Below are positions 1 to 64,000 of a stretch of 64,000 nucleotides of DNA, one piece after another. The stretch's first letter is position 1. Each line of letters opens with the position of its first letter. Both the position numbers and the translations under genes were made by a program. Under the pieces are notes generated by a model. That model was not told the origin of the DNA. It did not search any database and was given only the letters and a program-made list of their open reading frames with translations. The DNA comes from Adineta vaga (Eukaryota; Animalia; Rotifera). The DNA lies in the NCBI GenBank assembly GCA_021613535.1, contig CP075493.1:14260001-14324000 (forward strand). Reading direction: 5' to 3'.

Positions 1-1500
1 GTGCTTTGTTGTAGTTTTCAACAGCTCTCGAATGATCACTCATCTTGTGATACACTAAACCGATGTTGTTGTAACTACCGGCTAAGTCTGGATGATCGGA
101 AGGAAGAGACTTCTGTTGAATTTCGAGTGCTTTCTTGTAATTTTCAAGAGCTCTCGAATGATCGCCCATATCATAATACAGTAAACCGATGTTGTTGTAG
201 GTGGCGGCTAAGCTTGAGTGATCGGTAGGAAGAGACTTTTGTTTAATTTCGAGTGCCGTGTTGTAGTTTTCAAGAGCTCTCGAATGATCACTCATGTCAT
301 GATACACTACACCGATGTTGTTGTAACTACTGGCTAAGTCTGGATGATTGGAAGGAAGAGACTTTTGTTTAATTTCGAGTGCTTTGTTGTAGTTTTCAAC
401 AGCTCTCGAATGATCACTCATCTTGTGATACACTAAGCCGATGTTGTTGTAACTACCGGCTAAGTCTGGATGATTGAAAGGAAGAGACTTCTGTTGAATT
501 TCGAGTGCTTTGTTGTAGTTTTCAAGAGCTCGCGAATAATCACTCATGTCATGGTATAGTAAACCGATGTTGTTATAACTACCGGCTAAGTCTGGATGAT
601 CGGAAGGAAGAGACTTCTGTTGAATTTCGAATGCTTTGTTGTAGTTTTCAACAGCTCTCGAATGATCACTCATCTTGTGATACACTGAACCGATGTTGTT
701 GTAACTACTGGCTAAGTCTGGATGATTGGAAGGAAGAGATTTTTGTTTAATCGCGAGCGCCTTGTTGTGGTTTTCAATAGCTCTCGATTGATCTCCCATC
801 TTGTAATACACTAAACCGATGTTGTTGTAACTACTGGCTAAGTCTGGATGATTGGAAGGAAGAGACTTTTGCTTAATTTCTAGTGCTTTGTTGTAGTTTT
901 CAAGAGCTCTCGGATATTCACCCGTACCTTCATACACTGAACCGATATTGTTGTAACTATTGGCGAAGTCTGGGTGATTGAAAGGAAGAGACTCCTGTTG
1001 AATTTCGAGTGCTTTCTTGTAATTTTCGAGAGCTCGCGAATGATCACTCATCTTGTAATATACTAAACCGATGTTGTTGTAACTACTGGCTAAGTCTGGA
1101 TGATTGGAAGGAAGAGACTTCTGTTGAATTTCAAGTGCGTTGTTGTAGCTTTCAAGAGCTCTCGAATAATCACTCATGTCGTAATACACTAAACCGATAT
1201 TGTTGTAACTACCGGCTAAGTCTGGATGATTGGAAGGAAGAGACTTCTGTTGAATTTCAAGTGCGTTGTTGTAGTTTTCAAGAGCTCTCGAATATTCACC
1301 CGTAGCATAATACACTAAACCGATATTGTTGTAACTACTGGCTAAGCTTGAATGATCGGAAGGAAGAGACTTTTGTTTGATTTCGAGTGCTTTGTTGTAG
1401 TTTTCAAGAGCTCTCAAATGATCACCCATCTTGTAATACACTAAACCGATGTTGTTGTAACTACTGGCTAAGTCTGGATGATTGGAAGGAAGATTCTTCT
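1..1500. repeat. 126-bp tandem repeat, about 12 highly similar copies, encoding the TPR array
   Basis: The unit ...aaccgatgttgttgtaactactggctaagtctggatgattggaaggaagagact... recurs every 126 bp. Confidence 0.95.
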
Positions 1501-1692
1501 GATAAATCTCGAGTGATTTGTTATAATTTTCAAGTGCACTCGCATAGTTTTCCATTTTCGCGTATATGGAACCAATGTTACGATAAGTGACTAGTAAACG
1601 GGAACGAATATGTGAAATAAAGTTATTCTGAGTTTGATTGTTTTGGCGACCATTAGTGATGATAGATGAGGTGTGTTTTATCTCTGCATAAA
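1..1692 (-). CDS. TPR tandem-repeat protein (42-aa nephrocystin-3/kinesin-light-chain-type TPRs); large exon, 3' end beyond the window
   Basis: Missing from the ORF track because it has no stop in the window. The reverse strand reads (V)YAEIKH...LLVTYRNIGSIYAKMENYASALENYNKSLEIYQKNLPSNHPDLASSYNNIG and then repeats LEIQQKSLPSxHPDLAxSYNNIGLVYxxMxDxSRAxENYNKA. Acceptor ttttag just above 1692; candidate intron 1693-1920. The upstream exon in the same frame has a TGA at 1964-1966, so the 5' end is uncertain. Confidence 0.9.
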
Positions 1693-2714
1693 CTAAAAAT
1701 ATAGAGCCGAAATAAGTGATCAAAACTCAATAAATGAAGGTGGAGTTTTTAGAAAATGCTTTTCTGATGGATCTCTGCAGTGATGAAGAATTGAGATATA
1801 GGCTTATGTCGATCGAGTGATGTTATCATAATAGAGAACGTTCAGTTTCAGGCATTTATGGTATTATGAGTGTAAGAGTGCTTTTCAATTTGATTATCGA
1901 TTAACACGTTCAGCATGTACCTGAAACGTTGTTTGACCTTGAATCGTGAAGATCAGGAGATGGTCAGGGTGTAGAAGGCATAGTGGAAGATGTAGAATAG
2001 AATGAGTGTATTCCGTGAAATGCTGGTATATCCTTTTTTTTAGGATTTCTACATCGTCTTATAATTATTGAAAATAGGTTATTGTATAATTGAATAATAC
2101 AATTTGTTTTCACGCTGATTCTCAGTATGACATGATGTCTTCTAGCTTGTTTCTCGTGAAAAGTGTGTGAAAAGATCGTTGTTGTTAACAACTTTCTAGA
2201 TATTCTGGAGTGTTTAGAAAGGTTGATTTTTCATAATTGCTTGTAGTCAGAAATTGATAGGGACTTGAACGTATCAGTTAAACAGGGGAAGAATCCATAG
2301 TTTGAGCATTTTTAAAATACAATGTTTGATTAGATGAAAACGGATGGGTAAAAAATTCAATGGATCACAACATCATACGCGTGTGATAGAATATGATCAA
2401 TGATATTAGTTCCAGATTAAATTCAATCTGAAAATCGATTAGAATAGGTTTACTATACTGATAATGCGTTTATATCATTTATTCAGGACTAATCTTCAAA
2501 CAATAATCAAATTCTGCATGGTATTACTGCATCAGAAGATAACTAATTACGATCGACATTTTCTAGTAAATCAGGCATGCGAATTTTAACTAATTATTTT
2601 GGATTAATATAATCGGATTTCTTTCGCTACAGGAAACTCCTTACATAGAATTCAGTCTTTAAAAAAAGCAACTATTTGAAAAACTTGTGAGCTATTTTAG
2701 AGTAACTTAAACGG

Positions 2715-3573
2715 TTAAGTGCACATCCATAGTTCCGTTGCAAACATATGATTGTACTTTTTGTCATCTACGAAATACGTGAAATATGTTGTCTGCCAAC
2801 CCTTGGAGTTATTCGAATATTTATTCTTAGAAAGAAATTTGAGCATGTTTTTACCTTCGAATATTTTCAATTTCTTCTCGGATTGATTCAAGTTCATAGA
2901 ATTTACATGTTGATTTGATTCCATTTCTTTTATTACTTTCATAATTCTAAGATTATCTTCTTCGAAGTGACGAAATTTGATATTACACGACAGAGAGAAA
3001 AATAATAATAATCCATTTATAATAAGACATAATAGAACGAATAGAAAAGAACATTTCTTCAGCAATTTCTTTTTGGAAATGCCCGTTGTTTTGTTATAAC
3101 TATTAGCACCTCGATGAAGTCTCACTAAATTCAAGTTGATATGAAATCAGAATATCGGATGATTCTGTTCGTTTTCTTACATGATTGTGAATGATTCAAT
3201 CGTAAAGGCGGCATAATTTTTGATAGACTATGCATTGATCGATTGAACTGATTCGTACCTTTTTGATACTCTAATCATAGAGACTGTTAACAGTTTATCA
3301 AACAAAATTAATGAATTTACCTCGTAAGAAGTTCACAGCATCAGAACAATGAATCTCATCAAGTGCATTGATAAGATAATTGAAATCTTTATTATTAATT
3401 CTATCTTGATCAATAAGAGATCCAATAAGATTGAGAGTTCCAGAAAGTGTTGGATGATCTTGAATTCTTCGTACATCAACTTTACCAAGATAGAAATGAA
3501 GACGTTTTCGATCATTATCAGTAAGACGATGTCGAAGATTGAAAAGAATAGACTGTAAACGACGATGATCCAT
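2715..3573 (-). CDS. Death effector domain (DED) + single TM + short coiled-coil ectodomain; 3 exons
   Basis: Exon 1 MDHRRLQSILFNLRHRLTDNDRKRLHFYLG...NYLINALDEIHCSDAVNFLR fits the DED pattern. Exon 2 reads EYQKGTNQFNRSMHSLSKIMPPLRL. Exon 3 has basic KKKLLKKC, then hydrophobic SFLFVLLCLIINGLLLFFSL. Clear paralog of the gene at 51040. Confidence 0.75.
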
Positions 3574-4190
3574 GATTCACACTAACCTTGCTATTTGTTG
3601 AAGAATTGTAGTTTTATATTGGAAGAGAATTTAATTTTAGTAAAAGGTTATCTATTTCCCACATCAGCTTCTATCTCCCATCAATCCAATTACCTTCTCA
3701 AATATCAAATTTATTGATTAAAACGAACAAAAGAGCATAAAATAGCTGTTTTTGTTATAAATGTCATCCCAAATACGTGATAAATCACTTTCGATTTTCA
3801 AACCTATAGTTTGTTTTACAGAGAAGATGATAAACACCACTTTTATTAATCTTACTTCGTTGAGTGATAGAAATCTTCTCATCTACCTACATGATATTAT
3901 CGATGATATGTAAATAAAAAGCTTTTCATTATAATTCCATAGCTATAATTACAGCTCAATAGATATTCTAAATTACTTCAAATACAGAACAAATTCAATA
4001 CATTTCTCTATTACTCCTTCTATCGATATCAATAATTCATTATTTCATTCGACGTCAATCAGACACACTTATCCACTATAATAAATAGCGACTTATGTTT
4101 TTCAAACATTTTATTTATAATCTTTTTCGAATAACATATCCCAATGAAGAAGAATGAGAGTATTATATATAGTCCGTGGTTATATTTATA

Positions 4191-7100
4191 TCATTTCATA
4201 AATGAAGAAAATTCCTTTGGAATATCATGTTCATCATTAGCATCGATTTCTGTTGGAATAAATTGCAAATTATTGATATTTTCAATTGGACGTGTTATTG
4301 ATGATGAATGTCGTCGTGGAGTAAATTCAATTGAATCACCTGAATAGAGTGGATAAAATGGTTCAGTAGAATTCATATCTTTATTATCATTGGTTAAACA
4401 ATGAATTTGAGATTTTTTTAAATTTAAATAATATCTTTCATCATCATATGTCCATGTATAAATAATACTCGATGGATTTAATTTATAGATTGTTGGAGAA
4501 TCTATTAGAATTAAATCTATGGAATTATAGGTTATCTGTTGTTTATTATTTAAATAACGATTGATTGTTCCAGATAAGAGAAATACTCTTTGATTTAATT
4601 GAAGTTCAATGAAAAGATCTGATTTCTTCTTATAAAATTTCGATTTTTCATTTAATAACATTTTGAATTGTGAATGAGTTAAATTAATTGATTTTCGAAA
4701 ATGATTCATCATCGTATGAACTGCTATTTCATCATAAATTAAACGAGATAGTTTTTCATCGGATAATAAATCATGTAATATAACTGAATCAATTAAATAT
4801 GTTTCTACAAGTCCACTATTTGCATGATAAGTATCATAAGCTAAAGATTTGTCATTAAATAATGCATCAATTCCTATAATATCTCCACATTTATAATATG
4901 TAGTCATTGTTTTATCTTGACATTGAACAATTCCACGAATAATCCAATAAGCACATGTAACTCGTTGATTTTTTTCTAATAGATTCGTTCCCGGTTGAAA
5001 CCAACGATGTCCTGATTTTAACCGTATTTCCCATTGAAGTTTTTCTATCAAAGAAAGTTCTTGAAAATAAGATAATAAATCCAATGGTTTTTCTAATATT
5101 TTCTTTCGATTTCCAAACATTTGAATATTTCCATATTCAAGATTAAACAATTTCTTTTCAATCAATTCTAATATATGTGAATATTCATTTTCGGCAAGTA
5201 TTCCAGTTTCATACAATTGAATTATTGTAATTGATTCATATTTTAAAAGCATTTGTGCACATCGTCTTGTCATTTGAATAATCCAACATAAACGATATGA
5301 TTGTTTTAAATCCAAAAGAATATACATGGCATTTAATTGATACATTTTCACTTCTTCACATACTTCACTCATAATTCGTTCATTTAGATTACATAGTTCA
5401 GGAAATTGTAATCGAATATTATCCAAACGAGTTTTTGCCGCATGAAAACCTATACAAAAGAAGATATATGTGTATAAATGATAGGATTGTTCTATAAACT
5501 TTATAATTTACTTAAAGTTAATTCAATTGTTTGAAAAATATGATTGAAAAATAATTGATTTGTCCATTGATTAATTAAATGAAAATAATCGAAATGAATT
5601 AAATATTGAAGAAAGAATGTTAATCGAAAATTTTCGAGAATCAATTTCCAATGAAGTCCAAGTGAACATTTTTGTTTAGCTTGTTCAACTGATTTAATTA
5701 GAATATTAAGTGTCTTTCGACGAATCATTCCGAGATACCATTGTTTTTCATAATCAATTGACATAGCAGTTAGAAAACGTATGATCAATTCATTTCGAAT
5801 ATTTTCCTCATGTCGATTATCGGAAGAATAAACAATATCAATGATCGGTACGATTAAGTTTGAACTTGTGGGTAATTCAGGAATATCTCGATGAAAAGAT
5901 TGTTGATTATATATGAAAGAAGTATCATTAGCTGCTGTTGTTGTTGTTGTTGTTGTTGATAATTGTCGATGATAATTTGTACTATTTTCTTCATCTAATT
6001 CTTCTAATAATTTATCGGGTAAATATTCATTTAGATTTCTCCAATCGACATCAGTAAATTTTTCATCTTCTTTCATTTTTAATAATTTCCATGAAGTTTG
6101 TCGTCGGACATGTTCAAGTGCTTGTAAAAGAACAATTTCACTTTCTTTTGTACCTTGAAAAGAAATTTATACTAGAATTTATTGAGAAAATCTATCTATA
6201 CAAGAGAATTACCATGATGTAAACCTAGGATTCGTACTAAATATTTACTACTTGTTCCATTAATAATTAAAGTAAGTAATACAATCATTGATATATGAAA
6301 GAGAAAACGATGACGTGTTATAATATCAATTTTTGTATCTAAACTAACAATTAAGACTAATATAAGTGACATACTACCACGTAAACCACTCCAAATTAAA
6401 ACAATACAATCTTTCCATGATAAACATACACCCGAACATTTTATTAATGGGTATAAGATAACAATTGTCACGATTCGACCAATATGAATCATAATGTAGA
6501 GAATAATTGAAAATCCAAAATCTTTAGCAGAAATATTCGTCGCTGTACCAATAAATGATCTTGCTAAAATAATTCCCGTAACAGTAAATATAAGAATATT
6601 AATGAAATAAGTTGCTATTCTCCAAGCACTTGCCATAGCAGGTTGAACATTACTACTTATACAATATTTATATTTACTCATATATAAACCCATTGTAACA
6701 AGAGTGAGTACAGCTGATACACCTAATTCAACATCCGAAACATAAAATATAAGATAAGCAAGACCAAATGTAAATGTTATTTCAATTTCAAGTTCATTAT
6801 TAATTCGATTGAGTATAAAAACACTTATTATTCCACAAATTAAACCAAATACCGGACCACCTAAAGTCATATTTATATAGATTTTCTAATCAACATAGTT
6901 TATCTTATTTACCAATACTATATTTTACGATATCAACGAGAATTTTTCTTGCACTATGATTTCCATTGACGATAATATCATGAAATATAATAAATATCAC
7001 AAATGCAGAACCATCATTTAATAAAGATTCTGAATCAATTAATGAAGCTAATGATTTACTTGCACCAGAATCATGTAATAAAGCGACAACAGCAATTGGA

Positions 7101-7576
7101 TCTGTTGCACTTAAAATACTTCCAAACATAAGACCTGTTAACCATGACCAATTGTATGAAAAGATATAAATTCCACATACTGCAATGATTCCTGTTGAAA
7201 TCAATACACCAGGACCAGCTAGGAGAATAGCTGGAATTAACTGTTGTTTAATAACATGAAAATGACCATTAAATGATGAATCAAATATTAATAATGGAAG
7301 AAAAATATAATACATTAAATGAGGATTTATTTGACTTAATTGTAGTTCACCATGTAGAAAATTATTATTGATAGAATTCACTTGTGTTGCAATAATATCA
7401 ATGAGAAAGCCAAGTAGAAGAACAGCAACTGTAAATGGGAGTGGGATTTTGTTTTTTAAAAATTTGGAAAAGATAATTTTACATATACATGATGATAATA
7501 CAGAAAATGAAAGAAATAATATAACTGTACTCGTTTTTGATTCACTTTCATACTGATTATGCACTGTTAAATTCAT
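4191..7576 (-). CDS. CPA1 Na+/H+ exchanger of the SOS1/SLC9C clade with a C-terminal cyclic-nucleotide-binding-like domain; 4 exons
   Basis: NHE motifs FLPLLIFDS, ILSATDPIAVVALL, SESLLNDGSA and WSGLRG; CNBD-like YWIIRGIV...GDIIG. Introns 6861-6912, 6154-6212 and 5450-5511 keep the frame. Confidence 0.9.
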
Positions 7577-8338
7577 CTACGAAGTTATTTGAAAGAATAC
7601 AAAAAAAAACTACATACGCGCATAGTCTTTCGATAGACACTTTACTTTAATTATATCGATGGTCGAGAAGAAAGGACGACAGAAACAAAGAATAATGACG
7701 ACCAATAAAATTATATCCAAATTCAAAGATAATAGGCGCTAGTGATCATCTTACGAGCATGAGGATGAGAATATGTGGAGTGTGAATCGGATTCTAGACC
7801 GATAGTGACTTTCAAGTTAGTAATTAAATTTTAAAATAAAACATTTTTTGTATTTCATACAAAGATAGAAAGACTACAAACGCATTAAGTATAATAAATT
7901 ATATAGAACTTATTTCCAAAGAATCTATCTAACTAAGAAAAGAAAAGATTAGTTTGTTATCGAAGTGATTCTTCGATTTGTGCGACATATTCTTTTGATT
8001 ATAGATAAAGCAATCAATCGACAAATAATGACTGAACCACCATAGAAACCATAATGAATGTTGTTAGTCCTTCAATAGTATTATTTTAATCAATATATGA
8101 GTGAATACATGACAAAATAGTCAATGCTTTAAAAGTATCTGTTGAATCAAAAGGCATTAAAATATGCGTTAGATTGATTCATCATGGATCCCTTAAGTGA
8201 AGATCGAACGCATTGTAAATTAACTAGAATTCATTCACTCTCACAACCTACGTTAACCTTTGCAAACATAGTTTATACGTAGAAATTTCATAAAAAATAC
8301 AGAAATTAAGTGTAGAAACTGCTGATTTTGAATGGCTG

Positions 8339-10203
8339 TCAATGCAAACGTAAGATTGACTTCATAATAGGATTAATTTCTTCGTCTCTTGTGGAAACCA
8401 ATTGTTCCTGTAAAAACTTTTGGTAATTTTGTGCTAACATTTGCATTTGAATCGTCTTCTGTATTAGTTGCGAATATTGACGTACTACTTGTTGATAGAT
8501 CGTATATTTTTCCATCATATAGCGAAATAGTAGGTCCGTATAGATCGATTGTGCCTCAAATACCTGTTTACTGTTCTTAAGGATTAACTCTTGGGACGCT
8601 AGAATATCTTCATCGGAGACACTTCTGGTAAACATCAAGATAATCGTCATTAGCTGCATAATAATTGGATCATTGTCAGCAATCTTCTTGATCGAACGCA
8701 ACAGTTGATAGAATTGTAAATATAATTGTTCCCCATAGCAAAACGATGTCAGTTGTTTGCATGCGGCAGCATATTCTTCACTTTCTACTTCTGGATCAAA
8801 TACCAGATCTCTATTTGCATCATAATTCAAACATAAATGCATAAAGAATACTAAAGGAGAATTGTATTTAAATAAGATAAAACGATCATGCTCATGAAGT
8901 GATTCGAACTCAGGAATATTTCGAATAAAAGTCATCAGTTGTATACCCATATCATAAGAAACGGACATTGAATAGAGCAAAGCTGAACGTTGATCGATTA
9001 TCTGATCGAAAGCAGATACATCACGTTTGCCTGTTGTGAGTCGAAAAGCCTTCTCATTGGAAAACTTGACTAAGTTGATACGATCGTAATCGTCATGAGT
9101 AAGAAAAAGACTTTGTATAGGTAACATGGCTTGTTGATCAGTAAACACCTGAGCAATCTGAAGTTGGTCCGTAGTGGAATTCTTAAATAATAAATATAGA
9201 TAATACAAAGAAAATTCGAATCTTTTTTTTAGTGTTTAAATAAAAGTTTTCCGAGGTAGTATTTCTGCTCAAAGATACATCTGTGCAGATTTATGAAAAC
9301 GTATTTTGTTCGTTTGAAAAAAAGTCGGATAGATGATAATACACTTTTCAGACTTTTCTTCTGCAGTCGGAACAGCTCTAAAACAAATCTAGAGTATGTC
9401 GTAAGAAAATGCTCACGTTTTGCGACTCCAATACTGTTATTGATTCGTCCATTAGATATTCATTCTCCTGAGGAGATACATCTGTAAAACTTGTCTGCGT
9501 AAGAGTAGTAGATACATTCTTCGTTGATCGTCTGTTTTCCTCTAGCTGCCGTTGTTTGTTTAACTTTTCTTCGTTCGCAGAAGAATTCCATTTCATACCT
9601 ATGAAATACAGGAAAAGATGCATTTTTATTTGTCCTATCTTTCAATCATAACTGAAATACACGCTTACCGACTGTCAGACATTTTTCTAGTCGACAACGT
9701 CTACATATACGACGTCTATTTGTAAATTTTATATTACATTTGTTAGTATTAGTTAAACATTTTAGATCGTTCTACAAAGAGGAGATATTAAAATCATGAA
9801 GTTTAAAACTGGAAGGCACACGAGAGCACTAACGATTTACCACATTATTAGATGCATTTCGTTGAAAGAAAGATTTACATGAACCACAGGAAATTACTTT
9901 GAAATTGTATCCAGAACATTTATCTTCACATATCATACAAGTCAGATCAGCTTTACGACGTATACATGATACTTTTGTTTCATTTTCATTAGATTCAATG
10001 ATCTGAAAAAATATGATTATGTCATGATTTTCATATAGATGTAGATTTAAAGCACTTACAACATGTCTTGTTAAATCAGCTAATTCTCCAGAATTTGTCG
10101 ACTTTTGAATAATAGAGAGAAGATTTTGTAGTGTCTCATCGTTTCCTGCCATAACAATTATGTTAGTCTTTTGACTTTTGCTAACAGAGTTGTGAACATC
10201 CAT
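8339..10203 (-). CDS. Nuclear hormone receptor (NR1I/J, HR96/VDR-like); multi-exon
   Basis: C4 zinc fingers CMICEDKCSGYNFKVISCGSCKSFFQRNA and CLTNTNKC...CRRCRLEKCLTVGM; LBD signature FIRNIPEFESLHEHDRFILFKYN in ORF 8339-9208. Confidence 0.88.
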
Positions 10204-11218
10204 TTTTTCTTCAAAAATAAAATAATAATTATTTTACAAGTGTAATACGAAAACGATAAAAGAAATTGCATACTTTAATTCATACAAAAATGTGACCTTT
10301 ATTTTTCTGTGTTTACCGACGACAAATAAGAAAAAGAACCATGTTGATGGCTATCATCATTTCTTTGCTGTTCTGTGTGAATATAAAATCTACGACGATT
10401 TAGTGAGTCACTATGCAGATTTCGAGAATATTCTGTAAGACTGAAATCTAAGTAAATTAAAGTAGAAAATTCATGGAACATCCTTCAATAATATATTGAG
10501 ACAGATTAGAAGAAATGAAGAAAGAAAAACCAGTTTGCAGTAAGGCTCACCGTTATAGCCTGCTATCTTAGAGTATATTTGACAATTCATTCAAATTCAC
10601 CTAAATTATTATTCATCTTCGTATCATGTTTGCCCGTATATAGATACTGATAAATGTACTTTTTCCTATTATACGTGTTTGTTGTCGATTGAGATAACTT
10701 TTACAGAAAAGAAAAAGAAAAATAACTGCTATTGGTTGCCTTCGCTGTGCACGTACGCCGCGTACGTATTCTGTGCACGTAGACTGTGCACGAACTTTTC
10801 GTACTAAGATGTTGTATATAAGATGCACAAACAGAATGAAAAAGTACTGAAATTCATTCTATCTGATAAAACAACGAAAAACAATATTATTATCAACAAA
10901 TCTTTGATCAATACAATATCAAGTAAGTTGTGTTTGAAGAATATCTGCAGAATTCTACTTTAAACTTGAATAATCTTGTAAATACATGAAAATGAGTTAG
11001 CATAAAGTATGTCAGACACTCTATTCAATTAGAAAAATCTTTATTTCTATGCTGGTCGATCAGATTTTTTTATGACCAAGGAGAAATGATTGTTCTAGTT
11101 TCGCCAAGAGTGATTCTATCGATGAACTGTACCTTTGATAAAGTAGTATGCATAAGGATTGCGTTGTTTATTTATTTATTTTTATTTAGATTCAGTTCTT
11201 ATAACATAAATAATCGTT

Positions 11219-14200
11219 ATGAGCAAATTAATTCCACAGCCACAAAAAATATTCTGGATTGGAAATCTAAAAGAGCTAGATCCTGATCATGGCATAGACT
11301 CATTGAAAAGACTGCAAAATCTTTACGGTGATATTTATCGAGTGGCTATTTTTAGTACAAATATTGTGGTCATATCTAGTCAAGAATTAGTCAATTTCGT
11401 ATGTGACGAATCAAAATTCGATAAAAATATCAGTCAAGCCCTGGCGGAATTAAGAACTGTAGCTGGAGATGGACTCTTTACTGCATATTCGTCAGAAATC
11501 AATTGGAAACTTGCACATAAAATTTTGATGCCTGCTTTCGGACCACAAGCAATTCGAGATATGTTTCCGGCTATGATGGACATTTGTTCACAACTGATTC
11601 TTCGATGGGAACGATTTGCTGGTGAAGAAATTGATGTTTGTGATAATTTAACACGCTTAACTTTAGATACAATTGCTTTATGTAGTTTTAATTATCGATT
11701 TAATAGTTTCTATAAGCAAGGAAAGCATCGTTTTGTTGATGCTATGGTGAATGTTCTTATTGAAAGTGGTAAACGTACTGAACGATTTTTTTTGCAAAAT
11801 CTACTGATGATAAACACTGCGCGCCGCTACACAGATGATATTGCATATCTCCATAAGATATGTGATGACATCGTTAGGGAAAGACGAGAACATCCAAATG
11901 ATGCGAATGATTTACTCAATCGAATGATAAATGGCAAAGATCCAGAAACTGGTTATCAATTATCTGATGAAAATATTCGTTATCAAATGGTTACTTTTTT
12001 GATTGCTGGCCATGAAACAACATCTGGACTTCTTTCATTTACTATTTATTATCTTTTAAAAAATCCACATGCTTTACAAAAAGCACAAGCAGAAGTCGAT
12101 TCGTATAATGAAATTACAGTTGATACACTAAGTAAATTAAAATATATTGATGCGATATTAAAGGAAACACTTCGTTTACAACCGACAGCACCAGGATTTA
12201 CTTTAGAATCGAAAGTAGATGATATTATGCTGCCTGGCGGTTATTTAGTTCACAAAAACGATGTGATCTTTGTTCTTTTGTCTCAATTACATCGCGATCC
12301 AACAGTATGGGATAAACCAGAAGAATTTCTTCCAGAACGAATGTTAAATGGTGGATTCGAAAAGCTTCTACCCAATTCATGGAAACCATTTGGTAATGGT
12401 CAACGAGCTTGTATTGGTCGTCCATTTGCATGGCAAGAAAGTCTTCTGGCTCTTGCACTTATACTTAAACATTTTCATATTGAATTTGTTGATCCAACGT
12501 ATGATCTTCGTATTAAAGAAACATTAACTGTTAAACCAGATGGATTCAAAATGCGAGTTCGATCACGTCAACAAGTAGGAACTATACTTAATACTAATAT
12601 TAAATCATCAGAAAAATACCAGAAAAAACCAAAGCACAAGTCAATAGAGAATATCTTCGACCAATGTCAATTCTTTTTGGTAGTAATTCTGGTTCTTGTC
12701 AATCTTTTGCAGATACATTAGCTTCAGAAGCACCTCTCTATGGTTATAATGCGACAGTAACTACTCTGGATTCGGCTGTCGAACGTCTTCCTAATGATCA
12801 ACCTATTATAATCATAACTGCTTCTTATGAAGGTAAACCTTGCGAAAATGCTAAACAATTTGTAACTTATCTTGAATCTAAACCTACATTAAACATTGAT
12901 TATGCTGTGTTTGGAGCTGGTCATCATGATTGGATTGATACGTATCAAAAAATCCCGATTTACATTGATCAAATGATTGAAACTGTTGGTGGCAGACGAA
13001 TTATTGAACGTGGTGCTGGTGATGCTGCAGGTGATTTTCTTGGTGCATTTGAAACTTGGAAAGAACATCTGTTTCGAGCATTGCGAAAAGAGACTGGCGA
13101 TCAAAATGTGATTAGTGATGAAAAACTTTCAATTGAAATTGTTAATCCAACAAGAAATCTTGGACAAACAACAGATTTTGGAACTGTTCTACAGAATAAA
13201 ATTTTAATTGAAGCTAATGATATTGCACCTATGAAACGACATTTAGAAATTCAATTACCCAAAGGACAAACTTATCGAACTGGAGATTATCTTGCTGTTT
13301 TACCAACAAATCCAATTGAAATTGTTTCTCGAGTTATTAAACGATTTAGTCTATCTGGTGATACGTACGTGAAAATTGTTTCTGTAACAGATACATTCTT
13401 TCCAACAAATTATCCAATTAGTGTATTTGATATATTAAATTGTTATGTTGAATTATCTCAACCAATTAGTAAGAAACAAATTGAAACTCTTGCCGAATTA
13501 TGTAAAAATGAAAAAGAACAAATAAATCTTAGAGATCTTATCGGAGATTCCTATGAAAATGAAATTCTTAGTAAACGTATCAATATATTAGATATACTTG
13601 AACAATATCAGTCATGTGAACTATCATTTCCACAATATCTTCGAATGCTTCCTGCACTACGTATTCGTCAATATAGTATTTCATCTTCACCTTTATGGAG
13701 TTCTAGTACGGTCACACTTACAATTGATGTTCTTAATACTCCAGCATTAAGTGGATCTGGACGATACTATGGTGTTGCTTCAAATTATCTCTCAAATTTA
13801 AAACCATCGGATCGAATCAGTTGTAGTGTTCGGGCAAGTAATGTTAGATTTCATCCACCTGAAGATACGAAAGTACCAATTGTAATGATTGCTGCTGGAA
13901 CTGGAATAGCACCATTTCGAGGATTTATTCAAGAAAGAGCAGCTCAACTAGTGTGTGGAAGAGAGATTGGACGCACGGTTCTTTATTATGGATGTCGAAC
14001 ACATGAAGAATTTTTGTATTCAGATGAATTGAATAAATGGTCGAAACTTGGTGCCGTAGAGATTCGACATGTTTTCTCTCGTCAACATCCTAATGATAAA
14101 AAATATGTTCAAGATTTACTTTGGGAAGATAGAAATGAGATTGCTAAACTGTATACTAATGGTGCACGATTTTATACATGTGGTAGTGCTAGAAAAATAG

Positions 14201-14325
14201 GTGCATCAGTGAAAACATGTTTTATTAAGATCATTGCAGAAATGAAACAAATTAATGAAGAAGAAGCGAGTAACATTCTGGAAGAAATTTCACTTGATCG
14301 TTATAGTGTCGATGTTTTTGCTTAA
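11219..14325 (+). CDS. Self-sufficient cytochrome P450/NADPH-P450 reductase fusion (CYP102/CYP505 type); intronless, -1 frameshift in the linker near 12611-12628
   Basis: Heme domain: FLIAGHETTSGLLSF, ETLR, FGNGQRACIG. Reductase: ILFGSNSG (FMN), RQYSISSSP (FAD), GTGIAPFRGF, C-terminal DVFA. The two ORFs overlap in different frames. Confidence 0.93.
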
Positions 14326-15061
14326 TATTATTTTTATTTCAACTATCTTGTCTCTGGACATTTTCACTTCATTTATTATAAGCTTCTTTTAGTTGTAATC
14401 TGTATATTCTCAATAAACAATGATTATTAAAAATCTGATCATTATTCGTATTCAATTTTTTCTGATGAGAGTCTTACTCTCCCTCCTCCTGACATCTAGT
14501 TTTTCTTGACCATTTGAGGGCGTGAATATTCTTTTAACCCATACGTTCTTTTATTGACCAAATGAATTAGATGCATATGTAATAGTTATAGTATATGAAA
14601 AGATTTATCTCTGAGTCATCTAAACAATATAAATATATATATATATATGTTTTGTATCAATGATTCATTTCCGTGAGAATGAAGATAGAGAATATATGTT
14701 TATCTATCTATTGATTGGAAACTGTTTTTCATCTTCGTTCTGTTCTGTTAGATGATTAATTCTTTATCCAATTGGTGTAAATATCAGCGATTGTTTTTCT
14801 TGCCTGATATAAATAAGTATCGCTATAATAACAAAGTGAAATGACTTTTCGTACACTTTGATTTGGTAAATATCAAGTTGCGTGGGTGTTTGTTTTCGCT
14901 GTTCTATATTGTTGAAGATAAAGGAAAGATATATCACTCTCTATGATAGTGATGGATAGATCAGAGAGATGTCATTGCACTCGTTATATAATATTTTTTT
15001 CTTCTTTTCTTCGCGACAAGAGAAGAGATAAATAGTTAAAATTGTTTAGAAGTCGATCAGA

Positions 15062-17568
15062 ATGGAATCGAATGAAAAGAATGAGATTGAAGACGAAGAT
15101 TTATTTTGTCCGATAACACTTCAACTATTTCGTGATCCTGTCATTGCTGCCGATGGTCATGTATATGAACGCGAAGCAATTATACAATGGATAAACGAAC
15201 ATGGAACGAGTCCATTCACCAGACAAACATTGAATATTAATGAATTACAATCCGATGATTATTTAAGAAACCTGATTACTCTACGACGAACATCATCAGT
15301 ATCTAACAAGTATGATAGAAATAATAATTCACAATTATCTTGTCAACAACAATTATCAGTGATACCATATAATTATAATAGAAGTCTTAACCAAACATAT
15401 TCAATGCAACTACCGACAATACGTAATAGTAATATTATTTCAACAGGCATCACTCAAAATCGTTTTCCAGTTGGTAATCAGTTTTGTCAACAAATATGTC
15501 TATTCTTATTTCTGGCTCTGATTATATTGTTTTTTTTCATCCTTATATGCCATTTATATATCAGTAATCAAAATCACATTTATCCGCGTGAGTTCTCAAA
15601 TATACACATCATGAAAATTCTTTTCAATTGTATTCTCTCTCAGTATTGTATTAGTATAATAATACTCTAACACCAAAGATTTGCAAGTATTTATCCTAAT
15701 GACTGAGAAAGAAATGTAGATAATAAATGCATCAATAGCAATATCATTTATATCTATCTACTCAAACAACGAATTTTAATGATTTTTATCTTTGCTTATT
15801 TAGAACTTTCATCTATTCCTACACCAAGTTATCCGGTGATATTATTGCCGATATATTCAGGAGATTTTGATTGGGACAGCGTATCATATCGTCCTTTTGA
15901 TTCTTCGACACGTTTACAATATTTTTATGAGGCTATTCGAGTAAATGTATTCACGTCAGGTCATTACAAATTCTGGAGTAATGATATGTTCACTGGATAT
16001 GGTTATATGTACAACAACAGTTTCGATCCAACTATCCCGAAACGAAATTTACTCTTATGGAATGGTGGCGCTTATCTGCCGTTCAATCTCACAATTTTTC
16101 TTTCACCAAAGATAGATTATTTTCTAGTGGTCTCATCTCGTGACTCCATGATGATGAAATGGTTCTCGGTCTTGTGTTCTGGTCCAGGAAACATTACTTT
16201 AACTACCGCAATTCATCTTCCAACAGAAAGTAAGAATTTCAAAACGCTTTATGACGTTTTATTTTTGAATAATAGACAGAAATAGTGAACAGTTCTTTTA
16301 CGAATAACTCGAAGAAATTTCTGTATACTACATTTCGCAAAAAGAAAAACCTTAGTTTGCAGCACCATGCTTTTTGTGCACGTTGACATCGAAAATGTAT
16401 CAATTTAAAATAATATTCGGTCTATCTTTTATAATGGAGCTATTTTATAGTTTTCAATCAGAGTATACAATTTCCTTAGAAATAGATAAATTCTCTTTAA
16501 TTTCTAATGCTGCTTCGTTAAAATGATAAGACTATGTTACGGTTCGACAGGAGAATTTTAAGTATTATTTTGATAATTTCTTAAGACTATGGAATTAAGC
16601 TGAGCATTTCACCTAAATCTTCTCATATTTTCGAAAGTTGAACATCTGTACATTGTTCTTCACACCGAGTTAAGTTACATTTGCATAATAGTTTTAATTT
16701 TAGAGCGAAAATATCATTCTTATAGCTTCCTTCCTCATAAATCTGCAGAAAAGGTCAACCAATCTTATCCTTGAAATGAATATTGTAATTTGTACTCGAC
16801 TAATTCAGATAATATTTTTTCTAATTTTTATGTTATTTTGATTTACAGTCAAATCGTAAAGATAATTGATTGCAATAGTTTTCACTTTCTCAAAAGGATA
16901 AAATTTTTATTTTAGTTTCATCTCTATCAAAAGAGATGTTCAAAAACAGTACTTGTGAAAAGAAGCTATGGGATCAAAATGGTATTACTGTAGCTGGTGG
17001 AAACGAAGACGGAGGATCAGCATTGAATCAACTCTATTATCCCGAAGGCTTATTTATGGATGACAATGATACTCTTTACATCGCTGATTCTTGGAACGGC
17101 CGAATCTTTAAGTGGATACCAGGAGCATCCGATGATCAGATATTGATTCAAATTAGAAAACTACCTCTTGGGGAGCAGCCCACTGTAACAAAAGTTGTCG
17201 TTGACAAGAATAGCACAATGTTTGTTTGTGAATCTGGCAACAGAAAAGTAAAACGATGGTTCAAAAATAATGATCATGGAGAAACCATTATTAACAATAT
17301 TTCATGTTATGGATTGACTTTGGACGATAAAGGATCATTGTATGTCTCGGATCAAGAACATCATCGAGTAATTAAATGGCCTAATAATACGATCGTTGCT
17401 GGGGGAAATGGAAAAGGCAGAGCATTAGATCAATTTGATCGTCCTAAACATATATTCATCGACCATAATCAGTCTCTTTTTGTGGCCGATTACTGGAATG
17501 ATCAAATGTTCACTAAAAATAAAAATTTGTGTGAAAGAGGTATGTGGATGATTCCACAGTATGTGTGA
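15062..17568 (+). CDS. U-box E3 ligase domain + single TM + beta-sandwich ectodomain + NHL repeats (C-terminally truncated); exons 15062-15587, 15804-16229, 16916-17568
   Basis: U-box FCPITLQLFRDPVIAADGHVYEREAIIQW...SPFTR; TM ICLFLFLALIILFFFILIC. Both junctions (c|gtgagt...tag|aa and a|gtaaga...ttag|tt) are phase 1 and in frame. NHL motifs TVAGGN...LNQLYYPEGL...LYIADSWNGRI. Confidence 0.7.
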
Positions 17569-18017
17569 CACTTTATGTGCCAAGAGAAGTATGTGACAAC
17601 CTTTTGAACGATGCTTCTTTGAATAATTTCAATAATACGTGATCTTTCTGAGAGTGTGGGCACGGGTAAGGATATGAATTAAAATATACCTTTGATAAAA
17701 ACTTCACCCAACTACATCTGCTCCGTCACTCTATGAACTAGTGACTAAGACAAATATAAAATTTTCTTTTTCAAATATTTATATATTGAGTACAGTATGA
17801 ACAAGATTGATCTTTTTATTTTCAATTCATAAAGGATTAAAAAATATCATAATATGTTTGATGATGTCAAAATTTGAGAAAAATCATGCTCACTGATTAA
17901 AACTTTGCTAAACGTGCTTGCTTTCTGTTAGATAGAATCAATGCGGAAATAACATGTCTTTACAATATTATAGCTCATAAAAAGAGAATTTCTATTATTT
18001 ATAAAAAGAATGGAAGA

Positions 18018-20805
18018 ATGACGTTGATACAACATTTTTCTTATTATATTTATTCTGTCTTGGATTGATTGTTCTATTTACATTTACAATACTCAAGATA
18101 GTCTGTCAATTGAATTTTATGATTGTATTTATTATCAATCGGTCTCATATTGTCGTCGTCCCTTACAGCCTATTTCTTTACAAAGAACTGTTAAAGAATG
18201 GAATTGCTCTCATAATGGTATCATTCATTCTTTCCATTCTTTATGGATGAAAAATATCAGTATAGATACGATATTGCACAAATGGAAATCAGGCATCGAT
18301 AAAACAGAAGAATATCTTTATTATTACACAAATCAATCAATAGAATCGAATGAGGATGATGAATATATATGTGAATGTATCCATCCGAAATTTTTCGGAA
18401 AGAACTGTGAATATTTGTTGGCCGATGGCACAACATTTGATGATACAATTATTGCAAAGTTTTTTTCAAACTAAACAATGAATAGACATGATGGTGATAT
18501 AGTTTGTTATGTAACTCTACAATGTGATTCTGGTCTTCTATGTCTTGATTGGCGAGATATTTGTGATAATGAACAGCAATGTATATTTGGATATGATGAA
18601 GAAAATTGTGATAAAATTGAGTTTAATGAATGTCAAAATGATGAATATCGTCGTATGAATGGTATGTGTATTCCTGATGAATTTTTTCTTGACGGAGATT
18701 ATGATTGTATGGATATGTCAGATGAAAAAGAACACTTCCATGACATGGAATGTCCATTTCAGTTAGCTAGCTTTCATTGTGATGATCGAATATGTCCACC
18801 AGATCAATGGTCATGCGGTGATGGGCAATGTGTCTCATGTCGCGTAGTTGGTTGAGAGCCTGAACACGAATGTATATCATGTATAAATCGACGTAATCAA
18901 TTCTATATGTGCGAAATAAATCACAAAGGAAACTTAAGAACATTATCCAATGGTCAATGCTACGAAGTATTAAATAATAAAAATCGTACTATCAATAATT
19001 ATTGTAATTATCTCTATGGATGTGGCTTTCCTCAAGATGTCATGAAAAATTGTTCGTGTAAAGTTATGAAAAACTGCGATATTAGTTGAAAATTTTTGTT
19101 CATCTCTATTTCCGATTCAATATCCTGCAGGTGGGATTATAGCACCATATATTTTCGAGTCTTTTTTATACTTTTGATAATCCACCAAAACTACGATTCT
19201 CCGTAAAGTTTAATGGAACAATTAAATGTCGTGGATATCTGAAATATTTTTCTTTTAAAATTTCATACTCATTTTATAAGAATCTCAAAGATGCTGAGGA
19301 AACATTATGTCAATCGATACCATTTCAATTCCTTACTTTCGATGGAGGTTACGATAAATTCTGCTATAATAATTCGAAAACATTTAAAAATCGATCTTAT
19401 CATTTTCTTGATATCTGTCAATCACATAGAAGATGTATTTCAGCTTACAGAATCAAAGATGGAATTCACAATTGTTTCAATAGCAGAGACGAGGAAGAAG
19501 TAGGTGAAATAGTTACAAAATCATGTTCGAACGTTCGACATCATCGTTTTCGCTGTTCAATCAATGAAACTACCTGTCTATATGCAAATATGCTTTGTGA
19601 TGGAAATTATCATTGCAGAAATATCTATGATGAATCTTGGATGGGTGTTCATATCTTACTATCCAAACTAAACTGTAATAATTAATTCAAAGATGATTGT
19701 CAATTACTTCGTCGATATATTGAAGCTTCATGGAATTCAAATGGAAATAATGATTCCAATCGAGAAGATCTATAAACCAAACAAATTCCTTTTCGATCGT
19801 ATTGTGATACATTCTGGGATTTAGCATCGAAAGAGGATGAAAATATAACGATGTGTCAGTCAGCATGGATATGTCGACAAGAACAATGGCAATGTTTCAC
19901 AGGACAATGTATTGATATTGATTGGGTATTAGATGGAGAATGGGATTGTTCTGATGCTTCAGATGAAGAGAATATGTTTCCTATTCATCTGAATATCTTT
20001 CATGATGATTATTTACAGAGAGAAAGTTTTGGATTCAAAGAGAAATTTCGAACAAGATACACACGACAACCGTTCGGAAACATTTGTAATTTAACGATTG
20101 AATATCCATGTTTGCCAATTAATATATCTGAGTATTCAAATAATGTACGACCTTGTATCGAACTAAAATCAATTGGTAATGGACACATAGATTGCATCGG
20201 CGGATATGATGAACGTAATGTGATTGAACATTGTGTACGATCAGGTACTGCACTTGGCTATGATTTTAAGTGTGTATCAAGTAACACTTGTATACCTTAT
20301 GCAAATATCTGTAAAGACCGATGTTTACACAGTGAAGATGAATATATGTGTGATCGACAGCAATTTCGAGATGTTACTTATTGAAAGCAAAAAGAATTTT
20401 CTTTGAAAATGAAGAAACAGTCTCTTCAATTATCACGATTTCCTAACGATACAAGTAGTAAGAAGATTGTAAATACATCCAGTACTATACGATCAAGAGC
20501 AACGTTTACATCAGGTCTTGTTTTTAAAAATCCATATATTCCATATTGATGTAATCGTGGTATCGGTGCATTGATGTCGAATAATTCTATTACATGTTTT
20601 TGTCCACCACAATATCATGGTGATCAATGTCAATACCATACTGATCGAATCAGTGTTGTTTTACATTTAAATTTCACACAATCAATATATACAACATCAA
20701 CTGGTAGAACAATTTTTATTAAATTATTGATTCTTTTCTTATTTGAAAATCAAGTGCTGAGTACTGATGAATTTCATGTCCGTCCAACCGTGGAAATCAA
20801 TGTTA
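18018..20805 (+). pseudogene. Decayed N-terminal part of a large LDLa/EGF-repeat (GPCR-associated) receptor
   Basis: LDLa motifs CLDWRDICD...DEENCD, QWQCFTGQCIDIDWVLDGEWDCSDASDE; EGF motif CFCPPQYHGDQCQY. Broken by many stops and frameshifts; similarity ends abruptly near 20805. Confidence 0.8.
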
Positions 20806-21471
20806 TTATTTGTTCTGTGACGATGTGAAGCACAAACACATACGACACTTGAAATGTTTCAACTCTATGAGAAGTTTGCGTTCTTCCCCTTCCCCTTCTT
20901 CATCTTTCACTCTGGGTGACAACACATTTCTAAAATGCACTTTTGCTGTAAGAATTACATATGCGAAGTGTAAAGAACAGTCAAGCTATTGCAGTAGCAA
21001 TTGAATTGCGTATGAATGCTGACGTCACCCCCGTTCTTTTCATTGGTAATTGAAGTCATTTATACACGTATGTCATGTATCTTAAAAAAATCTTGATTAT
21101 AAACAGGAAATTGATCCAAAAATAGATGAAAGTATTTTAGATCTCAATTATCTTCATTTGTTCACCATTCCACATGAACGCAAGATATCATATGTAAATA
21201 ATATATGAATAGAGAATAATTAAAGTTCTATACCCAATACATGGCAAACTAACATGAAAAGAAAGTAATCAGATACCATATACCGAAAGGATTTCAATAA
21301 AGATATTAACTTCGAAGATTAATAATCTTTTTAGTAAGAAACATCTGAACATCAAACAGAGAAAAAAAGTTGGATGTGAACATTGAAGAGTTTAGAACAT
21401 ATAAGTAAACTTCAAAACGAGTTTCAACGACGTGTTATCTGCCTTAGTGATTATTATTTTCTATTCGAAAC

Positions 21472-22404
21472 ATGGAACAACAGAGTAAATTTATTCTAAT
21501 TTTTGCTTTTGAAATTCCAGCAATCGTATTATCAATCATTCTGTTTGTTTATTTTGTTTCCAATCGTCCGATTCGTTCAAAACTCAAAAATCATGGATGG
21601 TTCATTCTTCTGACTATCAATTTCTTTCAATTGACTTTACGAATGCCAATGCCAATGAGCTATTATTATTTAAACTATATTTGGCCACCAACAAATGCAT
21701 ATTGTCTATGGTGGACATGGTGTGAATACTCTCTGAATATTATTGGTTTATTTCTAATGGCATGGATATCTATCGAACGACATTTACTTGTTTTTCATTC
21801 ACATACACTATTTCAATTAAGATGGAAAAAATGGCTTTTTCATTTTATTCCCATTGTTTTCTGTTTGCTATGGGCACCATTATTCTTTTTTGTCTTCGTT
21901 GTGATCAGTCCGTTTTGCACAACTGTATGGAATTTTAATTTACTTTTATGCGGTTTTCCATGTTATTTTAGAGAAAAGATTTTGAATCAATTTGATTTTA
22001 TCTTCAATCTTTTCTTACCTGTTTTCACCATCATGTTGGCCAATATAACGTTAGTTACTCGCGTTATCTATCAAAAGATATCTCGACAACAAATCGTTCA
22101 TTGGCAACGTCATCGTAAGATGGTGTTGCAACTATGGATCGTTTCATCACTCTATATGGGACTTTGGTTACCTTTGACAATTACATTATTTGTGGAAATG
22201 ACTACACTACCATTATTTATGGTTGATCGACTGCAAGAAATGCAGTTCGCTCCGTATTTTGTTTCACTTCTATTACCAATGATATGTCTCAGTACGCAAC
22301 CTGAATTAATAACAAAAATCAAGAATTTTCTTTGGAAACGCCCAACAAACAGGATCACTGTCGGAATCCTCAATCGAGACGCAGGACAAACGTTGACGAA
22401 TTAA
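21472..22404 (+). CDS. Orphan rhodopsin-class GPCR, intronless
   Basis: 310 aa with seven hydrophobic segments; TM3 C...LFLMAWISIERH (DRY-equivalent). Confidence 0.85.
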   Translation: MEQQSKFILIFAFEIPAIVLSIILFVYFVSNRPIRSKLKNHGWFILLTINFFQLTLRMPMPMSYYYLNYIWPPTNAYCLWWTWCEYSLNIIGLFLMAWISIERHLLVFHSHTLFQLRWKKWLFHFIPIVFCLLWAPLFFFVFVVISPFCTTVWNFNLLLCGFPCYFREKILNQFDFIFNLFLPVFTIMLANITLVTRVIYQKISRQQIVHWQRHRKMVLQLWIVSSLYMGLWLPLTITLFVEMTTLPLFMVDRLQEMQFAPYFVSLLLPMICLSTQPELITKIKNFLWKRPTNRITVGILNRDAGQTLTN

Positions 22405-23010
22405 ATACCAATTGTCTACTTCTCCTCACTACTCAGAATTGTCTTTCCATTTTTGCTTTTGTAATAAAAAAATCTATGTTTTTATACATTATATGAGAAA
22501 AAGAGTGGGTGTTATCGACATCCATATCTTTACTTTCGAAATGATAGAAAAACTCGCGATCTCAGCACAAATATTACTTGGGCTAAATCATACTCTGTGA
22601 TACACAAAACAAACTATTTTCGTTTGCTCGATAGAGAACGAAAGAAAAATATACACGTATTACTGGTAAAGAAACAAATATATACATGTGCATATTATTT
22701 TCGTATTCTTTTGCTTATCTTTTATGTGTGAATACATCACTTACGATATTTATTCGATTATAAATGATAGTGATATTCATTACTAAAGCATCTTACAAGT
22801 GAGCATTGAAAGAAAAAAGACGACGTAAGTTATTCATTCAAAATAACATGACTGATCATTGATATGAATCACAGTTCGTTTTCAGCGTAATCATCAAGCT
22901 GAAATCATTATTTTAACTCCAATTTTTTTTCTCGTACCGAAGGAGTTATCATCAGAGGACAAGAGTATGCTGCAGTATAACAAAAAGTTTTTATTTATTT
23001 CAGACTCGAA

Positions 23011-26000
23011 AATGATACACGATAAAGAAATTAACGATGGTGATCGTATTCAAAAACCAAACATCTACAATAAATATTTACCTTTTTATGATACACTTCA
23101 GCATCAAATACCTGAAGCGTTCGATGAAATTAAAATGCGCCTGTCTCAAACTATTCAATTAATTGAAATAGAACCTGGGTTTTCACTTTGGTCGACTAAA
23201 CTGAGTGATTTCATCTTATTGTACGGCTATTCATTTACCAAAACTGATCATATCAAACTGATCAATTTTTATCTTTCTGTCCTCTCTATAGAAAATTTGA
23301 ATTATGTACATGTGAAAACATGTTTCGATCTACTTGAAGTACTCTTGCGGTTAGTATACTTAAATATATATGCTGAAAATCGAAAACGTCTAGAAGAAAA
23401 TATTCTTATTTGATACTTTAGAAAAGTTGAGTTGATTACTCGCAATGAATTGACCATCGATTGGCGAATATTATATCATTGGGGTAGAATTATTCGATTT
23501 CATCATGATCAAGACTATTCACTTGAAATAATGCCCAAGTATGTAGAAAATTTAATCAATGAAATTATTTTCATCAATGTCATGCATTTTCTTAGTAACA
23601 TTGAACTATCATTTTGTGATTGTGTGGGACTTTCTTGTTATTATTTTTCGGAGACAGCAACACAAGAAATGTTAGATGAATTTCGTCCTTGGTTGTGTCC
23701 GTTTGATACCTCATGTGACGATGCAATGTATATTTTTCATCACTTCTTACCCGTTAACTTACCACCTGAGTTACATCATCAGGGATTTAAGTGAGTATCA
23801 TGACAATTTTCTCGATTTTCAATGGTAATATATTGATCACGATTCAGATTGTGGCTGCCTGAACTTCTTGGCATATGGGAAAGTATTTCTAGCAGTACGA
23901 ACTGGCAATCGGTAAGTTTCTTTACAAACGATGTTAATTTACATTAACGAAAGTTTTAGTATTTTATCCCAACATTTTCCTGTATTGCATGGAATAATAT
24001 TGGATACATCGATTGGGAACCTTGGATTCCTCAAGTGAGACTTACTTTGTACAAATGTAACTTCATAATTTTCATTTTGTCTTTTCCAGATCTTTACACG
24101 TTTTCTGAGAGATTTATCTCTTCCAGTCGGTGCTCTTTCGACAACTTCACAGAATATCACTTATTTGTCATCTGCTATGGCATCATTGATGGTAGCAATG
24201 ATAGGTAATGGAGGTTCATGTTTACAATATGTGAAGGATTTATTTACGGCAATTAAAAGTTTTTATCATCCATCAAACACGGGAGACTTTCAACAGTATC
24301 TCGTTAACTTTCTTAGTGAACTAGCAACAAAATTTGTCGAGCGAGTTTGTCTGTAAGTTTGTATTACATTCTATATATATATATATATATATTTCGATGC
24401 TTTTGTAAATTCAAGAGAGATGAATGCAGAGAAGCCATGGTATTTTCAAACACTTCAGTCCTACAAACTAACTGACCAAGATATAACTGATTTTGTTAAT
24501 TGTCTCAAAGAATGTGTTTACATTTCTATCTTTAACAAAACTTATTTGGGCGATGCAGCTATAGCATTTCGAAGTCTGGCCATGCTCCGACCCGAACTGA
24601 TTATACTACCTATCATCGAACAGTCAGTCCTTTACATTTATACAATTTATGAACTGTTTCGTTTTGTCATCTTATAGATTGTTTGTATCCGTTGACAACA
24701 TGATTGAACCACATCGTTTTACATCAATCTTGTATTGTTTGTCACAGGTCACCTTTGAAATCGTTTCACCAAAGTCAACATTCCCTCAAAATCAAACCTA
24801 TGTCTTGCCCTTGTTGATAGCTGTGTTGCCTGGAATCGATTCGAGTGACCTCGATAAAACAAATGTGACTTTGCAATTTCTAATATCAATGCTAACGATT
24901 ATCACATGTGTCGATTGTTCATCAGCTATCGATATTCAAGAAGATCTTACCGAAGTAAGACAAATAGAACTTTAACTTAATCAAATTAATTCATGTTTAT
25001 ACAGATCGAGAAAGAAGTGTGTTTATCGACAGCCAAATTTGAAGATTTCATTATTGAATTTCTCAATAGAACTTTTCAAATCATTGAACATAACTATGAT
25101 GATAGCAGTACTGTAATAGACCTTACATCAGTCGTTAGTGTTATTGTTCAACAATGCAGTGAAAAACTCTTCGAGGTATTTCAATTTCAATACAATGTAA
25201 CGAGATACTGTGATGAACTGTTTGTTTTTGTTTGAATAGGTGGTTCGAAAAAAGATTACGAATTTTCTTGCCGTTCCGTCTATTGGATCGAACGTCGACA
25301 ATTCTGTGACTTATATCCTAGTTCGACCCATTCTTCAAACTAATCCAATTGAAACACTCAAATATCTTCTACCACAAACATGTGAACGTATCGAAAAGAT
25401 ACTTGATGATTGGGAAGCAACCATCTTTACCGATTATCAAGGTGACCCCGAACTGACTTGGTATGTAGTTCTTTTCTCTGAACTTCTCCAAGCTCGTGGT
25501 GATACATTACTCATCTACAAACCAATTATTTTATCTGTCTTTCATCGATGTGTACAACTCATTCATAAAGAATCCTACAATGCTATGGCTAATGCTGCAC
25601 AATACTTACTTAGGTCACTTTCGAATGCATATCCAATTGAATATCGTCTGACATTGGAAAATATCGATGAACCATTTACTGACTTTTTACCTATTCGAGT
25701 AAGGTTTTTGTCTACGCATCAACAACAACAACAACAACAAAATAATTATCTGTCGTCTAGGCATGGGGTAAACATGTAGAATTGGATAATCTAAAACCTC
25801 AATTCCATATTCCAAATGCAGAAGAAATAAGTTTTGCGTGTGATATCGTCGAAACATTCTTGTATAGAGAACTGACCTTTTTAAATGAGAAAGATTCTTG
25901 TATATCCAAGGATGAACGGCTTCGATCTCTTACATTATTATCTTCAATAATTATTGGATGTTTACGAATGGTACCAAGTGTTGATAGCGAAGAAGTACCC

Positions 26001-29000
26001 GATCTGTACGTAATTCTTTTGAAACTCTGATATGTAGAAAATCTTATTATTTACTTGTAGCGTACCAACACTCGTCTCTCTCGAGTCACAATACAAAACT
26101 CCATGTTCAATTTACCCTTGCGTGCCAAGTAAGTAAACGGAAAATTAATCTGATATATCAATCAATTTTAAATTGAATTTAATTACAGAGTTTAAAGAGA
26201 ACCTTCGACGTCGCATAATTAACGATTTGGGAAATTTGCTTGGTTCGTTCTTGTCGAAGAAAACAAATGTTGATATTAAGCTTTTTGTTTTTCAGATCAT
26301 CTCATCGATAAACATCCAGATGATGCAGCATCCATTTCATTTGCTCTGCAGGCATTTAGATCAAATTATTGTTGTTTATATTCTATTTTGGAATTTATTA
26401 TAGATCTATGCTTTATCACCATGCTATTACGGTGTATTAGCGGATGAATATGATGGAGCATTTGCTGATTTTGATACAGCAATTTATTCATTTGAAAGTG
26501 AAATCAATAGCAAACAATGTTATCCTCGTTTTGTAATGATCAGACGTTTAGTAGAACAAATGAATGTAAGTGAAAAGAATAAGAATTTCTAATACTAATG
26601 ACTATTGTTGATAGTTGCTTTCTTTACACCATAATGAACCATTTACGGAAATAGATAAACAAGTAGTAATTAAACTAGCTGAACTGTCTATGAATCGATA
26701 CTGTGGTGTAAGTAATGCCTTTGAACGATATCAGAAGCTTGATACCAACTTTTAGATTCGAATGAATGCACAACAATCTTTGTTCGTGCTGTTAACTCGT
26801 TTTCAATTTTCGTACGAAGTTATTATCGATCGTCTGTTGGAACTTCTCAATGCATCAAATGAAATTAATCATGATGAATTCAAAGTTTGTTTTTTCTTTC
26901 TCTCTCTTCAAGTCATTAATGACTTTCACTCACAAGGGTTGTCTATATATCTTGCTTGGCACTGATTTCGTTTTCTTACCTGGGAAACATTCATGGAAAT
27001 TGCTTGAAAAACTCTGGCCGTCGATTGCAAAAACAACGCATGTCACTAAGACAAGTACGCAAGATCTGATCTTACAAATTGTGTACAAGATCAGCCAACA
27101 GTTTGATGCACCATCCATTATTGAAGAGACAAATATTGCGGCAATACGTGCAGCAGCTGCTCTTTGGCGTCCATTAGATGCTCAAGAGATGAAAATAAGT
27201 ATTGAAAATCGTGAAAAACGTACCCAAGAAAATATCCAATCTTACAATAATCTGATCGGAGATATCAGTTTCTCAACGAGTGATACTCATTTGTAAGCGT
27301 TGCTTTTAAGAAAGAACTATTCTAAATCTAGTTCTGTATATTTAGAACTTGGCAACAACAACAGAGAATGGTTTATTTACTTGGTCAATTATTTCAAAAG
27401 AAAGTGCCTCTTTCTACTTCCTTCATTCAAACAGGCCTCGATCTATTCGTTCATGATAACGTAGAATTACGATCGGTAAGTTGAATATTTCTTTTGTTAT
27501 AGACGTCAGCTCATATATATGTTTAGTTGGCGTGTAATTATATAGCTGCTGTGTGTCGTTTGCAAAAACTACCTCGAATTTATGTTGAAAAAACACGTGA
27601 TGAGATTATGCACCGGACAATTAACGATGAATGTCATCCAGGTGATCGAGATGATAATCTATGGGTGACACTCAACGATTACAAACCACCTAAAACTCAG
27701 ATAGAATGGGAAGAAAGTTGTTTTTTAGATAAGAGTTTTCATGGCTATTATCAATGGCCAAAAATCATTAGGTATCCAATCAATAAACGAGATCGATACA
27801 CACAAGGAAACATGCCAGAACAAGTGGCCATTATATACGATCGATTCGTGGACAAAACGTTTCTTACACATGCTATTCAATTGATGGTATCAGACTTGGA
27901 TGGAGGCAATGGTTTTAATGTGCATCGATATCGAATGTTTAAAGTGAGATAACACATCGTTTTGAATGACAACTATCAATATGTCAATCTTTTTCTAGGG
28001 TCTCTTTCGAAATTTCGGTGAAGCTTTTGTCGATAATTTTATGGAAATACTCTATACACTTATGCATGAACAAACAACAGAGAAACAGGAAGCAAGTTCA
28101 CAGTTAGCTGCGGAAATTGTTGCTGGTATAATTCGTGGATCAAAATATTGGACGATAGAAATGGTTAGTGATTCTGCGAGACTTTCTTCATATTTATATG
28201 GTATCACTTTTATAGCATAACGAACTGTGGCTTAAACTTACACCGTTTCTAAACAAAGTTTGCGCCAATCTCAGTTGGGAAGTAGTGACTAGCTGGTATT
28301 ATTGTTTTTGGCATGTTCTGGTTAGTTTGAAGGTTTGAAACAGATTTTCTAAATTATGTTTCTATTGAAAAAAAGGGAGATGCCGATCCTCGACGAATGT
28401 ATCGTGTAATTGAATTTCTTCTTTCTCTAATGAATATTCCTTCAACAGCGAATGGAATCAGTGAAACATCGCGTTGGTATTTAGTTAAAATATTATCCAA
28501 TTGCGAATGGCACATTCCTAAAGTTTGGCATGCTGTCAGTACCTATGCCAAAGAGTTACTCGATCATCCACATAGTGCTGTACGAGAGCGAATTATTTCG
28601 TAAAAGATAAACCTCAAAAATTGTAACATGAAAATATTCTCTACCTATTGTAGTATTTTCAATCGAGCGTTCTATTGTGATGTTACATTGCCTAATGGTC
28701 AATCAACACGACATCCTAATATGAATCTATTTCTCAGCTTCGTACGTAAACGATTACAGGAAGCGATGGATATCTGTGAGAAAAGTTCTAGAGGTAGAGT
28801 TTTTACTATAAATTTTCCATTTCGTCAAAGTGCGTGCATTCTATAGTTGATAGTTCCGATGAAGTTGCAAAAATCGTTTCAGAGCGTCAGCAAGCACTGG
28901 TATTTATCGAAACAGGTAATGACGACATATGATGTTATACTAAAAAGAAATTCTTTCATGTGTTTCTGTATAGTAATTGAACTCTACATCAAAATACTTA

Positions 29001-30023
29001 GCGGATGTCTACAACCAATAAAACGCGGAATGATTGAACTATTTCCTGAAGTACAGATTTACATCCACTTTATCATTTATAAAAAACAATATTTTCTTTT
29101 ACATTCATTTTACTTAGCTCTGCAACCTCGAAAATATTGTCAGTCATGATGAAGATCTGCAAGTGCGTTTAACACTCAGCCGAACAACTATCACTACTTT
29201 GCATATACAAGTTCCATTCCTTGAAGAATTCATCGAACAAATAGAATGTGTATGTAGTGAAAATAGATTCCATGCAATTTTTACAAATTTCAACGTGTAG
29301 GTAATTAAAAGTGATAAGTGGCATGCACGTCGGGCTGCTATTGAATTTATTCAATATTTGATCTTTGGTAATCTATTTAATGCTCGTCCATTTTCACCAC
29401 GTATCCGTAAAATTGTACTTGGACATTTGTCTGATGAACAACTTGAAGTACGAACAATTGCTTCTGTCACTCTAGCAGGTTTATATCAATGCAATTTCAT
29501 TCCAATTACCAAGGAAGATCTGGTAAGAGTTATTTCTCTCGAAATTCTGTTAAAACAACCATTTTCTGATAAACAGGAATACTTTTGTTGGATGAGTAAG
29601 ACGAAGTATTCAATCAAAGTTGATGACAAGAAAATTACATTAACAGAAAATATAATTAAACGACATGGTGGTAAGTATTAATAAATTTTTTAGATCATAC
29701 AACACTTTTATGTATTCTTTATAGGTGTTCTCGGTCTGTGCGCCATGGTTCTTTCAGCTCCTTACGATATTCCTCTATATATTCCCGATGCTTTGATGCA
29801 AATGTGTGAACATTTACAAGATCCAATTCTAATTCGAGTAAATAGTTTTCGGGAAAATTCGACTATATTATCATGTTTCTTTCTTTAGGAATCGGTCAAA
29901 TATGCTTTAGCAGAATTTCGTCGTACACATCATGATTCATGGCATGAACATCGCGAAAAGTTTACTAATGAACAACTCGTCATTCTCACTGATGTTCTCA
30001 TTTCTCCGAGTTATTATGCTTAA
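23011..30023 (+). CDS. PSME4: Proteasome activator complex subunit 4 (PA200/Blm10); many short introns, 5' end approximate
   Basis: [101 protein letters not shown], and C-terminal ISPSYYA-stop (HbYX motif), with TAA at 30021-30023. Confidence 0.95.
25719..25741. repeat. (CAA)n microsatellite in a PSME4 intron
   Basis: caacaacaacaacaacaacaa lies between the donor gtaagg near 25699 and the acceptor ctag near 25760. Confidence 0.8.
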
Positions 30024-30071
30024 TTTAGAACAATTCTGACACTTTATTTTAAAATAAACAAATAATTTCAT

Positions 30072-32133
30072 TTAGTTCGAATTCATCGTAGCCATTTCTG
30101 ATTCCATTGAAACAGCATTTTCTTCTTGTTTGTTCAGTAACTTCGTAATAACTGTGTCAACTTCATTTTGTTGAAAATCATCTTGTAATCTTGCTACTCG
30201 ATCGTCAAATAACTCCGATGATCCAGTCGATAATAAACCTAATAGATGATCAAGTTTCGTTAGATCTGGACGTTGTCGATTGAATTTAAACTAAAGAAAA
30301 ACGTATGAAAATAATGATAACAAAAATAACGATCGAAATTAGGATTTCTCTTACTTGAGTTACATCGGGCACATTGGCCTCAAGAAATTGTTTATACATT
30401 TGACCTAGATCATGTTGATGAGCAAGAAAGGAAATGAATACTAATTTAGCTGGATACACTTCTTCACGATATTTCAAAAATAATTTAAAGAATCGTGTTT
30501 TTGTTCCATCATTTAATTCAATACTTTCATTTTCTTCTTCATCAGTTACCATAATAAATGTTTTAACAATTTCTTTTTCAAGATAATATGGTAAAAGAGC
30601 AGCAGCATTTGCTGTACCACCACCGACATTGGTTGTTAATGCTAATGTAAGAACATCTTCAACATTTTTTGGGGTAAATGCTGGCTGAAATGCTTCACCA
30701 TGGAAGAAAGTCAATTTTGCTGAACATATTGCTGTTAATAATGATGAAAGAATCGTTGCTGTACGTATAGCAATTTCCATTGAATACGACGCATCAGCAA
30801 GAACAACTACAGGTGATTCGAGTGGTAATTTAATTGTTTGAAGTTGAGCTTCGGCTGCTGGAATTAGATCAGAGTAGAGTGCAGTTTTTTTCGATTGATC
30901 TGAATGTTGATGAGTGACATTGGCAAAGCCTCGTGTTCGACCGCGTCCCCAAGCATGGCTATGTTCAGGATTACGATAGAAAGTTGGAATATCCGGTTGA
31001 TTATCTCGTAATGTACGAATAAGTAAAAGCCGATCCATAAGTTTTCCATATGGTAAAGTGACTTGTTCACCACTACGTAATCTTTCGCTAATAACTACAT
31101 CTACATCTGGACATTCCAAATCTTCATAATACCATAGAATCGTATTCAATTTTTCTTCATATGAAGCAATTCTTGCTTTCGATTGATCGGTTAAATGTTC
31201 TTTGAATTGTTTCAAATGTGAATATGGAATTTTAAATTCTATAATTAAAGTGTTAACATTAGCATTGGTTAAATCTTGACAACGAAAGACCATTGTTTCT
31301 TGTGGTGCTGGTGTACCAAAACAAAATGGTAAAAACCATGGTAAAGCTGGAAAATCTTTCGTAGGATTGAAATGAACAATATCAGCTAGTTTTCTCCATG
31401 GTTCTGTTGGCATATGTAATGCAAAATATTCCAATTCTTGTTGAGTTAATGTACGACTCCAACGCGTAATATGTCGAGCAATCGCTCCACTTGCTGATCC
31501 ACTGGAGACTTTGAGTTTATTTAAATTATCGATGTTATTTTTTACTCGACCAAGTTTTGTTGCGCTAGGTTTTGTTTTACTTAATTCAAGACGTTTAAGT
31601 TGTTTCTCATAAACGCGAATTAGTCGAGCAGCATCTAACATAGTTACGGCCTTAAGAACTTCAGTTAGAGTGAATAAACGTCGATGACGTAAGAGATTAT
31701 TTGCTAACGTATGATCATGTCGACACCAAGCAGCAGCTAATACACAAGCCTTCGCTTTTTGTCCAATTTCAACACTATTTTCATTCAATGCAAATAAAGT
31801 AGCTAAATAACGAGGTAAGTTAATTGTTTGTGCTTGAATATGTTGATCGATTGTAACATTTGCATTCACAAAAAATGGTTTAGGATCAGCGTTAATATTC
31901 AGTTCTATTGCAGAATTGGTCGATGTTACTTGTTCCTCAATATCTATTGTTTGCGGAGGAACAGATCGAGCGCCTCCACGGAAATATCCACGAGTAGCTC
32001 CACGACCGCCTCTACCTCGAGAAGTTCCACCGCCACCACCACCACCTCGTCCACCTCGACCTCGGCTAGTTCCACGACCACGTCCACCTCGTCCTCGACT
32101 AGTTCCACGTCCACGAACCACTAAAGACTCCAT
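30072..32133 (-). CDS. RGG-rich N-terminus + helical (TROVE/Ro60-like) region + vWA domain; 2 exons (intron 30291-30354)
   Basis: RGRGTSRGRGG repeats; MIDAS-type VVVLADASYSM, GGTANAAAL, FIMVTDEEEN. Last exon reads FKFNRQRPDLTKLDHLLGLL...NSN-stop. The vWA call is firm; the TROVE assignment is inference. Confidence 0.7.
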
Positions 32134-32469
32134 TTATATAAGAGTATATATGTTAACTTTTTTGCTAAACCTACTTATACTATATGTTAAATACTTTGTA
32201 TTTCACGGAGGAAGAACGTCGACGATTTTGTTTTTCTCTGATTCTATCTGAAAATGTTTTATCACATGTCTTCTACCTTTTTATACATAAAAAAAGTATT
32301 ACACAATCCATTCGTCATTATTTCATGAAGTGATGAAATACCATGTCGCAAAAAGAGAAATATACAAAACTAATATTGTCTAAATGATGTAACGATACGA
32401 ACTACTTTTATTCATCCTATGAAAATATGTGCTTCTCATCGTATAGCCAATATGTTGTTTTTCGAACAT

Positions 32470-33552
32470 TTAATTACCGCAATGAAAGAGCCATTCGATA
32501 GGCATTTCTTTGAAAAATGCATATAAATATCCAAAATAGTTATTTGCTTCTAATAAATGACTTGAAGGCACTACATGGATAGTACGAGGATATGCTCCAT
32601 TGCAACTAGATTTCCATGTTGAACCATCTTTTAAATAATGAGTTGTATGCCCATTGACAAAACATGGTAAAGTGATGAAATGTTCCGACAAATAAGTAGC
32701 AAAAAGACTTAAAATAACTTGATCTGCTGTCCATAAAGATCTAAGTCCGAATTGATTATATGCAGTTTCTGTTACATTATGTAATAAACGTGTAAAATCA
32801 ATTGAACGACAAACATTCAAATCTAACAAAACGATGCCAGTTATAAAAGTATCTGGATTTGATCCTTTGTATTTATAGTCAGTTGGTACGAATGGATACC
32901 ATGGTGCCAAACCCAATGCAGTTTGATTTGTATTAAACAATTGGAATTGTCTCCAAATCGAATAAACATCGTCAACAAACATGATGTCCACATCAATAAG
33001 AAGAATACGATGTACATCCAAAGGTAATAGTTCATGAACGAATGCTTTCGACAACGCATATATGCCGGAATAATGTGTATTGATAATTCGACGTTCTTCT
33101 AAAAACTTTTTTCCGATTTCTAAAAGTTTTTCAATTGGGTATATTCGAAATTTTGTACAAACATCTGGAACGGGAATAAAGTAGTGACTAATTGTTCTCT
33201 CTCCATCAGAATCTGTAAATATATGGAAAGTTAGATTGTAAAATTTTCGCCGATGAAACATAATTGATTTTATTGTACTAATGGCCATCTGATTAAATGA
33301 ATGTCCAGTACATACAAGAACTAAATGAATACCATCCTGTAAATAATTCGAGATTTCAAGTTTTTCATGAACACGTATTATAAATGCGGTATTTCGACAT
33401 TGAGATACTGATGCATGATTGAAAATCAATAACATTGTGCTCAAAGCCATCAAAATAATAATGATGATCAACTTTGTCCGAAATGATTTCAAGCTGTTCC
33501 ACATATAGTCGTAGTGTCTTCGTATGAGCATAATATACGTTTCTAAAATCAC
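32470..33552 (-). CDS. Glycosyltransferase family 8, similar to the xylosyltransferase domain of LARGE; type II membrane protein, intronless
   Basis: N-terminal TM; FHIFTD, NTHYSGIYALSK, DxD motif LLIDVDIMF, GIVLLDL, ADQVIL. Confidence 0.85.
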   Translation of the reverse strand: MILETYIMLIRRHYDYMWNSLKSFRTKLIIIIILMALSTMLLIFNHASVSQCRNTAFIIRVHEKLEISNYLQDGIHLVLVCTGHSFNQMAISTIKSIMFHRRKFYNLTFHIFTDSDGERTISHYFIPVPDVCTKFRIYPIEKLLEIGKKFLEERRIINTHYSGIYALSKAFVHELLPLDVHRILLIDVDIMFVDDVYSIWRQFQLFNTNQTALGLAPWYPFVPTDYKYKGSNPDTFITGIVLLDLNVCRSIDFTRLLHNVTETAYNQFGLRSLWTADQVILSLFATYLSEHFITLPCFVNGHTTHYLKDGSTWKSSCNGAYPRTIHVVPSSHLLEANNYFGYLYAFFKEMPIEWLFHCGN

Positions 33553-34128
33553 ATGAAATTTGCGTTAATATTAACATCTCGAAGGTGTGAGCGTCTACTC
33601 TTCCATAAATCATAGTTTCATTATCAAATGGAGAAATGTGTGAAATTCTTAAACCATTGAAATATTTACTTACTGTTTAGTAGAGACTAAAGAATTTTGT
33701 CAGTGCGACCAAAGTTTTGAGGAATATATTCACATAAAATAAATCATTGTATTTAAGTTCTTTTATTCCGCAGTTGATATTGATCAATGAATAACTAATT
33801 TCTGTTCTTAGTATTACTTGATACAACTCTTTTTATTTGAAAAAAAAATAAGGATAAAAATAATTGAGATATCAAATTCTACTTTGCTTTAACTTTGTCT
33901 AGGAAATCTTTTGTCGTTCACTATTTACTGTAAAATAATATGTGCCTTGATATATAAAGAAATTCTCATGAAAATCACGTTCTTTTTCTTCCTTTTCTTT
34001 CGTTCTGTCAAATTGCTCGCCAGATACATTCGCTAGAGAGAGAGTGAGTGAGTGATTCGCCATCTTTTTTTTCTGCAAATAACAGAACGAGAAAATTTTC
34101 TTAGTATTCAGGAGGTTAGATACATGGA

Positions 34129-34658
34129 GTGGAGAATCTCAAATTGTTACCAGTTCTCAAATACTTTATGTAAAAATTTTTAAAATTTCAAATTCGAACT
34201 GATAGTTTACTTGCGTTGAGAGATCTTCGAAAATTGTCATCTTAGGAAGATTCGTTGTTTTTCTCAAGTTCTTTCATATATTAAACATCAGATATGATAT
34301 CAGATATTCACTTTTTGCTGAAGATTTTGAAGTGATAACAATTTTGTGAATGACAAACATCATTAAAGAACACCATTTAAAGCAGTATTGCTCACTAATC
34401 GTTATCGCTTTAGCATCTTCAGGTGAAACTAAATATCCGATATCTGTTGACTCTTTCTACATGTAGATAGAAAACTATCATCGATTTATTCATTTGACAG
34501 GTGAAATGGAAAATTTCCATAGTAATTTCCATATATGAGCTACGATCTGCGACGACAGTTTTCAATAAAAACAAGCTAAATGAGTGATTGCTAGCACGGT
34601 GTGCAATATCAAATATAAGGCTGTTCGCGAAAACTGGTAACATTTTGAGATTCTCCAC
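34129..34658. mobile_element. Non-autonomous TIR element (MITE), about 530 bp
   Basis: gtggagaatctcaaattgttaccagtt (34129-34155) and aactggtaacattttgagattctccac (34632-34658) form a 27-bp inverted repeat with 1 mismatch. No recognisable coding capacity inside. Confidence 0.75.
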
Positions 34659-35251
34659 CTCCTCGTTAGATATGTCCTTAGTATACGGAAATGATTAATG
34701 TCTTGAATGTGTGCTTGCAATCAAATTGAATGAGGCAGCAACCTTCCAAAAGACAAAACCATTTTGACGATGTGAGTATAAATGCACGATTGAACAAATA
34801 GAGCTATAATCGGAAGAGAATTAATCGGCCGTTCTTTTACGTAAAAAAACCGAGAAAGGAAGAAAGAATGTTGCGAAACGCATTTAAACTGTCAAATTTA
34901 CAATCGATTGCTTATTGTATATGTAACTACTGTATATAAAAAGATCAGTTAACCGTTTAAATTATTAATATACTTTGAAGCGGTTACAGCATCATTGACG
35001 TTATTGTAAAATTTGATTTTTCTAGCAATTTTTCCTTTCTGTCAAGTAGAATGGTTGTGTTCTTAAGAGAAAAGTCATACTCGCACGTAAATGCCGAAAT
35101 ATTCTCTGTAGAAAATGATCATTTAACGTTTTATTGAATCTTTTAATGAAAAGTTCTTATAGTGACAATACAGGTGAAATAAACTCATTTAAAAATAAAG
35201 AAGTCAAAATTACTGATAAAAAGTGAGTATGATCTCGTTGGCACGCATGTA

Positions 35252-35640
35252 TTATTTATTTGAATTGTCATCAGTGCTAAAATCTTCTGCGTTAGGTGCA
35301 TCATCCATCGTACCATCACCATCAATAATTGAACAAGATGAAATTGCATAATTCAAATGTTCATATATAATTTTACTTGTTGAATAAGCAGGTAAATCAA
35401 ACGTAAAGAATTATACACAACAGTGGCAATCGTGGAGAACATGCACCATCATAAGGTCCACCTTGATCAGTACTATGCATATCGAGATAATGTGCTAACC
35501 AAAGTTGGTCATTTGATTGTCGAAATAAGTTATGAGCATCAGTGCGTAGTTGTTGATAAGCTTGATAAAACATAGTATTGTTACTTTTTTCTCTGTATCT
35601 GTACTTGCTTTAATTGTATCGAAATAAACCGATTGAAACT
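35252..35640 (-). pseudogene. Internally deleted HECT E3 ligase (HERC-like) remnant
   Basis: TMFYQAYQQLR...LWLAHYLDMHSTDQGGPY (start of HECT) is joined, after a frameshift, to FFTFDLPAYSTSKIIYEHLNYAISSCSIIDGDG (HECT C-terminus). Confidence 0.7.
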
Positions 35641-36227
35641 CATTGCGATGCAGTCAGTTGTAGTTTGTTCTAGGGATGTTTTAAATAATTGACGTTTTGC
35701 TGATGTTAATAAATAGAATTTTATCGATCGAATAGAATCTGCTGGAATATTTGTTACAGTGATCGATAACTCTTATAAAAACTTCTAGAGAAAACGTCAG
35801 GTAAGGCTGTTTGTTGATCAGACCGCAAGCTCTAATCAAATCGATCTTAACCAATAAATGTTGAGTAGCTTTTGGAAGTTCTGATTGGACTTCATGGATA
35901 TAGTTATCTTCTTTCGTGTTTTGCTTTTTTTGTCTGACTAACAATACAAATAGCAAGTCCCTTAGTGCATATTCGAGTTTGTTTTTTTCTTCAATGCTTT
36001 TGAAAGTATCTTTTTGAATATTTCAGTTCGATGCAACGAGATTTATGGACGTGTGGTAACATTGTTATGTGAATCTCAATGTATATACGTATATATATGT
36101 GCTTGATTTTGTTGTTTTTAGATAAAATGATACTGATATAAATATTCGACAGTATATGTCAATAGAAAAGAGAAGAAAAGATTCTTTTTTTTTTATTATG
36201 TGGAAGAGCTAAACGAAGAATTTCTAG

Positions 36228-36957
36228 ATGTCTTGGTTAAATAATTTTGATCGTATTGGAAATGGTTTTTGGTCAAATTCTCAATGGTACGATCTTCATT
36301 TATTACGTCGTATGCCCTTAGTTAACAAAATGATCGAAGAAATGATTTATGCTTGTCCACCTGCAGTATCACCATCAAATATCTATCGAGTGGCTGATCT
36401 TTGTTGTGGAAGTGGAATAGCTTCACTTAATTATTTGAAGGCATATTCATCGATTTCAAGTTTAACATTAATTGATCAATCCGAAGAACGATTAAACATA
36501 GCAAAACAACGAATTGATGTGAGTAGATGATATAAGAATAAGATAGATCTATTGTATTTATTAGACTCAATTGGAATCAATCAGTCGACGACCAGAAGTT
36601 ATAATGTGTCAATTACAAATTAAATGTGATACTCAAGATGATGATATGAATATAAATTTAAATCCGTACCATTTAATTCTAGCATCACTTGCTCTACATG
36701 TGATTGTTGGCCATGGAAAACAAAGTTTAGAAGAAGCAAAAGTGAAATATAGAATTTTATTTGAATTATTATCGAGAAATTTAGTTGATGATGGTAATGG
36801 ACATTTGATTGTTGGTGATCATCATGGAAGTTTAGGAATGTTTGAACAAATGAAATTAATGGAAGAATGTGGATTTATTGATGTTGAATGTATGTGGAGA
36901 GAAAGAGACATGTTTGTTATTGGTGGAAGACGTCGAGGAAAAGACGAGATTTCCTAG
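36228..36957 (+). CDS. Class I SAM-dependent methyltransferase; 2 exons (intron 36519-36564)
   Basis: Motif I VADLCCGSG, LTLIDQSEERL, ILASLALH, EECGFIDVECMWR; phase-0 GT-AG intron. Confidence 0.85.
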
Positions 36958-37970
36958 ATTAAGGAAATAACACACAAGATCATTTGTTTTTCAATTGTTG
37001 ATTTTTAATAATAGATAGTTTATGGTTTACAAGGTGAACATTGTTCATAAACATTTAATGTTCGTTGATATAATATTCTTAAGCTATTTTGAATTGATTT
37101 AAATGTATATAACAAAGATCAATAATTGACAAACTCGCACCAATATCACGAGGATTTGATAACAATGTTTATATAATTTTTTACAATCTTTTCTTCCATC
37201 ATTGAATTCTCTCATATCACATTGAATTTCAAATTGAACGTTATTTTATGAAAATCACAACTTCTGAAGTATAGTGGAGAAAAATCCTTTGAATAAAAGA
37301 AGTTTACGTTGATTTACATCGGTATAATCAATAATGTGTTCGTTTAATTGAACCAATTCGATAAAGATATGAAAATTTTGTTATCTAATTCATTTTCTTT
37401 GTTAAGTAAAAACTTGTTCATCGTCATTGATTTGCAAATCAATTTCTCTTTTCTCCTATATATACATATTTGAGTAAAAATGTGATGATTGAATTTCTAA
37501 ATTAATTTGTTTTTATTTAACAACAAAATTTATTTAGTATTTTTTTTTCTTAAATAAAAAAATCAAGAATGTGTGGAGAGATAAGAATGTATAATATGTT
37601 ATTCAATTATAACCTTAAAACAAGACATCAATCGACGTGTTACTGAGAAAATGAAAACAATATGATATTTGTTTGAGAAAAAGGACAATCATTGTCAATC
37701 AAATTAAAATGTATTTCATTTTCTTTATCGAATATATATTTCTTAAAAAGAAATGAAAATCAAACAATCTGTTATTGAAAACGAAAAACAGTTACAGATT
37801 TTGTATTCTTTTCATGGATAGATTGAAACTTGTTAACTTTATCGATAAGAATTGATCTATTTTCAAGATATCATTCGTTAGAATAAAATAATCTTTTGTT
37901 TTCGTATAGTTGAATCGTCTAAACTAAACTTTCGATTGTTGAAAAATATATATTTCCGAATCAGATCATA

Positions 37971-40891
37971 ATGATATTTGTTGGTGTGATATTCTTTTTA
38001 TTAATTAATTCAGTAAGCATTTTATTTAGGAAATTTATTTATTAAAAAAAAACAATTGTTCGTGTTTTATAGTCAATGACTATAAATGGTGATGAATATG
38101 AAGATGATGATTATATAGAGAATCGGATTTCATTTTCTGAATTATCATCAATGATTTCAAATGTTAAAATAGAAAATGATCAATGTGAATTTCAATTGAC
38201 ACGTGAAATTTTTTGATTATTGTCAAAATGAAATATTAATTAGTGAATTAACAGAATTCAAAACAATTCTTTATATAAAAATGATCTATTATGATCAAAA
38301 TGATGATGTTATTGTTGATGATGATGGAAATTTACTTGAATGCACATCAACGATTCATGATTTTGGACATCTGTTGAATTTATTCGATCAAGAATTTTCT
38401 TTTTTTATGTAAAATGTCTTTTATATTTACAACCAAATTCATATTTTAATTTAGAAAATCTTTTTTTTCATTTTCCATCTTCATCATCAACAACAATAGG
38501 TAAGAAGAAATGAGAAATATTAAGTAGAAATAGTTTATCGATTATGTTACAGGTACAATCAATGGTCCGACAATATTTTCAATCGATTTCAATGTTCAAA
38601 CTTATATTGTATCAATCAAATGTCCATTCAAATATACTTGTATGTGGTTATTCGATGGTCGTGTTATCTGTCCAAGATCAGATACTCGGGTTAATTTAAC
38701 ATTTGATCAAACTTTGATTGGAAATCGAACATTATCATATGTGAAATATATTTCAAATAAACCAATTATTTTAGCATCACTTGTCATTTTAATCCTACCT
38801 AAAACAATACCAGGTGAATATTTTAGTCTCCTTTTTTTCCATCTATCTGCATGAGAAAGATATAGATAGTGTATTAAAAATAGAAAGGATAGGACTTAAA
38901 TGAAGAACAGATATCGACACTCATAAGATGTCCGATAGACATGAAAATATCTATGTTATCAACACTCTAATTCTTTGATATATGTACATTCATTTTACTA
39001 TTTCATAGCACCAACTTGTAATGATAGTATTCGAAATCAAGATGAAACTGATATTGATTGTGGTGGTTCAACGTGTAAAAAGTGTGATCTTAATCAAACT
39101 TGCCAAGTCAATCGAGATTGCAGCAATGGTTATTGTCCTTCAACAATGAAAATATGTCAATGTCAGTATTCATTTTGTTTTTATCTTTTTCTCTTTACTT
39201 AGTTATGAAAAGCAGACATATCAAAGACTTGTGTGAAGACGGAGTCCATTCTTTTCTTGTTTGAGATATTGCTTGATGATTTTATCAAAGACTAAGTCCG
39301 AAGTACATCGTCGGAATTACAAAAGATTGAAAAATATGGACAGAAAATGCAGCTGCGAAAATCATCCTGTTCTTTTCCTCATAAACTTATTATATATTGT
39401 ATTCCAAAGAAAGATATGAATATCTTTACTTTTATTCACATTCAAATCCTCAATATTTTTATTTATCTATTTATTTTTGTCTTTTTTATCTATTTATCTC
39501 AATTTTAGTCATTAATCCTTGTAAGTAAATATATATTCAAATATAATATGAATTCTATGCTAAAGAATGTTTCTTTTCATTTTATATCATCGTCAGGTTC
39601 TAATGGAATCTATTGGAATGCAATTGGTACCATATATGCTGGTACTGGTGAACTAGGTAGTGAATTGAATCAACTACATTTGCCATATGGCATTGCTTTC
39701 GATTCGAATAACAATTTATTTATTACTGATGACGGAAACAATCGTGTAGTGAAGTATTCACCTGGTGCTTCTGGAGTTTATTCATTAAAGTCGTCCTTTT
39801 CAAGTATCCGCGAGTTTATGGCAAGCGGACAAAGTCCGTGCTTTTCAAATTCATGAAAATTTGCTATGACAATTCAATTTAGTCGAAGATGTCTATAGTA
39901 AATGAGCAGATAATGGCACTCTTGTAGCAGCAGGTCAAACAAATGTGTCAGGATCGAATTTGAATCAGTTTTTTAAAGGCTTAGGATATTTATATGTTGA
40001 TTCAAATCAAACACTTTACATTGCTGACTATGACAATCATCGTGTTATACATTGGGAAAGAAACGCTTCAAATGGTACGATAGTTGCTGGTAATGGAACT
40101 GTTGGATCAACACTAGAGCAAGTCAATAGTCCATATGGTATATGGGTAGATTCAAATTCAAATGTATTTGTATCAGAAGAAAATAATAATCATGTAACAC
40201 TTTGGTCTCCAGGTGCACCTGGAGGTGTTCTTGTTGCTGGTGCTGCTGATTACACTCCAGGTACAGAAACACATGTTGATATTATGTAGACTTTTATGAA
40301 AATTTTATTCATTATAAAATAGAAATATTAATTTGATATTATTGAAAAGAATAACAACTAAATAGTATAAGATAATCATTTATTTTGGAATAAAATATCT
40401 CTTTTCCAAAATGACTTTTAAAATATGACTTTTATGATAGTTATTCTGCTTAAAAGTCAAAAGATCTGAAATAAATCAAGATATTAACGTTCTTTTTATT
40501 TTCATCGATAGGGTCGGCACCTGACCATTTGAATTAACAGTGGGGTCTCGTTTATGATGAATCAAATCAAGATTTATATATTGCTAATTTTGGATCTAAT
40601 ATAGTAATGAAATGGAAAGTTGGTGATCGAAATGGTACAATAGTAGTGAATACCACTGGAATACCAACAGGAATATTACTCGACCCATGGAATAATGTAT
40701 ATGTAACTAATCTTTTTAATGGAAATATTGAAGTGTTTTGTCAAGGTAATTCAACAGATATAATAAATGCAGGATTTAATAATGGCGTAACCGAGTTGAA
40801 GAACCCAGCCGATGTTAAATTAGATTCTGAACTCAATTTATATGTCACTGAAAGCCGTGGATCTTATGTTATAAGATTTAATAAACTTTAA
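37971..40891 (+). pseudogene. Secreted Cys-rich + NHL-repeat protein, disrupted
   Basis: Signal peptide MIFVGVIFFLLINS; Cys-rich PTCNDSIRNQDETDIDCGGSTCKKC; NHL repeats from 39600 to 40891. Lesions: extra T near 38210, an insertion of about 135 bp near 39773-39911 inside an NHL repeat, and an in-frame TAA near 40535 (GSAPDHLN*QWG). Confidence 0.75.
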
Positions 40892-43460
40892 GAATCTTCG
40901 ATGAACTTCATTATTTTCCAAAGTGATAAATTATATGATATTAATTAACAATTTATTTTGAACATTGATATTTATTTTAATCAGATATTATTTAATCAAT
41001 TCCTTTCTTCTTTTTCTTTCATTATAATTATTTACTTTCTCAATTGAATATTTTTTGTTCAGGCTTAATCAATCTTATAAAAATTATACTTTATTCTATG
41101 ATAATCAATAAAATAATCTTCACTACGAATGAATATAGAAAAATACATTTAAATTAAAACAAGTTATTCTAATTATTCTCTGAAGCATTTTTTTTCAGTT
41201 GAACAATTCATTTCGACAATGGTTTAAGATTGGATTGAATCCTCATCAATTTATTGAAAACCCTTCAAATTTAGTAAAACATGACGCATCAACATACGTT
41301 CTTATATGGTCATTGCTCTTATGGTGAAAAATGTAGTTAGTATCATGGAATCAATTGATTTATCCGACCTTCTCATCAGATGAATAGTCTGTTTATATCA
41401 GTTTCATTTATATTTGTAAAATATTCTGTGTGCAAGTTGATAATGAATGTGAATATCAAACGGAATTTACTATATTCTAAAGTAATGATTCTTCTAGAAG
41501 CTCATTGGTCTGTTAAAAGTCAATATATTCTTATTACTTGGTTGATAGTGTGATTAACTTGAAGAATTCTGATAGATCAAAAGAGAAAAGAAAGAACTTA
41601 TTCCAATGCATCGTAAAAAATGGAATTTTATCATCGTTTTGCTATATTTAGATAATCGAAACTTTTTATTGTTCGATCAAAAGGCTCGATAATAGACGGT
41701 GTTGATGTACCATTAAGCATGTAATCTTTTGATATCTAAACTGACTCATCGTTTTTCTCTTTAGGAAAATAAAATATCTTGTGAAATTATTATTGAATTG
41801 GAAATAAAAATGAGGAACAATTCTTCAATTGTAGCTTGATCTAATTTAATGCATTAAAATAACAAAATGTTTTAATTGAAAATATTTATTAATTTGTCAT
41901 TTTCTAAGTATTAAGAATAAAATATTCGTGTTTTCAACTAAATTTCAATACATAGTATCTATCACATTGATAAAATCGATGAAACTCATTGAGAAAGTTT
42001 GATTTTTATAAAATTTCTCTCTATTAATTCAATCTATTTTTCCACATTATTCATCTTGATCAATAATTAAAAGAAGAAAAGAATCCATTGAACATATATG
42101 TATAATTATGTTTAGCAATATGTCAACCATAAAGATAAATACTTCTAAGTATGAGAAGATGGTGTCGAGTATTTATCTTATATTTACATGTGAGGCGAGA
42201 GAAAAAAGGGGAATAATCGAATGTCTGTTATAGAGCGGAATAAAAACTTACTGTTTTATTACATAACGCCTTCAATAAAGTCAAGAAGAACAGAGAGAAA
42301 ATTCTGTTGATATGACTGCGAGTATGTGCATATCAGGTGACGTCAGGTTTCATGGAGGGTTTTTTGCCAATGGATGAAATATGTTGAAGATAACAACAAC
42401 GGCATGCACGAAGACTATCGATAGGTTTTGCTTCTATACGATGGAAATTTCATAAAAGAATGATGATTGTATATACTGAGAAGGATTAAATTGCACTGTC
42501 ATCGAAGACACTATATAAACTGCTCATTTCTTGTAGTATACACTCAATACCATCGAAACAGAAATACATATTCGAAAAACCAACAGTTACTGAAACATTA
42601 AAACAATGTCTGATCAACCGCTTACCAATATCGTGAACGATGAAATAAATACTCTCTGATAAAAAGAGTTGCAATAGCAGAAGCTGCAGTGATTTCTGCA
42701 GTCACCGACAAAAAAGATTTAGTACCGGAGGTGAACAAAGCAGTAGACGATCTATATGATGAAATAAACAAAATAAATGGCTTATTAAATATTTTACAAT
42801 TCACAATCAAAGATATCTTATATACTTGAACTAAAACTGTAACTGTTTTTTTCCTGTTCTAAAAATGAAGTTTCAAATAATTCATTTTGTAATTTATGTT
42901 ACCGATGATAAGTAAATCATTGAAAATCTTAGACTAATGAAGATCTACACGCTTCCCTGTTTTCATAATCTCATATTCTTTCTTTTCTTTCATCGTATAT
43001 CAGTAAGGAAAGAATGAAGACAACAAAAATATATATGATTTTATACGTGGAATAAATAGTGAATGACAATCATATTTGTCGATTTAATAGCGTAACAAAG
43101 ATCACTAGATGAAGCGAGAGAAAAAAGAAATAGTTAAAATTAATCCATTGCATTCCACTCACACCCTTACGCCTAGTTATTTTTGTTGCATTTTCATAAT
43201 CTAGAATATTCAATGATGCAGAAAGTAATTTTTTTCTTCTCCATTTTCTTAACTCTGTCTGTCATGCTCTTTTGACATAATACACATGGTATACAGAATA
43301 CAAAAGAAATATTTCACGTTCTATCGTTTTGCTACGCTCGCAATTTTGCTCCGTGTGTCATCATCTCGAGTAATGTGATGCAATCACATGACGATAGATT
43401 CATTCATTAATATGTATGTATTTCACATTTTCTTTCTTCAAATTTTCATTTACATCAGTT

Positions 43461-45117
43461 ATGAGTAAAAAAAAGACATGTATTAATCTTACTTCTTTGG
43501 GTCATGCTGAGTCGGGTAAATCGACTACAGCTGGTCATTTGATCTGGTATGGTGGCGGTCTTGACAAACGAACTCTCGAGAAATTCGAAAGAAGATCTGC
43601 AGAGGTAAAAATTCTTTTGTTTTCTCATAATATCTATCAAATCTTACATTTGATACAATTGACAGATGGGAAAGGGTTCATCAAAATATGCTTGTTTGAT
43701 GAATACATCCAAGATGGAGAGGGAACGGGGAATAGGTACTCTTCTTTATCCTCTACTTGATCGATTCGAGACCAATACACACCAGGTGATCATTACTGAT
43801 GAATCAGGTGAACGAAATTTTATCAAAAATATAGTTGTTGGTTATACACAGGTATATTTTTCTTTCATTTACTCTTATTCTAAATGATTGTAAATACACA
43901 CTATTTCTGTTAGATTGATTGTACACTAATAGTAGTTTCAGCTAGTCCAAATGAATTTGAAGTTGGTATATCTACGGAAGGTCAAACGCTTGACCATGTT
44001 CGATTGTCATACATCTCCGGTATTAAACAAACGATAGTTATTGTCAACAAAATGGATGCAACAGTGCCACCATTTTCTGAAATGCGTTTCAATCAAATTA
44101 AAAGTGAACTATCAACTTATTTAGCGAATATTGGTTATCAATCAGAAATGATACCTTTTATTCCATTATCAGCATTGGACGGTAATAATATATTTGAAAC
44201 ATCACAACACATGCCTTGGTATCAAGGTTGGTCCATTGCTCGTAGAGATGGTAATGTCACAGGTAAAACACTACTAGAAGCAATTGATACAATCATTCCT
44301 TCACAAAATTCGATGGAAAAACCACTTCGATTACCAATTCAAGATGTCTATAAAATTGCTGGTGTTGGTGCAGTATCTGTGGGTCGTGTTGAAACTGGTA
44401 TACTCAAACAGAATATGTCAGTAAATATTGCTCCGGTGAATTTAACAGGAATAGTCTCATCCATTGAAATGCATCATGAAGCTCTAGATGGTAAAAAATT
44501 GTCATTATTTGTTGAAATACTTAATATTCTTCTGTTTGTTTTTTCTTTGTAGAAGGTCGTCCTGGTGACAATCTCGGGTTCAACATTCGTGGCATCGGTT
44601 TTCGCGAACTTCGACGTGGATTTGTTTGTTCAGACGCAACAAATGATCCAGCACGAGAAGCTGTAAGTTTTACTGCTCAAGTAAATTTTATCTTTTTATT
44701 TCTCTCTTTATCTCACATGTTCTAATGTCGATGAAAATCTTTTTCTAGATCATTGTTCTTCATCACCCTAATCAAATCTGTCAAGGTTATACACCAGTAA
44801 TTGATTGTCATACTGCTCATGTTGCATGTAGATTTGTCGAATTAATCTCAAAGATTTGTCGTCGAACGGGTAAAGTGACTGAAGAAACTCCAAAATACAT
44901 CAAATCAGGTGAATCTGGTATTGTGAAATTGATTCCAATAAAACCAGTGTGTGTTGAGAAATTTTCTGATTATCCAGCATTGGGTCGTTTTGCCGTCCGT
45001 GATTTGAAGCAGACTGTGGCTGTTGGCATTATTATAGACGTTGAAAAGGCAGAATTTGTCCGTATCCCGGTGTCCGAAAGAACTCGTTCTGCTACCAATA
45101 AAACAGATGAAAAATAG
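43461..45117 (+). CDS. Divergent elongation factor 1-alpha paralog; 5 exons
   Basis: [68 protein letters not shown]. Exons 43461-43604, 43666-43851, 43914-44490, 44553-44680 and 44749-45117 join in frame. Confidence 0.92.
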
Positions 45118-45468
45118 AATGAGAAGTATTTTCGCAAACATTCATCACAACGACATCAGACATTCAAACAAATTAATTTACAAATCGATTCATTTCCTTG
45201 TGTCTCTTATCTATTCTTAGAGATCCATTGGAAACGACAAAGAAAAGAAAAAGATGTTAATTCTTGGCAAATGTTCTACTTCAACCAGAACTTGTCTCAC
45301 CCTTTAATCTCTTTTTTTCGTTATTTATAAATAATTGTGATTATTCGACTTTTTGCTATTTGCGAGATAGTTTTGAATTCTCTTGTTTTTGTACAATTAC
45401 TAAGGGTGAGGGTGTGGGTGTATATCTTCTTCTTTCACACCCACCATCAAGATACTCTATTTGAATTA

Positions 45469-47221
45469 TTATCCCAGCCAAAAATGATACTGATGTCGAA
45501 CATTCGTCATAATACAATTGCCGCGATTGAATCGTGTATTTTGTTGCTCTAACCATTCGATAGTAAGTTGGAAAGTATTCTTTCGATGGATGCATACATG
45601 TAGGCTGATTAGGCGACACATCTTACGTAAGATAAAATCAATTGTATTGTTGTACGATTGAATACCTAATGATAAATGTTGACATTGTGATGAGAATATT
45701 GGTAAGATTTTTTCAAGTTCATTTTTATCTAAAGATTGTGATAAATTTTGGTCTGAACTGAAAGTTAATACACGAATCTTTCGTGAGAGATGACGACAGA
45801 TGCATGCGTCAGTCCAATTATCTGTCATTTGCTTTAGTACACTCTTTTTGACAGTTAAGGAATACAGATATGGTGTATTATCTAATAAAATATTAAAATC
45901 ATCCACAGACAATGCTGCCCCGTCGCCAATAGTAATTTGTCGTAATTTATTCATGATAGGAACCCAAGCTGATGCGTCAAAATAAGTAATGATTGTTAAA
46001 TTAACGATAGAACTTCGATTAAACATAGTATCAGGTGTTGTATTACTTTTGAGAAACAATGTTTTTATATCTGTAGCCATGTTGTTACTTTCATAATCAA
46101 TAGAATTTCTTGAATAATCTGATATTTTTGTTTTTGAAAAGATTTTAAATATTGGAAATTCGTCAAAAGTGAATGGTATTGTATAGAGAATAACGTGTCT
46201 CATATTTTCATTACATATACCATACTTATCATCATAAAACGATGGTTCGTCATGCGCAGACATATCACAGCGTACAAACCACTTATTTTTCGATATGTAG
46301 AATGGTGTAGAAAATGATTCTACAACTTGTTTAAGTTCATTCAATCGGTGAACACGACATGTAAATTGAAAGTAGAATTTGAAGTTTTTCAATGATGGAA
46401 TGGACGTAAGAATTATTTGTCTCCATGTTTCACCGCTAGGAAATGGTCCATCCGGTTGCTTCTGATATACTTCAAGATCATTCAGTTGAGGTAAGTTTGT
46501 CAACGATTGTTGAATGTGTGTACAATTTCGATGGTCTTCATAAATGATCTTCAGACATCTTAATGTTTGAGGCCATACTAATTCTGTATTATTCTTGCAA
46601 GAATGTTTCAGTTATATATTCAATGGTTTTAAGTCCAGAAAAACTCTACGAAGATGAAAAAGAACACGATCTTTTTTTCTGGTTCTATTAAATTGACTAC
46701 TGTCTTACTTTGAGCCAGCGTGTGTTAAGACATGAAGTAAAACTGAGTCTTTTTAAATTTGGTAGATCAAATTCTGGAATATTCTGTCCGCATAATGATT
46801 CAATTTGAAGTGATACCAAGCTCGAAAGAGATGAAAGTTGAGTAAATAGTGGATAGGAATGATTGTGTATCATATTAATGATAGATAGAGATCGTAGTTG
46901 AGAGAAATTTCCAGTAAGGGTATGATTTTCAAAGAAGTAGGCCACTTGTCCTGGTGTATATTTAGCATCGGCAAGTTTCAATGAATGCCATCGAATGATA
47001 TCCTGATATCGAAAGATAAGATCAAAGTTCTTCTTATTAATCGATGTAAAATCGAATGAATGACAAATTTCCATAAGCAATCTTTGATAACGAGAGTTTA
47101 GATTTGAGAAAGCGACGAATGCATCAGTAGAAGTAATGTAAGATAAAATTTCAATAAAAATTTCATTTGGAATACTTTCAAATACTGTAGTTCCATTATG
47201 GCCATGTTGTTTACTATTCAT
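45469..47221 (-). CDS. F-box/LRR-like protein; intron 46646-46708; probable 1-nt frameshift near 46610
   Basis: F-box FESIPNEIFIEILSYI...AFSNLNSRY; LRR-like FSQLRSLSI and LPNLKRLSF; C-terminal ORF 45469-46503. Confidence 0.75.
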
Positions 47222-47411
47222 GGCAGCACAAATTATAGTGAATATTGATGAGAATTCTGTTTTACTACTGACATTGTACTTTTTTTGCACAAGATAAATG
47301 AAATAAAAACCGATGTATGAATTTCACAATGATTGCATGTTTTTTTCCCGTTCTGCAATCGATGACGTTATACATATACGTTCGATGTTTCATTCATTCA
47401 TAGAAGAATCC

Positions 47412-48500
47412 ATGGTTACTATGGCAAAATCTTATTTTAAAAATTTACCAACTAAAATTCTTTATCAAATTTATGATGAACTTGATACACAAACAATTCT
47501 TTTTCGATTCGTTGTTTATGTAAAAGATTTTATAAGACCACAAATGATTATAATCAATATCGATTAGATTTTCGTGTTATGTCATCTGACACTTTCGGAT
47601 AATTTAGAAACAGCTGAACAAATTCAATTATTTTTTTCTTATTTTCATCTTAATCAATTTATTCGATTACGTTCATTGACTCTCGCGTGCGACTACGACC
47701 AAGATTTGGGTGAACTTGAAAATTATGTTAAGAAATGTTCTCTTAACAACAATTTCAATATCATTTTATGGTTATTATTCTAACAAGAACGACAGTTTGT
47801 TATCATCGATTTTATCACATAATAATCTTCGTCAATTGAAACTTTCATGTGAACATGGGTTGAACGACTTACAATGGCCCATTCAATGTCGATTAGAAAA
47901 TTTAACACTGACTCGTTTCGGTTCGCAGGACCTAGTCTATAAAATTCTTAGTCAAACGCCCTGTTTAAAAACATTAGCTTTGAACTATTCTTCGTTATTT
48001 GGAGTCGACGAAAACACTTTCATACAATCTGATATGAGACAATGTGATCATTTAACATCTTTCTCATTATTGTATCCATCATATGATCTAAACAGGGGGG
48101 GAGGGGGGCGTGAGAATAAGTATGAAGGAACTAAAATATTAAATTCTGTATCAAATACCATCGATAATAAACAAACAATTATTGTGAATTCGAATAAATT
48201 AATTTAAATGTCAATTCAATCATGATGGAAATTATTCAAGAAAAAGTAAGTAGAACAAGATATCGATCTAATTCTAATTTGACGTCTTTTGAAATATTTT
48301 TATTTTTAGAATGATTTAACAATGAATTATAAATTTCAGAATGTAATAGATCTTACATTATTGATTTATAAAGAATGGCCTATTGGTTTAATTTATCAAA
48401 TATTAAAACATTATTTTTGGATTTTCAACGTGAATGTTTCTTCGGTGCAACATTAGAAATTGAAATAGAGCAACTTTTCAAACAAACATTTCAGTTAAAG
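47412..48500 (+). pseudogene. F-box/LRR-like pseudogene, head-to-head with the preceding gene
   Basis: FKNLPTKILYQIYDELDTQTILF and FIRLRSLTL are split across three frames, with unrelated sequence near 48090-48210. Confidence 0.7.
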
Positions 48501-48730
48501 CTGTTTGTATATGGCTTGATAATAAATATGAATAAACAATGAAATATATTTATATAAGAATGTACAAACTGCTTTCTATGGAAGACATCAACGAATTCGT
48601 TTATTTCAATTTTTTGTTTTTCAGATATCAATTTAAGTTAAAAACAACTATATATTCTTCATTCATGTTATTTAGAACGATCATATAGAGATGATTTTTG
48701 CTTAACTTTCGATTAAATTTTTACTAATAT

Positions 48731-49652
48731 TTATTGGAAAAAATTAAAGAACTGTTGTTGTAAATATTGTCGAACTTCACGATTATACATAAATAGATCC
48801 AATGTTTGGATTGCAGCACTGATTACTGGTAGAATTTGTAAAAGTAAATATATCCATGGTTGAATAGTTCTCTTGCCATCGATTGCTAGAACAATATAGA
48901 AAGGTCCCCATCCGATTATAAACACAATAAAAATAAAGGATATGTGTTTAAGTAAGTTTAGATCTCGAGAATGTTGTTGAGAATTGATATCTTTAATTGA
49001 AGATGTGATCGTTGCTGTCATAAGAACACGTCGAGTAGATGATCGAACAAAGAAAAATATAATTGAATTGAAAACAATATTGATTATCGATGGAACTATT
49101 ACATTTATCAACAAGACATAGTAATAGATCCATGGTACTTGTAGTCTGTTATTATATAGACATGTCTAGAAAATGAAACATTCTGGAATTGTTATGGAAT
49201 TGTATTCATTTTACCTGATAAGATGTTAGAAAGAATGGTATCGATAAGACAACGCTAACAATCCATTGTACGATTGATGATAATAATGACCAGACTAATT
49301 TTTTGAATAGATTCTTATTTGAATAAATAATTGAAAAACATCTATTGATAATAATCATGACTAAAGAATGAACTACTGAACAATTGACTATTTGTGGCAT
49401 GAATGTAAAGTAAAGACACATTGTTATTGATTTTTCGAATATGATTGGATTGAGAAGATGAATCGATTTATTTGTTAACCAATATATAGCACAGATAATA
49501 CCAGTCAAACAAAAATTACCAACTAGAATATTATTACTTGTATGAAAACGACGAATTAAGAGAATTGGAAGGAAATAGATCGATAGTAATAGAATAACGA
49601 TCGAAAATATAACTATTTGAACAATTAGAACAACGCGAAGTGCATCACTCAT
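48731..49652 (-). CDS. Orphan rhodopsin-class GPCR; 2 exons (intron 49166-49214)
   Basis: Seven hydrophobic segments; FHTSNNILVGN, SLVMIIINR (DRY-equivalent), FIIGWGPF. Confidence 0.82.
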
Positions 49653-49968
49653 TTTCTTTTTCTTTTAAGTGAATAATTGATCGGGGAAAAAAAGCAGTCG
49701 TCATCAGTTCATATTCTCTAATAGAAAACGTGCAGGACTGACTTTTCTATCGAGATTTTATATTGGTGATCAACAACAAGAAAGATCAGAATAGCTTTTT
49801 CTTCATCTTTATCAAAAATGAAACGAGGGACAAATAGTTGATTCTTTTGCCCGCTCGTAACTTCGTGGTGCACACAAAAGTATGTAAGAAAGATGGTTAT
49901 TTTTCTCTCATCAAACGATACAAATATATACTTCAAAGCAAAATATTTTGTACTATTCTAGGTCCATC

Positions 49969-50330
49969 ATGATGATTCACATTAGTGAAAATCTTCTAGT
50001 AATCGATGGCATTCTACTTTCTCCAACTACTGAAGCTGATATAGTTCGCTCAGCATTGAATTACAAACCAAAAATCGATGATACTTTCCTTTCTACTTAT
50101 ACAAAACCAGGCACGACATAGATGAAAGTCATTCTATATGCATTGTCGAATGATAGTAAATCATTTGATGATAATATGGCAGAATATTTTGCACATACAC
50201 CTATACTCTGGAAAAATTATTTGACGGAGAACCTGATCAAACATCATTCGAAGCATTTATCAATGGGACTTTGCTCTATGGTGGTTATTTCTAACATCTA
50301 CGTACTATTTGGAAACATAAAGATATGATA
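49969..50330 (+). pseudogene. Cytosolic sulfotransferase remnant
   Basis: DDTFLSTYTKPGTT*MK matches the 5'-PSB loop TYPKSGTTW with TGG changed to TAG at 50119. A later fragment reads EAFINGTLLYGGYF*HLRTIWKHKD; most of the middle is missing. Confidence 0.7.
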
Positions 50331-51039
50331 GGGCGTACATATCTCAAACACATCGTCTCAATCAGATTTTCTCTGAGAAGACAGAAGATCTACCTGGACT
50401 CGAAAAACTGCTTCGATAATGAAACTGAATTTTATGTAATTTAACTTTAGAACTGTAAAAAAAGTCGTTATTTTAATCGTATAAACAAGATATTCATGAT
50501 GACATGGACTACATATGACTCATTAATGTTTTCGTTTTGATAAACAAGTAAAAGCACAACTTACTATGGCGATTTAGAAAACGCTTATATTTTTTTTCTT
50601 TCCTTTCTTTTCTTCTCATCTCGCCCATCATGTTATTGATGGAAAACCGTATCGTTCTCTTTTCTCTCATACGTGTTATGATGATGTCTCCCCTCGTGTT
50701 TAGCGCTTGTCTCTTCTTTTTTATACATATTTCGACCGAATTTTCTATTTCCATGCTCATTTGTTGGACACACAAATGTTCGGATAGAAATTTTCTGCCC
50801 GCACATGTAACGATACGCCTATAGATATGAGAAAATACAAATAGTCTTTCCCGTACTCGTATCTTTACTACTAACAATAAGTACGTTGAATTTTTTGATT
50901 TTTTTCCCTCGTTCTTATTGTGAAGTACATATTATCTTTTATTGGTCGACTTTTTTTTATATGAAATGAAAGAAAGAGAAAGAAACGAAGATCTCAACTT
51001 TGCTTCTTCTTCTTCTTCTTCTTAGCAAATACAATATTG

Positions 51040-52767
51040 ATGGATAATCTACGTTTACGTGCTATACTTTTAAATCTTCAAGATCGTCTGAGTAATGATG
51101 ATCGAAAACGTCTTCATTTCTATTTTGGCAATGATATTCCACGAAGAATTCGAGATGATCCATCACTAGGTGGCACTCTCAATTTAATGGATTCTCTTTT
51201 CGATCAAGATAAAATTAACGATGAAGATTTTACTTATCTTATCAATGCTTTCGATCAAATTCGTTGTTTAGATGCAGTCAAATTGTTAAAAGGTAATTCC
51301 GTTTTCTTTGCGATTGATTTCTAATTATTTTCGATTATGTTTAGAACATTTAAATCGAAAGGCTACGTTTGGATTAAATCAATCGATGCAGAGTTTATAG
51401 TAATAATGCCACCGATCTTGGATAAACTTCTTCAGGATGCTGACGAAGATGACGATGGTCAACAAATGGTATCCTCTTGTAAGTAAGATACGGTTTGATA
51501 TTTTATTCTAATTTCAACTGTATTTTAGCTCTTGTTATCAAACAAAATCCTCGTGATACAAATATTCTTGAGCAACGCAAAGATTCATCTTTAATAATAA
51601 CAAGAAAATCCTTGTTTCGAAAATGTATTTTTGCATTTATTTTCTTCTTAATTATTGTGTCTTTAATTTCCTTCTCTTTCTGGAATTATATGAGTATCGG
51701 TCAACTAAAATTAAAACATATAGAAGTAAATAAGATGATACAAGAAATACAAATCAGTCAAAATAACCACCTTAACTTAGTGAAACAATTACAAAATCAA
51801 TCAATAATGATGATGATCAATAAAAGTAAATGAAATATTTTTTATTCAATTCGAACGATATGTTTACAGAAGAATTTTTTTTCCAGAATCAAAATTTAAA
51901 CTATACGCCAAAATTGTTGCAGGAGGAAATAAACATGGAGATGAATTAAATCAATTATCTGGTCCTGATGGGATATTCATTGATGAAGAGAAGACGATGT
52001 TTATTACTGATTATTATAACCATACTATTATCAAATGGAAATATAATGAAAAGATAGGAGAAATTATTGCAGGTGGAAATGGAAATGGAACGAGATTGGA
52101 TCAATTGTATTGTCCAACAGATACAATTGTTGATGAAGAAAGTAGTTCGATCATCATTGCTGATCGATGGAATAATCGAGTGATTCGATGGTTTAATCGT
52201 CGACAACAAGAAATTCTTATTGATAATATTGTTTGTTATGGTTTAACAATGGATAGTCAAGGTTTTCTCTATGTCTCTGATACAGACAAGAATGAAGTGA
52301 AACGATGGAAAATTGGAGACAAACAAATGTTAGTAGCTGGTGGAAATGGAAAAGGAAATCAACTTAATCAACTCAATGGTCCTACTCACATCTTTGTTGA
52401 TGAAGATTATTCTCTTTATGTATCAGATGGAGGAAATCATCGTGTAATGAAATGGCAAAAAAATGCGAGTGAAGGAATTGTTGTAGCTGGAGGAAATGGT
52501 CAAGGTGGAAATCTTAATCAATTGTTTTATCCTTCAGGATTAGTTGTCGATCGATGGGGTCAAATCTATATAGCTGATTGTTATAATCATCGAATCATGC
52601 GATGGTCTGAAGGAGATAAAGAAGGTGAAATTGTAGTTGGTGGAAATGGCAAAGGCAATGGATTAAATCAACTGAACACTCCTCGTGGTTTAACATTTGA
52701 TCTGAATGGAAATCTTTATGTTGCAGATTCTTGGAATAGTCGAATCGTTCGATTTGATTTACTTTGA
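51040..52767 (+). CDS. DED + single TM + coiled-coil stalk + six NHL repeats; 4 exons, 1-nt deletion near 51398 in exon 2
   Basis: DED MDNLRLRAILLNLQDRLSNDDRKRLHFYFGNDIPRR...AFDQIRCLDAVKLLK; RKSLFRKC then IFAFIFFLIIVSLISFSFW. Last exon from 51887 has repeated VAGGNGxGxxLNQLxxPxGxxVD...YVAD..NHR. Exons approx. 51040-51292, 51345-51478, 51529-51826, 51887-52767. Confidence 0.8.
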
Positions 52768-52886
52768 AAGTTTAATCGAAAAACAACTTCAAAATTTTGA
52801 AACAAGAAAACTAGTTTTGTTTACTGATTTTTATTTTTGATATATTTTGTGAATTTGTCTCATTTCGATCAAGCATTGCTAGGTCT

Positions 52887-55378
52887 TTATTTCTGACATT
52901 TTGTGTTGACTGATGCACCAAGTAATTGTGATGACAATGGCAACATCAGTGAAACATTAGTCGTTGTCGCATCGGAAGCACATCCTTGGCCATATCCCAC
53001 TCGATCGACTATTACTCTCAGTGTTCCATTTACTTGCAATGGATGTGAAGCAGTAATAGTAAAATCAACATTAGTTTCACTGAATAGATAAGCACCAGCA
53101 TGAGACAATTGTATATTTATCTCGAAGAGTGAACTTTTACATGAGAAGCTAGTGTTAACATTCGCCCATAGAACAAATGAAGCACGCTTTAATGAAGGCC
53201 ACATTGTTCCATGAAAAAGATGATTGGTTGATATGCATGAAAAGACTTGTTGATCATTGTACTGTTTAATTACAGTGGGCATCAATGCCAATGATACGTT
53301 CGGTAAGATCATGTAACGATAATCAAGTGTGTATGGCCCTTGTCCGTGATCTAACCAGATAGTTACCGTACGAGCTGTTACTGTATAATTGTAAGCACCA
53401 ATCGTGTCAAAATTTCCTGTTTTTATACCAAAATTAATACCGACAGATGCATATAGTCCTTGATTTTGTAAAAGATAACCGAAATCTGTTTCACCTAGAT
53501 GTATCCATTGAACATTCGATGTTGCATTGCTCGACGAATATGGAAATGAATAATTTCCATCGGATAAAGTAAGAATAGTGGAATTAAAAAAACCAACAGT
53601 AATGTCACCTGTTTTATATAAACGGCTGGCCAATGTTGTCCAAGCTCGATTAGCTGTAGTCAATGTAAGATTTGTAGCAAGAGCAATAATAGCATCATCA
53701 TAGAAATGCCACGATCGTTGTGCTGTTAAATTATGTGTTGCCGTATCCATCATAGCCATTCCATAAAAATCATCACTTACACCTCCGACAAACGGTAATC
53801 TTATCAATGAAGCAGGTACATCATTACACATGACTAGAGGAATATCATGTTCAACAGTAATACCATTGATTGATTGCCAATCAAGTAAAGGAAAGAAAAA
53901 GACATAATCATTAGCGTCTGTAGTAAACAAATTGAGTACACCTTGACCAGTATGTTCACGTTTCAGATTTTCTCCATTTCCACATTCATCGGGATTAGTA
54001 CGAACGGATTGCATTTTAATAGCACTCGTCCAATTTTGACGACGATGAACATGGTAATCTGATGTATAGAAATGTTTATTTCCAATCAATGCACTCGCAT
54101 TGGGAAAATGATCTAGACGATCAGCAAAATTTAATAAATTATTTCGAAGATTGATCGTTGGTATAACTTGTGCTAAAGCTCTTATATGTTGCGTTTTATA
54201 AGGAACGAGATAACCTCTATCGGGACGAGTAATTGCTCTTCCTTTCACGTGCCAATCCCATTGATTAGTAATGGCCATCCATGCGTCACCATCATGAGAA
54301 ATCGTGCAAAAAGTATCAGTTTCTCGAGATCTGGTGCATATTGTGTGTCAACACTGCACAAAAAGAATGAAAAAATATTTTGTGCCCAATCTGCACCATA
54401 AGCAGCGGAGAGTAATTGTGTACCATGAAAATGATAAGCAAAATCATTTTGTACACCTTCTTTATTTAACGGTTGAATCATAATATCTTGCCACATACGA
54501 GTAAATCCTTGTTCGATGCCCGTAAGATTACGCGTGGCCAACGATCGATACAATTGTGCTTGAATCATCCATACTAGATTACAACCAGTTGTCCACTGAT
54601 CACCTATCAATTGGAAGTAAAAATACCGAAAAAGAGTGTCAACAACAAACACGTCGAAAAAAGTATGTCCAAAAAAAATGTCGATCATATGAAAAGTCAG
54701 ATTTTTTCCAAACAGGGTGTGAGTGAAGGTTTCTAGATAAGCATGATATCTGCACTCTTCGCTCAGCTATCAACCTTAGCCTCACCTTCGCAGTCTCACT
54801 GTCTTTCTAATATTTCGATATACTTGGCTTAGTCTTTTTACTATTTACTCACCTGACCACCAATTGGCGCGATATGAAATTTCTTTGATTTTTTCTAATT
54901 CAAAACTGGTGACATTGTCTCCTAACATCAATAAATGACCAGTGGTAGATATGGGAATAGAAATTCGATTCCACCACCAATTCGGATTTTGCCAATCTCT
55001 TGTTAACCAAACGTTTAATGCACAATGTGCAGCAGATAATAATCTGGTATTATTTCGTTGAGTCGAACCATTGACAGTCAATGCTTGTATCATCACAGTA
55101 ACTCGTGATATATGGATTGCTGTTAACCAATTAGCACGACCTTGATCAGTATAATTAACATCTAGCCAATAACAAGAACTATTCAATGTTTGAGCATATC
55201 GAAGTGCATTTTCGACTATGGATGGAATAGAATTAGGATTTGGCCAAATCATTTGTTCTAGAACACGTTGTCGAATAATGGAAATATCATCATTTGGTGG
55301 ACGTGTCGAAATGCACAATGATATAGATGAACAAAGAAAGACAATCTTCAGAATAGATATACTCTGGTATATTAACAT
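52887..55378 (-). CDS. Polysaccharide lyase family 8 (chondroitin AC/hyaluronate lyase-like), secreted; intron 54604-54852, 1-nt frameshift near 54294
   Basis: NPNWWWNRISIP, TGCNLVW, EGVQNDFAYHFHGTQLLSAAYG (catalytic His/Tyr), VKGRAITRP (catalytic Arg), GNKHFYTSDYHVHRR, ECGNGENLK, DWQSINGIT, FVGGVSD. Confidence 0.9.
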
Positions 55379-55609
55379 CGTAAGAATAAGTGTTTCTATA
55401 GAAAAAAAAACTTGTGCTGTAGGTATCTTATATGGTATGCTTATCAATAAAGAGATAATGAGATAGAAACATACCTTTCTCTTGCTTTTTAACAACGAGA
55501 AAAACAGACAAATTATTATCAACGATACTTGTAGGAACATTATTTTTATTAAAAAAATAAATAAATGTAACTAAGTTATTTGCAGGATTTACTAAGCGAA
55601 AAAGTTTGT

Positions 55610-57327
55610 TCATAGTAATGTCGATTTCTTCAATGAAAGATTCAGTCGATTATTTATAACATGAATTGTATTCTTTATCTCTCTTAACATACTCTCCATT
55701 TCATGCATTCTTGATTCATTTGAAATAGTCTTTGTTTCTACTTCGACAGTTCGGTTATTTGTTTCACGTTGAATTGTCATTATTTCAGGAAGACCAATTA
55801 CATGATCGGTTAGTTGCAATCTTGCTCGTTTTATTTCTCGAACAACGGATATTGAACCAAAGAATTTTCTTTCAGTGCTCATATATTCGATCGACCGGTG
55901 TCTGCTCATGTTTTTCAATCGCCACATTTTCCAACTATAATGAATAATATTAGCAGCATGATGTTTTTGTGTTTTAGCCAATTCGATGTTAAGGACAAAG
56001 TTATAGATATATTTTTCCCGACGACTCAGCAACAATTTTTGTGAAAGAACAGCAATCAAAAAAGCAGTAACTGTCACACCAGTCAAAGCTGTGAGAGTAG
56101 CCACACCTATAATATCAACCATCGAATATATGTTCACCCTAATAACATTCATCTTTACCTCGTCCACAATATGTACTTGGAATTATATCGCCATAACCTA
56201 GAATAAAAAGGAATGCTATATTTGTTTTTATCAAAGAGTAACTGAGAATAAGACCAACAGTCGTAAATAAAGTTACAAATAGCCACATGGAATTGAATAT
56301 GGATAAATGTTCATGATTTGTTGAATAATTACATGCTCGAAATGACCAACTACCAATCGAAAATATTAATGTACAAAAAGTGATCAAACAAAATGTTGGT
56401 GATTGTTCGAGATAAACTTTCATGATGAAGAAAAAGTTAATTGGCACTTTATTCAGATATCCAATCGATCGTGATGATGAATCTCGAAGAAATCGAGAAT
56501 GAAAAGTAATGACACGACATAACAAATACAATCTAGCAAACACTAAAAATATGTTTCACTGAGATATATGTAATGTATAGAGATAGTGTTGTGACTTACT
56601 TGGTAAACCAAGCATGACATCCATTGGAATAAATGATAGGGGAATGGTACTTGATACAGATATAGTAGTGTTGACATTGTTTTGTTTGAATTTCAATTCA
56701 TGATAATTTTTCAATCCACGAGGAAATGGATGAATAGCACAGATGAAGATTTTTACAAGAATTTTGATGATTTTTGAACTAGTTAATCCAACATACCAAT
56801 GTTGAAGTGAATTATTGACAGAATAGAGAAGCATATTTAAATAATGATAATAAATGAGAAGAAGAATTAGGATAACAGTTGATATTGTCAAAATGAATTT
56901 GATGAGCCAAGTCATATATGTTTCATGATGATCAGGTGAAACAAAGGTTAATTCATTTGTTAATATCATCAAAACAATGCCAGGTAATGCAATTAAACAT
57001 ATCATATCATTTACCAGAGAACTATGTAATATAGACATAAATTGTATAAACTGAAGAAGAATAGTAAATAGCTTACCATTTTTGTTGTAATTGTTTGCGT
57101 TTGGTTAATCGACGACTAACATCTGCTAGATCATCAATCTTTTTAGTTTTGTTTGATTTTTCACGATTTTCTTTCAGAAGAGTAACTCTCTCACTTCTCA
57201 CCGATGATGGACGACGATAAGAATTCATTGTTGATGATACTGGTATTTCATCATGTGGTTGGTTATAATTAGCATTCGTTGTTAAATTGCTAATCAGCAA
57301 TTCATACGAATTTACATCTGAAGCCAT
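55610..57327 (-). CDS. Small-conductance Ca2+-activated K+ channel (SK/KCNN family); 5 exons
   Basis: ICAIHPFP, MFARLYLLCR...SSRSIGYLNKV, pore TTVGYGD across an intron, STYCGRG, and a calmodulin-binding-like region KHHAANIIHYSW. Confidence 0.9.
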
Positions 57328-58209
57328 ATTCTGATGAGAAATACTCGAGATGTATGATATTTTTATACGTTCTAATCTGAAAGATATTAATAGAGTAAGT
57401 GAATTCAGGTTTTTCTTCTTTATTCACACTTTCAAAAACATACTCATTGGAAATGTTCAAACCTTGTAGTATTCAACCATGCATTTCTTTTCAGAAGAGG
57501 AAGGACACAAATAACATCTTGTACAACATTATAGTTACTTTTATATACCATATTTTTTTAATTGTTTCCACCCTACAGACACACAATCATTTAGCTGAAT
57601 GTACAATATATATAGTCATAACAAATACAGTTTTAATGTACAGTATAAAAGTACATCAAAGAAAAGAGAAGATGTAGTATTACATTTGACATCAATAAAA
57701 ACAAGGGTGATTCAGTCGTTTACAAGACATTTTAATTGTGAATGAAGCATAAGATATGCAACTGTTTATTGATGACATTAATTTTTAAACAAAAAATTGA
57801 ATCAATATTTCACTTGATAATGCCATACGAAGGGGTTTCTCTCTGATCTTGAGGAAGTGAGCAAAGGTGAGAATGGACAAAACACTCCGCCGTCTTTAAG
57901 ATGACTTATATAAATTTTTCTATTTTCAATCTAATGCAAGAAAGATTGAATTCTATCATCATTTTTTTCTTATCAAGAATAAAGAAGATATTCATCGTTT
58001 GACTGGATGTAATTCTTTTTTTATTTGTTTTCTTTGCCTTGTCGACATTTATGTGCACAAGAACACCAACGAAAAAAGTCCATTTATTTCATTCTTTTCG
58101 ATTCATTCTGTCATGCCGAGTAATCACGAAGTATACGTTTGCGTTTGGCTTGATAATGGAATCGAAAAACATCAGACAAAGCTATTTAGTGGTATACAAT
58201 GGATGGGTG

Positions 58210-58390
58210 TTTCTATCGTCTCGTCTAGTCAATAAAGCTTTACGCTCTCAAGATTTCGATATGCTTTCTATTCGTATGGACACAACAAGAAATCACTTTA
58301 CAGTGTATCAAGATCAAGCTATTAGCAATGATGAATTACAATTGATACTGAAGAATGTAAACGAATTTATATCAATATGAATAGTTGTCA
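58210..58390 (+). pseudogene. Fragment of an ART (ADP-ribosyltransferase) domain of the same family as the gene at 62300
   Basis: RLVNKALRSQD...TVYQDQAISNDELQLILKNVNEFIS parallels VLNKALRTQE...IYRGQAISSDEFEKIKNNKGGLLSF; the catalytic YRG has become YQD. Confidence 0.65.
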
Positions 58391-58635
58391 TTCACTCGGA
58401 AAAATTCTTCATGTCGTATAGATATCGGAAGAATTATGAGAACGCCTTTGAACACCTATAATAGTAGTCTGATGATTCGTGAACGTGAATTTGGTAACGA
58501 ATAAACTTTTCAATAAAAGAGAATAGATGAGAATGAGACTGTGTCCCCAGACATTTCTCCTTCATCTTCAGCCACTCCTCACACTCTACTGATGTTTATT
58601 TTTTGCATCGAATATAGTTTTAAGGTATAGATTTT

Positions 58636-60356
58636 TTACAATTTCGACCAACTGAATTGTAATGCTTGTTCTAACACCATTGCCATACTAATAGCTTTTT
58701 CTTCTTCCAATCGTCTACAAATCACTTGTAATCCGACAATAATATTTTCAAACACTTCCGGTCCTTTATATGCATCTTTGGTTGCCCGATCATACTCACT
58801 TGCTAGATCAATATTACGATACTCGTCGGTAATCTGATCTAACTTAAGATCAACTCGAGTGACTGGAAGGACTACTGAACTCAATTGAAGTATATTTGCA
58901 ATACCACTGTAGCCAAGATCAAGTTTGAAACCAGTTGGATAAGCTGGTAATGGAATAACTGGTGAAATAATGCCATCAACCGGACGACCTGTAGACGTTA
59001 TTTCACTTGTCTTATTCCATTTTGTAAGATATTCTGTTGCATACTTCGTACGAGCTGCATTTACTTGCCAATATTCATAAACACTAAGCTCAGTATTCTT
59101 TGATCCAACAAAAACACCAGGTTGTTTTGGTTCGCCGCTTAAATCAAGAGCCACCTGAACGTCTTTTCCACCGTCAGCCGTAGACATTTGTGATAGCATG
59201 ATCATGGCCTAAATGTTGAACAAACTAGTTTTCAGCGTATGATAAGAAAGGTACTAACTTGTAGATGATCAGATGTGTCCCATTCGATGACTTCATGACC
59301 GACTTTTCGCACAGCCGCAACAGCAATATCGATTGCTCGTTGAACAGGCGGAGAAAGATGAGCAAGACCATCAAATCGAATTATACCAAAGCATAATTTA
59401 CTCGATTGACCTTCTTTGTACATATTCTCTCTCCATGGAATATTGTGTACCTTTGGATCAACTAACCATGGTTTCACTTCTGTTATCAATTTGAGAATCG
59501 TTCTAATATTTGCGAGAGATCTTGTTATTGGACCTACGACACTTGGAACTGATTCTTGTCCTTCAAGTGAATTTTTTGCCAATCCATAAGGAATTCGACC
59601 ATCAGACGGTCGTAAACCATATATACCGTTTACTGCTGCCGGAATTCGGACACTTCCACCGATATCTGTTCCAAAACCACAAATACTTCCTTTTAATGCA
59701 ACAAGACTTCCTTCGCCGCCTGAACTACCACCACAACTTAGTTCTCGATTTCGTGGATTGATAGTTACACCAAGCAGATTACTACGAGTTTCAGGAAGCA
59801 TAATAGTTTGAGGTGCAGCCGTCTTGACATAAACCACTGCTCCCAGAGAAAGTATACAATCAACAAGTATCGAATTGTATTCCATGATGTCTCCTAAATA
59901 ACCAACATAGCCCATGGCAGTTTCGACTCCTTTAATATTGAATTGATCTTTGAAACTAATCGGAATACCATGAAGTGGCCCCATTGTTTTTCCTCCAGTT
60001 GATATAAAATAATCATCGAGACTTCGAGCTCGATTAAATGCTTGTTCGAAGAATATTTCTGCTAGACAATTGGTGAGTTGATGAGCAATAGCGGCACGTT
60101 TACAATAAGCTTCTGTGACTTGTACTGCAGTGTATCTACCGTTAGCAATGTGACTGGCAAGTTCATCAATATCATCAATTTCTGTTATTTCCAAATCGAG
60201 CTTGGATAAAATTCCACATTGCGAAGGAACACGAGTACAATCTTTTGGTAGTGATTTCAAAATCGATTCAGAAAGTCTCCATTCATTTGGAATTAAGCCC
60301 AAAAGTGATGTACGCTTTCTAATAGCTTTCTCTTTCCACATGTTTATCGACGACAT
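58636..60356 (-). CDS. Amidase-signature enzyme (fungal acetamidase/AmdS-like); 2 exons (intron 59209-59258)
   Basis: AHQLTNCLAEIFF, GPLHGIPISFKD (Lys), CGGSSGGEG (cis-Ser), GTDIGGSVRIPA (Ser nucleophile), VGLQVICRRLEEEK. Confidence 0.92.
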
Positions 60357-60606
60357 AAAGAATGACTACGTAAAGTAACAGATTTATCTATCCTTGCTCT
60401 AGCAAGATAAAGAAAAGAACAAAGTAAAAGACAACAGATACTCATTGACAAAAAAGATGCTGATGTCAGCCTTCATCTTGAGAGTTTGGATGTGAACGCA
60501 AACGAGCTGAAACAAGTGCTTTTTTAAAATCCGTTTTGCAGTGATTATCTTTCTAAATTTCTAATAGAACACGGTTATTTTTGTATATGAATAGCAGACA
60601 AATGAT

Positions 60607-61713
60607 ATGACTTATCTATGTTTATGTGATCTTGATCGACGAGCAAATCGTTTTGATTTCGAACATAAAACTACCTTTAATTTTCGTGGTCAGGATTTTT
60701 GTGAAAATCAAGCTCATTGTTTGAAAAATGATCCACAATGTCCAACTACATCGGTTTGTGCTTGTCAACCATGTTATTGCGGTTTGACATGTCGATTTTC
60801 TACTATGAAGGATCGACTCTTCTGTTAGATATTATTCTAGGCCATAGAATTGATCCAGAGATTAAACTTACCGAATAACCACATGTTGTTAAAGTGTCTA
60901 TTGCTATTACAATGATCCTCTCGTGTCTCGGTTTGATTAGCAATTTTATGTCCTATATAACTTTTCGAAGACAAAGAAATACGTCAAATCGGATGTGGGA
61001 TTTATTTATTTGTATCATCGATTGTATCATTGATAATTATGAGTGTTTTTATGATTAAATTCTGATGATTTCTTGTTCTATCACAGATTGATTCAATTGG
61101 AAATGAATCATTCGTAAATGTACAGTGTCAATTGATTGATTTTCTCCTTCGATCTCTTTTAAGTTTGAATGATTGGTTCCATGGTTGTGTTGCTATTGAA
61201 CGTGCAATAAATGTGTGTCTAGGAGTTCAATTTAATCAAAGAAAAAGCAAAAAAATAGCAAAATTGTTAATTCTATTCATAATGACTTCAACACTATGTA
61301 CCTATTTTCATGATCCCATTCATCGTCATCTTGTTTATAATGTCGAAGATGAGCAAACATGATGTGTTACTGAATATTCTTTGCCATTGAAAAAATACGA
61401 TTGGATTATCAATGTGATACATTTTTTTATACCATTTTCCATCAATTGTATTTCAGCATTGATTATTACCATCAACTCCTCTTAAAGAAGTTCTACGTCA
61501 AGAATTTCAGCAACATAAACATTTATTAATTTCACCAATACTTCTAATCACATTAGCAGTACCACGTTTGATTATCTATCACTTCTATCGCGATGTATGA
61601 AATCAAAACGAGATTCTTGGTTCTAATTTGATTAGTTATTTTATTTCATTTATTTCTCCAACTTATATAAAGAACAATTCATCAAGTCAATTCAACAATT
61701 TTTCCGATCGTAA
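60607..61713 (+). pseudogene. Decayed EGF + 7TM C-terminal part of an LDLa/EGF-GPCR
   Basis: CENQAHC...CACQPCYCGLTCRFST, DFLLR...DWFHGCVAIERA, HDPIHRHL, HFFIPFSINCISAL; many stops and frameshifts. Confidence 0.75.
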
Positions 61714-62299
61714 ATTGACCATGAAAATCTCGACGAATAACTTCTTTATTCTTGTCTCACAAAGATAGAGGCACATAGACGAAGATAGATGGTTTAAATA
61801 TTGTACGAACAGTCACATACAGCATGGTTACTTGTAAACAGAACAGCATTAACTATTTCTAGAATGCGATATTGGTTCATCACAAGTTTATAGTGTCGAA
61901 TTATATGATTCAAGAACTACCAACGAGATAATCGTAGAAAATATGAGTATCACACAGTATTGATTCACTTCAAAGAAAATTAAGTTTGCTTATTCGATTA
62001 TAAAACTTTCAATAAAACTACTCTTCTATCAATAGATCACGTAATAATAGACCGATGACCATACGAGAAAAAATCAAAGCAACTTTTACAATTCTGATAG
62101 ATTTACTTCTCAACGGATGTCAAACTCGTGTGAAAAGAAAAGAGAATGATTTCAATGGTGTGTTGTGAAAAAGAGTTTTTTTTTATTTTTTTATTTACCT
62201 AGGTAAATAGAAACAAAGGAAGTAACGCGCACGATTCTGAAAGGTAGAGTAATATAAAAACAGTATATTTTCTTTAATTTGATTCATTTTACTCTTGAC

Positions 62300-64000
62300 A
62301 TGGCACATGCAACATCGATAACTTTAACAAACGTTAATGAAATAATATCAAATAAGAATAATACAACATCATTGACACAATCTCGTGTCATTGAAAATTT
62401 TATTATTATTTGGTTAGATGCAGATATTAATGAATTTGATGAAGATACAAAAGATTCCATCACGAATCTTCGGCAGTTAGTTAACTCAATCAAAATATTT
62501 CAAGATGTGGATCAATGTGTGGACTTTTTGACTGATATCACAAATGAAAAAGTATTTATGATTGTTTCAAATAAATTTGCTGAACAAATTGTGTCTCTAA
62601 TCGAAAATATTGTTCAATTACATTCCATCTATATTATTTGTAATCAATCAATAGAGCATCAATCATGGTTAGATAATTATCAAAATGTAAAAGGAATATA
62701 CAATAAAATCGAATCGATTTGTGATGCATTGAGAAGAAATATTCGTCAATATGACATGAATCTATCGTCAATTAATATTATTCCGACAAGTTCTCTTACG
62801 AATTTTGATGAACTTGATCAATCATTTATGTATTCACAAATTCTTAAAGAAATCATTGTTGAGATTAATTATGATGAAACAGCTTTGAAAGAATTCGTTG
62901 AATTTTGTTCTATTCAATATGCTGATAATAAAATTCAATTAAATAAAATACGTGATTTCGAACAATCATATAAAGATCATTCACCAATTTGGTGGTACAC
63001 AAAAGAACCGTTTCTTTATTCTGTACTAAACAAAGCATTGAGAACACAAGAAATTGATGTTATCATTAAGATGGGATTTTTCATTCAAGATCTTCATCAA
63101 CAAATTGAACAGCTATACATAGAAGAACACCATACTTCCAAGATAATTATTTATCGAGGTCAGGCAATATCCAGTGATGAGTTTGAAAAGATTAAGAATA
63201 ATAAAGGTGGTCTTCTTTCATTTAATCATTTTTTATCCACAAGTATTGATGAAACTGTTTCATATGCTTTTGCAGCAAGTGTTGAGGAAAATCCGGAATT
63301 AATTGGAATTCTATTTCAAGTTGAAATTAATCCATTGATTTCTACAGTACCATTTGCTTCATTAGACAAAATTAGTTATTATGATGACATCGAAAGAGAA
63401 ATTCTTTTTTCAATGCATACTGTTTTTCGTATAGGTGAAATGAAAAAAATGAAAGATCGCTTGTGGAAAGTCAATCTGATATTGACCAGTGATAATGATC
63501 AGCAATTAAAAGAATTAACGGACTGTATAAGAAAGGAACATCAAAACAAGAACCAATGGCATCGTATGGCTGGATTGATGATGACAATGGGCAACTTCAG
63601 TAAAGCTTTAGAAATATTCGATTTAATAGGCGACCAACATTGCAAAGCAAATAGTAAAGAAAATATTGTCATAAACCCAGCTATCTATCATGATACGGCT
63701 GTAGCATACAGAGGAATAGGAGATTATCCAAATGCTTTACTATATTTTCAAATGACGCTGGAAATTCAACAGAAAATACTCCCATATAATCATCAAGAGT
63801 TTGTTACTACGTACAATAATCTTGGTTCAATAAATGAGGTTATGGGGAACTATTCGCTAGCACTCTCATATTATCAAAAGGCACTTGAAATACAAAGAAA
63901 ATGTGTCTCGTCAAATGATCTATCACTTGCTATTACTTACAATAATATTGCAGCACTATACAATTCTACCGGAGATTATCCGAGCGCACTCTCATACTAT
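62300..64000 (+). CDS. Receiver-like N-terminal domain + R-S-E class (arginine-type) ADP-ribosyltransferase + TPR repeats; 3' end beyond the window
   Basis: Open frame from ATG 62300 to the window end, missing from the ORF track. ENFIIIWLDADI...; WWYTKEPFLYSVLNKALR; catalytic YRG, FLSTS and ERE(ILF); TPRs LEIQQKILPYNHQEFVTTYNNLG and ALSYYQKALEIQ. Confidence 0.92.
   Translation, partial: MAHATSITLTNVNEIISNKNNTTSLTQSRVIENFIIIWLDADINEFDEDTKDSITNLRQLVNSIKIFQDVDQCVDFLTDITNEKVFMIVSNKFAEQIVSLIENIVQLHSIYIICNQSIEHQSWLDNYQNVKGIYNKIESICDALRRNIRQYDMNLSSINIIPTSSLTNFDELDQSFMYSQILKEIIVEINYDETALKEFVEFCSIQYADNKIQLNKIRDFEQSYKDHSPIWWYTKEPFLYSVLNKALRTQEIDVIIKMGFFIQDLHQQIEQLYIEEHHTSKIIIYRGQAISSDEFEKIKNNKGGLLSFNHFLSTSIDETVSYAFAASVEENPELIGILFQVEINPLISTVPFASLDKISYYDDIEREILFSMHTVFRIGEMKKMKDRLWKVNLILTSDNDQQLKELTDCIRKEHQNKNQWHRMAGLMMTMGNFSKALEIFDLIGDQHCKANSKENIVINPAIYHDTAVAYRGIGDYPNALLYFQMTLEIQQKILPYNHQEFVTTYNNLGSINEVMGNYSLALSYYQKALEIQRKCVSSNDLSLAITYNNIAALYNSTGDYPSALSYY

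Follow-up and report, generated by a model that had tools for sequence, protein, structure and literature searches.

The window analysed here, 64,000 nucleotides of contig CP075493.1 in the Adineta vaga assembly GCA_021613535.1 (100.8 Mb in six contigs, the genome searched), carries on its forward strand a four-exon gene (51040-52767) that was obtained from a three-frame reading and searched exon by exon. The gene, intact once a one-base assembly error is corrected, encodes 521 amino acids comprising an N-terminal death effector domain (DED), an acidic linker, a single transmembrane (TM) helix, a stalk, and a C-terminal NHL beta-propeller (Table 1). A polysaccharide lyase family 8 gene, probably of bacterial origin, lies convergent with it at 52887-55540 on the reverse strand, and a second member of the same DED family stands at the start of the window.

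Table 1. Features of the DED-TM-NHL gene and of the second family member in the window
Feature	Position	Strand	Support
Exon 1: start codon and DED, 84 aa, six helices	51040..51292	+	Pfam, profile, AlphaFold2 model, structure comparison
Intron 1: 52 nt, GT-AG, phase 1	51293..51344	+	joint in spliced runs X9, X11, X13
Exon 2: acidic linker, predicted cytosolic; one base missing in the assembly at 51398-51399, giving a false stop	51345..51478	+	extra base in four runs
Intron 2: 50 nt, GT-AG, phase 1	51479..51528	+	joint in runs X9, X11
Exon 3: linker, basic patch, TM helix, 48-residue stalk with one N-glycosylation sequon	51529..51825	+	
Basic patch within exon 3	51603-51623	+	
TM helix in exon 3, first residue Cys	51624-51680	+	
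Intron 3: 61 nt, GT-AG, phase 1	51826..51886	+	joint in runs X9, X11, X13
Exon 4: NHL beta-propeller of six blades, with hypervariable top-face positions rich in aromatic residues; stop codon	51887..52767	+	
Second family member: DED exon 3573-3322, TM/stalk exon within 3146-2718, TPR frame from 1726 past the window start	2..3573	-	

In the assembly, exon 2 is interrupted by an in-frame stop at 51398-51400, from which the gene could be taken for a pseudogene or a DED-only decoy. Reads across this site, a check suggested in a preliminary description made from the sequence alone, were compared in four runs, one of DNA (X2) and three spliced (X9, X11, and X13): public contigs of X2, X9, and X13 have one additional base after 51398, and X11 has the equivalent base after 51399. 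With the frame restored in four of four runs, the stop is a one-base assembly error, the gene is intact, and both the pseudogene and the decoy were rejected, as was a rescue via an alternative acceptor at 51391, which no contig uses and whose AG is missing in one haplotype. All three introns occur as joints in spliced contigs, and a single 1110-nt contig (contig 21 of run X9) joins exons 1 to 4, bearing out the proposed splicing of the DED and TM exons to the NHL exon. Spliced contigs from three independent studies indicate that the gene is transcribed, these assembled contigs reporting the presence of a transcript and not its level. They start at 51032-51038, and no in-frame ATG lies upstream of 51040. 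Within 51662-51780 of the TM/stalk exon, three of the four allelic differences seen are amino acid changes.

The N-terminal domain had been described as DED-like with an expected six-helix fold, and profile and structural comparisons agree. Pfam DED (PF01335) matched exon 1 at E 6.5e-7 and 29.9 bits, under the curated cut-off of 35.9 that the relative P0106 and seven genome loci pass, and a profile of 70 relatives found the caspase-8 DED as its top PDB match (E 4.6e-7). The AlphaFold2 model contains six helices (pLDDT 91.7); the first 49 rows of its Foldseek search are all DEDs, and it superposes on the FADD DED with Z 12.0 and an rmsd of 1.7 A over 80 residues (Z 10.7-12.0 against known DEDs), above PYD (9.6), DD (8.8), and CARD (7.9), so that these three identities were rejected. 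As modelled, the exon 1 domain folds as a true DED. It preserves the hydrophobic FL-type patch, which is used for DED chain assembly, and keeps the Asp of the RxDL motif (helix 6 charge triad), the Arg being replaced by Cys.

This replacement bears on an inhibitory or tuning role, in which a single DED would tie up its DED partners at the membrane, in the manner of PEA-15 or cFLIP, and dampen DED-RIG-I signalling until ligand or cleavage frees them. Of 131 receptor-family DEDs, 123 have Cys in place of this Arg, which is kept in both DED-only proteins and one RIG-I-like DED (see below), and a protease might cleave within the acidic linker. However, the retained FL-type patch speaks for chain assembly and such a role needs fewer than fifty different heads, which makes it distinctly unlikely.

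Concerning the membrane segment, exon 1 has no signal peptide (peak hydropathy 0.68), and the only hydrophobic segment in the gene is the TM helix (hydropathy 2.79), which directly follows the basic patch, all as previously described. The coiled-coil stalk fared less well: across its 48 residues the best heptad reaches an a/d hydrophobic share of 0.57, identity is 29% to the two relatives where it can be aligned at all, and the Rotaria socialis relative P0013 lacks it. The coiled coil is therefore a weak prediction and dispensable in a relative, and DED self-assembly is at least as likely as the stalk to bring about oligomerisation.

The one TM follows about 180 residues that include a folded domain and no signal peptide. 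There is a modest charge bias over the TM: of 27 relatives, 16 are more positive on the N-side and 9 on the C-side. N-glycosylation sequons in the family carry more weight, numbering 69 against 40 expected on the C-side of the TM, 43 against 34 on the N-side, and 17 against 22 in cytosolic controls. In NHL domains of DED-TM proteins the observed-to-expected ratio is 1.84, versus 1.09 in related NHL proteins without a hydrophobic segment, the NHL domain of this gene itself showing no enrichment (3 versus 2.5 expected). Some family members further bear six-cysteine, defensin-like heads. The sequons and Cys-rich heads, along with the TM position, argue with good support for the type II, N-in topology that had been predicted: the DED and acidic linker would be cytosolic and the propeller, probably glycosylated, would lie outside the cell or in the endosomal lumen. 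A reversed or all-cytosolic arrangement, with the propeller as a cytosolic sensor tethered to an organelle like its TRIM-like relatives, draws on the cytosolic location of the closest NHL relatives (B-box-like/coiled-coil-NHL proteins) and on the TPR heads, which are depleted in sequons (28 versus 46 expected); domains of the TPR, jacalin, and DM9 types are often found in the cytosol. We consider it very improbable given the TM position without a signal peptide, a sequon gain specific to TM-linked NHL domains, and the defensin-like heads elsewhere in the family. Within the linker, no Tyr of an ITAM or hemITAM is conserved across family relatives, and a Dectin-1-like hemITAM was rejected on this ground.

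The six NHL repeats previously noted are matched by Pfam NHL (E 5.7e-29), and the exon 4 model forms 24 strands in six blades (pLDDT 94.5). Its closest fold neighbours are SOQ1, TRIM71, and TRIM2 (Z 34-35 for the latter two), and the extracellular sensor of PknD (PDB 1rwi) matches at E 5.5e-20 and Z 30.2. The module is abundant, with 947 NHL candidates in the A. vaga genome and more than 6000 database matches, the best 120 of which are all bdelloid where named. The nearest relatives (60-65%) are mostly soluble with a Cys-rich, B-box-like/coiled-coil N-terminus, with a metacaspase domain or a TM in some others. Separately, a putative gene at 15062-17568 on the forward strand of the window would encode a U-box, a hydrophobic segment, an unassigned domain, and then NHL, a similar head with a predicted ubiquitin-ligase output. 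Metacaspase-like C14 exons also lie just upstream of same-strand NHL exons at C2:1208770, C3:3600694, C5:3791111, and C1:13085850 (G000), and P0273 is a C14-NHL fusion; these arrangements may represent soluble sensor-protease proteins.

Across 38 aligned propellers, hypervariable positions recur blade by blade; they account for 25 of the 92 positions that lie in d-a and b-c loops and for 0 of the 59 in the opposite loops, and they are rich in Tyr and Trp. By established propeller geometry, the d-a and b-c loops make up the top, ligand-binding face. Because most rows of the alignment are soluble NHL relatives and the positions are not independent, this variability describes the module rather than selection on this gene. 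The propeller had been proposed to bind a ligand, and the confinement of the hypervariable positions to one side offers good support for the variable top face as the putative binding surface.

The gene belongs to a large family. DED matches occur at 54-57 places in the A. vaga genome, some broken and several with stops, corresponding to roughly 50 related DED genes, and these counts are lower bounds since intron-split DEDs can be missed. A basic-flanked TM exon follows 260-560 nt downstream of the DED in 34 of the 44 matches inspected, a count from a hydropathy screen in AT-rich DNA that agrees with the TM present in 27 database proteins. The heads in A. vaga comprise NHL, jacalin or jacalin-like, DM9, long TPR frames, Cys-rich domains, and one with ricin-B-type motifs, and other bdelloids add GH16 and ricin-B plus jacalin; DED-to-head splicing was seen in transcripts for this gene alone. 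This count of DED-TM genes and their ectodomains, which the preliminary description had called for, brought out what it had overlooked, namely that the propeller is one of several interchangeable heads, many of them of sugar-binding types. Members suspected to be short-tailed and MAVS-like were rejected as such, as they precede long TPR frames. In the second family member of the window, a TPR frame of 1142 codons is predicted to be joined to the DED and TM exons; its DED is identical to that of an oppositely oriented copy 83 kb away (G000:C1:14346549), which suggests a recent inverted duplication.

HMMER with the DED returned 220 matches among 1.84 billion proteins; 30 were looked up, the 70 weakest being left out, and every named one is bdelloid (Adineta, Rotaria, and Didymodactylos). 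A word-based search from P0056 gave 2 matches. UniRef labels members only as 'DED domain-containing protein', the C-terminal parts of P0087, P0124, P0117, and P0034 matched no Pfam family above cut-off, and that of P0124 had no PDB sequence match. In metagenome contigs of a eukaryote, probably a rotifer, an intronless DED-TM-NHL gene adjoins another NHL gene (L058:8137-10573); a viral origin of the intronless metagenome copies was rejected, their neighbours being intron-split eukaryotic genes.

Among the five closest NHL-bearing or near relatives, the DEDs are 73-90% identical and the NHL domains 36-59%. On a DED tree of 84 columns, in which many forks are open, 24 head-label changes are needed and supported sister DEDs bear different heads. 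DEDs far more conserved than their heads, together with sister DEDs carrying different heads, indicate a constant signalling module with exchangeable sensors. The same turnover could simply be what exon shuffling between very large repeat families leaves behind, the products having little function: there are 947 NHL candidates to draw on, DED copies with stops, and phase-1 introns that ease fusions. Against this, the DED-TM-NHL architecture is common to Adineta vaga, A. ricciae, and Rotaria socialis, the DED family is also found in Didymodactylos, the DED is strongly conserved, and spliced contigs occur in three independent studies, so that we give this explanation very little credence.

What the DED might engage was approached through the soluble proteins of the genome. 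The preliminary description had the receptor recruit DED caspases directly and without an adaptor, which would trigger apoptosis. Canonical caspases are present, the receptor DED profile is closest to the caspase-8 DED, and direct-connection receptors are described in amphioxus (PMC2575513). However, DED searches of the genome found no DED inside any caspase gene: the ten best of 70 C14 exon matches are prodomain-less, metacaspase-like loci (a bdelloid metacaspase expansion has been noted; PMC11258130), two canonical caspases have short non-DED N-termini, and a third, with a QACRG motif (G000:C1:5157681-5158558), lies 5.8 Mb from the nearest DED match. The nearest DED-C14 pair, 4.6 kb apart, is split by a long TPR frame, and no caspase motif occurs among DED-bearing database proteins. 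Direct recruitment is thus very unlikely, and of the preliminary reading as a whole, the death fold, splicing, topology, propeller, and novelty hold up while the direct caspase step does not.

Neither CARD nor FADD was detected in the genome search, in which no DED match shares a gene with a Death match, and IRF was not detected in a search run without a control. Separately, Death and TIR domains share one open frame, of about 550 codons, at each of G000:C1:10656490, C4:7676586, and C4:7684040, which are MyD88-like candidates. Four soluble DED proteins were found: a pair of DED-only proteins resembling PEA-15 and a pair of DED-headed RIG-I-like helicases (best PDB match RIG-I, E 3.5e-29), and since the same DED family heads these helicases, it is tied to immune sensing. 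Both helicase genes follow a DED-only gene at L062:363-6349 (G000:C5:14943200-14950500), and the ATPase motifs of the first helicase are divergent. A tandem-DED helicase at C5:14943.6k was rejected because the first DED ends in a stop; this stop, its grouping with the other DED-only protein, and a similar tail lead us to read it as a second DED-only gene. The other DED-only protein, of 126 aa (L053:4897-5283 on the reverse strand, G000:C2:2299699-2300082), shows full-length conservation of 57-67% among Adineta and Rotaria sequences, keeps the RxDL motif, and has an invariant P-x-P-F-S-L tail and invariant C-terminal motifs; its homology to the receptor DED has a probability of 99%. It resembles PEA-15 in size and layout (score 0.88), which is a lead only, and its tail loosely recalls pLxIS adaptor motifs. 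By elimination, this protein is the best, if weakly supported, adaptor candidate.

Taken together, the gene on balance probably encodes a single-pass recognition receptor of type II, one that clusters upon ligand binding and passes its signal on via a DED-only adaptor, most likely in innate immunity. With moderate confidence, the receptors would be brought together by a polyvalent ligand, probably a glycan or protein on a microbial surface, the kind also expected for members with jacalin, DM9, GH16, and ricin-B heads, and the clustered DEDs would nucleate a DED assembly. The later steps are only weakly indicated: the assembly might recruit a DED-only protein, either the 126-aa one that resembles PEA-15 or its paralog next to the RIG-I-like genes; the invariant tail motif of this adaptor might relay the signal to a death effector, a ubiquitin ligase, or a kinase, and caspases, if involved, might act further downstream and not via a DED prodomain.

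The heads might instead read self glycans, neighbouring cells, desiccation damage, or food cues, with the DED feeding stress or developmental signalling. Extracellular NHL propellers in teneurins, a fold match, serve adhesion, lectin folds bind self glycans too, and the pathogen link of the family is putative. Yet a large family with fast turnover, broken copies, and swapped heads, a hypervariable binding face, and a DED common to RIG-I-like sensors fit host-pathogen conflict better, and we regard non-immune recognition as unlikely. Extending the immune reading, bdelloid innate signalling as a whole could possibly have been rebuilt on one DED family, in which about 50 type II receptors, their lectin, propeller, and repeat heads being exchangeable, and the DED-RIG-I-like sensors would all converge on the PEA-15-like DED-only adaptor, and the NHL head would be a variable scaffold drawn from several hundred propellers, like LRR repertoires; this broader proposal is tentative and more doubtful than the receptor reading itself.

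Bdelloid effectors against pathogens have been described (PMC11258130 and PMC11476962), and, according to a review, A. vaga is without canonical TLRs and reported pathways (PMC6043800). That the NHL and TPR expansions serve defence had been no more than a guess (PMC3846280), a rotifer lectin survey left out TM proteins and made no mention of death domains (PMC8878817), and neither DED nor NHL labels occur in the available text of the infection RNA-seq supplement of PMC11258130. We found no paper with both 'bdelloid' and 'death effector domain' in the open literature, beyond which most subscription papers lie, nor any describing this architecture in the literature searched, consistent with the earlier view of it as uncharacterised. 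From their sequences, the DED-TM receptors resemble innate immune receptors of a class not yet described, and the family offers concrete receptor and adaptor candidates for pathogen detection in bdelloids and bears on how an ancient asexual lineage keeps pace with parasites. If true, it would further provide a natural example of a DED as the direct output of a membrane receptor and of an NHL propeller serving as a recognition surface that diversifies.

Several known systems share parts of this design. Like the TNFR death receptors (Fas, TNFR1, and DR4/5), the proposed receptor is single-pass with a cytosolic death-fold domain and ligand-driven clustering, but those are type I proteins with a signal peptide, cysteine-rich TNFR repeats, and a C-terminal DD needing FADD, whereas the rotifer gene has neither signal peptide nor TNFR repeats, places a DED at the N-terminus and an NHL head at the other end, and comes without a detected FADD. 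Type II C-type lectin receptors (the Dectin-1 group) are laid out as cytosolic N-terminus, TM, stalk, and recognition head. The rotifer gene, judged from hydropathy and sequons, fits this topology, with N-terminal cytosolic signalling, one TM, a stalk, a C-terminal recognition domain, and diversified heads, but it lacks a C-type lectin domain and a conserved Tyr-based ITAM, its signalling unit being a folded DED. It has a true DED fold and FL-type patch in common with FADD, caspase-8/10, cFLIP, and PEA-15, all of which are soluble, while its single DED is membrane-anchored with Cys for the RxDL Arg. TRIM-NHL proteins and the bdelloid B-box-like/coiled-coil-NHL proteins, the latter its closest sequence relatives, possess the same six-bladed propeller but are cytosolic with neither TM nor DED; the rotifer gene has a DED and TM in place of the RING, B-box, coiled coil, and soluble form of TRIM-NHL. 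In DED-NACHT receptors of amphioxus, sea urchin, and Nematostella (PMC2575513) and DED-RLRs of Lingula (PMC8998645), a DED is joined directly to a pathogen sensor, as in the A. vaga DED-RIG-I-like genes of the same DED family, but those sensors are cytosolic, and the available text of both papers reports no transmembrane DED receptor. Mycobacterium tuberculosis PknD likewise combines a cytosolic signalling domain, one TM, and an extracellular six-bladed NHL sensor, though it is bacterial, has a kinase output, and came by its architecture through an unrelated origin. Thus, while falling outside the TNFR, C-type lectin receptor, and TRIM-NHL families, the rotifer gene would, by analogy, work like a pattern-recognition or death receptor.
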